From a virus (lineage: Duplodnaviria > Caudoviricetes), in the IMG/VR virus record IMGVR_UViG_3300028591_000148, positions 1 through 64,000 of that record: a DNA stretch of 64,000 nucleotides. One strand, given 5' to 3'. Positions 1 through 64,000 of this stretch are shown piece after piece (the stretch's first letter is position 1; every line of letters starts with the position of its first letter). The notes beneath the pieces were generated by a model. The model was not told the origin of the DNA and made no database searches. It was given only the letters and a program-made list of their open reading frames with translations. The position numbers were made by a program, and so were the translations under genes.

Positions 1-286
1 TTATTCCTGTCTTTTCTCCCATTTTAGGAATATTATAGTTTCTGAATTTTGCCCATGTGATAGCAAGACCCCATCTAGTAGATTTATCCCCATACTGTGT
101 TCTATACACCTTATTCTCTTTCCAATCGATAAGAACACATTGTTTCTTATTCTTGAAAGAGTTAAACATTACTTGAACATCAGTGAATTCATTCTGACTC
201 TCCGAAAAGTCTTTATTCATATCGTCTACCCATTTACAAAATCCTTCATAGGAAACAATATCAATGTCTTTAATAATTCTGTTCAT
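1..286 (-). CDS. hypothetical protein, runs off the window start; paralog-like to 63106..63528
   Basis: Manual translation from ATG at 286: MNRIIKDIDIVSYEGFCKWVDDM...WGLAITWAKFRNYNIPK, open to the window edge; not in the ORF track. Confidence 0.7.
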   Translation of the reverse strand, partial: MNRIIKDIDIVSYEGFCKWVDDMNKDFSESQNEFTDVQVMFNSFKNKKQCVLIDWKENKVYRTQYGDKSTRWGLAITWAKFRNYNIPKMGEKTGI

Positions 287-487
287 TTCTTATTTCTTCC
301 TTTCATGTTTATTGTTCTTAAAAGACCTAAAATCCATATATAGAACCAACATAAACTAAATGCAGCGAACACGAGGGATCTACTAAAAATTTCTTCCTTT
401 TGAAATAGATACAGTGCTGATAAAAATATAATAAAGGTTATAATATTTATGATAATGGAACCTACTAATTTCAATATGAATTTCATA

Positions 488-916
488 TCAGTCCTCCTTA
501 TCAAGATAGCATTTATAATGCTCAGATCCATCCGCAATAAGTTTTACTTTTTTAATACCATTATGATTATTCAGATTAAACTTATCTATCACCCATGTTT
601 TTAGATCATTTTGTGGAATATGAGGAGAATGAAATACCTTGGCAATTCCGTTACTGATTTCCACTCTTCCTCTGGGGTAATAATCAAACGGTTTTCCTTT
701 TGTGAGTTTTTTATCCAATGTAGACCAAACTTTCTTATGATTATAATTATCAGATCCAGTCGAAGACATAGAAACAGGAATATGAAAATTTTCGTCATTG
801 ATATAACCTAAACTATCACAAGGAATCTGAAAATAAAGTTTAGATCCTTCTATATTATTTATGTCTGTTATCCAAAATATTCCACGGTACAACTGTTTAT
901 CTTCTGTAAGTAGCAT
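488..916 (-). CDS. conserved hypothetical phage protein (GIFW...DY.PRGRVE...HY.C family), paralog of 59419..59829
   Basis: ORF track; RBS GAGGTG; motifs shared with the 59.4-kb ORF. Confidence 0.8.
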   Translation of the reverse strand: MLLTEDKQLYRGIFWITDINNIEGSKLYFQIPCDSLGYINDENFHIPVSMSSTGSDNYNHKKVWSTLDKKLTKGKPFDYYPRGRVEISNGIAKVFHSPHIPQNDLKTWVIDKFNLNNHNGIKKVKLIADGSEHYKCYLDKED

Positions 917-946
917 TTATATCACCTCACAACTACTATTAAATAT

Positions 947-1030
947 AGTATAACACAAACACAGTAAAATGTCAAGTAGTTTTTAGAAATAAGAAAATAA
1001 AAACTCCTACAATTAAAATGTAGGAGTTTT
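947..1030 (-). promoter_or_regulatory. terminator hairpin + sigma-A-type promoter cassette
   Basis: Minus strand TTGACA(975-970)-17-TATACT(952-947) with extended TG; hairpin AAAACTCCTACA/TGTAGGAGTTTT at ~1000-1030. Confidence 0.85.
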
Positions 1031-1068
1031 GTGTAAAATTCACAAGTTATAGTTCAATGCAAATATGT

Positions 1069-1932
1069 TTATCCCATAATCTCATTATCCAGATACTGTT
1101 TCATTTCACGAACAATTTTTCTGAGGTGTAGAATATCGGGTTTAGCACGTTCTCTAGCATATCTGGCATATCGCTGTCTAATTTCCGGATCAGCATTGTC
1201 CTCGGCCGTATTTTTATAATCAAGCTGTAACTGACGAAGTGTATCAAGGAACTGGTTCGTCATATTTCTAATATCTAGAATCTTATCAGGTTCATTTCTA
1301 AACTGTCTTAACATACTATTAAGAGTATCGTATGTTTCAAAACCATCTTCGAGAATAGAATCATACTGTTCAAGACCCATCTCACCAAGTATATCTTTAT
1401 ACTTTTTAAGACCCGTTTTTTCGTAACCAGATTTATCATAACCATATCTACCCATTTCAGCAGCAGAACGGTCACGGTCCATAGGTTTATTGGATCTTCT
1501 AGATTTACGAAGATCGACAACATCCGGACTCACTTCAAGATATCCAAAATCTGTTATCATATTAAGAAGATACTTTACAGGAACATCAGATGCGTATTTC
1601 TTATTTCTTCCACCGAAATCAATTTTAGGATTATTAACACGAGCTGCATAAACAAACTCGTCACCACGTTCATCTGTTCCACGCATAACAGCGACTTTAT
1701 CCTCGGAATCCATAATCTGATTAAACTCTCTGGATGTTTTTGGAACAGGAAGCTCATGATATATAGTAGTATTTAAATCTAGATTACCTACATTACCAAA
1801 CTGTGTTCTTGATGCCATTATAAGATCACCGGAAGGACCTGTTTTAGCATACCAACCTCTATTTTTCTTAATAGTATCTTTCAACCAACTAGGAATACTA
1901 GAATCTAAAGCCTCTTTAATTTGTAATTTCAT
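1069..1932 (-). CDS. hypothetical protein with MKLQIKE-A leader (candidate internal head protein)
   Basis: RBS AAGGAG favours the ATG at 1932; leader motif shared with other ORFs. Confidence 0.75.
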   Translation of the reverse strand: MKLQIKEALDSSIPSWLKDTIKKNRGWYAKTGPSGDLIMASRTQFGNVGNLDLNTTIYHELPVPKTSREFNQIMDSEDKVAVMRGTDERGDEFVYAARVNNPKIDFGGRNKKYASDVPVKYLLNMITDFGYLEVSPDVVDLRKSRRSNKPMDRDRSAAEMGRYGYDKSGYEKTGLKKYKDILGEMGLEQYDSILEDGFETYDTLNSMLRQFRNEPDKILDIRNMTNQFLDTLRQLQLDYKNTAEDNADPEIRQRYARYARERAKPDILHLRKIVREMKQYLDNEIMG

Positions 1933-2040
1933 AAATAACAACTCCTTAAAAATAATTCAGTATCTATCCTCATGTTAGGATTATTACACTATTTATTGTT
2001 ATGTGTAGTTATTATTTTTTATAACTAGAGTTGTTATTAT

Positions 2041-3437
2041 TTAAACATCTTTAGTTTCCGATTCTGTATTAATTTCTTCTCTCTTATACTGGATACCGTT
2101 CTCATAATAAGTATTCCAGTTCTCTTTTTCAAAGTAACTGTCAAAGTATATGGAAGTTCTTTTCAGGATTATAATGGTCGTCCAGTGCGTAGTAGGAACA
2201 AGAACTACCCAACCTTCACCGTACTGAACGGACAACTCTTTACAAACATCGTGAAGTTGCTTATCGTTAAGATCCCATTCGATAAATTCAATATCATTGA
2301 GGGTATCGTTTTTGGTAACATGACCACTACCGTTATCGGCGTTCTTAAAAAGAATATAGCTATAATTTACCAGATTATCTGTAATTTCCATTCCTTTACG
2401 CCAATGTGTTCTAGCGAGATCCTTTGGACCATAGCAACACGAGCACTGACCTTTTTTATAGGTATAATGTGCGAAATCAATATCACACTTTTCACGGAGT
2501 TCTTTGAGTTTGAGATCATTGTAAGTAGTCATTTTAATATCCTCCTTTCAATTAAGAAATAACACCACGTTTTTTCATGTCGTAATAGCACCATCTATTA
2601 ACAGCGTTATCTTCCATTTCCTTGAACTTTTCCATCTGTTCGTCGAATTCCTTTTTGTACTCGTCGATCATGTTTCTCTGATTTGTGATGGACTTTCCAA
2701 ACCAGTCATAACCGTTATTGAGGTCACTAAACATATTGGACATCATAGTGTCTAACATACTGGTTTTATCCTGAAACCACATTTCAAACCAATTAGTTCC
2801 TTCTGTGATTTTCATAATCAACCCTCCTCAAGCACCAACGGCTTCCTCTCACCCTTCCACACAAAGGTATGTCTTGCCGAATAACAATCGCTACCGTTCT
2901 GTTCCAGAGTAGTGGTAAAACACTTCCAGCATTTAAGTACTGTTTTAACAAGATAATCAAGTCTTGCATGATCGTGTTTCCAGTCTCCCCAGCTGATGTC
3001 CACATAAACAATATTCTGATTGTCTCTATTGGAATAAACTTCACCATAAAGATTGTTTTCTCTCATCAAATCGTGAACTGTTTTTTCCATATCCAGCATT
3101 GTTATATCCTCCTTTAAAAAATATCCACACAACTGTCCTGTCCTACTGGGTGAAATCTATTTACTACATTTCCTATTAATTTCACAGGTTTAAATGTTCC
3201 TGTATAATCAATATACTGTACTTTTCCTTTTTCTGTGATATAAACAGTTCCTTCCTGTGTGTTAGTTACAAGTTCTTTTCCAAATGGCATAACTCTTGTA
3301 ATTTGAAAATCAACTTGTAAGGTGTTGTCCTTATAAGGAGTTACTTTGAACATCGAAACTTTGTAGTTTGTTGTATAACACATCTTGTGAACTTTCTTAC
3401 ATACATCTTTTATAACATTAAGTTGTTTGATTGTCAT
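2041..3437 (-). other. operon of four small hypothetical ORFs (2041..2532, 2552..2821, 2818..3132, 3114..3437)
   Basis: Contiguous minus-strand ORFs with GGAG(G) RBSs downstream of the 3495-3523 promoter. Confidence 0.7.
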
Positions 3438-3494
3438 TCTGAAAACTCCTCTCTGCTATTTTTCGTGTGTTTTAACTGTTTTACTTACATATAT

Positions 3495-3577
3495 AGTATA
3501 ACATATTTATATCAAAATGTCAAGTGGTTTTTGAAATATAATAAAGAAAAATCCTCACAAATAAATGTGAGGATTTT
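3495..3577 (-). promoter_or_regulatory. terminator + promoter cassette
   Basis: TTGACA(3523-3518)-17-TATACT(3500-3495); hairpin AAAATCCTCACA/TGTGAGGATTTT at 3548-3577. Confidence 0.85.
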
Positions 3578-3628
3578 GTATACATTGTATATGTTTAACC
3601 TAGATAAAATTAATCAATAACGATTCTT

Positions 3629-4183
3629 TTATTGATTAAGCCTATCAAATGCTTGTTTTAATTCAAGTGTCTCGGATAATTCAAAGTCTCTTGTAAATAG
3701 AGTCCCGAATGAAAATTTATATTTATGATTATAACCGTCTTTAGTTAAATCATTAGCAGATTTACTATCAGGAGGAAGAAAACCAAAACAATAAATCCAT
3801 GGATAGATATAGTTGTCATCTCTATCTACTTTATCACTAAATAAAGATAAGTCAAAATCATCTTCATCATAATCATCTAACCCTATGGATTCTGTTCCAA
3901 ATGAAAAATAGTCTACTCCCATTCCTCTATTATAGAAACCCATGTTTGCTTGTATAAATTGTTTCTGGTCTTCATACCAACCTGATCGAAATGCTTCTTT
4001 TATCATATCTATGTGGATATGGTCCCATGCACCACATATCATATACAAGTCTGCTTGGGCATCATAAAGTATCCGATATTCTTTAGGTTTATTAGCACAT
4101 AGGTTTGCTATGTCACCTGCATAATCAGTTATAAGCATATCGGAACCTAATTTTTGCAGACGTTCTTGAATACGAAGTTTCAT
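3629..4183 (-). CDS. hypothetical protein with MKLRIQE leader
   Basis: ORF track; leader motif. Confidence 0.75.
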   Translation of the reverse strand: MKLRIQERLQKLGSDMLITDYAGDIANLCANKPKEYRILYDAQADLYMICGAWDHIHIDMIKEAFRSGWYEDQKQFIQANMGFYNRGMGVDYFSFGTESIGLDDYDEDDFDLSLFSDKVDRDDNYIYPWIYCFGFLPPDSKSANDLTKDGYNHKYKFSFGTLFTRDFELSETLELKQAFDRLNQ

Positions 4184-4187
4184 GATA

Positions 4188-4862
4188 TCACTGTCCTTTT
4201 AACTGCTTTCGTAAGCATACAGAAACAAGATCCCAAACTTCACTTATCTTGTCTATAATTCTTACACCTAATTCTTCAGTAGCAAGAACATAACTATCAT
4301 CATATTTCTTACTTTCATAGACATAGAATGTTTCGTCAGCTCTATATTGTTCATCTTCTGACATCATAGTAGCAAAGATGTCAATAGCATCTTTATCTGC
4401 ACTATGCCATCTTACATCAAAAGTATCAATTCCGTAATTATCTTTTAAGAATTCCATATCTCTGTCATTAGGTGTCAGAGCTTTAAATAATCTATCTAAA
4501 GTCATATTACTAGGTCCAATAGCTCCTGGATATGCTTTTGTAGGTCCTTCTTGTAGACGACGAATAGATTCTTTCTTTTCATTTGTATATTTTAATTTAG
4601 CTCCACTATAATTACCGAGGTCTGTAATATAACATTCACCATCTAGACCAAGTTCCTTAATAACTTCATTACCTGCTTTTTCGATATCTTTATTATTAAG
4701 TCCTTTTCCATAGATTTCAAACATATTCAATGCACTGATGGTAATAACTGTTCCTTTACCTGTATTAGATGTTCTGAGAAGTTTAGGACTTACACCCATC
4801 TTCTCTGCCCATAGTTGTCTTGGATCATTTGTATTTGTTGATTCTTTAATTCTTAATTTCAT
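4188..4862 (-). CDS. hypothetical protein with MKLRIKE-S leader and internal KKESIRRLQEG
   Basis: ORF track; RBS GAAAGGA. Confidence 0.75.
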   Translation of the reverse strand: MKLRIKESTNTNDPRQLWAEKMGVSPKLLRTSNTGKGTVITISALNMFEIYGKGLNNKDIEKAGNEVIKELGLDGECYITDLGNYSGAKLKYTNEKKESIRRLQEGPTKAYPGAIGPSNMTLDRLFKALTPNDRDMEFLKDNYGIDTFDVRWHSADKDAIDIFATMMSEDEQYRADETFYVYESKKYDDSYVLATEELGVRIIDKISEVWDLVSVCLRKQLKGQ

Positions 4863-4912
4863 AGCGAACTATCCTTTCAACTTCTATTATTTAGTATTAA
4901 ATTCTTAATAAG

Positions 4913-5620
4913 TTACCAACCGAACTCATCTTTAATATCTTCTTCTGCTTCAGGATATATATCAATAATTGTTTCTAGAACTTTTTGCCCTATTCTCTTT
5001 TTAATATTATCATTATAAACTCCTACGTCATTTATGTAGTAGTCTGTCAATTCATCTTCTAGGTTATTAAAATCTTCAAACCAATCACCAGAGAATTCGA
5101 AATCATTAACAATTTTTCTAGCTTTTTCAGCACCTATTAGATCAGACGATTCTTTTAAGGACTCTTTTTGTAGTCTCTTGTTTTCTTTATCCAAAAGTTT
5201 ACCAAGTTGCTCAAGCATTCCCATAATAACATCATGTTGCTGTTTATCGGTAAACTCATCCCACGATTTTCCGAAGAACTCCTTTGCAATAGCTTCTGCT
5301 TTTTTAACTAATGTTTTTGACTCTTCACTCCAGTTATCCGGAAGTTCTACTTTTTCAGAGATATACCTCGGTCTAATAGATTCTCCAAGACTGGTAGCTT
5401 TCATCGCACGAATAAGAGTATTAAGAGCATCCCAAACATGATCATGAAGATCTTGTGCATTATTCTTAACATGAGCATTAAACTTTTCAGGTTCTACAGA
5501 TTTGAAAGCATTCCACTTTCTATTAAAGTCTTTGATCAACTTATCTGTTTCATCGATATATGATAAACGATAGTACATATCACTATTATCATCTTCTCTT
5601 AATTTTAACTTCTCTACCAT
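4913..5620 (-). CDS. hypothetical protein with MVEKLKLRE leader and internal LGES/ISE/LKES motifs
   Basis: ORF track; RBS AAGGAG. Confidence 0.75.
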   Translation of the reverse strand: MVEKLKLREDDNSDMYYRLSYIDETDKLIKDFNRKWNAFKSVEPEKFNAHVKNNAQDLHDHVWDALNTLIRAMKATSLGESIRPRYISEKVELPDNWSEESKTLVKKAEAIAKEFFGKSWDEFTDKQQHDVIMGMLEQLGKLLDKENKRLQKESLKESSDLIGAEKARKIVNDFEFSGDWFEDFNNLEDELTDYYINDVGVYNDNIKKRIGQKVLETIIDIYPEAEEDIKDEFGW

Positions 5621-5635
5621 AATAAAAACAACTCC

Positions 5636-5884
5636 TTATCGTCCTAAATTAGATAATGCAACAGAAAGAAACATATTTTTGATTTCTTCTTCTGTAGCAT
5701 CATAATCTGTGTAAACACCTAAACTATAATTGCCTGCTTGATTACTGGAGATAACTTCAAATTTCATAAATGTTTTACCGTCCATCACTTTTTTAATATT
5801 ATCAATACTACGTTTAGTAAAATAGCCAAGGTCGTCAAACCAAACTTCTTTACCTTGTTTAGATTCTTTTATAAGTTTGACCAT
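5636..5884 (-). CDS. small protein with MVKLIKE-S leader
   Basis: ORF track; RBS AAAGGA. Confidence 0.75.
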   Translation of the reverse strand: MVKLIKESKQGKEVWFDDLGYFTKRSIDNIKKVMDGKTFMKFEVISSNQAGNYSLGVYTDYDATEEEIKNMFLSVALSNLGR

Positions 5885-5904
5885 AAATAAAACATCCTTT
5901 CATT

Positions 5905-6162
5905 TCACTCTTCAATATCGGATAATTGTTTGAATTCATTATACAGTCTGTAAACAGCAGCATGAATATCGGATACCATTTCTATATAATGTTGTGCTTC
6001 GTTGTAATCGCCAAATCTGTTTTCAAGTTGATAATCTTCTTCTGTACTATCTATCATATATTTTACATCAAGTAAAAAATAGTTTAGGTCGTATTCAAAG
6101 TTTTCAAGTACCTCTGTTACATCCGGAAACTTTTGTTTAGCTTCGTTTACTTGTTTTACCAT
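5905..6162 (-). CDS. small protein with MVKQVNE-A leader
   Basis: ORF track; RBS GGGGTG. Confidence 0.7.
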   Translation of the reverse strand: MVKQVNEAKQKFPDVTEVLENFEYDLNYFLLDVKYMIDSTEEDYQLENRFGDYNEAQHYIEMVSDIHAAVYRLYNEFKQLSDIEE

Positions 6163-6261
6163 AATCCATAGTCACCCCTTAAATTAAACAAACTACTAAT
6201 TTTATAGTATTCAGGATTATAATTTGTTTAACTGTTTGAGGATATATATTTTATTTAAAAT

Positions 6262-6296
6262 TAGGTTCACTTATTCAACATCAATAAGTGAACCTA
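6262..6296 (-). terminator. intrinsic terminator-like hairpin
   Basis: 14-bp inverted repeat TAGGTTCACTTATT/AATAAGTGAACCTA just after the stop of 6302..6616. Confidence 0.7.
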
Positions 6297-6301
6297 TTTC
6301 T

Positions 6302-6915
6302 TTAATCTTTCCAGTATGTTTTCAACAATTCCTTATATTTAAGTTCTGCCAATTTTTTAAGGTTTTCAGGAGTAGGAAGAATCTTAAAATCCTTATTGTC
6401 GTCATTAGTAAAGTACCAATAAACTGTTTCAATCTTACCGTTTCTATGAATACAAAGAGTAGGTTGATTATAGGTTGTTCCAAACCTAGAGGCATATTCT
6501 ACGATGTTACCTACTGAATGAAGAACATATCCAGTCTCATTGTAAATTCTTTCGTCGAGTTCCGTCAGTTCATAAGAACTATTACGAATGTTGAAAACAT
6601 CTTCTTTTGTGTACATACCATTAACTCCTTTCAGGCAAGCATTTCATATCTGTTAGAGACCTTAACAAAGTTTTCAAAAGGTTCCCACTTAAACCAGTCA
6701 GCAATACGATTATTTTCATTGTAGTTACCAGCTTCGAACTGTTCCTTAATGTTTTTGATTTCCTCGTCGGAAAGATCGAAGTCGCACATAATGGAATCAT
6801 CCTCATCTCTACTGTAATCCCGAATAACCACATATTTCTGAACATTGTCTTCAAACACATAAAGGTGAAGTACTCTTGTCTTTTCCATAATATCCTCCTT
6901 TTTGTTTTTGCCCAT
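6302..6915 (-). other. two small hypothetical ORFs (6302..6616, 6631..6915)
   Basis: ORF track; RBSs; downstream of the 6932 promoter. Confidence 0.65.
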
Positions 6916-6931
6916 TTAACTTACTATATAT

Positions 6932-7034
6932 AGTATAACATATTTATAATAATTTGTCAAGTAGTTTCCTAAAATTTGGATAATAAAAATCACACAAATA
7001 TATCCTTGTTAGATATGGATATATTTGTGTGATA
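6932..7034 (-). promoter_or_regulatory. terminator + promoter cassette
   Basis: TTGACA(6960-6955)-17-TATACT(6937-6932); long hairpin ATCACACAAATATATCC/GGATATATTTGTGTGAT. Confidence 0.85.
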
Positions 7035-7073
7035 TTACTAAATAAAGTATAACTTGCTAATAAAAATATTTTC

Positions 7074-7406
7074 TTACCAGAATTTACCGTTCTTATAGAA
7101 GTCGACATCAAGCAGTTCTTCCGGATGACATCTTTCTAAAGCGTCTATAACATTCTGTAAGAACTTATTAACTCTGGCGATACAGTTGGCATTAGATAGA
7201 ATTCGTCTGTCCTGATAATTAGGATCGAAGTTCTCGGCATCCTCAATTGCTACTGGAACAAAGGAATTCACTGCTTCTTCTAACTTGGTTGAAAGATCAA
7301 CTACACTATCTACGAGATCTTTTGTTTGTGTTTGACGATCTGTAATAAGTTTAATTGTTACTTCGGACATTGGACGATAATCGGATTCTCTCAATCTCTT
7401 AATCAT
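7074..7406 (-). CDS. small protein with MIKRLRE-S leader
   Basis: RBS GGAAAGGA favours the ATG at 7406. Confidence 0.75.
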   Translation of the reverse strand: MIKRLRESDYRPMSEVTIKLITDRQTQTKDLVDSVVDLSTKLEEAVNSFVPVAIEDAENFDPNYQDRRILSNANCIARVNKFLQNVIDALERCHPEELLDVDFYKNGKFW

Positions 7407-7533
7407 AAGTAAAACATCCTTTCCAATGTGTATAATCAAAAATAATATAGTTTACCCTTATAAATAAGGTTTTACATTATTTAATGTAGGTCACTGTTTT
7501 TTTTGATATTTTATTTTTTTATTTTATAAAACT

Positions 7534-8945
7534 TTATTTTACATAAACATCAATCAAACCGTTTTCATAACGATAAGCCTTTTCAATGAAAAAATAATGG
7601 ATTTCATCACGAAGGTTTTTGATGTTATCATCCATAAATTTTTTGGCATCTGGTCTTGTCTTGAAGATCTTAATATATTTAGGATGAATATAAGTATAAA
7701 GAGTAGGTATATCATCATAAGAATTCACATAATAAGTTTCTCCATCGAATGTCCGGATGGTAATGATAAATCCAATAAAATCTTTCATGTTGTAACTCTC
7801 CTCCCTTTCATGAGTGAACCTAATTTGTTTACTCAAAACGATACGAATATAAACCTTTGATATCGTCTCTTCTACAGTTAATAGTAATATTTTGGTATTC
7901 CCAGAGTTTCTTCTTAAAGAACTTCCGCAACAAATCATATTCTTTGGAGTTCTGTTCGTCTTCGTCATAAATTTTTTTGAAGTGAATAATCATCTCATAT
8001 CTAGGATAACAAATCCAACCGCCCTTATTATTATCACGGAACTCCACTTTATCAACAAAGTCATATTTTTCCATCAAATTTACTTTATACTTATGCCGGA
8101 TGACCGGAAGTAAATCTTCGTATTTCTTTTTTACAGTCTGTTTATAGTACGAGCACTTATCCTTAATGTAGGAGACATAGTAATTGTTCTGTGAATAAGC
8201 TTCATCGTTTGCATTCTGTTCATATGCAACGATTGGATTCTTTTTGATATGACGCAGTATCTCCAGGATCTCAAAAAACTGTACCTTTGGATCACAGTTC
8301 AGTTCTCCTTTGATATCTTTCTTTGCATATTCAACACAGAAAAAGCTCCTGGAGGGTTTGAATTTATCGATGTAATCTTCGTGTTGTGTAAAGAACTGTA
8401 AAGCCATATCACCTTGGTTCAACCACATTCCGAATTTCCATCCTCGAAGTCCTCGGATCTTGAAATGAACCACTGAGTTTTCTCCCATTTCGAATATGAA
8501 ATAGGCATTACCGTACTGAACATCATACGGAATAAACCCAGACTTCATAATTGATCTGAACGTACAGTTTATGATTTTTCTATTAGTCATTATTCACAAC
8601 CTCCATATATCTTCTTCGTGCCTCCATGTTCACAACTTCAATGAATGCAGATTTAGTATCTCTATAGAACGCAATATCATTCGAATAGGGTTTGAAACCA
8701 ACGATATTGTCTTCCTCATTAAATTCACAATAGAGTCTGTCAAAATAATCTGCTATAGCACTCCACATCTCACTGAGTTCCTCTGTTTCAAGTTCTTCCA
8801 GAATAAGTGAATCTGTAACAAGCTTAATGTGCTCTGCTTTTATAAAGCCGGGGTTAATATCTTTACGATGTTTTTCATATCTCTTAAATGTAAGGTGAAC
8901 AATACCCAGTAAATCTTTCCTAGTCAGCATATTCGTTACCTCCAT
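7534..8945 (-). other. three hypothetical ORFs (7534..~7788, 7829..8590, 8583..8945)
   Basis: ORF track; RBSs. Confidence 0.65.
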
Positions 8946-8981
8946 TATTTCGTTTGTCTTGTGTGTTTTACTTACATATAT

Positions 8982-9066
8982 AGTATAACATATTTATATT
9001 GATTTGTCAAGTAGTTTCTAGAAATTTCATAACAAAAAGTTCTACAAATCTATGCAGAACTTTTTG
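8982..9066 (-). promoter_or_regulatory. terminator + promoter cassette
   Basis: TTGACA(9010-9005)-17-TATACT(8987-8982); hairpin AAAAAGTTCT/AGAACTTTTT. Confidence 0.85.
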
Positions 9067-9088
9067 TATATATTGTATAAACTATTTT

Positions 9089-10990
9089 TTAATCCCCATA
9101 AAAGAAATCTTGCCAATCGATTTCAATATCATGGTCGCCCACAATATCATATTTCTTGACAGTATCCTCTCCAATGATTTTAACAGTTATACTGTCGTAA
9201 AGACATTTCCCTACATCATCAATCAAACGATTTACAATAGACTGAATATTTCCTAAATAGTGATAAATCTCGTCAGATTCAAAATCAACTGTAAATTTAA
9301 AGAATGTTTCATCATCATGAGGTGAAAATTCACAATTGAACTTTTTACCGAACCAATCGGAGATATAGTTTGCGATAGTTCCAATAATAGAAGGAACTTC
9401 ATAATTCATAATTCCATAGATCGCGAATGTTTTCATTTTATTCATCCTTTCTTAAAAGTTACCGTTGATAAGACTAGTATAGACAAAATTCGTGGCACAT
9501 CGTGCTTGTAGTCTGTACCTTCCCATCCTATAAAGGACTTCTTCCTCTAGGATATCCATTAGTTCTTTTGCCATTCTATTTGCATCTTCTTTCATTGCTG
9601 TCATGGATGCTTGACAGACAATCTTATAATCAAGTTGGATATCCCAATCAAGTTTGGATTTAATATCTCCTTCTTTGTACTTTTTATACAGTGAACGGAT
9701 ACAATCCGAATAAATATCCATATCAAACATATTTAATTCAACCCTCCTTGTAAGGGTAATTATGTACGAAACATTTTACGAGTTTACCAATCTTTTAATT
9801 TATGCTACTTCAATTCATCCTCTGTAACGATGTAATAAGTCTTAGCTAATTTCTTAGCTATTTCATTCAGGCGTTCCTTGATAAGTTTCGCTGTAGCTTC
9901 GGAAGCATTCTTTCCATCTTCATAAAGATCAACATATTCTTTGACAAGAAGATATATTTCAATATGTCTAGTTACATGATTATCTACTGGAAGTTTTTCT
10001 ATTGGGAAATGACGAGTATCATAGTTATGGTAAAACCCATTACTTTTAAGATTATTAAAAACATATCCTTCAAAACCTTTTGCCATAATATCCTCCTTAT
10101 AAATTCTTCTTCAACTTATCCATTTCAGGCTTAATCTGATCTGCCTGTTCTCTAAACTTTTCTTTCCGTGTCATAGTGTAACCATCTAAACAGAAATCAA
10201 GATCAATTGATAAGCGTTTGAGTTTCTTTCTTATCTTTTCCTGTTTTTTAAGAGTTTCTTCCCATTGTTCTGGGGTCATGCCCGTAGGCATTTTTTAAAA
10301 AATCTTTAATTGTCATTTTATATCCCTCACTTTCACTCGCAGAGGTTTTAACAACAGCATTAAATGTCTCATGCCAAATATCTCTTCCAGAATTAAGATA
10401 TGCATCTGCAAGTACATCCTCGACTGTTCTATTATCTCTATCGGCGAGATCCTTTGCTAAAACCTCACACATGGCTGTTAAGGTTTTCATGTAAGAATTT
10501 CTTTCCATATCATTCAGGAATACTGTCTCATCATTAAACTGTAACATAGTAACCTCCTTACAATGTATCTTTACATTTCATCAATAAACTTTTTAGCAAG
10601 TCTTTTGTGTGCTTCAAAAGAAATGTCTACAACTTTCTTGTAACAATCAGAATTTTGATATCTGTCAGTTTTCTTCAAATTATTAAGACGTTCGATTGTT
10701 TCTAAACACTCGTCAAGATTTGTTTCTCTACACACCATAATCACCACTCCTCCTTAAAATTCAACACCGTAAAATTTACCGATAGCTTCCCAAGTAACAT
10801 AAATGTGCTCAAGCTCAAGCAGTTCTTTGAACTCCTCAAAATCGGAATCTGTAATGGTCATATTATGATCAACTTTGTACCCAAGTGTAGCGTCATTGAT
10901 CTTTTTGAAAATGGGTTTAAGGTAGTTGTATCTACCCTCAATAACTTGTTTTTGAATATTCGTGATTTTAATCATTACTTTTGCTTTCAT
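9089..10990 (-). other. operon of small hypothetical ORFs (9089, 9452, 9805, 10097, 10248, an unlisted 55-aa ORF starting at 10738, 10754)
   Basis: ORF track plus manual reading. Confidence 0.65.
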
Positions 10991-11033
10991 GATATACCTC
11001 CTCTAGTTGTCACACATCTTTCTTACTATATAT

Positions 11034-11136
11034 AGTATAACATATTTATGTAAAAAAGTCAATACTTTTTGACGAAATAGGCATAAAAAATATTCACAAA
11101 TATATAACAATAAAATAGTCATATATTTGTGAATGA
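11034..11136 (-). promoter_or_regulatory. terminator + promoter cassette
   Basis: TTGACT(11062-11057)-17-TATACT(11039-11034); hairpin ATTCACAAATATAT/ATATATTTGTGAAT. Confidence 0.85.
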
Positions 11137-11888
11137 TTACTAACCTTTAGATTCTATTAAATGACTCATTAGTCATCAATGACTGGTTCAAACTTATTTT
11201 TTTTACATTTCATCTGTTAGTTTAATATAATCCCAGGTATGCCAATCTGCTTGTCCAGCAGCGTACCAATTAGCTTCACACCTTTTAAGGTTCTCCTTTG
11301 CAAGGTTCAGATTATATTCGGCTCTCATTAGTTGCAATTTAAGGGCACGATACATCGAAAGTTCATAACTATTACTTTCAATGATATGTTTAATTTTAGA
11401 ACATATTTCATCACGTTTTTCTTCCCAGGTTTCTGTGATATCTTCACTTAAATAATTATTATCGATTGTAAAATCAAGTTTTAGATATTCATCATAAAGT
11501 TCTTTTTCTTTACGCGTCATTTCAAATTTATGACTAGAAATAGTTGATTTACCCATGTTATCTTCCTTTCACACTGGTTCGGAACATTGCTTTTCATAAT
11601 TTTCAAATTCTTCTTCTATTTCTTCTTCTGATCTAGCATAGCAAGGTATGTAACTTTCCAAAAACCGATCCCAAGGATTTACATAATTATTTATTGTATC
11701 GACGGCATCATTAAATGCTTGGGTAGTTGTCATACAACTACAACCTTCAAGAAGATTTACATACTCTTTAACGAATTCTTCCTCGGTTAGATTTATTTTA
11801 ATAGGCGAACAACTAACTGTTGAAAATAGCATCAAAAGATTATTAGGCTGTCTTATAGCAATAAGAGCCATTTAATCACTTCCTTTCA

Positions 11889-12200
11889 TTATACAGGGTT
11901 ATCTTCCTTCGATACCGGAAAATAACCTTCTAATTTATATTTTGGTTCGTATTTTTCTCTCGTGTATCCCTCACCCTGGCAGATATCACATTCCACATTT
12001 TTAAAACCAGGTTCGTAGACACCACAACTATCCGGAAGACCCTCCGGATAAGCATTATATTCTACAACCGTATATCCTAAACCGTTACATTTTGGACATT
12101 CATATATTCTACCATCTGCAACAATTTTCAATATATCAGATAATGTTGCTTTGTCACCGTAATCGTTTATCAGTCTTATCACATCACAGGTTTTTAACAT
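11889..12200 (-). CDS. DnaJ-type zinc-finger (CxxCxGxG x2) protein
   Basis: CPKCNGLG and CDICQGEG motifs. Confidence 0.7.
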   Translation of the reverse strand: MLKTCDVIRLINDYGDKATLSDILKIVADGRIYECPKCNGLGYTVVEYNAYPEGLPDSCGVYEPGFKNVECDICQGEGYTREKYEPKYKLEGYFPVSKEDNPV

Positions 12201-13077
12201 AGTTTCAATTCTCCTTTACTAGTTATTCTTTTATGAAACCACTTTTTAATTAGTGAGTTTCATTTGTTTCCTTCTAATACGATATTAATCCTTATAGATG
12301 TGGCTTGTGAATCTGCAAACAACCGTTTGCATATACATTCTCAACTTGATCAGAATTTGCAACAACAAGTCCTCGGTTAAGTTTCTCACCTTCATAGTGG
12401 AAGTTGTCGATGAAGTAGAGATACAACTTACTGGGAATCGTTTCTCCGTTCTGAAGTATTGCCTCACAATCATAGATCCCCTCCTCACGGGGGAAGGGAT
12501 CTATCCAACAGAGATCAAAGCCATTCTTATCCGCAAGAATTCCATGAAGATATACGAATGGCGTGATATTGGTTGTAACGAATCCTGGATTATTGTCTGG
12601 GTGATCCGCTTGAGACAACCCATAGACTTTAATCATACAACAACACTCCTTATCATCATATCCATGTGAATGTCTCATCATCATCTAACATGGCTATCGA
12701 TCTCGCAATACAAGCTGACGTGACGAAGATTGCAAACACGATTAGCAACGCCAGAGCAAATGTCATTTCATCGGATTCTGCCGAGCATGCCCAATACCAC
12801 AAAAGAGGATGGACGATTAGTGATACAACAATCGTGATTATTAGCGGAATTAAACCGCTTCTAATCCGGAGATTATGCCATCCGATATATTCTTCACCTT
12901 CACAACCGCAAGCATCACATTGATACTCCTCATAATGTCTATCCCACTTGATGCTGTTAAGTATCATCCGTGTATGTATGGTTGTTCCTGTACGATGCAT
13001 TGCGAATTGACATTCTGGACACAGATGAACTTGTGTGTCATCTGTGTCCATATATGTGATCCCATGTTTTGTCACTT

Positions 13078-14946
13078 TCATGACAATCCCTCCAATAGTA
13101 CAATCTTGGAAACAACGTTCGCAAGGAATGACTTGTAAGTGCAATTTGTATTCTTTAATGTGTCAAAATATACCTTTGATTCATCAGAACCTGATCTCAA
13201 CTGAATCAATGGGCGTGAGAATGTCCCGGAACCAGATGATTTATGATCAATCATCCGTACATATACATCTTGAGTTGCGGTATAAAATTTAATCTCGATT
13301 CCGGGAAGATTATCGTCAATTTTGTGGAGTCCGAATATGACAGTGAAGCAGTCATCATAGTCAAGTGTAACATACTCCATGAAATGTTTCTCGAATTCAT
13401 ATGCAGCAGTCTTGAACCGAGACTCTGCGAGAGTACACCACACGGAAGAATATATCGACCTGTATACATCTTTATGCCAATCAATTTTAAGTTGGTTGAG
13501 AATCTGATCCGTCAGATAATCTTTTGTCGTGTACATCAGACTTCCTGACTCAACGAATTTCTTGAGCTTCTTATCAACTAAAGAATTGATATGCGCTTCC
13601 ATGTCGAGAATTGTATTGGGTTTGTTGTTCTTGTTGATGTTCTCATTACTGATGACATTATCCGGGTCAATAGCATATGCTGTCATTCCGTCATCAGTAA
13701 AGAAGCATGGTCCACAGTGTTTCAATTCTGTATATTGCGTGCATTTTGCTGTCGTATATGCTCTGAGTTTATCCATACCGAGTCTATCTTTCAATACCTC
13801 AGCAAGACACGCAATAAGGTACTTGTTTAACACATCATCAATTCCATTTTGTTCATATTGCACGATATAAACACAAGTGGATTTATCAGCCAATCCAAGA
13901 TCGTCGATTGTGATAATGTGTTCCTTTCCCAGAGATATCATAATAGTCTTCATGTATGGTGTATATGAAACCTCGAGCTTTAAAGATTTTGATGAAATGT
14001 TATTAGATTTTATAGCGTCAACCGAATATACCTGATGCGGTTTGTCACGTCTTATGTTGCCTACTTCTCTTATATTCCGGAGCCAGTCAACAACAACCTG
14101 AAATACTTCGTCACAACCAATCGTCTTGTCTTCCTTGAGTCTATTAATAGCACCGATTTCTTCTTTGACAAAGTGATTACCACTATCAGTCGTTACAACA
14201 TATTCGAGCTCTCTGGCGATGCGTTTGGCGATACTCACGCATTCTTTCATTGTGATGATGTTGCCCGTGAGCTTCCCAAGGTGTTCACCATCAAGTTTGA
14301 CTTCATGCCGGAATGGATAAATCCGGATTGGCGTGCAGCACGATTCGCCGAAATTAAACCGAACCCAGACATCGTTACTGTGAACGCATTCCTTGTAGAA
14401 GTGCCGGAGAACATCAACACTGAGAGCATTCCACATATATGGCGCTTTCTTAATCACAAATTGTGTGTAGTCATTTCTTGGAATCACGTCACGCTGAACA
14501 AATTCCCCGGCACGCGTATCCATCAACTCATTCGTGTATGCATTGATTATGGCAACAACATGTTCGAATGCCTGTCTGTTTTCCAGTTCCGTAAGTTCAA
14601 CAGCATAATCACAGAACTTTTGAATGTTGCTCTTTATCGTTGTGAATATGAAGGAATTAATTTCATCACCATAGATACGGTAATTTCTGGCACCATCAAT
14701 TGCAATATTTGCGTCCTTGTCGGAAACTGCTGAATGGAACACAAAATTGTATTCCGGACAATCATCCGCTGGATTGATAATTCTCAACCAATAATCTATA
14801 TTATGATGATTATCGGGGTTAACAAAATTGATATCGCGGCGGACCAGATCATCTTCTTTCATGATATATGGACTGTGTTCCCATTCTTCATCACGGAATA
14901 TCTCCGTTAGAATCTTAAAGATTCTGCTTCGGTCCATCGGAATCAT
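13078..14946 (-). CDS. large hypothetical protein (622 aa)
   Basis: Long uninterrupted ORF; no motif recognised. Confidence 0.8.
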   Translation of the reverse strand: MIPMDRSRIFKILTEIFRDEEWEHSPYIMKEDDLVRRDINFVNPDNHHNIDYWLRIINPADDCPEYNFVFHSAVSDKDANIAIDGARNYRIYGDEINSFIFTTIKSNIQKFCDYAVELTELENRQAFEHVVAIINAYTNELMDTRAGEFVQRDVIPRNDYTQFVIKKAPYMWNALSVDVLRHFYKECVHSNDVWVRFNFGESCCTPIRIYPFRHEVKLDGEHLGKLTGNIITMKECVSIAKRIARELEYVVTTDSGNHFVKEEIGAINRLKEDKTIGCDEVFQVVVDWLRNIREVGNIRRDKPHQVYSVDAIKSNNISSKSLKLEVSYTPYMKTIMISLGKEHIITIDDLGLADKSTCVYIVQYEQNGIDDVLNKYLIACLAEVLKDRLGMDKLRAYTTAKCTQYTELKHCGPCFFTDDGMTAYAIDPDNVISNENINKNNKPNTILDMEAHINSLVDKKLKKFVESGSLMYTTKDYLTDQILNQLKIDWHKDVYRSIYSSVWCTLAESRFKTAAYEFEKHFMEYVTLDYDDCFTVIFGLHKIDDNLPGIEIKFYTATQDVYVRMIDHKSSGSGTFSRPLIQLRSGSDESKVYFDTLKNTNCTYKSFLANVVSKIVLLEGLS

Positions 14947-15566
14947 AAATATTCATCCTCGCTTTCATCAATAACGTCGACAGCATCGGTCATGTCATCG
15001 TCGTCTTCTTCTGTTTTCGGAATAACCGTCAGATTGAATTTTTCAACTTGTTTAACGGTATCAATGAACAGTTTGTGAAATTCCTCATCCGATATTTCTT
15101 CACAGTATTCATCGAGGAACCGTATGAATCTCTCATACGACGATGTTGCATCTCTGTAGAAAGTCGGAGGTACTGACACAGAATACTCGTGATAATCAAT
15201 ATGTTTCGTTCCTGTTAGCGGTTGACCAACAGTCAGTGATAAAACTGGAACATGTTCCAGTAGAATCATATCATTCTCGTTGACATATCCAATTATCATG
15301 AATGCGATACTTCCCCGCATAAACCTACACAATTTGTCCGGTTTCATCCGATAATATTTACCACGAAGATCGTTGATATAACGTTTGTGAAAACTCTCCA
15401 GTGTCTTTATACATGAGAGCTCCTTCTTGTGAAGTGGATCAAATATCTGCTCAGAAACCTCTTTCATCTTTTCGCGCTCGATCTTTTCAATAGAGTCGAT
15501 CTCTTCCTGCAAATGCTTAAGCATTTCAATAGGTGTCATCATTATTCCTCCTTCATGTTCGTTCAT
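14943..15566 (-). CDS. hypothetical protein, acidic C-terminus
   Basis: ORF track; RBS GGAGG. Confidence 0.7.
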   Translation of the reverse strand: MNEHEGGIMMTPIEMLKHLQEEIDSIEKIEREKMKEVSEQIFDPLHKKELSCIKTLESFHKRYINDLRGKYYRMKPDKLCRFMRGSIAFMIIGYVNENDMILLEHVPVLSLTVGQPLTGTKHIDYHEYSVSVPPTFYRDATSSYERFIRFLDEYCEEISDEEFHKLFIDTVKQVEKFNLTVIPKTEEDDDDMTDAVDVIDESEDEYL

Positions 15567-15586
15567 TATTGTTACCTCCTCATTAT

Positions 15587-16048
15587 TTAATCATCTATCA
15601 GCGAAATGAACGCAATAACTATAATCCATATAGAACCGAGAGTTCCACAAACCGTTGCCAGGACAGACTCCCAATTATTTAATATACTTCGTCCTTTTTC
15701 ATCAATAGTCACATCCCAGAATTGTGTAAATATAACCGTGAGAATTATGAGTATGATCGGTCCACCCCAAATTTTCAGAAATTGTGGCCATGAAAAATGG
15801 AGTTTCGATGTCGATGCCCCGAATACCGCTCCACATGATTTGCATGTATAGCCTTCTCCTCTGCCATGTCTTTTTATTACACCGAGCGTGTGTTTGATTT
15901 CATGTGGGCCGGTGTAAATCGGGTCAAGTCCATCAAATTTAATATTTTCACTGGCGCAGTACGGGCACAGATATACGAGCCGTTCCGAATACTCTTCTTT
16001 ATTCGTCTTCGGTGGTTGGATTATTCGGATCTTCACCTTATTGCTCAT
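15587..16048 (-). CDS. zinc-ribbon + two-TM membrane protein
   Basis: CPYC...CKSC followed by two hydrophobic segments; same architecture as 12656..13144. Confidence 0.7.
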   Translation of the reverse strand: MSNKVKIRIIQPPKTNKEEYSERLVYLCPYCASENIKFDGLDPIYTGPHEIKHTLGVIKRHGRGEGYTCKSCGAVFGASTSKLHFSWPQFLKIWGGPIILIILTVIFTQFWDVTIDEKGRSILNNWESVLATVCGTLGSIWIIVIAFISLIDD

Positions 16049-16810
16049 AATCAGTTACCTCCTTCCTACTCAACTTGATATATTTTGTTATGTATGGTTT
16101 GAACACATATCGGCAGGTGCCGTATAATCATACTTTGACACATCCGATATACTACCAACGTGTGGTGCATATGCCGATCCAAGAATTAGCTTCCCAATCG
16201 GAATATCCATAATCTCGTCAAGATTGTGGTCATTGGTTACATCAATATTTTTTGTCACTTTCATATCAAACGGATTGTCAATCCGAGTGGCATGAATATT
16301 AATGGTTATCTGAAAACTTTTCATTACGAGTCCTCCTCAATCAGTCATAACCTCTTTCAGTTTTTTGTTTGCTTCTTCATGAACTCGACGTCGTTGTTCG
16401 GCAAACCATTCGTCTTCAGAAACTTCGACAATATATTCTGGTAGTTTTAATCCATCGTCTCTGAAATTCTGAGGCGATATACTGATCAAACCTTTTCTCG
16501 GCATTCCATCAGATCCCATTATTTTAGCCGGAACACACCTTTCATCAAATGTGCATCCATTAATCATCATCCAATGCTCTTGTGGAACATCAGTGATAAT
16601 GAACCAATCCGTATGGTTTTCTGTCTTACGAAAATATCTTCCAATGTAAGGTCGGAACAATTCCTGTACCAGTTTATAAAGGTTTATATTTATATCACTA
16701 ATCTGACGCTGTAAATTATCGATGTCTTCTTGCAACTTATTTTTTGACTTAATAAGATCCCGAATATTCTTAAACTCCTCATTAGACATTGTCAGTACCT
16801 CCTTCATTAT

Positions 16811-16993
16811 TTATTGCTTTTGTAACATTACAGATCTTGTCACTGTCCACAGTGTCTCCATGTCATAGTCGTTCTCTTCATATCTGCAAATCAATGTATA
16901 TCTGTCGTGCCAGTCGTCTTTTCCTTTGTATATTCACATTGCTGGGCTGTCAGATCCACAAAACAGACGGTTACGCAATTTTAGTTCAGTCAT
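16811..16993 (-). pseudogene. degenerate Lar-like (restriction alleviation) gene with in-frame TGA
   Basis: Manual translation MTELKLRNRLFCGSDSPAM*IYKGKDDWHDRY...; resembles ELKPCPFCG starts. Confidence 0.45.
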
Positions 16994-17100
16994 TTTCAGC
17001 ACCTCCGTCCTCGCATCCTTTTCCGTGCGATTTGCAGCCTTTTACATCATCCCAGTCAGGACAGTTATCGCACTGATTGAAGTCATCCGTGAACCATGAT

Positions 17101-17406
17101 TCATTCTGCATTGTTATCCCTTCTTTTGTCGTCAACATTCGTGTTAGTTGCATCCATTCGTGAGCCACAGTCAGGACAAAACGTCGTCAGAGTATCTTCT
17201 TCGCCGTTGTGTTCGTGACCACAGTTCGAACACTCCCATTTGTCCCACACAGGGACACCATTGGCATAACTGTCATACTCTGTCTGAACCCACCGACCGT
17301 GCAGCAATTCCGACTCAATAGTTGCATCGTGATTCAACCATTCTTCAAAAACTGCTATTTCTTCATCCGTAAGGCTTCTTACAGAATCATTCTTAATCAT
17401 AGACAC
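17101..17406 (-). CDS. zinc-ribbon protein (HGRW...CSxCG...CPxCGxxM family)
   Basis: Motifs; C-terminal domain nearly identical to that of 23769..24113. Confidence 0.75.
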   Translation of the reverse strand: MSMIKNDSVRSLTDEEIAVFEEWLNHDATIESELLHGRWVQTEYDSYANGVPVWDKWECSNCGHEHNGEEDTLTTFCPDCGSRMDATNTNVDDKRRDNNAE

Positions 17407-17632
17407 TTCCGGCTAGATTATGTGCTGTTTCAATGCTTCTGGAGTATCTACGGCGTTTCTACACAAAGTGAGAAAATCTTCTTTGATTTGTCCCTTGTAA
17501 CGCTCTGCTATATCAGGAAGTTCATGCGTGTATGCTGGACGCCCAATAAATTTCGACAGATAGCGGTATAAATAACCGAGGTCGTCACCTCGCAGCATTG
17601 ATATACCTGTGTATGCCGAAATGATAGCACAT

Positions 17633-17992
17633 TCATCCTTGGTCATTATCAGCACCTTCCTCTCTCATGTCCGCACCACAGAACGGGCAGTAATCAGAAA
17701 GGATTTCTTTTCCTTCTTCATTTAAGTATGTTTTATTCTTGCATTCTGAACAGTAATGATATGCGGTCGGATTCCCGTGTGCCATCCACACCTCTTCATC
17801 GCCGTCGCATGCATCAAACGCAGAAACAGCAATCCACCTCCCGCGCCGAACGGGTTTGGCTTCGATTTCAGGCATCAATGCGGCTGCAAATCCTACTGTG
17901 AGATTGCACTGATTGTATAGATATTCGTCTATAATCTTTGCCATATCGGATTCAGCAAGCGCATTCGCGTCAATCAATCTTACTTCTGCCAT
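17633..17992 (-). CDS. zinc-ribbon protein (RLIDANAL...GRW...CSEC...CPFCGADM)
   Basis: Motifs typical of temperate-phage small genes. Confidence 0.75.
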   Translation of the reverse strand: MAEVRLIDANALAESDMAKIIDEYLYNQCNLTVGFAAALMPEIEAKPVRRGRWIAVSAFDACDGDEEVWMAHGNPTAYHYCSECKNKTYLNEEGKEILSDYCPFCGADMREEGADNDQG

Positions 17993-18002
17993 ATTTATTA
18001 CC

Positions 18003-19590
18003 TCACAATTCAGATTTTACACTATATTGGGCAATTATTTTTTTAGCTTCGTCGTATTCCTCACGACTTACAATGTATGGAACATACCCAAAACCACCTT
18101 CATTATTAATGTCGTTATACTCTTTCATTCTGCGTCGTGCTTCTTCCCTTGTTGGGATGTCTTTCTGTGCTTCAGCTTTTACTATTGTTTCATTAGCTGC
18201 TTTGATTTTCTTTTCGATTTCTTCTGCTTGCTTTAATGTTCTAATTTCTTCGGCTTCCGGATCGCTACCCTCTTCAAGAACAGTCTTAAGGAAAGCTTCA
18301 ATCTCTGTTGCACGTTCATCTGTAAACGCAATCTGTTTAATACCCCAGATCTTTTTGATTCCAGACTTTACATCAATAATACGCCAGAAGTTTACATCCC
18401 GACAACTGTCAAACTTCTTACTGTCGATATAGGCAGTAAGCATTGCACGTTTGATAATTTCACGTTCACCGGTATTACAAATGTCCCCATCAAGGTTGAC
18501 GATCTTATCCTGCACGAACTCTTTATATTCTGCCTCCAATGTTACTGTCCTACCATCTGTAAGTTTCCATTCGTAACGCTTCATAATATTTACCTCCATT
18601 ATGAATCATATAACGACATTATTTACTATAATGTCCTACTTCACAATCCTTGAAGAAACGAAATAGAATTTTCAGAAATTCCAGGCATCACATATTCCTT
18701 TTTATAATTTCTTGCCAGAATTTCAATATCTGGATCGTTATCCTCAGAATAGAGAACCTTTCTAATAACATATCTTTTGATATTATACTCTTTGGCAAAT
18801 TGTTCGGCTTCTTCTTTAGAAGTAAAACAGGTAGGTGTACCCAAAGAAGGATTTACACTAATCATTTTCTGAACTTTAAGAAAATCACTGTAGGAGGACC
18901 ATGTGAGACCCATAAAGTTATCGACTGTGCTATTAGCATCCCAGGACAACAGGTAAAGTCTGGATTTAGAAAAATCATTACTCAAAACATATTTAATGGT
19001 AGTACACATAGTCATGCCCTCCTATTTAGTTTGTGTTCTTCTTAATATCCTTATATTTAAAAACTCGTGTTCCACAAGCTGGACAAAACTTTACAAAAAT
19101 ATTTTCAACAAGCTCACGACACCAATTTGCGCCACAATATGGACATCTTACAAACTCAGCAGAAAATGATTCTTCCCAGATTCTTACATCTTTATTATCA
19201 GTGTTCTTCATATGAATATCTCCTCTCTTAACCCAATTCGACCCAGATTCCTTTTTTCTCCTCTTCACCGAAAATATCATTATTTCGACGAAGCATACCC
19301 GTATAAATGGTTTTCCAACCCATAAGGTTACATAGGTGTAAGAAATCAATTGTAATTGTGGTTTTACCGGTGTAGCAGAATTTCTTAACTCCAGAAGTGT
19401 TAAGAGTTATAAGAAACTGTTTTGTGTCGTCCTCATTATAAGGTGGATCCGAAACTTCAAATTCTTCGGCACCCAGTCGAATGGACTCCTTATAATTTTT
19501 CACAGCGACATATTCACCTACATGGGATTTGATATATTTTCTGTCATCGAGTTTCTTATCCAGTTCTTCCAGATATTCAATATTTTTCAT
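18003..19590 (-). other. hypothetical ORFs (18003..18599, 18641..19015, Zn-ribbon 19026..~19211, 19228..19590)
   Basis: ORF track; RBSs. Confidence 0.65.
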
Positions 19591-19642
19591 TTTATAACCC
19601 TCCTATAGTACATATTTTGTAACTGTTCCATTTACTATATAT

Positions 19643-19737
19643 AGTATAACATATTTTAATGAAAATGTCAAGTGATTCCTAGAAAAAAGATAATAAAATA
19701 TCTCACAATGTTTACCGTAAAACATTATGAGATTTTT
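19643..19737 (-). promoter_or_regulatory. terminator + promoter cassette (near-copy of 22234-22327)
   Basis: TTGACA(19671-19666)-17-TATACT(19648-19643); hairpin ATCTCACAATGTTT/AAACATTATGAGAT. Confidence 0.85.
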
Positions 19738-19768
19738 GTATATATTGTATAGCACTATCTTTATAGTT

Positions 19769-22191
19769 TTATTTGGGTTCCTTACAATTAGTTTCTTTTG
19801 ATTCCTTATAAATTTCTTCACATCTATCCTTAATATAAGTCAGGGCACTGTCAATGTTAAAGTTATTAATTTTCTGAAATGGATTATAACATACGATCAG
19901 AAGACTTCCAGAATCATCTCTTTGTAAAGTGTACTTATAGGATTCTGTTATGTTCAAGTCTGTTAGTCTATGATAAATGTATACCACGACCGAATCGAGA
20001 ACTTTTCCGTCCGAATCTTCTCCCTTTTTGATTGAGGACTTTAACCAAATATGTTTTCCCCATCTTTTGCCATTAGCATCGTGTTCGAGTCTTTTTAAGT
20101 CTTTGAATAACAAATCAAGATCTGTATTTTCATCCTGTGATGTTTTCTTTATAAGATCCTGGTATGTTTCTCTTGGAACAATAACATGAGTTTCTTTTAA
20201 TCTTTCAACATATTCTACAAGATCATCATATTTGTGTTTAAGTGTTTTTACCTCATCAATAGTTGTGGACCAACACCATACTTTTTCAATTCCAATAGCT
20301 TTACAGATATCCATTCTATATTGTTCCATAGTATTCATTAATGAATGTGTTTCTTTCGGGGCATAAAAGATTCCATATTCTTCTCGAAGAATAGTGATAA
20401 GTTCATCAATCTTCTGAGGAGATACTAAAGACTCAATGGGATGCTCAGCATCATAGTAAAAATCTAACATTTCTAGAATTTCTTCACATCTTTTATCTTT
20501 TTCCTTATAGTTTCTCATATATTTATCCTCCTTTATTTTCTAATTAAGGGTTTGTAATTAACTTTCGACAAAATCATATTCTACAATAGTGAAATTATAT
20601 TGTGGTTTATAACATTCACCTATGCAACTTATATCATAATCTGGACAAGCCATACAGGAGGAATACCTTACGTTAAGACAAAAATCATCTTTACTCGTTA
20701 TGTCATAAACATTCATGTTCTTCTGGATAGAAACTATATTGGCAAGCTCTTTAATCTTTTGAATTGCTAATTCTTTAGTTGCAAAGATACCCTCATCGAA
20801 TAAAATTTTCTCGTGATCCGTTCTTTCTAAAACTTCCATCTTAATAACATAACATTTCTTCATTTATGTATCCCCCTTAATTCTCGTATCCAAAAATAAC
20901 AAGCCTTTCCTTCTTTTCTCGAACACCCTTATCATTCGTAAGGATAATATCTTCGACACTGACATCCATATCATCATCAACCCGTCCCAGGACGCCACCT
21001 TCAAGAAGTGTAGAAACACTGACAGCCACTTCCATATTCGGGTCAATGTTGTTTAGGATATGGATCAATTCTTTTACTGTCATTTTATTCTCCTCCTATA
21101 TCATTCCCAAACAACTTTCTTTGTCGCACAATTTTCGTAGAATTCAGGAAAGGAAACAGTTTCATCATACTCAACATTTCCAAGATCAAATTTACAGCCA
21201 CAGACAGGACACTCACATTTTGTGAACTCATTAATTTCGGATTCATTGGAAATCCATGTTTTTACAGTGACATCTGCCTGATGAAACCATTTATTGCAAT
21301 CAGGACACTGAATTGCCAAATGTCTTACAGGACAAGATTCAAATTCTACTTTAAGTTGTACTTTCTTAGACATAATTTTATCCTCCTTATATGTAAGTTA
21401 TTTTTTATTCATCAAAGACGGTGATTTGAAATGTCATAAGTTGATCGGCATATGTGTGACCGTCTTTAACCCATTTATAAGCATCTTGTTCGGTACTATT
21501 AATGTAATTATTCTTTCCATCAACACTCTGAAAATAATTATCAGTTAAAGATTCTTTCATGATAACTTTTGCAAGACTTATAGCACTATCTATATTTGTA
21601 TAAGCACCACGAATTCTTTTAATATTCCAACTTTCAGTCTCATATTCTGAAACAACATAAATTCTTGCCATGATATATCACCCTTCTAATTATTTTCATA
21701 TCCATCATTAAGACTGTAACTTTTCTAGTGACTATGACTTCTTAAGAACAATGTGCCAGACCAATTCTTCATTAGCCTTATTTTCAAGTACCTCAAAGTC
21801 ATCATAACGATGATCAAACTTAAATTTAGCAACATAGTTTTTGTCGTAGGTAAATATATCCCCTTCAAAACGAATATATACAAAAGTATAAGGTGTAAGA
21901 TTTTTAATAAATTCCTTGAATGTCATATTATTAGACCTCCAAAATAATTTTTTAATTACTATCGAGTTCTTAAAAATAACACCGTATAAGACTTTAAACA
22001 TCTCTATACATATTAACACAACAATATTTCTCATTGAAACCACGAATAGAAAATGTAGAATAGTCCATTTCCGTTACTCGAACAAACTCTGTAGGATTTT
22101 CATCATTTGTAGAGGAAACAAGGGTATAATCGTCAAACTCTTCCGGGATTTTGTTAATGAATTCTTTAAGCTCTTTAATAGTCATAATCAT
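19769..22191 (-). other. operon of about seven small hypothetical ORFs
   Basis: ORF track; RBSs; bounded by two cassettes. Confidence 0.65.
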
Positions 22192-22233
22192 TACCTCATA
22201 TAATCAGTCAGTACACGGTTTATCTTACATAAT

Positions 22234-22327
22234 AGTATAACATATTTATATGAAAAAGTCAAGAGGTTTCCGGAAAAAGATAATAGAAAAATCTCACAAT
22301 GTTTATAATAAAACATTATGAGATTTT
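22234..22327 (-). promoter_or_regulatory. terminator + promoter cassette
   Basis: TTGACT(22262-22257)-17-TATACT(22239-22234); same hairpin as at 19.7 kb. Confidence 0.85.
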
Positions 22328-22407
22328 AGTTATTTTGTATATGACTGGGAATTCTTATTGTAAAATTTTTCTAGTCCTATATGTTGCTATTTGATCTTCT
22401 TATTTGG

Positions 22408-22498
22408 TCATCTAAAAACGAAATGATTATAACAACTATAATCCATATAGAACAGAAGTTCCACAACAAGGTGTCAGGAATTACTCCCAATTATTCAA
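22408..22498 (-). pseudogene. degenerate copy of the 3' end of ORF 15587..16048
   Basis: ACTATAATCCATATAGAAC..AGTTCCACAA..CAGGA..ACTCCCAATTATT matches 15591-15682. Confidence 0.65.
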
Positions 22499-22863
22499 TT
22501 TTCTGGAGGTTTAGGTAATGGCATCCAGTGCGTGACAGTCTCAACAGCAGTCCAGGTTGTTCCTGTCCAACCGAGTGTATCCGGATCACGACAATCCTGT
22601 CGGAATCCCCATTTGTTCTCTTCATTTGAATCAAACGTGCATTTGAAAACATCTTCTTGCTCTGTGAAAACAAGATATTCACCGTCCTGTTCCGGCAGCA
22701 GTCTGACACACGGGATCCAATGGACGGCAGGAGTATTTATTATGAATTTTCTTGCTTGCCGTAAACCTCTATCAAACTCTTCTCTCCCACCCAAGCTATT
22801 TCCAAGACAACAATCAATGTAGGCAAGTACTGCATTTCGTTCAATTAAATCATCCATTATCAA
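22495..22863 (-). CDS. DUF551-like protein
   Basis: WIPCVRLLPE...VTHWMPLPKPP motif. Confidence 0.75.
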   Translation of the reverse strand: MIMDDLIERNAVLAYIDCCLGNSLGGREEFDRGLRQARKFIINTPAVHWIPCVRLLPEQDGEYLVFTEQEDVFKCTFDSNEENKWGFRQDCRDPDTLGWTGTTWTAVETVTHWMPLPKPPEN

Positions 22864-23182
22864 AACCTCCTTAATTATATTTTTTTATATATTAAAATAA
22901 TGAGTTATAGTTTCTGTGTGAGAAATCCCATAACGATATTGAATATAATTAACAAAATCACTCACTGAAATGCTACCAAACAACATCTCATCATTTGGAT
23001 ATTTAGATAAATAATCTTCCTCATATTTATCTTCAATAATTTTCATAATTTCTTCACATGATTTGTCCACATTAGCACAAAGAATAACACTTAAATCTAA
23101 ACTATCTAAATAATCAAATTCTTGTGAACCTAAAGGATCATGTTGAATTAACCACTGTCTATAATCCTCAAATTTAGCCAAA

Positions 23183-23374
23183 TTAACCATTTTCGGACCT
23201 CCTGTTCCAGTCTTCTGTTGCTTCTTCTATAGAAGAACAGTTGCCAGTTCGACAAAGACAATTCGAACACCAAATATAATATTCATCACGATAATTAAAA
23301 CCTTCGCACGTCCCAACAGACGGATGTTTGTCCCCACAAAACGGGCACGGTTTCAGTTCAACCATTGTTAGCAT
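23183..23374 (-). CDS. Lar-family (restriction alleviation-like) zinc protein
   Basis: ELKPCPFCG...CSNC...EEA..DWNRR. Confidence 0.75.
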   Translation of the reverse strand: MLTMVELKPCPFCGDKHPSVGTCEGFNYRDEYYIWCSNCLCRTGNCSSIEEATEDWNRRSENG

Positions 23375-23768
23375 CTCCTATACGCTTTGATATTCAAGTG
23401 ATTCCATGACCGTTATGTTTTCTTCCGTCGGTTCAATTCCAAGTCTGTAACATAGCTTTATTCGCAGTCTGTGTTTAACTATTACAAAAATAAAGTTCGC
23501 AATGGCAGTGCAGCATGAGTTTATCACAAGTACGGCAGCAATCTTGACAGTATCATTCATTTTGAGATTATCCAAAAGCATTGTTGCAAGGATCATAAAA
23601 GCACCGAGCAGTATATTGTATGGAGCACTTTCGACAAGGTTGATTTTTGCTGATCGTATCTCACACCATACTGGTGTCTTTCCACGCTCTATTTTCTGTT
23701 TCACACGGTCAAATTCTTTCTTGTATCGCAATAAATCCTGCTCTTTTTTTGGCAAAAAGATAATACAT

Positions 23769-24113
23769 TCATTCACCTTCTCCCATCTTCGTGCCGCAGT
23801 CAGGACAAAACGCAGTTAAGGTATCTTCTTCTCCGTTGTATTCATGACCACATTCTGAACATTCCCACTTATCCCATACAGGCACACCGTCTGCGTAGGC
23901 ATCATATTCAACCGGAATCCACCGTCCGTGTTTCACGGGTTCAACTTCAACGTGTGGACAGTCTGCATAAAAACTACTCTCTGTCTTGTCAGGATCTTTC
24001 GCACCGCCCATACATTTATGCTTTTTCATGTTGTAATAAGCACATTCTCCACAACATTTAATGCCTTTCATTTTTTTGTCACCCCGTCCATTCGTGCACC
24101 GCAGTTCGGGCAC
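23769..24113 (-). CDS. zinc-ribbon protein
   Basis: HGRW...WECSECG...FCPDCGTKM; likely start near 24070. Confidence 0.7.
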   Translation of the reverse strand: MPELRCTNGRGDKKMKGIKCCGECAYYNMKKHKCMGGAKDPDKTESSFYADCPHVEVEPVKHGRWIPVEYDAYADGVPVWDKWECSECGHEYNGEEDTLTAFCPDCGTKMGEGE

Positions 24114-24790
24114 AAAGGATAACGCACTTTAGTCATAAGCTCTTGTCCTACTATCACTCGTGCTTGAGTTGCTACATTTCCGCAGTTCGTACAAAGTGAT
24201 GTACACACCGTATCTGTATACCTCCATTCGAGCCATTCACCGTGTTGTACAGGTTCAGCCTCGATTGTGGGCTGTATATCAACAATTCTCAATGCCATAT
24301 CATAATTAAATTCAGATAGGTTTTTTTTCAAAGCATTCGCGTCAATCGGTCTTACTCCGGCATCTTCGCTCACCTCTGGTTTCGACAACAATCTGAAATC
24401 ACATCCGCCGAACGGATACCACGCGCACATTTCTATGTGCTCACAATCTTTGCACCATTCTTCACCTTTCTTACGGTCTGCTTCGTTCATTTTTGGTTTT
24501 TGCACGGGTTTAACTTCGATTGTGGGTAGTGCCTCGATTTCGTCAAGCATTTCTCTTATATCGTGTCCTGCTTTTGAGCAGGACCCGTCATCGTCCGGAC
24601 AGTAACTCATAGCTATTTCCAACGCTTCCTGTCTTTCAATCAGTTCCAGTGAGGTTGTGTGTTGTCTCAATTCGTCAATAGCAATGTCAATAGCTCGACA
24701 TAAATCGGAACCTTCTCGTGTGTAGTCATTTCTGAAAATTTCAAGTGTTTCGATAGCGTCTTGAGTGGTCATTGCTTCAGGCATCTTCAT
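24068..24790 (-). CDS. modular zinc-ribbon protein
   Basis: LIERQEAL, RPIDANAL, IEAEPVQHGEW and CPNCGARM modules. Confidence 0.75.
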   Translation of the reverse strand: MKMPEAMTTQDAIETLEIFRNDYTREGSDLCRAIDIAIDELRQHTTSLELIERQEALEIAMSYCPDDDGSCSKAGHDIREMLDEIEALPTIEVKPVQKPKMNEADRKKGEEWCKDCEHIEMCAWYPFGGCDFRLLSKPEVSEDAGVRPIDANALKKNLSEFNYDMALRIVDIQPTIEAEPVQHGEWLEWRYTDTVCTSLCTNCGNVATQARVIVGQELMTKVRYPLCPNCGARMDGVTKK

Positions 24791-25723
24791 TTACCCCCTC
24801 ATATCCCCACATATCTCTACCACATGGTATCAACCATTGCCCTGCACGGTGAAATCCATTTCCATGGTGTTGTATAACGGTTTGATCTTTTTTCTTGCAC
24901 CAGTATTCGTATGAAACATTTGAGAATGTAAGATGCTTGCATCCTATGCAAGGACACTCGTTTTTAATTATCTGTGGCATCTATCCCGACCTCCTGTTTG
25001 AGCCATTTCAAAACACCTTCCGCACACACGCAGAATGATGTTTCACATTCCGCATTATGATATGCACAAACAGCGCATCTATCGGTCAGCTTATCAATCA
25101 GCTTATCCGAAAGCTCCTCATCCGTCATCTGACGGATCTTATCACCGTGAGTCATATTTTCATTCTCCTTCTCCTTAATCATAGTGCAGTAGTTTTCGTA
25201 GACTTCTACATCTTCCCATTCTACACCATTTCCAACGGTAGACACAGGGTACAAATCCCCGTTCTCATCAACAGCGAAAATGTACTCACCGCCGTCACCA
25301 TACCCACCGTCCTCATACGGAGGGAAATCTGCCGTACAAAATTTCCACGGGACAGGCGTTCCATCAGGAGCATAGTCTACACCTTTGTATACAGTGATTT
25401 TGGTATCGTGAATATTCATTTTTGATTCCTCCTCATTCAGCCGTAATTTCTGATTTTATTCCTTCGCAGTAAGTTTAGCTGTAATTCTTGAAAGTAATGT
25501 AGCAGAAGAAGATACCAGTTCTTTAATTTCGGATTCCGCCAGCATATATTTATCATTGTCAATTCTTCCATTTTCAACTTGAATAATGTCTGCAAGTAAA
25601 GAAAGATATTGAGCTGCCGATCTTAATTCACATGCCTGTTTATTTCTGTCTGTAAAAATCATAAGATCATTCATGTTCCTAACCTCCATTTCAATCAGCG
25701 TTCTTTTGACTTACTATATATAT

Positions 25724-25808
25724 AGTATAACACATTTCAAAGAAAAAGTCAATAGCTATTAAGACAAAAATACTCACAAACATCTTATCGATGAATGTGA
25801 GTATTTTT
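25724..25808 (-). promoter_or_regulatory. terminator + promoter cassette
   Basis: TTGACT(25752-25747)-17-TATACT(25729-25724); hairpin AAAAATACTCACA/TGTGAGTATTTTT. Confidence 0.85.
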
Positions 25809-25829
25809 GTATATTTTTTTATATTTGTA

Positions 25830-26153
25830 TTACCGTTTATCGTTTGGAACATATGGAAACTCGTAAATAATATCAATAACGTCACCATCTTCTGTTACAC
25901 CGTCACCAACAAAATAATCATCGAAATCCCATTCATAATCGTCCGACACATGATTAAACAAAGGATTTATCTGATATGCAAAATCAGCAATGTCGTCACT
26001 TCTTATCCACATATGGTCTTTTAGTACGTTTGCAATACCACTCACTATGTTTTTCTTTTCAGACCAAAAAACAACATATTCTCCAGAATATGGATCGTAT
26101 AGACGAACACCGTATAATTTTCTATTTTCGTTTTCATAAAGTTTTCTGATCAT
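25830..26153 (-). CDS. small protein with MIRKLYE leader
   Basis: ORF track; RBS GAAAGGA. Confidence 0.75.
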   Translation of the reverse strand: MIRKLYENENRKLYGVRLYDPYSGEYVVFWSEKKNIVSGIANVLKDHMWIRSDDIADFAYQINPLFNHVSDDYEWDFDDYFVGDGVTEDGDVIDIIYEFPYVPNDKR

Positions 26154-26248
26154 AAATAATCAATTCCTTTCATAAATCAATATTGTTCCACACGGAACAT
26201 CATGTAAAGTAAACATAGCACTCACAATCAATTAAGTTATAAATTTTG

Positions 26249-26785
26249 TCAACCGGCGTATACATCCCAACCACGTTTACCCGGTCTAGGAACATTCTGT
26301 ATAGCATCACTATAGCATTTTTTAAATGTCGAGAATAATGTTTCTTGAGATGGTTCGTAACCGTCATCAGACTCCCAATAATAACCTAATAATTTACCAT
26401 TATTAGTGTACTTATAGATCATAAAGCCTCTGGAAGAATAGTCGTTTACTTCTTGTACCATATAATCTGGATATTCTATTTCAACGTCATCCGGTGTTAT
26501 GTCAACTGCTTCTTGTATTTTTCTACTGTTTTTATTATACCTTCTGTCTTTGGATTCTACATAGTCATCACCAGAACGATACTGTTTAAAAACAGAAACA
26601 TCCTTAAGAAGCTTGTGATTAAATAACTCCTTATATTCATTTGTGAAATATGCTAGTGTAGGTTCGTCAATATCTTTCGTCTCAACAATTTGTCGAATTG
26701 TTGCAATAGCATTAGCAATATTATCTAAATGCTGTAAACACATTCTGCGTGTATTTGAGTTAGATTCATTCAATCTTCTTATCAT
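26249..26785 (-). CDS. protein with MIRRLNE-S leader and internal RKIQE-A
   Basis: ORF track; RBS GAAAGGA. Confidence 0.75.
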   Translation of the reverse strand: MIRRLNESNSNTRRMCLQHLDNIANAIATIRQIVETKDIDEPTLAYFTNEYKELFNHKLLKDVSVFKQYRSGDDYVESKDRRYNKNSRKIQEAVDITPDDVEIEYPDYMVQEVNDYSSRGFMIYKYTNNGKLLGYYWESDDGYEPSQETLFSTFKKCYSDAIQNVPRPGKRGWDVYAG

Positions 26786-26852
26786 AATAAATCAATCCTT
26801 TCTAAATTCATATTGTTATATTAAAAAAACATAACAGTTCTATATCAGGTAT

Positions 26853-27152
26853 TTAGTCTAGCAAAGAAACTGTATCTGATTCAATCTCTTGAAGTTCATA
26901 TACCATATCATGTAACTTATCATAAACAGAGTCAACAGTATTATAGTATATTGGGAGTACATCTATTAATCCTTTAGAAACAGGAGTATTGTATAACTTT
27001 TCAGACTCCTCAACTATAATGTCTAATGTTTCTTGTATAGATTCTAAATAGGATATACAATCTTCAATCCACGTCTTATTAACATCCACTGTTTCTTTTA
27101 TTTTAGGTACTAGGTTATTAGCGCGTTTTGCCTCATTCAATCTTCTTATCAT
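26853..27152 (-). CDS. small protein with MIRRLNE-A leader
   Basis: ORF track; RBS GAAAGGA. Confidence 0.75.
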   Translation of the reverse strand: MIRRLNEAKRANNLVPKIKETVDVNKTWIEDCISYLESIQETLDIIVEESEKLYNTPVSKGLIDVLPIYYNTVDSVYDKLHDMVYELQEIESDTVSLLD

Positions 27153-27270
27153 AATATCAATCCTTTCGTAATATATAACAAATAGTCTATGTAAGCTGTA
27201 TTTACCTACATAGACTATTGTAGTTTGTTTGTTTATTTTTGTATTATTGTTTTATTAAATTTTGAACTCA

Positions 27271-27783
27271 TTAACGAAGTTCGACCATAGTAATTCCACC
27301 TTGGTTATTTTGTTCTATATAATAAACGGGCATATCTGGTAACTCGCCTGGATCCCCATATTCAAAATCAAATATATCATACACCCCGTCCGATATATCT
27401 ACTGTTCCAACTGTGCCGTCTCTCTTATAGTCTACTAAATCGAACGATCCTTCAAATCCTATGGTGGTATTCGGAGCGACGACAAAGAAATTCTTGATAT
27501 TATGCTGTGTGTAAAGATATGCGATAAATGCGCCCATGAGCCTTGTCTTGCCGACACCCGTTGCAAGAGCAAAGGTCAGAGACATAAAATCACGCTCAAA
27601 GTCGGTGCAGGTCGGGCAAAGAGCCTTTACTGCGCCGAGGGCAGCCTGCAAATTCATACCCTTTTTGAGATTAACGCTATTTACTATCTCATCAAGGATT
27701 TCAAGCGACTTCTTCTGCGGTTTACGCAAGGACATGACACCGCTAATATACTCTGTGGTATAAAGACTAAAATCAGCCCTCAT
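27271..27783 (-). pseudogene. res: truncated type III restriction (Res) subunit N-terminus fused to an unrelated tail
   Basis: SLRKPQ Q-motif, LATGVGKT Walker A and FVVAPNTTI motif Ia, then unrelated sequence from ~27460 and an early stop; overlaps the mod stop. Confidence 0.8.
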
Positions 27784-29254
27784 CCCCACATTCCTCCTCG
27801 TCATTGTACACAGGCGGATGAATGATATTCAGGTTATAGTCAGCTTTATCAAATTCACAGCGTTCAAGAAGCATCTGCGGAATTTTCTTGACCGTGATAT
27901 GGGGATTCAGCTTGTCCATACCCTTATCGAACGAACAGCAGGCAATCACAAGATACTCATCATCTTCCATAGAGCCGATGATAGAATCCATAAAGGCAGC
28001 GTTCAGGTGACGGGTAGTAACAAAGAGATAGGATTTTTCATTGCCGTGAGACTGCTTCCAGAACACAGAGCTGTCAGGCTCATAGGTAAAGCCTTCATGC
28101 AGAGCCATAGCCGCCGCAAGCATATCCGCACTATAATCAGGATTGATGATATATTCGCCGAATTCATCTTTGTTGATTAGAGTCGGTGCAAGCTCGTAGA
28201 AGCGGTATCCGCCGCCGCCTTTCCAGTTTTCTACACTGGATATTCCACTATAATCTCTTCCTGCAATTACCTTATCCAAACGTGGCTTGGCTAGACTATA
28301 TGCCTGTTCCCCTATTTCAATTCCTATCCATTTACGCCCCATTTTTTGAGCAACGGCAGATGTGGTTCCAGTACCTAAAAACGAATCAAGTACTAAATCG
28401 CCAGGAGCTGTGGAAATATTGAGTATTCTACGAATCAGCGCTTCCGCTTTTTGTCCTTTTAATTCATCAGCGCCAAGCATTTTTGAAACTTTTTCTCCAG
28501 AAAAAGACACCACAGCTATACTGTTTAATTTATCATATACAGAACAATTCCAAGTATCTTCAAGTGGATACCTTTCAGGTAATCCAACAACAGATACAAA
28601 ATCATAGAACGACATGGCTTCGCTTTTAGATACGCCTAAATCAGAAAGCTTTCGGAGTATTTCTTTTTTCGACGAATCGTTAAAACGTTTTTGATAATCA
28701 TCAATAGTATTATAAGCCATTTCCTTATTAAAAAAGAAATTAGAGGGATTCTTTGTATAATACAAAATAGAGTCATGATTACGAATGAAATTCTTGGCAA
28801 CAGTTTTAAAACCAGATACCCATCCAATTCGCCATATTATTTCGCGCTGAAAGCAAGACCTACCAAAAATTTCATCCATGAGTACCTTTAAATAGTGGAC
28901 TTCATTAAAATCAATGCTAACATATATGCTGCCATCATCTGCTAACAGATTTCTTAAAATTATTAAACGTTGTCTCATTAACGATAGCCATATACTATGC
29001 TCTTTTCCATCATCATAATGTTCAAATGCACTACCTGTGTTATATGGGGGATCAATAAAAATGCATTTTACCTGTCCTGCGTATTTGCTTTCAAGCGCCT
29101 TCAACGCAAACAGATTATCGCCGTGTATCAGCATATTTTCAGTATCGGGGGCTGCGTCTGTATTTGACAGTTCAGGTCTCTCTATCAGCAGCCGAGGTTC
29201 AACAGATATCTCCTGTTCCTTGCCGTACCATGTCAGTTCAAGTTTGTTAGCCAT
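27773..29254 (-). CDS. mod: type III R-M system adenine methyltransferase (Mod)
   Basis: KLELTWYGK, IHGDNL, FIDPPYNTG, LDSFLGTGTT, WKGGGGYRFYEL; followed by the res fragment. Confidence 0.9.
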   Translation of the reverse strand: MANKLELTWYGKEQEISVEPRLLIERPELSNTDAAPDTENMLIHGDNLFALKALESKYAGQVKCIFIDPPYNTGSAFEHYDDGKEHSIWLSLMRQRLIILRNLLADDGSIYVSIDFNEVHYLKVLMDEIFGRSCFQREIIWRIGWVSGFKTVAKNFIRNHDSILYYTKNPSNFFFNKEMAYNTIDDYQKRFNDSSKKEILRKLSDLGVSKSEAMSFYDFVSVVGLPERYPLEDTWNCSVYDKLNSIAVVSFSGEKVSKMLGADELKGQKAEALIRRILNISTAPGDLVLDSFLGTGTTSAVAQKMGRKWIGIEIGEQAYSLAKPRLDKVIAGRDYSGISSVENWKGGGGYRFYELAPTLINKDEFGEYIINPDYSADMLAAAMALHEGFTYEPDSSVFWKQSHGNEKSYLFVTTRHLNAAFMDSIIGSMEDDEYLVIACCSFDKGMDKLNPHITVKKIPQMLLERCEFDKADYNLNIIHPPVYNDEEECGDEG

Positions 29255-29279
29255 TGTGTACCTCCTATGATTGTAAAAC

Positions 29280-31712
29280 TTATTTATTTTCGTTTAAGAA
29301 CTTTCTTATATTAGAAACATTTTGAATCTTTTTAGGTTGTCCATTATCAAACACAATTAGAGTCGGCGCTGATGTTATTCCATACATTTTTACAAGATCT
29401 GAATTTTCTTCAGCTAGAAGAACATCACAGTCGAATCCAGCTTCTGAAATAAACTTTTTTGCCATTTTACAATTCGGACAAGTTGCTGTGGTGAATAATA
29501 CCGGTTTTCTTGTTCCTGCTAAAATTGTTCTCACTGTTTCTTCTATATTGACATCTTTTTCTTTCTGCTCCGGTAATTCTGTATAATCTGTTTTACAAGA
29601 TTCACATTCATTATTAGTATCCGATAAAGACTCAGTGTCTATTACATATTCTTTTCTGTCTGCAAATTCATGTGCTTTTCCATCATTAAAGTTTTGAACG
29701 GCTCTATAATAACCTGTTACTCTACTATACACTTCGGTTGTCTTACCACATATAGGACAAGTCCATTCTTCTCCTTTAATATATCCGTGTTCTGGACAAA
29801 TAGAATAAGTAGGTGAAAATGTAAAATAAGGTAGTTTATAGTTCTCTGCTATTTTTCTTGTTAGGTTCATAGCAGATTGCCAGTCTGGTAATTTCTCACC
29901 TAGGAAAGCATGGAATACGGTTCCAGATGTATATTTGGTTTGTAAATCATCTTGGTGATCTAACGCTTCAAATATATCATCTGTATAACCTACTGGAAGG
30001 TGTGAACTATTTGTATAATATGGAGACCCATCTGTTTTATCTCCTGCTGTTATAATATTTGGATAATCTTCTTTATCGTGTTTGGCAAAACGGAATGCTG
30101 TGCTTTCAGCAGGAGTTGCTTCCAAATTAAATAACTCACCTTCGTACAGTTCTTGATAATCTGAAAGTTTATTTCTTATAAAGTCCAGTACTCGCTTTGT
30201 AAACTCGTATGAATTTTTATCGTCGATTCCTTTACCTAACCAGGAGGCATTCATACAACATTCGTTCATACCTACTAATCCAATAGTAGAAAAATGATTA
30301 TCAAATTTACCTAGGTATCTTTTTGTATATGGATATAGATTTTGTTCTAGTAGCTGAGTTACCACGGTTCTCTTAATGTGTAAACTTCTAGCGGAAATGT
30401 CTAATAAATGTTTTAGTTTTGTAAAGAACTCTTCTTCTGTTTTACTAGTATATGCTAATCTAGGCATATTCAAAGTAACTACACCTATAGAGCCTGTACT
30501 TTCACCACTTCCAAAGAATCCTCCAGATTTACGTCTTAACTCACGAAGATCTAAACGTAAACGACAACACATTGATCTAATGTCAGACGGATTAAGGTCA
30601 CTGTTAATATAATTACTAAAATATGGGATACCATATTTAGCAGTCATTTCAAACAAAAGTTTATTATTGACAGATTCCGGATCCCAATCAAATTCTTTTG
30701 TGATAGAATAGGTAGGAATTGGATATTGGAAACCTCTACCGTTAGCATCTCCTTCGATCATAACTTCCAGAAACGCTTTATTTATCATATCCATTTCACG
30801 TTTACAGTCTTTATATTTAATGTCTATTTCTTCTCCACCTATGATGCAATTAAGTTCTGCTAAATCATCTGGTACTACCCAATCGAATGTAAAGTTAGTA
30901 AAAGGTGCTTGACATCCCCATCTAGACGGAATATTTAATCCAAATACTAAAGACTGTATACATTGTTTTACTTCTTTATAAGAAAGATCATCCACTTTCA
31001 CAAATGGTGCAAGATATGTGTCTACACTAGAAAATGCCTGCGCACCTGCCCATTCATTTTGAAGACAACCTAGGAAGTTTACCATTTGGTTGCACAACGT
31101 AAATAGGTGTTTGGCGGGTTTAGAGGTTATCTTACCGGGAACACCACCTAATCCTTCTTGAATAAGTTGTTTTAAGGACCAACCTGCACAGTAACCCGAA
31201 AGCATAGATAGATCGTGAATATGAATATCGCAATTTTTATGAGCATTAGCAATTTCTTCATCGTATATTTCGGACAGCCAATAATTGGCAATAACAGCTC
31301 CAGAATTACCTAAAATGAGACCTCCTAAAGAGTAAGTAACAGTTGAATTTTCTTTTACTCGCCAATCCGTATTCTGTGTATACTTTTCCACAGTTACCTT
31401 ATAATCGAGTAAAGTTTCTTTTGCTTTTCTAGCATTCTCGTGTTGTTTTCTATATAGAATATAAGATTTAGCTACATCATCATAACCGAATGTCATTAGT
31501 GTTTTTTCTACTGCATTTTGGATATCTTCTACAGATAAGAGTCCTTCTTTAATTGTTTTTTCTGCTTCGGCTGTAGATCTTATTGTTATTAGTTCTATAA
31601 TAGAATTCTGATATTCTCTATTACAGGATTTAAATGATTTTACGATCCCTTCTGATATTTTTGATGTAGTGAATACATCAACATCTCCGCTTCTCTTTTT
31701 TACCTTATACAT
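29280..31712 (-). CDS. nrdD: anaerobic (class III) ribonucleoside-triphosphate reductase with ATP cone and C-terminal glutaredoxin-like domain
   Basis: VKKRSG ATP cone, SMCCRL, EATPAES, CPEHGY..CPICG, YSRVTGY glycyl loop, C-terminal TCPNC. Confidence 0.95.
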   Translation of the reverse strand: MYKVKKRSGDVDVFTTSKISEGIVKSFKSCNREYQNSIIELITIRSTAEAEKTIKEGLLSVEDIQNAVEKTLMTFGYDDVAKSYILYRKQHENARKAKETLLDYKVTVEKYTQNTDWRVKENSTVTYSLGGLILGNSGAVIANYWLSEIYDEEIANAHKNCDIHIHDLSMLSGYCAGWSLKQLIQEGLGGVPGKITSKPAKHLFTLCNQMVNFLGCLQNEWAGAQAFSSVDTYLAPFVKVDDLSYKEVKQCIQSLVFGLNIPSRWGCQAPFTNFTFDWVVPDDLAELNCIIGGEEIDIKYKDCKREMDMINKAFLEVMIEGDANGRGFQYPIPTYSITKEFDWDPESVNNKLLFEMTAKYGIPYFSNYINSDLNPSDIRSMCCRLRLDLRELRRKSGGFFGSGESTGSIGVVTLNMPRLAYTSKTEEEFFTKLKHLLDISARSLHIKRTVVTQLLEQNLYPYTKRYLGKFDNHFSTIGLVGMNECCMNASWLGKGIDDKNSYEFTKRVLDFIRNKLSDYQELYEGELFNLEATPAESTAFRFAKHDKEDYPNIITAGDKTDGSPYYTNSSHLPVGYTDDIFEALDHQDDLQTKYTSGTVFHAFLGEKLPDWQSAMNLTRKIAENYKLPYFTFSPTYSICPEHGYIKGEEWTCPICGKTTEVYSRVTGYYRAVQNFNDGKAHEFADRKEYVIDTESLSDTNNECESCKTDYTELPEQKEKDVNIEETVRTILAGTRKPVLFTTATCPNCKMAKKFISEAGFDCDVLLAEENSDLVKMYGITSAPTLIVFDNGQPKKIQNVSNIRKFLNENK

Positions 31713-31752
31713 GGTAAATCAACTCCTCTTATATTTATATAAATAAAACAGA

Positions 31753-32517
31753 TCAGAATAATTTTCTTTTCTGTGTATTTACAACTTCTTCTATTCTTTC
31801 TTTTGCAATTCCAAAATAGTTAGTGTCTAATTCAATACCTATAAAATTTCTATTGTTTTTTATACTAGCAATACCTGTGGTTCCAGAACCCATACAATTA
31901 TCCAAGACAACATCATTTTCATCGGTATATGTTTTCACAAGGTATTCTAATAAAGAAAGTGGTTTTTGTGTAGGGTGTAGTTTACCTTTTCTATTTGGAA
32001 CAACATCAAATTCAAGCACATCGGAAGGATTAACAAATTCTGGATCGTATTTTTTCTTATGTTTTTCTAATTCTACATGATTACTGTTACCACAATAATG
32101 ATCGTAGTTGTAACAACTTTTTCCAATACCGACCCTAGGTTTTTTCTGTGGGTTGTATACTGGGTTTCCTTTTTGAAATACTAATATCTCTTCATAATAT
32201 TTCATTGGTCTGTATTTCGCGCTAGTCATTCCTGTCGGAACATTTTTCTTCCAAATAAGTTTATATTTATAATCCTTCGGATTACTTTGATATGTTTTAT
32301 ATGTAAATAGTCCACTGGAGAATAAAATTATTCTAGAATCTTGTTTTAAGATCCTATTGTATAGATTCCAAAGTTCTTCAAAAGGTATAATACTGTCCCA
32401 AGAACAACGTGTGGTTCCATAAGGTAGATCACAAATAATGCAATCAATCACGTTATCAGGTATTTCTTTCATTATCTCTAAACAATCACCGTTGAACAAT
32501 TTATAATCTTCTCTCAT
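31753..32517 (-). CDS. orphan N6-A/N4-C DNA methyltransferase (beta class)
   Basis: GDCLE, CDLPYG, HPTQKP, VLDNCMGSGTT. Confidence 0.9.
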   Translation of the reverse strand: MREDYKLFNGDCLEIMKEIPDNVIDCIICDLPYGTTRCSWDSIIPFEELWNLYNRILKQDSRIILFSSGLFTYKTYQSNPKDYKYKLIWKKNVPTGMTSAKYRPMKYYEEILVFQKGNPVYNPQKKPRVGIGKSCYNYDHYCGNSNHVELEKHKKKYDPEFVNPSDVLEFDVVPNRKGKLHPTQKPLSLLEYLVKTYTDENDVVLDNCMGSGTTGIASIKNNRNFIGIELDTNYFGIAKERIEEVVNTQKRKLF

Positions 32518-32754
32518 AATAACCTCCTCAACTCATTAAAGAGTTGTATTTTTTATTGTGTTGCTTATATAAATTGATAACACCTGAATTTGAATAAAAT
32601 CAAGATCAATTTTTATTTCTACTTTTTATATAAAAATTGTTCTTCATGTTCTTACAATATTTTTTATTTTTGGTTTAGAAAATAACTATATATAGTAACT
32701 GTTATAAATTTATATTACTACATATTGTTTTAGGTGACTATATTCTTCGTTTAT

Positions 32755-32811
32755 AGTATAACACAAAACCTCTACAAAAGTCAATAGGAAATCAGGACTT
32801 TTGTAGAGGTT
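32755..32811 (-). promoter_or_regulatory. promoter overlapped by an inverted repeat
   Basis: TTGACT(32784-32779)-18-TATACT(32760-32755); AACCTCTACAAAAGTC/GACTTTTGTAGAGGTT overlaps the -35 box. Confidence 0.75.
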
Positions 32812-33083
32812 CACATATATTATAATTTATTAACTTTTTCTGAGGGTTTACTTATAGTGAATAATCATTTTACCTTCCAAAAGACTGATAGTAGTTACGG
32901 TTCTATCCTTCTCCTCGTAGAAATAATCAGCATAATCAAACGATTCCGCTTTACGAATAGTACCTGTAACACCTTCCTGGAGAAATACAGGAATTTTAGA
33001 AGTTCCGTAATTAATCTTTTTCATGATATCCTTTACTTTCATATTCGTAACCTCCTTTTATTATTGTGTTTTTTACTATATAT

Positions 33084-33166
33084 AGTATAACATATTTATA
33101 ATGAAAAGTCAAGTGCTTTTGAAAAATTCATAATGAAAAACTCCACGAACTTATCGTGGAGTTTTT
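33084..33166 (-). promoter_or_regulatory. terminator + promoter cassette driving 32848..33042
   Basis: TTGACT(33112-33107)-17-TATACT(33089-33084); hairpin AAAAACTCCACGA/TCGTGGAGTTTTT. Confidence 0.85.
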
Positions 33167-33197
33167 GTTTATATTACACGAAATACATATTACTATT

Positions 33198-33956
33198 TTA
33201 GAACAACTTTCTTTTTTCTTGTTTTCGAGTCGATTCAATTCTATCCTTTGCAAGTCTAAAATACTCTTCATCGAGTTCAATACCAATAAAATGTCTATTC
33301 GTTTTCAAACAAGCTACTCCAGTACTGCCACTACCCATAGTTATATCCAAAACCGTGTCATTCTCACTTGTATATGTTTTTATTAAATATTCTAGTAATT
33401 CTACAGGTTTTTGAGTTGGATGTATATGTGATGTTGGAGCATCCCTTTTAAATTCCAGAATTTCACAAGGATATCTTGTACCATCATCAACATAAGGTGT
33501 TACCTTAAGATTGTTACCGGATACGGATGTGGAAGAACAACCTTTTGGACTATTTTTAACAGGTTTTCCATCGTATGGAACTTTTATAGGAGTATAGTTA
33601 CATTGCTCTCCATAAAATACACAGATATTTTCAATATATTTTCCAGGTCTTCTTTTCACTTGAAATATATTAGTAGGTCGTTCTTTTTTCCAGTACCAAT
33701 CATATTTGTAGTTAGTAATATTACTTAATCTGAGTTTACTGGCAAAGGGTTCCTGGGCAAAGACAACTATAGGACAATTTTTTAGACATACATCGTTCAG
33801 GTTAGTCCATAATTTTTCGAAATTCAAGGATTTATCCCATTCTAATGGTGTTTGTCCATAGGGTGGATCAAATAAAACAAGATCTATTTTAGTACCTTTT
33901 AATCTAGGTAGAATGTTAAAGCAATCGTCATTGTATAGGGTTATTGTAGTTTCCAA
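33198..33956 (-). CDS. orphan N6-A/N4-C DNA methyltransferase (beta class)
   Basis: FDPPYG, HPTQKP, VLDITMGSGST; TTG start. Confidence 0.9.
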   Translation of the reverse strand: METTITLYNDDCFNILPRLKGTKIDLVLFDPPYGQTPLEWDKSLNFEKLWTNLNDVCLKNCPIVVFAQEPFASKLRLSNITNYKYDWYWKKERPTNIFQVKRRPGKYIENICVFYGEQCNYTPIKVPYDGKPVKNSPKGCSSTSVSGNNLKVTPYVDDGTRYPCEILEFKRDAPTSHIHPTQKPVELLEYLIKTYTSENDTVLDITMGSGSTGVACLKTNRHFIGIELDEEYFRLAKDRIESTRKQEKRKLF

Positions 33957-34024
33957 TAGTTATCAGCTCCGATCAGATTTTAACTAACTCGATTTGAGTA
34001 ACTAACTAAGTGAATAATAAGTTC

Positions 34025-36226
34025 TTACTTGTTTTGATTCTCATAGAACAGTTTTCTGTAATAAATAATATCTTTAGGCATATGTTCTCTTTCTTCTTTA
34101 CTGTGTTCGCTATATAATTTCTTCATAAAATCGTAAAACAAATTAGATTCAGGTGTTAGTAGTTGTCCGGTTTTATCGATATAACCTTTTCGTAATGTAA
34201 TCATTGCTATTTTTCTCATATGTTTCCAATGATTGTAATAATCGAGTTTAAGTTTTGTCATATAACCGACACTGTCCTCAATAACAAAACCTTCAATGAC
34301 TCTACCACCAAAAGTATAATCAGGCTGTAAAACCTCATTATACCAATCATAGAAATCAGACCAATTATTAATCACAAATGCTTTTGTTTTAACAGTTAAT
34401 TCTAACTCTTTACCTACTTCTACTACTTCTTCGTAGTCGTGTTGTTTGAATTCAAGATCGTTATTGATAATGGAAAGTAGAAACAGCTCATTTTCTGGAT
34501 ATTCAATGATGTGTGGATCGTGTACTTGGTCTACACATTCAAATACAAGAGTAACATTGTTTTCCTTACAATACTCTTTTACCCACTGTACCTTATCCTC
34601 TGACAATTTTTGGTAAAACATTATCTTTAACCATTCTGCATAGGAACCTACTGGACAGGACTTTGTGGTGATAAACAGATCATCTGTTTCTTCATTATAT
34701 GAAACAAGACCCAGATATCCATTTTCCTTCACATAGCAGATAACTGGAAATTTAAGTTTGTATTGTAACATATCAAATTGAGTTTCCGGTCTTTCATTGA
34801 TATTGAAAAACTTACTGTATCCACGACACATAACTTTCATAGTATTTGTGTTAATGTATAATCCTCTTGCTACGATTGTTTGTTCATTCCAAATTTTATC
34901 ATAAAAAGCATCTTTTGTAAAGTTAAAAGAGGAAATGTTACCATATTGTTTTTCCTGAATGTGTCTGTTCTTACGAAGTTTCATAACAGCATCTGCCATA
35001 TCAGAATTGGTAATTGTTTTCTTTTCCTCGACCTCTTCAATAGGCTTGAATACTGTATTCTGAATAGTTACTTCATGGAACCCTTCTTTATCCAGTTCAA
35101 CAATACGAAGACATCCACCGTGTTCTATCTTACCTTCGAGATTAAATGTTCTTTCCTCGATGCACATATCAGAGTATCTAATATTTCTGTGACCGTGAAT
35201 TTGATACATATTAGATTCTGTATTTTCTTTCCAATATTTAGCAACGTCTTCATAATCTTTGTAATCACCTACACCACGAATCATTTGTTCAGTGGATATA
35301 AATGTCAGATTATCAGGCATTGTGGAAAGACCACCATGAGTTACTAGAACATCTTTCCCATCATATGTATACCAAGCACATTGACCGCATTTTCTGTAAA
35401 GTTGTCTAATGTCTTTCAAATCAATACCAGAATTTTGAAGTTGTTTTTTCGTTACAAATTCAAATTCTTTAGAATCAGCAATACCTTCATTGGCGTATAT
35501 CCACAACCATCTTTCATGGTTACCCTCGAGAAGTAGTACATTAGGTCGTTTTACAGCTTCGATAAAGAACTTTACAACTTCGGCATTCTCTAGTCCTCTA
35601 TCAATAATGTCACCTACGAAGATATACATATAGTTATCGTTAAAACCATTTTTGAAGTATTCCATTAGGGCAGTATAACAACCATGAATATCTCCAATGT
35701 GTACGATCTTCTCATATTTATTCAAGTCGAACTTCTTCATCCAAATAGTATCAAGTTCTTCCGGTTTAATAGCTTTAATACCTGCTGGAATTTTTTGAGT
35801 AGCGAATCTAGAATAAATATTCTCAAGTGCTGATTCTGGTACCCACTTGAACATAGGACGAAGTTTATTCCTTCTTTTACATTCTTCCAGTGGAACATCT
35901 GTCATATCAATACAATAGATTCTGTAACGATATGTTTCACACATATCTTTATAACGGTTCATTTCTATTGTTTTACTATTTGTAGCATCAATGACAGTAA
36001 ACTCACCGCGTTTCATTCTAGTTTCAAGGAGTTTGAATAGCATAGACCATACATCTTTTTCATTTTTCTGACTAATTCCGTATGTTCCATTTACATTGAG
36101 TTGTGGTGTAGAACAAAGAACACGAATATCATCAGCACAAAGAGTATACGGTTTAAGTCCATGTTCCTCAATAAATGTTGACTTACCACATCCAGGTGCT
36201 CCACGAAGTAAAAGTAGAACTCTCAT
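34025..36226 (-). CDS. polynucleotide kinase / metallophosphoesterase / RNA ligase fusion (RNA repair enzyme)
   Basis: GAPGCGKST + DATN kinase; GDIHG, GDIIDRG, GNHE phosphoesterase; KFFN, KENG, EGFV ligase motifs. Confidence 0.9.
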   Translation of the reverse strand: MRVLLLLRGAPGCGKSTFIEEHGLKPYTLCADDIRVLCSTPQLNVNGTYGISQKNEKDVWSMLFKLLETRMKRGEFTVIDATNSKTIEMNRYKDMCETYRYRIYCIDMTDVPLEECKRRNKLRPMFKWVPESALENIYSRFATQKIPAGIKAIKPEELDTIWMKKFDLNKYEKIVHIGDIHGCYTALMEYFKNGFNDNYMYIFVGDIIDRGLENAEVVKFFIEAVKRPNVLLLEGNHERWLWIYANEGIADSKEFEFVTKKQLQNSGIDLKDIRQLYRKCGQCAWYTYDGKDVLVTHGGLSTMPDNLTFISTEQMIRGVGDYKDYEDVAKYWKENTESNMYQIHGHRNIRYSDMCIEERTFNLEGKIEHGGCLRIVELDKEGFHEVTIQNTVFKPIEEVEEKKTITNSDMADAVMKLRKNRHIQEKQYGNISSFNFTKDAFYDKIWNEQTIVARGLYINTNTMKVMCRGYSKFFNINERPETQFDMLQYKLKFPVICYVKENGYLGLVSYNEETDDLFITTKSCPVGSYAEWLKIMFYQKLSEDKVQWVKEYCKENNVTLVFECVDQVHDPHIIEYPENELFLLSIINNDLEFKQHDYEEVVEVGKELELTVKTKAFVINNWSDFYDWYNEVLQPDYTFGGRVIEGFVIEDSVGYMTKLKLDYYNHWKHMRKIAMITLRKGYIDKTGQLLTPESNLFYDFMKKLYSEHSKEEREHMPKDIIYYRKLFYENQNK

Positions 36227-36415
36227 TTATTTTCCTCCTCTATTTTAATTCCGTGTGATTTAGCAAAATCATGAACCAGCTGTTCCAAAGATCTACTAGG
36301 TCCTCCTTTTTCTCTATCTTCGTATATCATATCAGTCATAGTATCAGCATCCAATAAAGAAAGTACTTCTGAATATTTCATAATTTATTCCTCCTTCCAG
36401 ATATATTGTATATAT

Positions 36416-36499
36416 AGTATAACACAAAAAACACAAAATGTCAAGTAGTCATTCATATTGTTAAAATAAAAACTCCTATCTACTAGGATAGGAGTTTTT
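36416..36499 (-). promoter_or_regulatory. terminator + promoter cassette
   Basis: TTGACA(36444-36439)-17-TATACT(36421-36416); hairpin AAAAACTCCTATC/GATAGGAGTTTTT. Confidence 0.85.
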
Positions 36500-36506
36500 G
36501 TATAAT

Positions 36507-37769
36507 TTATACAAGTCTTGTTTGTGCTTTAATAGGTCCCCATATACAGGGTTCTTTACAGTGAATATTATTACATTTCATTTGCAATTCACCATCTCTA
36601 AAATGTCGTTTTAGTTGTCCTAGCATATAATTGGATTTATCCCAATGTCTAGTAAATCTAAATAGATTATTTTTTATTGTTTCGAATGTTTCTAGCTGAA
36701 CTCTTCCACATAACCTTTCATCACATTTACTCATAAAATCACATATGTCACCTGTTTCTACAACATCTACCATTGTAGCAATAGGATATGTTTCTTTTAC
36801 TTTATCCAAATCGTTTTTCCATTCTTGAATAACAGGTTCTGAATACTGTAAAATTTTAGGAACATAAAATTGTGGATTACTTGTTCCTTCGAAACACATA
36901 TAATGATGTAAAGTTCTGTGTCTTTGTTGCTGTGCTAAATCAGCAAAAGAAGATCTGTATTTAATAAGGTATACATCGTCATAATGTTCTTTAGCTTTAT
37001 CTATACCGTAGCATGTTTGTTTGGCAAGAAATCTAAAGTTCCATCCTTTTTGTTCAACAATACATTCAGAATATAGATGTGCTTCTGTTATCTTATCGTA
37101 TAATTCCTTTATACAGTCTAATATTTTACTATTAAAAGGTGTTCTCTTAAGGTCCAAACTAGCACCGTTATCGTCCCATACATCTATATAACTTTTACAC
37201 CACTGTCTTATATAGCTCCACATTCTTAATGATGTTGTGTATGCCATAGTGGTTGTAGGTGCGAACACGCTTAAAACATATCTAGCATTTTCTAATGTTA
37301 ATTTTTCTCTTAATTTATCATCAATAGGAATATTCCATTTCTCGGCATATGTAGCAATAGCATCATTAAATATTTCTTTCCATTTTTCGTACAATTCATA
37401 ATTCTTGAAATACTTCTTATGTGTTTCTTCGTCTCCGTTCATAACAGTATAACGACCACTTTTTTCTGACGTGTTGTAGAAACCAACACTATTAAGAATC
37501 ATAGCTGTCATTTTAGGAATGTTCTCAAATAGAACTGTTACAAAGGCATGGTCACTTATACTATGATGACCTGTAGCAGCTACACGTTCAAATCTAGATA
37601 ATGCTTTTTCATCATCTGTATATTTCGGGTCAAAATAATTAGAGTTAAGATAACATATAGATGCCATGGAACCTGAAAACTTTCCTAGATCTTTAATGTT
37701 TTGTTCAGTTAAAGCAGTATAATTTGGATCAGTTACTTGATTCGGAGTTGCTAGAATTGTTAGTTTCAT
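36507..37769 (-). CDS. thyX: flavin-dependent thymidylate synthase (long form)
   Basis: GHHSISDH, SEKSGRY and QQQRHRT motifs. Confidence 0.75.
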   Translation of the reverse strand: MKLTILATPNQVTDPNYTALTEQNIKDLGKFSGSMASICYLNSNYFDPKYTDDEKALSRFERVAATGHHSISDHAFVTVLFENIPKMTAMILNSVGFYNTSEKSGRYTVMNGDEETHKKYFKNYELYEKWKEIFNDAIATYAEKWNIPIDDKLREKLTLENARYVLSVFAPTTTMAYTTSLRMWSYIRQWCKSYIDVWDDNGASLDLKRTPFNSKILDCIKELYDKITEAHLYSECIVEQKGWNFRFLAKQTCYGIDKAKEHYDDVYLIKYRSSFADLAQQQRHRTLHHYMCFEGTSNPQFYVPKILQYSEPVIQEWKNDLDKVKETYPIATMVDVVETGDICDFMSKCDERLCGRVQLETFETIKNNLFRFTRHWDKSNYMLGQLKRHFRDGELQMKCNNIHCKEPCIWGPIKAQTRLV

Positions 37770-38277
37770 TTGTTATTTCCTCCTGTTTATGAGATTCGCT
37801 ATCTACTTTTATGTAAACATATTTAGAACAAAATGGGCATTTTCTTCTATAAGTATTCACACCTTTTCCATTCACTATCGAATAATCAAAGAACTCGACA
37901 TAGTCTTCATCCTTCTCTAAAGTAGCTTCAAAGACACACCCACAAATTAAACATTCAAATCTATATGTATTCATATAAGATTTAGTGTTCTCTTGTAATT
38001 TATAAAGGGATCCATCTACGATGACTTTCATAAGCTTACCTCACAAAATATTTAATATCCAAGATATGCTTTTCCACATTTTTAATATCTGCAAGATCGG
38101 ACAAATCATAACTGACTCTTGCGTAGGCAACGAACATCGTGAATATAAAAGAACCTATTATCAATTCTTCGTAGTATTCTCCATCTGTCAACTCATTCGT
38201 TCTATATATAAATCGAATTATTTGTAGCATATAAAACATCCAAAAAATGATACGAAGAATACAAATTCCTAATGCTA

Positions 38278-38814
38278 TCATTTTTTATAATCCTCATATA
38301 TTTTGGAACCTGTAGCACCTATCTGTCCTTGGTACTTTCCTCTATATGGATTGTCTGCAGGTTTATCCATACGGGCGAACACCAGTTGACCTACCCGTGT
38401 ACCGGATTTGATGTTTATTGCCCAATTACTGGCGTTGAATAATTCAAGTGTAATTTGTCCCTCAAATCCTGGATCTACCCAACCTGCATTCTGAATAAAT
38501 AATCCTAATCTTCCAATAGAAGAACGGCCTTCTACAAATGCAGTTAGGTCATTAGGAAGAACAAAGTACTCTTGAGTGGTAGCAAGAACAAATTGTTTCG
38601 GAAGTAGAAGATAGGATGTTTGTTTTGAAGTTGTATATTGCAATGGTTCGTCTAGTTCTATAATACCACCATTAGGAACATCAGTTATTTTACTAAATGA
38701 ATCTCCGATAGTGATGTCAACACTTGCCGGCTGAATACTTTTATCGTCCGTTAGATTATGACATAGACCTTTATTCTCTATTAGATTCATTAGTGTATTA
38801 TCAGAAAGTATCAA
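38278..38814 (-). CDS. dcd: dCTP deaminase
   Basis: IQPASVD, EGRSSIGRLG, AGWVDPGFEGQITLE, YRGKYQGQ. Confidence 0.95.
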   Translation of the reverse strand: MILSDNTLMNLIENKGLCHNLTDDKSIQPASVDITIGDSFSKITDVPNGGIIELDEPLQYTTSKQTSYLLLPKQFVLATTQEYFVLPNDLTAFVEGRSSIGRLGLFIQNAGWVDPGFEGQITLELFNASNWAINIKSGTRVGQLVFARMDKPADNPYRGKYQGQIGATGSKIYEDYKK

Positions 38815-39615
38815 AGTTTATCATCTCCTTCTGGATCTGCTAGCATTGAATGCCAATATACAATATCGAAACCATCGTAAGCTATTATTTTTTGACCTGT
38901 AGAGTTTTCTATCCAATCCCATGTTCTGCTATCTGAATTAGGTTCTCTTCTTGCAATATAATGAGTTTTCTTTCCATCACAAGAAACCCCAATAGCATAA
39001 ACATTCTGCCACAGTTCTGGAAGTTTATCCTCACACTTGTTCCATCTAGTATGATATAAGACCTCATCTTTACCGTCCACATAGCCAGATTGATATTGAT
39101 TTCTATCGTAACTCAATGCTTTTAGTAATTCTTCTTTACGAATGAAGAAACCAACTGACATAGAACATTCTTCGGTAAGTTTATCAATGAGTTGTGTTTC
39201 CATTTCAGTTCTGACAATATCAATAATTTCGTTGTACATATTCCCTCCAATTAAGCATCCAAAGTCGTAAATCCAAAGTTATTGTTCAGTTTCTCCATAG
39301 CATAACAGATAACATTTTCGAACATATCTTCTAGACAATATTCCTCACATATGGGTAAATCTTCGTTCTCATATAAAACATACATTGGACAAGGTCCTTC
39401 TTTATTATCGACATATAATCTAAATAATTCTTGCTTCTCTAATGTAAAAACAAGAGTTAATATAAGTGAACTGTTATCTTTTGGAAATATTCCATCCACT
39501 TCCAAATTATCATAGTTTAATTCGTATTGTAGTGAATCTAAAAATCTTTGGTATTGTTCGTTTATTATTTGAAATAGTTGCCCCATTATTATAACTCCTT
39601 TCAAAGAGATAATAT

Positions 39616-39849
39616 TTAATCGTCTACATATTCCCATCTATAACCGCCTGAACGATGATTTATTCCACTACACACACAACTAATGCCGGATATAGAAACA
39701 CCGGTTACTTCATGCGCTTCTTTAATACTATTAAAAATTCTTTCGTTTCCGTCGGGATCGATACATCTTACTTTCGTAGAACGATAATGAGTATGATAAT
39801 TCAATCGTTTATTATGCTGTTCTTGTAATTTATCTAATGTATCTCTCAT
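39616..39849 (-). CDS. NUMOD1-like DNA-binding protein
   Basis: FNSIKEAHE...ISCVCSG..SGGYRWEY. Confidence 0.7.
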   Translation of the reverse strand: MRDTLDKLQEQHNKRLNYHTHYRSTKVRCIDPDGNERIFNSIKEAHEVTGVSISGISCVCSGINHRSGGYRWEYVDD

Positions 39850-40087
39850 TCGAATACCTCACAATAAACATATCTTATATTTTCATTTTCCGAAAAGTTA
39901 TTTTCGTAGAATCCAATATCAAGTAAAATTTCAGTAATGTCGTCCCAAAGAAAACCGGAATTCATGTATTCAGTAACATCTATTTCAAATTCGGAAGTGG
40001 GTCTCATTCCTTGTTTACACAGCGATTCCCACTTTTCTAAAACTTCTCTTTCTAGTCGATGAACTAGTGCTTCATCCAACATAGTTG

Positions 40088-40681
40088 TCATCCTTTCGTC
40101 ACAGAGATTAATTCTTTCGAATTTTCATTTCTTAACATTTCTTCAAAAATATACGGAAACTCGTTCCAATCATTAAATCTTGTAAAGTTACATCTTGTTG
40201 TATTTTTATTCCATTGACAATTCTTCAACATAAATAAACATTGTGGATTTACGTTTACTAAATTGTATAGACAATCGTCAATAACTACATCTGCCCACAG
40301 AAGTTCTTTCTGCTTTGTAAAAATTAGACACTCGTTAGCATCCAAGAAAGGAAAGAAAACCTCAATAAATTTTATTGTTGCAGGTAATACTTCATAATCT
40401 CTGGATGTCACAAATTTAATAATATTTCCGTCTTCGTGTAATCGTTGAATACAGTTCACAGAATTAAAAAGTGGGAGTAGACTATTGTAGAATTCATTAT
40501 TGTGGAAAAACATTGTTTCTAGAGTTGCAGGTGTTATATTGGTTACCTTACAAATATCGTAATCTGTAAAATCTTCTTCTGTGAAAACTTTAGAGCTACC
40601 TATTCTAAGATCATTTAGTTTAAGAAGAAAGTACGGCAAGAAGTTATTTAAGGTATTATCAATATCAATGTTGATTATCAT
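40088..40681 (-). CDS. 5'(3')-deoxyribonucleotidase-like HAD protein
   Basis: IDIDNTL, FVTSR and DVVIDD motifs. Confidence 0.8.
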   Translation of the reverse strand: MIINIDIDNTLNNFLPYFLLKLNDLRIGSSKVFTEEDFTDYDICKVTNITPATLETMFFHNNEFYNSLLPLFNSVNCIQRLHEDGNIIKFVTSRDYEVLPATIKFIEVFFPFLDANECLIFTKQKELLWADVVIDDCLYNLVNVNPQCLFMLKNCQWNKNTTRCNFTRFNDWNEFPYIFEEMLRNENSKELISVTKG

Positions 40682-40983
40682 TTTTTAACTCCTTTTTTAG
40701 CTCCTTTTCTAATTTCTGAACTAACTGTTCATAATTTGTTCGGTTCACATCCATATCATCTATTGTTATTCTGTCTGGATTTCTCCACTCGTAAATATTT
40801 AACATAGATGCGAATGTTATTTCTTTAGTTACTTTTTCAAAACCGTGTTTCTTTAGCCATTTATGTTTTTTATGGTCTTCCCACTTATCAAGGATGTAAG
40901 CTAATATTAAAAGTATCCCCATAGTTCCAAAAAACAATAATGGTATTAAATAATCAAATATATATTTTACTGTGAAATATTTT

Positions 40984-41412
40984 TCAATCACTATCATCAA
41001 TCCTCTCAAAAGTAAATGTTCCATTATTGTTTGTATAATATACTTTATTTATACCAAAATCTTTTATTGCAGACATACAAACAGGACAAGGTCTAGCTAA
41101 CCTAAACTCTCCATTCTTCTTTTTTGATATGATAACAAGTTCTATTTTATCCCAATTAGTAATAGAACTGTCTATTCTTTTTAAACAGTTTATCTCGGAA
41201 TGTTCTTTGTCTACAAAATTCTCAATACTCTTTAAAGAAGTCCTTACTCTATAAAAATTCTGAAGTGGTGATGTCTTATCAGAATTTATACCAAAACTAA
41301 TAACTTTTCCTTTATATACCAGAAAAGAAACTGTTTTTACTCTTTTATATGGTTTATCGGTATATGTGTAATCATACATTCTGGAAAGTGTATTAAGAAG
41401 TTTGTTTTTCAT
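40984..41412 (-). CDS. cytidine/dCMP deaminase-fold protein
   Basis: HSE...ARPCPVC zinc motif. Confidence 0.8.
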   Translation of the reverse strand: MKNKLLNTLSRMYDYTYTDKPYKRVKTVSFLVYKGKVISFGINSDKTSPLQNFYRVRTSLKSIENFVDKEHSEINCLKRIDSSITNWDKIELVIISKKKNGEFRLARPCPVCMSAIKDFGINKVYYTNNNGTFTFERIDDSD

Positions 41413-41656
41413 TTCTTTCTAACTCCTCTATGGACTTATCTAAATACCAGCGAGCTTTCTTTAGATCTTCTAGACCATTTTTACCTTCGTAACGCCAACA
41501 ATATTTAATAACATTTCCAATAGTGAATCCAATAAATTTATCACCTAGTGCTGCTTTGAGGGCATCTATACATTCAATACCGCCTTGATTATAATGATCT
41601 GGATGGTCTACATTATTAGATGGTTTGTCAGGTGTTGAAATACTATATGGATACAT
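41393..41656 (-). CDS. DUF3310-like protein
   Basis: VDHPDHYNQGGIECID..GNVIKY.WR..KNGLEDLKKARWYL. Confidence 0.85.
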   Translation of the reverse strand: MYPYSISTPDKPSNNVDHPDHYNQGGIECIDALKAALGDKFIGFTIGNVIKYCWRYEGKNGLEDLKKARWYLDKSIEELERNEKQTS

Positions 41657-41881
41657 AAAAAATCCTCCAATCAAAATCAATTATTTCTTTAGTTTATCTA
41701 CTAGTTCGTGATAGTAAATGTATAGTTCATCTGTAGGTTCTAGATGTTTTTCGGAAACTTGTTTACACAATTCTGCTAATTCTTCTATATCTAACCCATT
41801 TATAGAGTCATTAATTATTTTATTTACTTCTTGTTCCGTTCTCTTTTTAAGACCTTTCATCCTATACACCTCCACATTTAC

Positions 41882-41953
41882 AGTATAACATATAATAACA
41901 CAAAAGTCAAGTAAAAGAAATAAAAAAGTTGTTCAAATAGATGAACAACTTTT
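41882..41953 (-). promoter_or_regulatory. terminator + promoter cassette
   Basis: TTGACT(41910-41905)-17-TATACT(41887-41882); hairpin AAAAGTTGTTCA/TGAACAACTTTT. Confidence 0.8.
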
Positions 41954-41959
41954 AGTGAA

Positions 41960-42400
41960 TCAACTATAAAAATGAATGGTACAATTTGTAGGAAAACTAT
42001 ACGGACCATATACACAATCACTTGCAATAGTTACTTCTGTCAATTTTGTATTATAAAATGCATAAGGTCCTATATATTTAACCGTTTCCGGGATTGTTAT
42101 TGACTCCAAATTTATCGCATTACAAAATGCTCCTTGATTATCTATTGTCCCTACAAATGGATAGCCATAGTTTTTATCTGGTTTTATGTCCCAAAAGAAT
42201 TTAACATCTGTCATATCAGGTTCAGGTGTATTTCCACCTGATATAACATAAGGATATCCTAGATTAAGGTTTGCGTTTATGCCCCAGCTAAATTTAACAT
42301 TGCTCATATCTGGAGCTACTGGAGCACCACTATTTGTAACATATGGATATCCTATATTCAAATCATCATTTTGTGACCACGCATCATAAGTCCAACTCAT
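41960..42400 (-). CDS. protein with three W..(L/K)NxGYP repeats and a BspA-like LRR C-terminus
   Basis: LNIGYPYV/LNLGYPYV/KNYGYPFV; LESITIPETVKYIGPYAFYNTKL. Confidence 0.7.
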   Translation of the reverse strand: MSWTYDAWSQNDDLNIGYPYVTNSGAPVAPDMSNVKFSWGINANLNLGYPYVISGGNTPEPDMTDVKFFWDIKPDKNYGYPFVGTIDNQGAFCNAINLESITIPETVKYIGPYAFYNTKLTEVTIASDCVYGPYSFPTNCTIHFYS

Positions 42401-42414
42401 AACGGATCACCTCT

Positions 42415-43428
42415 TTATGGAAGGAATCCTATATCAACTAAATAATTTTTATCTTTTATATTCGTAGTACTTATCTTCTTTATGTTATAAGATGTATCTA
42501 TATAAACATTTTGAGTAGATGCTATAACGGTCATATTATCTGTGGTATTTCTACTACAAGGATATACATCTGTAGACGACTGTGCAATAGTACAATTATC
42601 GAATATAATGGAACAACCCGATATTTGGGATGCAAAAGTACCCGTAGTAATGTAAATAACAGCAGGATCACGACTATAACAATTTATATGCCCATCGGTT
42701 ATTACTAAAGATGTACTACTACCCTTAAATTGCCAATAAGTACCGTAATTAGTGTTTAAGGCATATAGTATCGCCGTTGTAGCATCTGAAGCCACATAGT
42801 CTAAATAAATACCATCTAATACGATATTACAATTTGTAAAATTACTATAACATCGAGGCTGTCTAGGTGTATTGGAATTTACTCGATCAGTACCTATTGT
42901 AATATAGTTTGTGGATTTCATCTTTATATAAAAAGAACAATTATTATAATTAGTAGGATAATCAGAACCTCCCTCTGGACTAAAGAATAAACAACCATAA
43001 TTTCCTCCAGAAACAACCAAGATGGAAAATTTACAATTATTAATATTTGCCTGTTTAGTCGAACTGGGGGCAGAAGTACCCGATGTCCAGAAGTCAAAAA
43101 CAGCAAAATTGTTAGCATTAACTTTAAGACAACAATTTTTAAAATATAAATTCTCTATGGTTTGTGAGTTTGTAAACTGTTTTATAAACCTTGTATGCTC
43201 TATAGTAAGACCTCTGATTTCTGTTAGAGAATCGGCATACAATTTTCCACCTTTTAACGATATGGTACTAGTTACTTTTCCAGTATACCAACTCTCTTGT
43301 GCAAAGTCTATAGTCTGTGTTACTTTTATATAAGCATTTTCATGCGAACCGTCACATAATTGTAATAAATCGTATCCGTTATCTACTAAATACGGATCTG
43401 CTTGAGTTCCACTACCTGTATATGCCAT
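42415..43428 (-). CDS. beta-helix-like adhesin or virion-decoration candidate
   Basis: N-terminal GSGTQADPYLV motif; recurring NC.F/I; rich in Asn/Thr/Ser. Confidence 0.6.
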   Translation of the reverse strand: MAYTGSGTQADPYLVDNGYDLLQLCDGSHENAYIKVTQTIDFAQESWYTGKVTSTISLKGGKLYADSLTEIRGLTIEHTRFIKQFTNSQTIENLYFKNCCLKVNANNFAVFDFWTSGTSAPSSTKQANINNCKFSILVVSGGNYGCLFFSPEGGSDYPTNYNNCSFYIKMKSTNYITIGTDRVNSNTPRQPRCYSNFTNCNIVLDGIYLDYVASDATTAILYALNTNYGTYWQFKGSSTSLVITDGHINCYSRDPAVIYITTGTFASQISGCSIIFDNCTIAQSSTDVYPCSRNTTDNMTVIASTQNVYIDTSYNIKKISTTNIKDKNYLVDIGFLP

Positions 43429-43658
43429 AGTAAATCACATCCTTAAAAATCATATATCATAATATTCTACAACTTCTTTTGCTTGATATCCACATTGTGG
43501 ACAATGACATCTATACGAGATCAAAAACTTTCTAAAATATTCGGTTTTGTTCGCTTCAAATTCACAACCACATTGATAACAAAAGAACTTTTTAGGTCTA
43601 TTTAATTTTTGATCGATAACAATATCCATTCTTTCAGAAGAACCTTCTTTAATTACCT

Positions 43659-44120
43659 TCATAAAGATTCCTCCAATAGATCCATTGACTGATTAGCAAG
43701 TTTATCACATTTTTCGTTAAATTCGTGACCATTGTGTCCTTTTACCCATCTGAATGTAACATTGTGTCCTTCTAAAAGTCTAAGAAGCTCTTTCCAAAGT
43801 TCAACATTTTTCACGGCAGATTTATCAGACTTCTTCCATCCATTTCTAATCCAGCTATCAATCCAATGTTTATTTATAGAATCGACTACATAGGAAGAAT
43901 CTGTTACAACGGTTACATAGCATTTCTCTTTAAGGAGTCTGAACCCTTCGATAACTGCTGTTAGTTCCATTTTGTTATTCGTAGTAAATCTATCGTTACC
44001 GCAGATTTCTTTTGTGTGTAATTGTCCTTTAGAATCTGTATAGGATAAAATAGTTCCCCATCCACCTATCCCAGGATTTCCTCTACAACCACCGTCAGCA
44101 TAAAGATAAACTCTTTTCAT
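43659..44120 (-). CDS. rnhA: ribonuclease HI
   Basis: ADGGCRGNPG, TTNNKMEL, TDSSYV, WVKGH, NEKCDKLA. Confidence 0.95.
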   Translation of the reverse strand: MKRVYLYADGGCRGNPGIGGWGTILSYTDSKGQLHTKEICGNDRFTTNNKMELTAVIEGFRLLKEKCYVTVVTDSSYVVDSINKHWIDSWIRNGWKKSDKSAVKNVELWKELLRLLEGHNVTFRWVKGHNGHEFNEKCDKLANQSMDLLEESL

Positions 44121-44750
44121 TTTTTATTCTCCGTTTCAGGAATAGGTCTTGGAACATAACAAAAATAAGGTATAAACCTACCATTTTCATTTTTATCGCA
44201 CTTTGGAAAATCTTTCCCATTATGATTATAAAAAGTACACTTTTTACAACAATAAGGGATTTCCATAGGATCCGAATAACCGTGAGTAATAGGTTTAAGT
44301 CCTGCCATGATAGTAAACCTCACTTTTCGTAGATTTTTATATACTGTTCATGAGTTGTGAACCCAAGAACCGGTAACCTATAGTATTCTAACAGCTGTAT
44401 AGCTTTCTTTTCCCAACTGTCCTCGTGACTAAAATATGGAAACTGTATATTAGCAAGAACAACTGTTTTACCTACATCAAACTTACTTATTTTATCAGTT
44501 AATGGGTATTCCTTATATATAGCATCTAGTTCTGATTCAACTGTATGAAATGGATTTGAGAACATTAGTTTAACTTCTTTTTGAAATTCTATCTGAAGTC
44601 TAAATGCTATTTCATCTAATATTTCAAATTTTGTTCCTAGATCTAAACAAGGTGGACACAATAGACAAACTTGATTTAACCAACCGTTATCTAGCAAACT
44701 GTTAAAATAACTTAAATAATCCATTTTGTATACTCCTGTTTTATGTTTAT

Positions 44751-44779
44751 AGTATAACACATTTTATTAGAAATGTCAA
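44751..44779 (-). promoter_or_regulatory. sigma-A-type promoter (implies the downstream ORF starts at 44724)
   Basis: TTGACA(44779-44774)-17-TATACT(44756-44751). Confidence 0.8.
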
Positions 44780-45171
44780 TAGTTTTTCTTAAAATTATAA
44801 GATTCTATCAAACAGAACAAACCTATAAATTATAGTGTATACGTTATATAGAATTTATTCGTTTACTTCATTTGTTTCTTTGTCTATGTAATTATTTGCG
44901 TTCTTAATACATTCGTTCATATCTTTACATAGCGGTGTAGTATATGTACCTCCACCACAAGTTGTTAATTCAAAAAACCATTTATTTTCTTTTGTTATTG
45001 TACATTGAAAACCATTATATTTATGACTTAATTGTGACCAGATAATCTCATTCAACCAGCTAGAGAACGAAACAAGTCGGCTTCCATCTAGTTTTTCTAT
45101 ATAATTCATAGCATTATCAAATGCTGATTTTACTATGTTTTCTTTTACACGACTTTGCATAAATAACTCCT

Positions 45172-47331
45172 TTACTCTATGTTAATCGTTTTTCTATTGT
45201 TACATACTTCTTCTAATACTATTGGATCTACTAACTGTTTTAGTTTTTTACGAATAAATCGTACACCGTCTTTTTTACTATAGCATTTTTCAAACAGCTC
45301 CTTTTTCTTACTGTCTGAAAATGTTATAGTTACTTCACTATCCAAATAGCGATTAATATACATTCGAATTTCTTTTTCGAATATTCTATAAGCATCTTCT
45401 TCTCCGATAATATTAAAATAGATTACATCATCTAATCTGTTTAAAAATTCAGGCGAAAAGAAATTCTTTATTTCCTTTTGTATAGCATCTGAATTAGAAT
45501 TGTTTTCGAAACCAATACTGTTTTTATTTAGCATTTCTTTACATCCAATATTGGATGTCATAATAATTAAGGTATTTCTGAAATCAACGGTTTCGCCTGT
45601 TGAATCTGTTAGTCTACCGTCATCCATAACCTGAAGTAGAATATTTATAACATCCTTATGAGCTTTTTCTATTTCATCTAATAGAATGACAGAGAAAGGA
45701 TTATTTTTGACTTTATCTGTAATACATCCTCCTTGTGAATATCCTACATATCCAGGAGGAGATCCTATTAGTTTTGAAACAGAGTGAGGTTCCATAAATT
45801 CTGACATATCGTATCTTAAAAAACTTTCAGGAGTAAAGAATTGATAAGCTATTTGTCTACATAATTCTGTTTTACCTGTTCCTGTAGGTCCTACAAATAA
45901 TAGATTAGCAATGGGTTTTGTTGTATCCTGAATTCCCATAATATATTTTTTAATAGGAATAAGGGCTGAACTAATTGCCTTATCTTGTCCTATTATATTT
46001 TCTTTTATATGTTTTTCTATATTTGGAAATTCTTTTACACTACTTTTATTTAAGTCTACTCCAATATAGCTGTTTATACCCTTGTCAATTTCTTCCTTTG
46101 TGAGTTCGGTACTGTGTTCTTTTCTACAAATAACACAAGAAGTATCTAGTACATCAAATGCTTTATCGGGGAAATACTTATTTCTTATAAAGGTATCACA
46201 ACTTTCTACTAAATAAGTACATAGTTCGGGTTGTATTTTTATATTATGGAACTTCTCATAATCAGTTCTCTTATACTCTAACATACTGATAGTATCTTTT
46301 ACAGATAGTTCATTCACATGAACTCTTGTAAATCTTCTTTCAAATGCCTTATCAGATTCTATTTGTTTATACTCTGCTTCTGTTGTGCACCCTATTATCT
46401 TGGAACCTTTAGATAAGTATGTTTTAAAACTTTCTGCAATAGACGAGCTACCAGAATTACCTGCCTTGTTGAACATATTATGTATCTCGTCTATGAACAC
46501 GATAACCTTATCGTATTCTTGTAAGGAAGCAATAACTGTTTCTATTCTAGCTTCGAGATCTCCTCTATAAGTAGTTCCACTTATCATAGAATTTATATTC
46601 AGTTCATATACATAATAGCCCTTTAACATATCTGGACAGTCTGTAGATTGTATTAGATTACAAAAACCATATACAACACTTGTTTTTCCTACACCTGGAT
46701 TACCTACAAGAATAACATTGTTTTTTCTCATCCTACATAAAACATCTACACATTGTTGTATCTCTTTTTCTCGTCCAAAGCAGTCATAATGCTCTCTTAC
46801 AACAAGAGGGTCAGTTAGATACTCGCCGAACTCTAATAAATCTCCAGACATATTAGTATTTACACATTGATCAAGTATATTACAAAGCTCTGTCTGAACT
46901 TTTTCTTTCTCTTTTTGTTTTACATAGATTAGTTCGTCAAATAATTTTGAACTTTTTAATCTGGAGTCATATATCATTATATAAGATATATAGGCAGTTA
47001 TTATATTTTGATCTAGTTTATTTCCGTATTGAGATTTGAAGAATATGTAATTCTTTATGAGAACTTCACACTCTTCAGATAATTCAAGTTCACTAAATTC
47101 GTGTAACTTCTTTTCTTTTTCTTTAGGTACTTTTAACTTATTCTCTACTATTCTATCAGCACATTCTTTAAGGTTCTCTATAACACATTTTTTAAGTAGA
47201 CCTTGTTGAATGAATAGACACGCTAATAGTTCAGTATCGATATTTCCATATTTATGTGGAACTAGCATTTTTAATGTGAGTTGGGAGTGTTTAGGTAGTA
47301 ACTCAAAAAATTCCAAATACTGTGTTTCCAT
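45172..47331 (-). CDS. Clp/Hsp100 double-AAA+ ATPase (ClpA-like, no obvious middle coiled-coil domain)
   Basis: GNPGVGKT + FIDEIH, FPDKAFD, GPTGTGKT, LIGSPPGYVG, LLDEIEKAH; start set at 47331 because a promoter occupies 47369-47397. Confidence 0.9.
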   Translation of the reverse strand: METQYLEFFELLPKHSQLTLKMLVPHKYGNIDTELLACLFIQQGLLKKCVIENLKECADRIVENKLKVPKEKEKKLHEFSELELSEECEVLIKNYIFFKSQYGNKLDQNIITAYISYIMIYDSRLKSSKLFDELIYVKQKEKEKVQTELCNILDQCVNTNMSGDLLEFGEYLTDPLVVREHYDCFGREKEIQQCVDVLCRMRKNNVILVGNPGVGKTSVVYGFCNLIQSTDCPDMLKGYYVYELNINSMISGTTYRGDLEARIETVIASLQEYDKVIVFIDEIHNMFNKAGNSGSSSIAESFKTYLSKGSKIIGCTTEAEYKQIESDKAFERRFTRVHVNELSVKDTISMLEYKRTDYEKFHNIKIQPELCTYLVESCDTFIRNKYFPDKAFDVLDTSCVICRKEHSTELTKEEIDKGINSYIGVDLNKSSVKEFPNIEKHIKENIIGQDKAISSALIPIKKYIMGIQDTTKPIANLLFVGPTGTGKTELCRQIAYQFFTPESFLRYDMSEFMEPHSVSKLIGSPPGYVGYSQGGCITDKVKNNPFSVILLDEIEKAHKDVINILLQVMDDGRLTDSTGETVDFRNTLIIMTSNIGCKEMLNKNSIGFENNSNSDAIQKEIKNFFSPEFLNRLDDVIYFNIIGEEDAYRIFEKEIRMYINRYLDSEVTITFSDSKKKELFEKCYSKKDGVRFIRKKLKQLVDPIVLEEVCNNRKTINIE

Positions 47332-47368
47332 TGTTATCACTTCCTTGCATTCTAACTCCTCCAATTTT

Positions 47369-47439
47369 AGTGTAACATAAAAACACATAAAAGTCAAGTA
47401 GGTAAAAATAAAAGCTACTCACATATTAGAGTAGCTTTT
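47369..47439 (-). promoter_or_regulatory. terminator + promoter cassette
   Basis: TTGACT(47397-47392)-17-TACACT; hairpin AAAAGCTACTC/GAGTAGCTTTT. Confidence 0.75.
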
Positions 47440-47452
47440 ATTCTATATATAA

Positions 47453-48409
47453 TTAAGCTGCGTAGAAGTGATTTACCCAACCGTCTCCCCAGAAGGAGTT
47501 TAACGAAGTGCTATAAGAACTTCTATGATTAAAATAATACAATACAGCATCTTTGCAACTCTGTGTAGTTCTTCTCCAGTAATAAGAGTCTGGTACCCAA
47601 CAAAACTGATTTCTCTGAAGGATTACAGATCTAATAGAATTGGGAAAACGTGAGTCTCTAACTCTGTTCATAACAGTCATAACGACTTTACCTTTTTCGT
47701 GTAACGAAACCCAATCAGCACCATACTCATGTGCTACTAGATTGGCTAACATATAAAATTCTGCTTGAGTACAAGGTAGGTTAGACATTGTGTACACACC
47801 TGAACTAGAAGATGTTGTCTGTGTAACAGGAGGTTTATACTCTTTGACTAGTTTTACATCCGGTTTGCATTTAGAACAGATACGTCCTTCAATTTCATTA
47901 ATGTCATAATCAAACACACAGGTATCGTCAAACCATTTACAGGAAGTCATATGAAAATATTGTGTAGACGGTTTATATACTGTTTTTGCTTCGGTTGTCG
48001 TTGTGGTAGTTGTTACAACTTCTGTTTTATAGGTAGTTGTAAGGACTGCTTTTTTAGCAGGAGTAGGAGTTACAGAAACCGTTGTTGTAGTGGTTATTTC
48101 TTCTTTCACGGTGCTTGTCGTGGTTGTTTCTGTGGTGGTAGTAGTAGTCGTAGTAGTTGTCTCTGTTTCTTCTGTCTGTGTAGTAGTTGTTTCTGTTATG
48201 TCTTCAACAGTAGTATCTTCTTCCTTTGTGATATATTCTAGTTTATCACCAGAAAATGCTGTATCTTCTGTATCGGGTTCTTCGACAGAACTTTCAGACA
48301 CAACACTTGATTCATCTTTATTAGATGTGGGAAGTAAAATAACACCTAATGCTAGAATAGAAACAAATAATACACAAATAACACTTGCAATAATTTTAGT
48401 CTTTTTCAT
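47453..48409 (-). CDS. exported or membrane-anchored cell wall hydrolase (SleB/Hydrolase_2-like) with Thr-rich linker
   Basis: N-terminal hydrophobic segment, poly-Thr linker, LANLVAHE..V.NRV.D.RFPNSI..VI.Q.NQF. Confidence 0.85.
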   Translation of the reverse strand: MKKTKIIASVICVLFVSILALGVILLPTSNKDESSVVSESSVEEPDTEDTAFSGDKLEYITKEEDTTVEDITETTTTQTEETETTTTTTTTTTETTTTSTVKEEITTTTTVSVTPTPAKKAVLTTTYKTEVVTTTTTTTEAKTVYKPSTQYFHMTSCKWFDDTCVFDYDINEIEGRICSKCKPDVKLVKEYKPPVTQTTSSSSGVYTMSNLPCTQAEFYMLANLVAHEYGADWVSLHEKGKVVMTVMNRVRDSRFPNSIRSVILQRNQFCWVPDSYYWRRTTQSCKDAVLYYFNHRSSYSTSLNSFWGDGWVNHFYAA

Positions 48410-48718
48410 TTTAATAACTCACCTTTCAATTTAATTATTCATTAGCTTGTAAAGTGAGTTGACACCTAAAAATAAATTTGATTGAAAGTTCTCCTTACCT
48501 TCCAACATCAAATCTTTACAATCCCGTAGAGATTGCTTTCCTCCTTTAAGGATCTTCCTTAAACTAGGTTGTCAACTCTTTGGGAACATGATCAAAATTC
48601 TAGTTGTTATTCTAGGATAAATTCAATTTTCTCTGACAAAATAGAAATTTAGATTTTGATATGTTCCGGATTCAGAACAATCAAAAGCATCACGTCCTTC
48701 CAAAATTATACTTTTTAT

Positions 48719-48747
48719 AGTATAACACATTGTAAAACAAAAGTCAA
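48719..48747 (-). promoter_or_regulatory. promoter giving the hydrolase gene a ~300-nt leader
   Basis: TTGACT(48747-48742)-17-TATACT(48724-48719). Confidence 0.8.
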
Positions 48748-48796
48748 GTGGAAAAATGTAAAAATTTCTCCACTTGATTTCTAAAAATGTGTGTAC

Positions 48797-49513
48797 TTAA
48801 TATAAATTATCCGCCCATTGACTGATTTTTCCTCTATAATTTTTAGTTAATTTACATACAGCAAAATTTGGGTCGTTAGTATCATTACAATATTTTATAT
48901 ATCGTTCAAATCCACAAGAAGTATCTTGTGTATCTTTTTGAAGTTGATGCCCTACTACAATTATTTTGCAGTTATCGTTAGCTCTTGTTAATGTCTTTTT
49001 AAGATCATCAAAACTATAATTCTGACTCTCATCTAGTATGACAACAGAATCCTCAAAGTTAGTTCCTCTTAAATAGGTGTGAGTTAAACATTTTACATAA
49101 CCACTACATTCCATCTTATCTGTTTTCGCGGTTAGTGATTCGTTATATATAACCTTATCGGGAAACAAGTTACATTTTATAATTGCTTGATATATTGGTT
49201 CAAAATATACCTCAGATTTCTCTGTGATGTCTCCTGGAAGAAATCCTTGTTTACTTTCACCATATGGACTTACAACATAAATGATGTTTTTATACAATCC
49301 ATATTCATATAGGAGGTTTGCTGTTGCAAATGAAATAAGTGTTTTACCTGTTCCAGCTTTGGCATCACAGAATATTAAACACTTGTTCTTATCCCAAATA
49401 CAATCTCTAAAATAGGTCTGGTTCTCATCTAATTGAAAACCATAGAAAGGATGTTCGGAAAGTGTTTCTGGAACATCATTAAGGTTTACAGGTTGTTTTC
49501 TAGGTCTGCCCAT
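48797..49513 (-). CDS. phoH: PhoH-family ATPase
   Basis: AKAGTGKT, GFLPGD, YLRGTNF, ILDESQN, LTR. Confidence 0.9.
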   Translation of the reverse strand: MGRPRKQPVNLNDVPETLSEHPFYGFQLDENQTYFRDCIWDKNKCLIFCDAKAGTGKTLISFATANLLYEYGLYKNIIYVVSPYGESKQGFLPGDITEKSEVYFEPIYQAIIKCNLFPDKVIYNESLTAKTDKMECSGYVKCLTHTYLRGTNFEDSVVILDESQNYSFDDLKKTLTRANDNCKIIVVGHQLQKDTQDTSCGFERYIKYCNDTNDPNFAVCKLTKNYRGKISQWADNLY

Positions 49514-50445
49514 GTAAACAACTCCTCTTCAAAATAATTTCTTTTTATTAGTAATGTATCGAGTTATTACTTTTTGTTCATTACTGGATTTAGGTTTCTT
49601 TGTTAATGGGTTTCCACTAACGGTTGTTGTTTCTACAATTCTTACATTATGTCCATTCAAATTATCGAACCTACTACTTTGTGTAATAATAGGTTGATTT
49701 AATTTCATAACATGAAAATCAAAATCAACATAGCTATCGGAACTGTTTATACATTCACCCAACTTAAATCCATCCACATAATGCAAATAAAAAGTATTTT
49801 CTCTATGTATTAAAACATACCTTAAATGACTATCTACAACATATAAACAGGTTAGATCATATCCTTTTGGAATTCTGGAAACAACATCAGCTAATAGGAA
49901 GTCCATTGTTCACGGTTCCTGTAGAAATAAGATCTATAATAGGATATGTTTTAAATGGTTCACACCAACCCCATTCATCCTCAATGAAATTAGGAATATC
50001 CGAAACACGATAATCGTTTCTATCATTCTTAATCTGAACAGAGGTAAATATAGCATAAGGTAGCTGTTTAAGGTCTCTATAATATTTGTAAACATACCTG
50101 TATCCAGAAGCATATAGACCCATTAGTATGTCTACGACATTATTAGAAAGAATGGTAGGTGGTGAAATTCTTACGTTAAACCCATAACTGTTTATAATGT
50201 TGATCATTTCGTCATCTGTAAATTTAGCATCTACTGGAATTAATGTGGATTCTCCAATGTTTACAAATCCACTAAAATATTTTATATTAGTATTGTAATC
50301 AGCGATTGTAATCTGTGTACCTGTTAGATCTTCACCTGTATATTCTGTTACTAATATACGAAGATTATTATAATCCGATCTTGCTCCGGTTAATTGGTTC
50401 CAGGTACTTATCTCTAGTATGTTAGCCAATATAGTTCACTTCCTT

Positions 50446-51600
50446 TTAACTTACTGCCGAAATTATTTTATCTACAACAGAGTCAGTCTCGTAACCAGCC
50501 GTATTTTCTTTTGTTCCTGGATTATGTAATACGTCATACCACAATGTGTTAGATGTAGAAGCATCTCCAACTTTTTCAAGTATTTTGTCTCTTGTCCATG
50601 CAATAGGAGAATCGGATTCTACAATAACACCTTTTTGTTTTGTACCAGCATTATGTAAAATATCATACCAAACAGTACCGCTAGTGCTACTATTCGAACC
50701 TAGTCTTGTAGCAATATTGTTTACAGTTGTAGCAACAGAACTGATAGAGGATCCACCGGAACCAACATTACTATTTATAGTGTTACTATATCCGAACAAT
50801 GTAGAAGTTCCTGTGTCTCCGGAGGCACCTATTAATATATCTATTTTCTTCAGTTTACCATTTAAGGTTGCGGCAGATGCGGAATCTGTACTTTGACCTA
50901 TTCTACCTTCTACATCACTAAATGAATTAGATATAGTAGTTGTTTGGTCTTTAACAGAGTGAGCTACACTATCATCGCTCGTAGTACTGTCACGAAGTGC
51001 TTTAGAAATCGTGTAAGTATCGTTATCAGCCTTAATGTTAGTAGCAACTTTTTCTATGGATGTTTTTAATGCAATAAGTGTACCGTCTGTACTATCATTA
51101 AAATTCTCATCCATAACGGTTATAGAATCAACAACATCGTCATTATAATCTTTCAATGTATTTGTCTTATCTATACTTGTCGCGATAGTATTATCAAAAT
51201 AAGACGGAGGATTTCCGGTTGTTTTAGTGATATCATAATGTAACTGCCAGCACAAGGTATCGATTGATTTAGTTACAGTATCACTAGAAGCGTTCTCCGC
51301 TAATGCGGTTTCTAGTTTATCTAACCATAATTTAGCTTCATTACTAATTGTACTCGCTGTCCATGATTGAACCTTAACACCGTTTGTACCTATTTTATTG
51401 CTGTCGCTAAACTTCTTTTCCATTATAGGTGTAGGTATTCCGGAAACATAAATCATATAACCTTTATATTCAATACCCGTTTTTATCTTTGCATAGAAAT
51501 GGGAATTACCTACTAACAAAGAGCATTCACTAACTCTTACCACAAGTGGATCAGAAGCTTTCGCTACATAAGGATAATCGGATTTAGGAGTATACGGCAT
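50446..51600 (-). CDS. Ser/Thr-rich repeat protein, possibly fibrous or structural
   Basis: TVWYDILHNAGTK / TLWYDVLHNPGTK repeats. Confidence 0.6.
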   Translation of the reverse strand: MPYTPKSDYPYVAKASDPLVVRVSECSLLVGNSHFYAKIKTGIEYKGYMIYVSGIPTPIMEKKFSDSNKIGTNGVKVQSWTASTISNEAKLWLDKLETALAENASSDTVTKSIDTLCWQLHYDITKTTGNPPSYFDNTIATSIDKTNTLKDYNDDVVDSITVMDENFNDSTDGTLIALKTSIEKVATNIKADNDTYTISKALRDSTTSDDSVAHSVKDQTTTISNSFSDVEGRIGQSTDSASAATLNGKLKKIDILIGASGDTGTSTLFGYSNTINSNVGSGGSSISSVATTVNNIATRLGSNSSTSGTVWYDILHNAGTKQKGVIVESDSPIAWTRDKILEKVGDASTSNTLWYDVLHNPGTKENTAGYETDSVVDKIISAVS

Positions 51601-52664
51601 ATAAAAACTCCTTTCACTTTATGATGAAAGAATTTCTTTCTTTTCTAAAAGTAACAACTTCTATTGTTTTTAGAAACTCTTTATAAAATGTGAGTATACC
51701 TGTGTTTGTTATATTCACGTCAGATTTATTAAACAGACCGTATCTATCGTCCTTAAATAAATCGGGCTGATGAATTGGTTTTAAGTACCACGAATAGATA
51801 GTTTGATTGGAAATGTTTGTGTGCCAACCATAGTTTAATTCATACTCGTCTATTTCATTTACTTTTAATTTCACAATATCTCCAGGAAGTAAAAACCCAA
51901 TACCTAAAACATACAGACATTCTGTTGTATAAGTATATTCATCCTTTAAATATGTGTATATTGTTCCATCTACCTCACGGGTGAGCACGTCAAACTCACC
52001 ATTATCGTCAAATGCAACAGATATAGAACCTTGTAGTAAATTACCTTCCAAATCATAAAAAGAAAAGTAAGGTATACTATCACTTTTTCTATTATCGTGT
52101 AAATTGTTGAATGTGTCAAACATTCAATCACTCTCCCTGTTTATCACTAACTTCAGCTTCTATGACTTTCGATGTATCAAATTTAGATAATTGTGCTAAC
52201 AGACTTGCTGCAAGATTTCTAACCTCATCCCTGGAATCAGGATCAATAACAGTGGCGGAACCTCCATCAGGTGTAATGATATTAGTGGTATTAATGACAA
52301 TTTTCTGTAACCTATCATCTTTAAGAACCTGTGTTACCGTTAGATTAGCGTCTGTCAAACATTTGGATACAGTTTCCATCGCCAAAGATATCATAGATAG
52401 ATTTGCTGGACCGTCATCTATTTGTTCTGTAACAGTATCAATAAATTTATTCTCCAGTTTCTCCATGAAGGTTGTTAGCTTGATAATGCGTTTAAGACTG
52501 TTTCTTGCCTGAACTACCAAGAACAATTTAGTTCTATCTATAAGCTGTTCTCCATTTATGTCTATAACTGTATCCATATCGTCGTTAGCAAGTTGTTTCA
52601 TCATAGACATGGAAGTAACTTCCGGATCACCTAATTCAAGTTTCACATCTTCTTGTTCCATCTA

Positions 52665-53096
52665 TTACCCCTCACTTTCTAATCTAGAATACAACTCTTT
52701 TAATCTATCACTATATAATGTAGCAAAAACTTTCGGAAGATCGGTTTCTCTATTTAAAAATGCTTTATATATATCTGTTTTAAATCCACTACATGGTTCG
52801 AATTCGAAATCTAAATGTAGGGAAGGTGCCTCTGTAAGTCTATGTTTTTCGTGAAATGTTCTAGGTTTTATTGTAACATTTCCTATAAGAGGTATTTCTG
52901 TTGTTACCTCCATTTCGTCTAGTGGGGTATCTAATGGATAATTACATATACTCTCTGTTACTTTATAACAGATTAGTGTTTCTACTAATCTTAAAAAATC
53001 GAAATTATATTTATATGGACTTCCTTGAAGTTGTTGAATTTCAACAGCAATTTGTTTTGAATCTTTCGTAGAGGTACTACCTTTTGTTCTGGACAT
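52665..53096 (-). CDS. hypothetical protein, weakly HU/IHF-like
   Basis: EIPLIGNVTIKPR...FEFEPCSGFK loosely follows the HU pattern. Confidence 0.35.
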   Translation of the reverse strand: MSRTKGSTSTKDSKQIAVEIQQLQGSPYKYNFDFLRLVETLICYKVTESICNYPLDTPLDEMEVTTEIPLIGNVTIKPRTFHEKHRLTEAPSLHLDFEFEPCSGFKTDIYKAFLNRETDLPKVFATLYSDRLKELYSRLESEG

Positions 53097-53370
53097 TATT
53101 TGTACAACCTCCTCAATGTTTGAAGTAGTGTTTTACGATTATAGGAAAGCAATCTTAATATTTTGGAAACACATACCTTGATTTGAGTTACAGAGTTATA
53201 ATCTATATTCATTTCTAATTCGTCTAGTAGTTTATCAAAGGTATCCGTTTCCTGTGTATATACTTTTTCTAATTTTACTCTTGCACATCTATTAAATAGT
53301 TGACACGGTGTTTCTTCATTGTTAAATAGATTATTTATATCCGTATAACATTCTTGTATGATACTCATAA

Positions 53371-53760
53371 TCAATACTTCCTGTTCCCAAAGTTATATTT
53401 TTCCATTGTTTCCTTTAACTTGTCTAACTTATTATGCATTAACTTACCTTTGGATGTAGGTATATCACACATTGTTAGACAGTCTTTCCAAGGTCTCTTT
53501 TCGATCTCATAATATTGGAAAAGTAATAATACTTGCATAGCGTCTGAGAATTCTTTCTTTGTAGGAACCTTAACTGTTTTACCTGCAAAATATTTAATAA
53601 AGTTCATAAAAGAATCTATATCTAATAAATAACATAATTCGGATAAAGTTGTATACTCAGGTACCTTGTGTAGATCATATAAGAAACTACACAAAATAGA
53701 ATAAACATCGGGTTTGCTTAAATTACTTATCACTTCTGATAAGTTCGGAGTATTCTTCAT
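53371..53760 (-). CDS. Mor-like transcription regulator candidate
   Basis: FIKYFAGKTVKVP resembles the Mor YFGG..IYIP motif. Confidence 0.5.
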   Translation of the reverse strand: MKNTPNLSEVISNLSKPDVYSILCSFLYDLHKVPEYTTLSELCYLLDIDSFMNFIKYFAGKTVKVPTKKEFSDAMQVLLLFQYYEIEKRPWKDCLTMCDIPTSKGKLMHNKLDKLKETMEKYNFGNRKY

Positions 53761-54491
53761 CGTTTACTCTCCTTCTCCTTTGTGAACGATTCGTCAACTA
53801 TTAACTGCATTTCTAAATCGGCATCTACGTTATCCATTATAGATTCTGTAAAACCTGCATTTCTAAATTCTTTTTTAAACTGTTCCATAACTATTTCTAC
53901 ATAAGGTTCTATATTCGGTTCTATTCTAAAATAAAATGGCTTATCCTTATCTATCTCCCTTAACAGGTTTAGACAGACATTTGTGTATAAGGATAGCCAC
54001 TCTTTTGTACCTTTTTTAAATTTTGTTTTAGACATGGTTTGTTCTATTAGTGAGGGTATGTTATCTAACAATATGTTTCTTTGCATTTTATCAAATTCTT
54101 CTGTACAAGACATTGACGAACTTGCACACATTCTTTTTACTTTTTCTCTTAAATGTGGGTCTGTTTCTGTGTTTATTATTTCATGTTCTATTTTCTTTTG
54201 GTTTGGAACATATGATAATTTTATCATTTTTCCTATATAATATATCCAGGCATATATTTTTCTTCCGTTTAGTACATTTATCCATGTATCTGCCGCTACA
54301 TCATGACAGACATCTTCGACACCATTATAACCATAATAAAACTTATTTTGATTTATAAAAATGTATGCTAATTTTTTAAGTAGTACATACATTTCTTCAT
54401 TTCTTGGATCATTTTCTGCGAGATAGGTTAATCTTTGTTCTATCTCCAATATTTTCTTATTTCGTGTTGGTTTGTCTTTCTTGTCTGTCAT
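53757..54491 (-). CDS. sigma-factor region 2-like protein candidate
   Basis: VEDVCHDVAADTW...IYAWIYYIGK resembles ECF sigma region 2. Confidence 0.4.
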   Translation of the reverse strand: MTDKKDKPTRNKKILEIEQRLTYLAENDPRNEEMYVLLKKLAYIFINQNKFYYGYNGVEDVCHDVAADTWINVLNGRKIYAWIYYIGKMIKLSYVPNQKKIEHEIINTETDPHLREKVKRMCASSSMSCTEEFDKMQRNILLDNIPSLIEQTMSKTKFKKGTKEWLSLYTNVCLNLLREIDKDKPFYFRIEPNIEPYVEIVMEQFKKEFRNAGFTESIMDNVDADLEMQLIVDESFTKEKESKR

Positions 54492-54663
54492 TTATATTAC
54501 CCTCTTTATCAAATAGCTGTATGCTCTGTAATCGTTCCTTCTTCCACATCTGATAACATACAGGACCGAAACCGATAGACTTGCTATGTTCTCCTCGAAG
54601 CAATTTACCACACCTCCGACACAATACTTGTTCCTCTTTTTCCACGTTCTCTTTGATATTCAT
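54457..54663 (-). CDS. DUF6011-like zinc finger
   Basis: CRRCGKLL...S...GFGPVC. Confidence 0.75.
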   Translation of the reverse strand: MNIKENVEKEEQVLCRRCGKLLRGEHSKSIGFGPVCYQMWKKERLQSIQLFDKEGNINDRQERQTNTK

Positions 54664-54675
54664 GTTTCACACTCC

Positions 54676-55614
54676 TCACATGACGTTTACAATAAGATAA
54701 TCCACAACATCTTCCGATGTAACAATACCTTGTTTTACAGCTTTTTCGTAATATTTTAAATATTTCATGAATGTAACAAGTTCTTCTATTTTATATTTAT
54801 TTACATACTCCATAGCTGTTTTGACTTGATAACCTGTTAAACCTGTTGATTCTGTTACGTTTTTAGTACCTGCTAGTGTTATTTGAAGTACAGCCTTTAC
54901 ATTGTTATGAAGTAAAGAAACAATCATTAAAGGATTATCACCACGTTTTTTAGAATTTTCCATAAAAGAGTAGACGTGTTTATAATCTCTTTTCATAATA
55001 CAATCTACTAATTCATACACTTCACCACTTATTTCAGAATAAAAAACTCCATTCTGTTTACATATTCTAAAAGCATCGTTATCTGAAAGTCTTCTAGCTT
55101 TCTTTAGATTCTTAACTTTATCAACTTCTAAAAGTATTCTACCATAACTTTTACCACATAATTCGGCAAGGTACAAACAATCCTCTTCGGATATATCTAA
55201 ATCTTTACGAATGTATTTACACAACATACTTTCAGACAAATATGTGAACTCTACAATATTATCTACAAACTTCTTACTAAATTTAGAACGTGAATCTATA
55301 TTTCCGTATTTCATGATTACTGTGATATTTTTTGATTTGAGTTGTTTCTCAAGCCCTTCCCAGCTCTTTTCATCCGTTAAGAATGATTTATCATCACGAA
55401 TAACATATATAGATTTACTACTCGCAAATAAAGACTTGGTATTCAGTGTTTTGATAATGTTTTGTATAGACTCAGATTTATAGGTTATTCCACCTATTTT
55501 CTCACATAATTTATTGATGTATATATTCAGTATTTGAAATTCTTCCCCATAAAAGATATACAGATTTCTAAATGATCCTTCAGACATGGATTTTTTTAGT
55601 TCCATCAAGGTCAT
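54676..55614 (-). CDS. holA: DNA polymerase III delta-like clamp-loader subunit
   Basis: LYIFYGEE N-terminus, SLF motif, EVDKV; adjacent to holB/dnaX. Confidence 0.75.
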   Translation of the reverse strand: MTLMELKKSMSEGSFRNLYIFYGEEFQILNIYINKLCEKIGGITYKSESIQNIIKTLNTKSLFASSKSIYVIRDDKSFLTDEKSWEGLEKQLKSKNITVIMKYGNIDSRSKFSKKFVDNIVEFTYLSESMLCKYIRKDLDISEEDCLYLAELCGKSYGRILLEVDKVKNLKKARRLSDNDAFRICKQNGVFYSEISGEVYELVDCIMKRDYKHVYSFMENSKKRGDNPLMIVSLLHNNVKAVLQITLAGTKNVTESTGLTGYQVKTAMEYVNKYKIEELVTFMKYLKYYEKAVKQGIVTSEDVVDYLIVNVM

Positions 55615-56486
55615 TAGTACACACCTCCGGCAATATCAATATGGGTATTTAGAATCCAGTTATCGATAATCATTTGTTTACTGCTACCCTTCATCTGTAA
55701 CTCAGACAGATGTTTACTGGTGTTTTTAATTATTTTACAGAATACTTCTGTATCTTCCTTGCTACAATTTTCTAATAGATAATTATTACAACATAACATG
55801 ATACATCTTAAATACAGTATTGGGTCAAACTTTTCGGAATCTTCATCTTTCTTTAAATTTAGAAAGGTAGCTATTTTGAATTCATTGGCAAGATTAGCAG
55901 AACCTATAAACTGAATAAACTTATCTGCTAGATTATATAATTCTGTCACGTCTAGTTTGGAGCAGTTAAGAACATCCTGTGGTGTACTACATATACTCTT
56001 TACAATATTTAATTCTTTAGGTTTGAATTCTATCTTCTTTTCGTTTATGAAATCTTGTAAATCTGTTTGAGTATATGGGTCTAAATAAAACACAGTTCCT
56101 CTACTAACAATAGTCCCTAAAACAATATTGATATCTTGAACAGTCATAATGAAATATGAGTCATTAGGAGGTTCCTCTGTAACCTTAAGCAAAGCGTTTT
56201 TAGAGGTAACAGACATACCGTCACAATCAAAAAACATATATAAAGTTTTTTCTGTGACTGTGTAAGAATTATATATTACTTCTCTAACACTATCAGCTTT
56301 GATGTCACAAGGAACAAAATTAGCTCCTAGCTGTTTAGAAATGTAATCAGATATTAGTTTTTTACCTGAACCCATATTACCCACAAGAATACTAAACCTA
56401 GGAAACCTTCCATGTTCAATTAAATGATTTATTCTATCCAGCAATTTTGTTTGACCACATATATACATAGTCATGCCTCCGAACAA
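55614..56486 (-). CDS. holB: DNA polymerase III delta-prime-like clamp-loader subunit
   Basis: GNMGSGKK, NALLKVTEEPP, TIVSRG. Confidence 0.8.
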   Translation of the reverse strand: MFGGMTMYICGQTKLLDRINHLIEHGRFPRFSILVGNMGSGKKLISDYISKQLGANFVPCDIKADSVREVIYNSYTVTEKTLYMFFDCDGMSVTSKNALLKVTEEPPNDSYFIMTVQDINIVLGTIVSRGTVFYLDPYTQTDLQDFINEKKIEFKPKELNIVKSICSTPQDVLNCSKLDVTELYNLADKFIQFIGSANLANEFKIATFLNLKKDEDSEKFDPILYLRCIMLCCNNYLLENCSKEDTEVFCKIIKNTSKHLSELQMKGSSKQMIIDNWILNTHIDIAGGVY

Positions 56487-57496
56487 AGTAGAATAAATGT
56501 AGACTCAATCATAGGTTTAGGTGTAGATTCCCATTTTATACTATTGTTCAGGTTAATCATTTCATTAAGGAGTGTAATAAAGAACTTGAAATCCGAATTA
56601 TTATATTTGGACATTCTATTATCATAAAGATTAGGTATTTGAATAAATTCGAAAGATCTACAAATATCATATTTACAAAGATCTAACACAAATGCATTGT
56701 AATTCTTGATAAACTGCTTTAGGTCCATACCATCTCTATAAATAGTTTCAATTATATTTATGACTGTTTTCTTATTCATCTTGCACAATGCGTCTGTAAG
56801 ATCAAAAAGTGTATTATAGTCAACCGTTCCTAATGCTTTAACAACACTTTCCATGGTAACATCGTTAGAAAAACCTAATACTTTTTCCATAAGAGTAATA
56901 GCGTCACGCATACCGCCATCAGCGAGTTTTGCAATATAGCTAATTGCGTCTTCATTATATGTATAGGAACATCCTTCCTTATTTTCCATTTCCAATATAT
57001 ACTTCAGACGTTTTGTAATACCGCTGTGAGATATCTTCTTAAAATCATATCTTTGTACTCTTGATAGAATTGTATTAGGTATTTTTTGAGGATCTGTTGT
57101 TGCAAAAATAAATATACTTGTAGGTGTAGGTTCTTCAGTTGTCTTGAGTAAACATTGCCATGAGGTATTGCTCAGCGAGTGGGCCTCATCAATGATATAC
57201 ACCCGATAGTCACAACCAATAGGCTTAAACTTCGAATCATCTATTAGTTTTCTAACATCCTCTACACCACTATGAGAAGCTGCGTCTAGCTCTACAATAC
57301 CATTTCCATTATTGTTAATATACTTTGCAAATAGCCTGGCATCGGTTGTTTTACCAGTGCCCGCTGGTCCACAAAACAAATAAGAGTTTCGAATTGATTT
57401 AGTTTCAATCTGATTCTTCAATATTGCTTTGATAACATCCTGTTCTACTACTTCTTCAAATGTAGCAGGTCTATACTTCACAGCTAATGTTGGCAT
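56471..57496 (-). CDS. dnaX: DNA polymerase III gamma/tau-like clamp-loader ATPase (short form)
   Basis: LAVKYRP, GPAGTGKTT, ELDAAS, IIDEAH, TILSR, ADGGMRDA. Confidence 0.95.
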   Translation of the reverse strand: MPTLAVKYRPATFEEVVEQDVIKAILKNQIETKSIRNSYLFCGPAGTGKTTDARLFAKYINNNGNGIVELDAASHSGVEDVRKLIDDSKFKPIGCDYRVYIIDEAHSLSNTSWQCLLKTTEEPTPTSIFIFATTDPQKIPNTILSRVQRYDFKKISHSGITKRLKYILEMENKEGCSYTYNEDAISYIAKLADGGMRDAITLMEKVLGFSNDVTMESVVKALGTVDYNTLFDLTDALCKMNKKTVINIIETIYRDGMDLKQFIKNYNAFVLDLCKYDICRSFEFIQIPNLYDNRMSKYNNSDFKFFITLLNEMINLNNSIKWESTPKPMIESTFILLCSEA

Positions 57497-57554
57497 AATA
57501 AGAGTTCCTCCTGATTATAAAATAGAAAAGTGTAGAAAATATTTCTACAATTAC

Positions 57555-57659
57555 AGTATAACACATTTCCTAATAAAAGTCAATAGTTTATTAAAAATTT
57601 CTTACTTACTTTTTATATTTATAAATGTAAAAGCAGTATGTTTGTCACATACTGCTTTT
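57555..57659 (-). promoter_or_regulatory. terminator + promoter cassette
   Basis: TTGACT(57583-57578)-17-TATACT(57560-57555); hairpin AAAAGCAGTATG/CATACTGCTTTT. Confidence 0.8.
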
Positions 57660-57662
57660 ATT

Positions 57663-57995
57663 CTAACTTTCATTTAGATATTCGATGAACTTTTTCATAA
57701 CACTTTCGGGTAAAACATAATAGTTTTCACCGTCTCCAAAGTCAAATGCTAGTATAGGATAACGTTTTCCCATAGCGTAGCATTGTTCATCCACTTTTTC
57801 TAACCATTCTTTTTTAATAGAGAACGACTTCTTTTCTGTAATGCAAGTCTTACATTCGATTAAACAAGTATCACTAACCACATCACCTTTTAGAAAATCA
57901 CTAGATCCACTACTTGTTTGAACTTTTGCACCTAGTTTTTTAGCGGTTCGTTTTTCTTGTCTATCACTATAATATCTTGTAGGTTTCTTTTCCAT
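57663..57995 (-). CDS. PD-(D/E)xK nuclease, Holliday-junction-resolvase-like
   Basis: QE..AK, SGS..KGDV, LIECK. Confidence 0.75.
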   Translation of the reverse strand: MEKKPTRYYSDRQEKRTAKKLGAKVQTSSGSSDFLKGDVVSDTCLIECKTCITEKKSFSIKKEWLEKVDEQCYAMGKRYPILAFDFGDGENYYVLPESVMKKFIEYLNES

Positions 57996-59095
57996 TATTG
58001 ATCCTCAAGATAACTCTTAATAGAGTTTATAGATTCATCTGCGAAATTATAGAGAATATCAAGTTCCTGTGCCAATGTGTCTAGCTGTCTCATTCTTAAT
58101 TTTACAGCTTGTTTTACCATGGACATGAATCGTTTCATAAGTTTCTTTCTGGCAATGCGCTCACCCATATCCTCATTATAAGCATCACCATTCTTGCAAA
58201 TGGTTTTAGAAGTTATGATATAGATACCTTTATGTCTGTTAAGAAACAAATCTCCAAATTCGTACACAATAATTTCGGGTACGTTATCATAACATATTTT
58301 TGCCTGTGCTACGGTAATATCTCCGTAGTGCTTGAATGTAATGTCCAATGGGTCGCCTTTAAATTTTTTCATGTGTGTTTTTCCTCCTACAATATTCTTC
58401 ACAATCTTCTTGTGTTATATAAAAAACATCTGAGCAAGGTAATTCCAGATGTTCTTCACTAAATTTATCGTATATATTCGTTTCTCTAATGGATAAGAAC
58501 GAATCATTATAAGTACAATCATAAAATATAACATTATTTTGAATAGACATATTAGTAACAATAATTTCTTCCGTTTTATAATTGGATTTATATTCTCTAC
58601 AGCTACACAGTTTATAGGAAACAGAGAAAGAATTATCAACTAATACTAATCCATCTTTATTACATTTATTACATTTCTTAGAACGTACATATTGTATCAT
58701 GGGTCGATAAATAGTACACAGTCTAAACTTATTAAGAGATGTACTAGGTTTATCTACCTCGGCAAGTTTATTCTTATAATCAGAAACTTCTTTTCTTAAT
58801 GAGTCTATATAGTTTAGAATACCAATTTTTGTCTCAATATCCTCTTGTAAATAATCTCTTGGATTCATTCATTTCCCCTTCTTAACATAATTTTGGGAAC
58901 CTCCCTCATATACGAAAAATATACAAGGGAGGCTGGAACTTTCGTACCATTCACCGGAGGTGTTGTTCCCACAGGAAGTTCTAGGATAGGAGGTCGAGAA
59001 CCCATGGACAAAAAATGGCATTCTTCTAGAATCTAAACTTTTGAACTTCCAAGCGATCTAGATTCTACTCGACATGACCCAACAAAGCTGGGTGT

Positions 59096-59171
59096 TGGTG
59101 TCCCGGAACAGAATCGAACTGTTGACACGGGGATTTTCAGTCCCCTGCTCTACCATCTGAGCTACCGAGAC
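59096..59171 (-). tRNA. tRNA-Phe(GAA), CCA encoded
   Basis: Cloverleaf read by hand; anticodon loop CTGAAAA. Confidence 0.95.
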
Positions 59172-59177
59172 AAATAA

Positions 59178-59261
59178 CGGAAGGAGAGGGACTCGAACCC
59201 TCGCACCTTACGGTCTAACGGTTTAGCAAACCGTCCCCTTCACCAGCTTGGGTATCCTTCC
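59178..59261 (-). tRNA. tRNA-Ser(GCT)
   Basis: Loop TTGCTAA; long variable arm. Confidence 0.95.
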
Positions 59262-59265
59262 TAAA

Positions 59266-59337
59266 AGTGGATGAAGGGAATTGAACCCTCATTACCTGCT
59301 TGGAAGGCAGGAGTCTTAACCATTCGACGACATCCAC
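59266..59337 (-). tRNA. tRNA-Gly(TCC)
   Basis: Loop CTTCCAA. Confidence 0.9.
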
Positions 59338-59341
59338 AAAG

Positions 59342-59415
59342 TCCTCACAGTAGGACTCGAACCTGCGACCTACCGCTTAGAAGGCGGTTGCTCTATCCAA
59401 CTGAGCTATGTGAGG
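59342..59415 (-). tRNA. tRNA-Arg(TCT)
   Basis: Loop CTTCTAA. Confidence 0.95.
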
Positions 59416-59418
59416 AGA

Positions 59419-59829
59419 TTAACTACAATTATGACAAGTGTAATGACTACCATCGATAAATAATTGTCCAGACCAATTTGTATGAACATTAGGTAAATAT
59501 AATCTAAATGTATCGATTATCATTTCTTTTATTATAGATGTATTTATACACTTATCCATATAAACATTTGATTCGTATATAACTGTTCCATTCACTTGTT
59601 TATGGGGTAGTACCTCAACTCTTCCTCTCGGAAAATAGTCATAAGGAACAGATTTACCATTTACGATACATTCGTTTTTTAATGTTTCCCAAGATTTCTT
59701 GTGAAGTAAGTTTGTCATAAAATATGGATCATTAGGATCAACTGGATCTGTTAATGCTACTAGTTCGTTATCTATAACCCAAAATATTCCTTCACAAGGA
59801 ACTTGTAGACTTTCATAAACCATCATCAT
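59419..59829 (-). CDS. hypothetical protein inside the tRNA cluster, paralog of 488..916
   Basis: GIFW, HKKSW, YDYFPRGRVE, DGSHYTC. Confidence 0.8.
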   Translation of the reverse strand: MMMVYESLQVPCEGIFWVIDNELVALTDPVDPNDPYFMTNLLHKKSWETLKNECIVNGKSVPYDYFPRGRVEVLPHKQVNGTVIYESNVYMDKCINTSIIKEMIIDTFRLYLPNVHTNWSGQLFIDGSHYTCHNCS

Positions 59830-59934
59830 TTATCATCCTTATTCATAATACAGCAAGAATATAGAATTAATGTCATGAATACAGCTACAAATAAAATAAC
59901 TTTCATATATTATTCCTCCTTTATGGAGAAGAAA

Positions 59935-60018
59935 TGGAAGAGATTGGATTCGAACCAATGAAGCACATAGGCAACAGATTTACAGTCTGCCCCCTTTGAC
60001 CAACTCGGGAACTCTTCC
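59935..60018 (-). tRNA. tRNA-Tyr(GTA)
   Basis: Loop CTGTAAA; long variable arm. Confidence 0.95.
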
Positions 60019-60031
60019 AAATTATATTTAA

Positions 60032-60164
60032 TGCCGGGTGAGTAGTTTCAACCTCACGCATTCCCGTCCAGAGTTACATAACCTTTTTAACGGAGTTGGT
60101 CCTCCGAATGTTCTGTCGTAGGGACTGTATTTTCTTTTCGACTTTTAATGCTTGTCTACCGACA
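60032..60164 (-). ncRNA. putative structured RNA with tRNA-like ends and a central pseudoknot
   Basis: Nested helices TGTCGG/CCGGCA, GCATT/AATGC, GTCC/GGAC, CAGA/TCTG, ACAT/ATGT; T-arm-like GTGAG/CTCAC. Confidence 0.55.
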
Positions 60165-60174
60165 ATAAATATAA

Positions 60175-60249
60175 TGACCCTAACGGGATTCGAACCCATG
60201 TTTTCAGAATGAAAATCTGACGTCCTAGACCAGACTAGACGATAGGGCC
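60175..60249 (-). tRNA. tRNA-Glu(TTC)
   Basis: Loop TTTTCAT. Confidence 0.9.
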
Positions 60250-60251
60250 GG

Positions 60252-60339
60252 TGGTTGTCGTGGCTGGATTCGAACCAGCGTAAAGCACATACTGCTGGCG
60301 GAGTCAAAGTCCGCTGCCTTTCCACTTGGCGACACGACA
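60252..60339 (-). tRNA. tRNA-Gln(TTG) with an atypical long variable arm, CCA encoded
   Basis: Loop CTTTGAC, U1-A72, 18-nt variable region. Confidence 0.9.
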
Positions 60340-60347
60340 ATAACGAA

Positions 60348-60429
60348 TACTACCTGTGGGACTTGAACCCACATTCCTTTCGGAACTGGTTTTTGAGACC
60401 AGTGCGTATGCCAATTCCGCCAAGGTAGT
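60348..60429 (-). tRNA. tRNA-Leu(CAA)
   Basis: Loop CTCAAAA. Confidence 0.95.
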
Positions 60430-60439
60430 AGTATAAGAA

Positions 60440-60514
60440 TCGGAATGACAGGATTTGAACCTGCGACATCCTGCTCCCAAAGCAGGTGATCTAGCCAAAC
60501 TGATCTACATTCCG
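60440..60514 (-). tRNA. tRNA-Pro(TGG)
   Basis: Loop TTTGGGA. Confidence 0.95.
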
Positions 60515-60741
60515 AAATGTCACTAAACATTTCTATTCAGTGACATCTAGACTACTTTTCTTATGTAGTCTACAGAACCCTTATTCAGCTTAAGAATATC
60601 CTATTAGGGTGTGTCCATCAACTAGTTGAACAAATCAACTTTTTTAGTTTACTCTACTTTATGGACAAACAATCTTGGTTTTCGATTGCTACATCTAATC
60701 CTGATATTCTAGGATTTTGATGTATTTCAAGTAAACTATAA

Positions 60742-60825
60742 TGCTGCTGACCGGACTTGAACCGGTACGGTGTATCCACCGAGAGATTTTAAGTCTCTTG
60801 CGTCTGCCGATTTCGCCACAGCAGC
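60742..60825 (-). tRNA. tRNA-Leu(TAA)
   Basis: Loop CTTAAAA. Confidence 0.95.
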
Positions 60826-60833
60826 AAATATTA

Positions 60834-60905
60834 AGACAAGGGTGAGATTCGAACTCACGATCGTGGTGTTGCAGACCACTGTCTTAACCTCTTGACTACC
60901 TTGTC
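60834..60905 (-). tRNA. tRNA-Cys(GCA)
   Basis: Loop CTGCAAC, U73. Confidence 0.95.
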
Positions 60906-60980
60906 GTTATGTGAATCTGTTTTGTATGTACGCCGATAATCGTTCTTTCAAAATTATTCGTGTAACAGATTCACATAAAA

Positions 60981-61053
60981 TGGGATTGGACAGGATTCGA
61001 ACCTGCGATCTGGGCTTTGTGTGCCCTTGCCTTACCCACTTGGCTACAATCCC
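60981..61053 (-). tRNA. tRNA-like gene with aberrant anticodon loop (ACACAAA), identity undetermined
   Basis: Intact acceptor, D and T arms; no U33; A27-A43 mismatch. Confidence 0.75.
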
Positions 61054-61272
61054 TAGTGGAACACCAGTACCTCTCCCTTTCGACCGATGTATTAACGAAC
61101 TCCACCTAAATCCGTCCTGTAAGACCTAGTACAGGAAATATCATTTAAATATAACAGGCGTCCCTGCTTCCTATTTAACCCATAAGTGGAGTAAGGTTTT
61201 ACTGCTTACCTTCAAACATCGTCATCTAGGTCCGGATCCTAAATGATTCCAGGTAACTAGGATTACCCTTGA

Positions 61273-61345
61273 AGCTGGATGACGGACTCGAACCCCCGAC
61301 CTGCTGATTACAAATCAGCTGCTCTACCAACTGAGCTAATCCAGC
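61273..61345 (-). tRNA. tRNA-Thr(TGT)
   Basis: Loop TTTGTAA. Confidence 0.95.
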
Positions 61346-61544
61346 AAAGTGTCTGTCTATCCAGACTGTCATAAGGCACTGCCACTTATGTTACCGTCTA
61401 CCGTAAGCCTTATTCCCCTCTCGACGACCATTAACGGAGTGGTCCATTCCGGATGTCTTGTTAAGGTACAAACTCTTAAACCTTACTTTCTCAAGGTTAT
61501 TTTATAGAACCGTTTGATATAAGTAATAAACCTTTCAGTTCTTT

Positions 61545-61620
61545 TGGCTCCCGTAGACAGACTCGAACTGCCGACTTGATCATTAACAGTGACCCGTTCT
61601 ACCAACTGAACTATACGGGA
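61545..61620 (-). tRNA. tRNA-Asn(GTT), CCA encoded
   Basis: Loop CTGTTAA. Confidence 0.95.
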
Positions 61621-61624
61621 ATGA

Positions 61625-61701
61625 TAGGAACCCGGGGACTCGAACCCCGACAAAGACATGGCTTATAAGGCCACCGCTCTCACCGGTTGAGCTAGGCTCC
61701 C
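61625..61701 (-). tRNA. tRNA-Ile(TAT)
   Basis: Loop CTTATAA, A73. Confidence 0.85.
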
Positions 61702-61723
61702 ATATAATATGTGTTATATTTAT

Positions 61724-61752
61724 ATAATAACACATATTGCATTAAAAGTCAA
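61724..61752 (-). promoter_or_regulatory. promoter for the tRNA/ncRNA operon
   Basis: TTGACT(61752-61747)-17-TATTAT with extended TG, ~20 nt upstream of tRNA-Ile. Confidence 0.75.
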
Positions 61753-61769
61753 GTAGTTTATAAAAGATT

Positions 61770-62135
61770 ATGATTACAAAGCAGCCACGAGGAAACCTAT
61801 ACGGTCATGAGATTAACCCGTAAACCTTTTACCGTGGATTTTGTAAAACCTTATACTTTTCTCTTTACGTTTTAACCTTTATATGTAACTAATATTTGAT
61901 GTTTAAGGTTTTAACTTTGAGCTATAATCTTTAAACTTTCTAGCTGAATGAAGTGGATTCGAACCACGACTGGATTGGTAGTCCAGTGCTTTCCAAATTA
62001 TATAACTCTCAACCAAAGAAAGTTTGAAAGTTCTTTAAAATCTCAATTATTGGCGAGATCTTCAAGAATATATAGCTCTCTATTAACGCTTAGAGAATAA
62101 CGAATCTCAATTTATAGTTTTCGCTTTGCAATCAC
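61770..62135 (-). ncRNA. putative ~365-nt structured RNA with a heptamer array and an embedded tRNA-like domain
   Basis: Terminal stem TGATTGCAAAGC(62134-62123)/GCTTTGTAATCA(61782-61771); several internal helices; no plausible ORF. Confidence 0.7.
61846..61939 (-). repeat. twelve degenerate 7-nt repeats, AAA-N-N-Y-Y-like, as 7+5 units
   Basis: AAAGTTT AAAGATT ATAGCTC AAAGTTA AAACCTT AAACATC AAATATT [10 nt] AAAGGTT AAAACGT AAAGAGA AAAGTAT AAGGTTT. Confidence 0.75.
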
Positions 62136-62149
62136 AACCCCAAACTCAA

Positions 62150-62800
62150 TTAACACTCAAACTCAATTATAGTTACCGCGTTAGATGTAGAAAGTGCTGC
62201 ATCAACTTTCGTATTATAGAAATCAAGTTCGTTTTTGAGTTCTTCAATCTTTTCTTTAAGATTGTTAGGATCAAGCAAGTCCGTTGTGTTAGCGGCAATA
62301 TAAGCATCCCTGCTTGTCTTAACAATGGTACCATCAATACCTTCCTTATTACCAAACAGACTTGTGACATATCTGTCAGCAAGGTCTTCAATGGCACTAT
62401 TGTTATTATTCACTCTGTTAATAGCAGTTTTAAATTGATTAGCGAGTGTTTTTACTAACTTCTCAACAAATGTAAGACCGACATTCTTGTACTCAATAAG
62501 TTCGGCAACTGTCATAGTAATGGTAGTTCCGTTTTCTTTAGTAAGTGTAACAGGTGTTACAGCATTACTCTTTGTGATAGCCTTCTTAATGGCATTTCTG
62601 CGTTTAATAAGGTCTTCAACCTTTTGCAATGCGGACTTCATGGACTGGTTATATTCCTCAATACTTTTACCCTCAATCTTTGTGTTTGCGTGTTTGTTAC
62701 AATTAATAAACACATTGGAGTCCAATTCCTTTTCAATTCTTTCCGCCAGAACTTTAAGTTCAGCCAGACCTTCGTGAACGGTCATTGAATACTTTGTCAT
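62150..62800 (-). CDS. helical/coiled-coil protein (MTVHEGLAELK...LSTSNAVT)
   Basis: ORF track; RBS GGAGG; internal pseudo-repeat (MTVHE/MTVAE, KSNAVT/TSNAVT); a DIP1984-like fold is possible but unverified. Confidence 0.85.
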   Translation of the reverse strand: MTKYSMTVHEGLAELKVLAERIEKELDSNVFINCNKHANTKIEGKSIEEYNQSMKSALQKVEDLIKRRNAIKKAITKSNAVTPVTLTKENGTTITMTVAELIEYKNVGLTFVEKLVKTLANQFKTAINRVNNNNSAIEDLADRYVTSLFGNKEGIDGTIVKTSRDAYIAANTTDLLDPNNLKEKIEELKNELDFYNTKVDAALSTSNAVTIIEFEC

Positions 62801-62844
62801 AATAGTCTTCCTCCATGAAATTTAAGATTTTATATTAATTGATA

Positions 62845-62917
62845 TGGGCATTAGCGGATTCGAACCGCTGACTTTCTCCTTAAAAGGGAGTTACTCTACC
62901 AACTGAGTTAAATGCCC
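62845..62917 (-). tRNA. tRNA-Lys(TTT)
   Basis: Loop CTTTTAA. Confidence 0.95.
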
Positions 62918-63043
62918 CTATACAACCTTTAAAACCCTACATCGTAGGTAAAACTTGGTTGAATTTAGTTTTATTAAAGGAGAATGGAATGAGATGGACA
63001 GTCGTTTTTTATTTCCTTTATCACTATCCGTGTTTACAAACAT

Positions 63044-63072
63044 ATTATAACACATTATTCAGATATTGTCAA
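63044..63072 (-). promoter_or_regulatory. consensus promoter for the tRNA-Lys / 216-aa protein / ncRNA unit
   Basis: TTGACA(63072-63067)-17-TATAAT(63049-63044). Confidence 0.85.
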
Positions 63073-63105
63073 GTACTTTTTGAAATTTTCTTTTTATTTT
63101 TATAT

Positions 63106-63528
63106 TTAATTTTTAACTACTCTTTTCACTTCTGTTTCTGGAGAAAGTATAACTGGATCCCCTGTGTTAGGGAATGCGATAACAAAATCACCTTTTGTTG
63201 TTTCGTGCACTTTATAACAGTTGAATTTATAAAAGAACTGCTCACCTTGCTTCAGTTCTCCGAGTTTCACAGAGAAATTTGGAATAGGAATTCTTTTATA
63301 TCTTGCCCAGGCAATAGCAATACCTGTTTTTGGATTATATTTGTCAGTTTCTTTGCATTTAACAGAAGCTGTTTTTCCAGTCTTACTATTCATAATAAAA
63401 ACTGTGGTACTTTTATCTGAATTAATAAAAACATCCTGGTGAAGATTAACTGTTTTTATAGTTTCCTTTATATAATCCATCCACATTGAATAACACCATT
63501 CATCGAATGTTTTGCAGTTTTTTCTCAT
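63106..63528 (-). CDS. hypothetical phage protein (KC...D.YN...GIAIAWAR motif)
   Basis: ORF track; own promoter upstream. Confidence 0.75.
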   Translation of the reverse strand: MRKNCKTFDEWCYSMWMDYIKETIKTVNLHQDVFINSDKSTTVFIMNSKTGKTASVKCKETDKYNPKTGIAIAWARYKRIPIPNFSVKLGELKQGEQFFYKFNCYKVHETTKGDFVIAFPNTGDPVILSPETEVKRVVKN

Positions 63529-63589
63529 GATAACACCTCAATAATAGACTTTTTTACCTTTCTGTCACATAATTTCTGTTTACAATAAT

Positions 63590-63672
63590 AGTATAACATA
63601 TTTTTAGTATTTTGTCAAGTAGTTTTTGAAAAATGAATATAAAAAGTCCTCCTAGTAACAGGAGGACTTTTT
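63590..63672 (-). promoter_or_regulatory. terminator + promoter cassette
   Basis: TTGACA(63618-63613)-17-TATACT(63595-63590); hairpin AAAAAGTCCTCCT/AGGAGGACTTTTT. Confidence 0.85.
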
Positions 63673-63690
63673 GTGAAATATACACAACAC

Positions 63691-64000
63691 TTATCCTAAT
63701 TTACCTTTTAGGTTTTCATTTTCCCAAACATAAGTTGCCATCATGTCTGCTCTATGTAATGCAAATGCTAAAGTATTTTTAGCAAAGGACTCACTTAAAT
63801 TACCAACTGTACTGTATTGAGATAAGTCATAAGCTCCCATATGCCAATATATTGCTTGTGCTTCTTCGTCTGTTAATTTAATGAATTTTTGAATCCTATA
63901 TACAGATAATGCCCCGTGACCCATCTGGAAAGAATCTGTATTGTAATTATAGCAATCTACTGTATCCCATCTACCTGTTTCTGGATCTTTTACATTTTTA
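63691..64000 (-). CDS. HD-domain hydrolase, C-terminal part (start lies beyond the window)
   Basis: MGHG..S, AIYWHMG and LHRADM motifs; frame open to the window end. Confidence 0.7.
   Translation of the reverse strand, partial: KNVKDPETGRWDTVDCYNYNTDSFQMGHGALSVYRIQKFIKLTDEEAQAIYWHMGAYDLSQYSTVGNLSESFAKNTLAFALHRADMMATYVWENENLKGKLG

Follow-up and report, generated by a model that had tools for sequence, protein, structure and literature searches.

Inside the tRNA cluster of a gut phage, the gene for a 216-aa protein is followed by a segment that reads as a structured RNA, and the question raised by this locus is whether the two belong together and, if so, what such a pair would do. The original prediction, made on the whole 64,000-nucleotide stretch of DNA analysed here (the window), was that a helical, oligomeric or filament-forming protein binds, with one heptamer per subunit, a cognate scaffold RNA carrying a track of 7-nt repeats; the pair could be matched to no described system.

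The locus and its transcription

The closing ends, both hairpins, the tRNA-like domain, the 7 + 5 heptamers and the 3' domain on which that prediction was built are all found in the window sequence. The features of the locus are the following, in the direction of transcription.

63044..63072, minus strand: sigma-70-type promoter of the unit (TTGACA-17-TATAAT plus TG, 12/12 consensus matches), ahead of tRNA-Lys
62845..62917, minus strand: tRNA-Lys(UUU), first gene of the unit (71.3 bits)
62150..62800, minus strand: ORF of the 216-aa helical protein, phrog_1491 / T5.085 family
61769..62136, minus strand: structured non-coding RNA of ~368 nt, measured between the outer pairs of P1
62122..62136, minus strand: closing stem P1, 5' strand, TGTGATTGCAAAGCG, beginning 15 nt past the ORF stop
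62110..62123, minus strand: junction CGAAAAC-UAUAAAU (family consensus CGAAAAC-CUUAAAC)
62103..62109, minus strand: 5' strand of the long-range pseudoknot PK-A, TGAGATT
62076..62097, minus strand: P2 hairpin, TCTCTA/TAGAGA, shifted in the window copy relative to the family alignment
62031..62067, minus strand: lineage-specific hairpin at the start of the variable region, present in the MFE fold and not conserved in alignment A2
61945..62008, minus strand: degenerate tRNA-like element in the variable region, with T arm and anticodon arm kept and no D stem
61890..61940, minus strand: heptamer array 1, 7 units, consensus AAAG-n-U-n, unpaired
61849..61882, minus strand: heptamer array 2, 5 units, unpaired
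61785..61841, minus strand: 3' domain, composed of AAAUCC, P3, P3a, hairpin P3b and GGCUG
61837-61833 / 61789-61785, minus strand: P3, CCACG/CGTGG
61808..61814, minus strand: 3' strand of PK-A, AATCTCA, in the hairpin loop of the 3' domain
61769..61783, minus strand: closing stem P1, 3' strand, pairing with 62136-62122
61724..61752, minus strand: promoter of the next tRNA unit (10/12 with TG), starting 17 nt past the end of P1

As anticipated, the unit shares its consensus promoter with tRNA-Lys (63072-63044, 12/12) and the RNA ends just ahead of the next promoter (61752-61724, 10/12). Between the 63072 promoter and the 3' end of the RNA, no promoter-like site above 9/12 and no terminator-like site were found on the strand of the unit. 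The conclusion that the tRNA-Lys promoter transcribes the RNA together with the upstream protein gene, as a single transcription unit, is supported. The RNA stretch is non-coding, with 7-11 stop codons in each of the three frames counted. The element at 61945-62008 is not recognised as a true tRNA (Rfam tRNA 17.9 bits, E 0.53, for a cut-off of 29 bits; no ARAGORN call); the variable region does hold true tRNAs in three related loci (L002, L005 and L022) and in cyanobacterial copies.

The RNA is covered by metatranscriptome contigs from two ruminant-gut studies. Two of them, 100% identical to the window, lie wholly inside it (61817-62131, 315 nt, depth 8.7; 61802-62125, 324 nt, depth 6.4), ORF contigs have depths of 2.7 and 3.3, and all of these are assembled contigs, from which strand, ends and level cannot be read; a single sample supplied two of the three runs. 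Another contig (62106-62326) bridges the end of the ORF and the start of the RNA, and one of 154 nt comes from a size-fractionated bovine library of the second study. The tRNA-Lys gene, the flanks and the middle of the ORF have no contig cover, and such gaps are not evidence of absence.

Conservation of the RNA and its linkage to the protein gene

A structured RNA directly 3' of the 216-aa ORF was borne out both by single-sequence folding and by family covariation. The fold has an energy of -101.9 kcal/mol against -71.3 +/- 5.1 in 100 shuffles (z -6.0). Covariation was assessed in 24 non-redundant relatives, with slid pairings and 500 shuffles as controls: the 41 base pairs of six helices are paired at 93.8%, against 36-43% in the slid controls, 35 of the 41 show compensatory changes, and none of the 500 shuffles matches the observed value on any measure. 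P1 (15 pairs) is 98.3% paired with compensatory change at 12, and each of the 8 pairs of helix 3 (P2 in the family) shows such a change. The complementarity first noticed between the loop AATCTCA (61814-61808) and TGAGATT (62109-62103) proved to be supported in the family as the pseudoknot PK-A, whose 7 pairs are 91.3% paired with compensatory change at 7/7. In the junction, G17, A19 and A20 are invariant in alignment A2. The RNA is thus real, structured, pseudoknotted and conserved across relatives.

The 7-nt periodicity is also kept column by column in the homologous downstream RNAs, with an autocorrelation of A frequency along the family alignment columns of 0.92 at lag 7 and 0.91 at lag 14. 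Number and phase of the AAAG heptamers are conserved, the 7 + 5 units aligning across relatives without indels, and they degenerate in distant members, for example Vibrio phage Pontus. No conserved pairing partner of the arrays was found in the family alignment, be it in the 5' junction, in the linker or in each other; the best candidate is weak (4 pairs, alignment A2 columns 365-368 with 556-559) and shows little covariation.

The protein family comprises 749 phage records, T5-like phages included, and 3223 cluster representatives at E <= 0.001; the relatives were found by an alignment-based scan of viral contigs, a single-protein scan having given none. The pair itself occurs in phages (T5-like, rV5-like, Bastille-like, gut and rumen) as well as in tRNA arrays of cyanobacteria, with hosts ranging from Enterobacteria to Bacillota and cyanobacteria. 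Starting from the protein, the downstream structured and periodic RNA expected behind homologous genes is indeed present. Among 84 phage downstream regions, 74 have a closing stem of at least 11/12 pairs flanking CGAAAA...GGCTG, and the RNA starts 10-65 nt past the stop codon. Nine of the ten regions missed by the stem criterion were tested with a model of the 3' domain (R1), L006 being left out, and the RNA was found in 9/9. In bacteria, it lies behind the gene in 61/61 loci tested. Whole records have exactly one RNA match in 29/32 cases, always at the protein locus. Starting from the RNA, and limited to loci with at least 1100 nt upstream, the protein is encoded upstream in 55/57, the two exceptions being a chance match in coding DNA and a locus that the insertion of a 467-aa ORF has disrupted. 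In one remnant locus, the 3' half of the RNA is present and the gene is absent. We conclude that the RNA is genetically locked to the upstream helical protein, as supported by these counts.

Every isolate phage tested gave a match at the expected place and strand, among them Dulem virus 39, Vibrio Pontus, BCP78, PVP-SE1 and AM4, and further a C. difficile phage, D-1873 and the T5-like Bas26. Weak matches come from phiPsa374 (E 0.12), phage G (E 0.089) and Deimos-Minion (E 0.062), and the T5-like, phage G and Agricanvirus copies likewise have low model scores. The window scores 87.9 bits (E 3.5e-13) with the R1 model, in whose seed its sequence was included. It has P1, PK-A, the 7 + 5 heptamers and the AAAUCC...GGCUG 3' domain of the full-length heptamer-repeat RNA family, which is defined here from alignments A2/A3. 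Between loci, the RNAs share ~70-79% nucleotide identity over ~120 nt while the proteins are 39-47% identical. A blastn search of the RNA against the phage collection returned nothing and is uninformative, as explained by the low-complexity filter and divergence.

The 216-aa protein matches the phrog_1491 profile over its full length (E 1.9e-47, residues 5-215 on positions 4-210 of 211), and the record note of the PVP-SE1 homologue names T5.085. Its predicted structure is a helical bundle with small sheets (pLDDT 81). The expected self-association found a counterpart in structure modelling, which predicts a homodimer with an ipSAE of 0.70 against 0.00 for the best control, with a contact agreement between runs of 97% or more and a partner pLDDT of 90 or more; in calibration, the ipSAE mark was reached by 20/30 proteins solved as one-chain pairs and by 1/23 solved as single chains. 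A homodimer by itself does not account for 12 heptamer sites.

Searches of Pfam, NCBIfam, PADLOC and PDB sequences gave no informative match and no recognisable RNA-binding domain. Foldseek against the PDB gave no row at E <= 0.001 and only generic helical bundles, and VIA fold searches also returned generic helical bundles, the top Z of the wide search being 9.0, to syntaxin, with the same outcome in a second look. On sequence and model comparisons, the protein thus appears to have no known fold and no family annotation beyond phrog_1491 / T5.085. The "tail fiber" label of phrog_1491 is a mislabel, given the predicted helical bundle and the placement of the gene in tRNA or early regions; the GenBank originals read "hypothetical protein". 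No profile match to DIP1984 / DUF6847 (PF20935) was found, with 0/34 family members matching at E <= 0.1. In the window's own record, DUF6847 has no match at E <= 1, and the Atlas gives a DUF6847 cluster only at 0.86 (lead level). The solved DIP1984/DUF6847 structure 3KDQ is listed by Foldseek (3kdq_C, E 0.24, TM 0.24/0.33) and is absent from the 50 best rows of the second VIA look. A resemblance to alpha-xenorhabdolysin subunit A is faint (NCBIfam E 2.7e-4, 20 bits for a cut-off of 125; Foldseek E 0.044). With a pI of 5.86 (5.8 as the median of the family), the protein is also mildly acidic, which, together with the absence of an RNA-binding relative, counts against a ribonucleoprotein.

Relation to RAGATH-27 and other known systems

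The claim that no described system corresponds to the pair stood in part. By sequence, the first 86 nt of the relatives are RAGATH-27 (RF03100), an orphan candidate sRNA motif of 86 positions with one annotated stem, so that the catalogue motif is the 5' domain of the full-length RNA; the full-length RNA with its partner was not found in the literature searched. For a curated gathering score of 76.1 bits, three relatives lie above the RAGATH-27 cut-off (L056 94.7, L037 90.3 and L001 77.2 bits) and two below it (L065 47.1 and L007 40.6 bits). The window (62052-62135, minus strand) gives 19.9 bits and E 3, below the cut-off, with no match at E <= 1. The conserved 5' sequence of RAGATH-27 (...CGAAAACUUuAAAC...) is found in it, GCGAAAACUAUAAAU aligning to model positions 12-26 and the junction at 62110-62123 falling on positions 13-26, and the window also aligns with the family at this sequence in alignment A2. 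The RAGATH-27 stem (PK-B), which has at least 7 bp in most relatives, is not evident in the window: no complement there is better than 4 bp, a chance-level length reached by 198/200 shuffles, and cmscan marks non-standard pairs there. The conserved 5' sequence annotated as unpaired in RAGATH-27 corresponds to the P1 strand, the CGAAAAC junction and the PK-A strand. In contrast to the ~86-nt motif, the RNA runs 220-370 nt further, through the variable region, the arrays and the 3' domain that pairs back.

No protein partner of RAGATH-27 was found in the sources covered, and no paper in the literature searched names the motif. RAGATH motifs are reportedly described in the supplement of the paper on GOLLD and ROOL. 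Nor did the literature searched yield anything relevant on T5.085, on stable RNAs of T5 or on RNA-seq of this phage. The available part of Fremin et al. 2023 (PMC10690425) reports ~10,000 candidate viral RNAs, and the RNA described here may be among them.

Several known RNAs invite comparison. GOLLD and ROOL are presented in the available sections of PMC5737381 as large pseudoknotted phage or prophage RNAs of unknown function, often located beside tRNA genes and able to embed a tRNA. The RNA described here resembles them in being large, pseudoknotted and found in phages near tRNA genes, but is smaller, carries heptamer arrays and has an obligatory upstream protein gene. Identity with either was rejected, as neither the window stretch nor any of 11 related loci matched their Rfam models at E <= 10. 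RAGATH-18, as far as the accessible text of PMC11061315 goes, is part of IS607 TnpB guide RNAs, a precedent for an orphan motif within a longer RNA that works with an upstream-encoded protein; unlike that system, the protein here has no nuclease domain and no guide-like variable 3' end was seen in the RNA. A tmRNA was rejected (no ARAGORN tmRNA call in the window and no Rfam match), as were RNase P RNA, Y RNA/Ro, 6S RNA and retron RNA, which were weighed by anatomy and have no Rfam support.

The pair is also embedded in cyanobacterial long tRNA arrays, and one locus is from Dulcicalothrix desertica PCC 7102, equated by strain number only with the "Calothrix desertica PCC 7102" of a figure legend in PMC8421152. 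Such arrays are reported there to help survival under translational stress; the available part of that paper mentions hypothetical genes embedded in tRNA arrays and describes neither the T5.085-family protein nor the RNA.

What the pair may do

We consider it on balance probable that the full-length form of this orphan phage RNA and the T5.085-family protein act jointly as a ribonucleoprotein. In the RNA, the 15-bp stem P1 joins the ends and PK-A ties the 5' junction to the 3'-domain hairpin loop, and the resulting knotted frame displays two single-stranded AAAG heptamer arrays (7 and 5), the variable region housing a tRNA or, in the window copy, a tRNA-like remnant. Protein dimers would occupy the arrays, much as other proteins recognise many copies of a short motif set at a regular interval. 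Oligomeric proteins of this kind that act on single-stranded RNA are TRAP (trp leader), HutP (hut mRNA) and CsrA (RsmZ-type sponges). The pair may work in a similar way, although it has no sequence or fold relation to them, its unit is 7 nt, and its arrays belong to a closed knotted scaffold RNA, not to an mRNA leader. A role connected with tRNA or translation, in infection or under stress, would follow from where the pair is found, namely in tRNA clusters of phages and tRNA arrays of cyanobacteria. More tentatively, we see as possible, if doubtful, an undescribed class of ribonucleoprotein, common to large phages and mobile cyanobacterial tRNA arrays, in which the scaffold RNA would show twelve AAAG heptamers to new-fold dimers and carry a tRNA or tRNA mimic; the particle would act in phage-host conflict over tRNA or translation, for example as a shield against, or a bait for, nucleases directed at tRNA.

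The RNA could instead be the machine itself, a self-assembling ornate RNA like ROOL/GOLLD or a scaffold for the embedded tRNA, with the protein as a co-transcribed helper (chaperone or processing factor) or a factor with another target. Its sequence is more conserved than that of the protein (~70-79% of nucleotides against 39-47% of amino acids), it is knotted and ornate, it lives beside phage tRNAs and can embed a tRNA, as the available part of PMC5737381 reports for GOLLD/ROOL, and the protein is acidic and without an RNA-binding signature. We nevertheless regard this as rather unlikely: the near-absolute two-way co-occurrence, with fixed order and spacing over wide divergence, is hard to explain without a direct functional tie, and extended stretches of conserved single-stranded repeats are seen more often in platforms for protein binding than in cores built of RNA only. 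The heptamers, as AAA/AAG motifs, might also soak up a host factor, such as an AU-preferring endoribonuclease, Hfq, S1, a defence nuclease directed at tRNA, or even tRNA-Lys, with the protein assisting or protecting the RNA. Twelve conserved unpaired short motifs, the tRNA or tRNA-like piece inside the RNA and the placement among phage tRNA genes and mobile cyanobacterial tRNA arrays (linked to stress survival in the accessible part of PMC8421152) suit such a sponge. It is improbable all the same, as it draws on motif resemblance, no target was found, and the target would need to be universal because the hosts span Enterobacteria, Bacillota and cyanobacteria.

The start of the RNA 10-65 nt past the stop codon in 84 regions, the lack of a promoter-like site above 9/12 between gene and RNA, and the single RNA-library contig that bridges the two would fit a cis-acting 3' UTR that stabilises or autoregulates the upstream mRNA, the protein binding its own message. 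Yet a length of ~370 nt, pseudoknots, twelve repeats and an embedded tRNA far exceed known 3' stabilisers, the remnant locus has no gene and yet retains the RNA's 3' half, and the contigs confined to the RNA are deeper than those of the ORF (weak evidence), making this explanation quite improbable. A protein strictly co-inherited with an adjacent repeat RNA, and faintly similar to alpha-xenorhabdolysin subunit A, also recalls a toxin-antitoxin-like arrangement in which the repeat RNA restrains a harmful protein. Type III systems have tandem repeats of ~34-45 nt upstream of an endoribonuclease toxin gene, whereas the repeats here are of 7 nt and lie downstream; moreover there is no PADLOC match and the similarity to the pore-forming toxin is far below threshold. 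Type III identity was rejected on these grounds, and toxin-antitoxin-like action in the wider sense is very improbable. Phased short repeats that adjoin a gene for a predicted dimeric helical protein could finally be iterons of an origin or partition site bound by that protein. Such a DNA element is disfavoured, because compensatory changes keep helices whose strands lie up to ~350 nt apart, which is relevant only to a single strand; moreover, all loci share one orientation with respect to the gene, and RNA libraries contain the stretch but not its flanks. Hardly any likelihood is left to this explanation.

A conserved, knotted 300-450-nt RNA with an obligatory protein partner is unannotated in near relatives of the classic model phage T5, as seen here in the T5-like Bas26; hundreds of other phages and the tRNA arrays of cyanobacteria carry it as well. 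For the conserved "single-stranded" part of RAGATH-27, so far unexplained, the pairing partners are identified here. The presence of the pair in T5-like phages of E. coli K-12 makes its function testable at the bench without delay. If the pair is a particle that acts on tRNA or translation, it would be a new player in phage tRNA clusters and in tRNA-directed defence and counter-defence.

A structured RNA within a tRNA cluster

The source is an IMG/VR virus record, 93,238 bases long (completeness estimate 65%), whose minus strand carries a tRNA cluster at bases 59,000-63,000 with 16 tRNA calls (ARAGORN), interrupted by strong sigma-70-type promoters. The features listed in the original prediction were all found at their positions in the window, and the unit under study is composed as follows:

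63072-63044, minus strand: promoter of the unit, a perfect match (promoter scan)
62917-62845, minus strand: tRNA-Lys(UUU) (ARAGORN)
62800-62150, minus strand: 216-aa ORF (ORF call)
After the 216-aa ORF, minus strand: ORF-free stretch of ~370 nt, 7-11 stops per frame
61752-61724, minus strand: following promoter (promoter scan)

Between the two promoters no promoter-like site above 9/12 and no terminator-like site was detected on the strand of the unit, in agreement with the proposal that the tRNA-Lys, the ORF and the RNA lie under one promoter. Near-consensus extended -10 promoters recur at 63618-63590, 63072-63044 and 61752-61724 (minus strand) with a spacing of 0.5-1.3 kb, a pattern to be expected in a strongly expressed early region. 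The tRNA at 60981-61053 (minus strand), adjacent to a normal tRNA-Cys(GCA), has a normal body and an odd anticodon loop (called Cys with anticodon ACA by ARAGORN), and reaches only 41.7 bits with the Rfam tRNA model. In addition, two spacers of ~200 nt each without ORF lie between tRNA genes (61054-61272 and 61346-61544, minus strand); they have no Rfam match at E <= 1 and could be further structured RNAs.

The stretch is present in three RNA-library runs from two ruminant-gut studies, as assembled contigs that indicate presence and from which strand, ends and level are not readable. Two whole contigs identical to the window lie inside the RNA (315 nt, 61817-62131, depth 8.7; 324 nt, 61802-62125, depth 6.4), the contigs of the ORF have depths of 2.7 and 3.3, one of them spanning the end of the ORF into the start of the RNA, and a size-fractionated library contributes a 154-nt contig.

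Conserved architecture of the RNA

The window RNA folds at -101.9 kcal/mol versus -71.3 +/- 5.1 for shuffles (z -6.0, single sequence). Relatives were collected from 80 IMG/VR loci by an alignment-based scan (proteins 39-47% identical) and from three phage records. The downstream regions share ~70-79% nucleotide identity with the window over roughly 120 nt, exceeding the identity of the proteins. The terminal stem predicted from the window is kept in these relatives: a CGAAAA...GGCTG core flanked by a stem of at least 11/12 pairs occurs in 74 of 84 downstream regions, starting 10-65 nt past the stop codon, and the RNA ranges from 302 to 457 nt (47 distinct sequences). An alignment of 24 non-redundant RNAs (A2) contains six helices, three of them in the 3' domain and the others as follows:

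Compensatory pairs in alignment A2 (24 RNAs)
P1, closing stem of the RNA ends: 15 pairs, 12 compensatory
PK-A, long-range pseudoknot: 7 pairs, 7 compensatory
P2, hairpin: 8 pairs, 8 compensatory

PK-A joins the segment past CUUAAAC to the loop of a 3'-domain hairpin, and corresponds to the loop pairing proposed from one sequence. Overall, 93.8% of the cells are paired in A2 versus 36-43% with partners slid, and none of 500 shuffles matches the observed value on any pairing measure. A DNA site is thus ruled out as an explanation of the conserved stretch, because the covariation is long-range.

The two heptamer arrays (7 + 5 units, consensus AAAG-n-U-n) have no indels in the alignment, and the 7-nt periodicity anticipated for relatives is borne out by an A-frequency autocorrelation of 0.92 at lag 7 and 0.91 at lag 14. 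A conserved pairing partner for the arrays was sought in the alignment and none was found.

Screening of the window against Rfam (E <= 1) gave no match at the RNA. The first 84-88 nt of relatives are RAGATH-27 (RF03100; 94.7, 90.3 and 77.2 bits, cut-off 76.1), and two further relatives match below this cut-off. The window carries a divergent copy (19.9 bits, E 3), in which the RAGATH-27 stem is not evident. The Rfam model has a single stem, a pseudoknot in which the P2 loop pairs with sequence further downstream, and leaves unpaired its first 46 positions, which in the full RNA are the P1 strand, a junction and the PK-A strand. No paper in the literature searched carries the name RAGATH-27. 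Further catalogued RNAs, orphan or catalytic, are found near the pair in relatives: RAGATH-36 (103.4 bits) and a sub-threshold twister-P1 in L007 (1428-1555 and 785-839), a hammerhead II at the locus end in Dulem virus 39 (L001:1-47), and a drum RNA (L092:2910-3017, 47.7 bits).

Co-inheritance of the gene and the RNA

The 3' domain also recurs behind homologues of the gene, as foreseen. A covariance model built on this domain (R1) gives one plus-strand match downstream of the gene in 20/20 sources, among them nine of the ten regions missed by the first pattern (the tenth, L006, was outside the run), and matches in three more phages, including T5-like Bas26 (E 0.00098) and Clostridium phage D-1873. 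A single R1 match at E <= 0.01, always at the gene locus, is present in 29 of 32 whole records, and the remaining three have weak local matches. Conversely, an exact 3'-domain pattern retrieved 80 IMG/VR loci, and the protein is encoded upstream in 55 of the 57 having at least 1100 nt upstream. In one exception the pattern matched GC-rich coding sequence by chance. In the other (L101), a 467-aa ORF (767-2170) supplants the 5' half of the RNA and the gene beyond its tenth codon, so that ten codons and the 3' half of the RNA are left; this ORF bears repeated zinc-ribbon-like CxxC motifs and is perhaps a homing endonuclease.

A scan of bacterial genomes gave 80 loci, in gut Bacillota and many filamentous cyanobacteria, and R1 run on 61 of them found one match downstream of the gene in all 61. 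The cyanobacterial pair lies inside dense tRNA arrays (up to 18 tRNAs per 4.6 kb), among them L228, L245, L246, L271, L281 and L286. A tRNA separates the gene from the 3' domain in L227, L228, L230, L271, L281, L286 and L287. The variable region of the RNA contains a true tRNA in two phage loci (L005, L022) and a tRNA-like element in a third (L002), and the degenerate tRNA-like element of the window occupies the same place. Several cyanobacterial arrays include tRNAs whose anticodons are uncommon (Asp ATC, Thr AGT, Ser AGA), L273 has one tRNA-Pyl(CTA) call, and a tmRNA call by ARAGORN overlapping four tRNA calls (L251:187-448) is probably false. Dulem virus 39 encodes an RtcB tRNA-splicing ligase (L001:6580-7636) ~2.4 kb beyond the pair on its downstream side; PMC8421152 likewise reports rtcB near cyanobacterial tRNA arrays.

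The partner protein and possible roles of the pair

Over its full length the ORF matches phrog_1491 (E 1.9e-47), and it has no meaningful match in Pfam, NCBIfam, PADLOC or PDB sequences, nor a sequence match to DIP1984/DUF6847. By fold, the DIP1984 structure 3KDQ scored weakly with Foldseek (E 0.24, TM 0.24/0.33) and was outside the 50 best rows of a second structure search. By tblastn, the window protein retrieves 265 phage records and its PVP-SE1 homologue, whose own record states the likeness to T5.085, 749 of 50,697 records, T5-like phages among them; a profile search gives 3223 cluster representatives at E <= 0.001. The 'tail fiber' label of phrog_1491 was rejected, as the gene lies in tRNA/early regions, the original records read 'hypothetical', and the predicted structure is a bundle of helices. 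The AlphaFold model, of a mildly acidic protein (pI 5.86), is confident (pLDDT 81) and includes small sheets; fold searches gave no informative structural neighbors. Modelled as two copies, the protein is predicted to form a symmetric dimer whose interface is large (ipSAE 0.70 versus 0.00 for the best control), with at least 97% of contacts shared among runs and a partner pLDDT of at least 90; the mark was passed by 20/30 solved one-chain pairs and 1/23 single chains. The prediction lends support to self-association.

The RNA is structured and conserved, in one unit with the T5.085-family gene and strictly co-inherited with it. The protein and the RNA would assemble into a particle, with dimers of the protein reading the heptamers. 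Alternatively, the RNA may act as an RNA-only machine, as a decoy for a host factor or as a cis-acting 3' region, or may belong to a toxin-antitoxin-like pair. According to the available part of PMC8421152, which contains no description of the gene-RNA pair, tRNA arrays of this type help cells through translational stress. The tRNA context points to a putative function of the pair in tRNA or translation biology.
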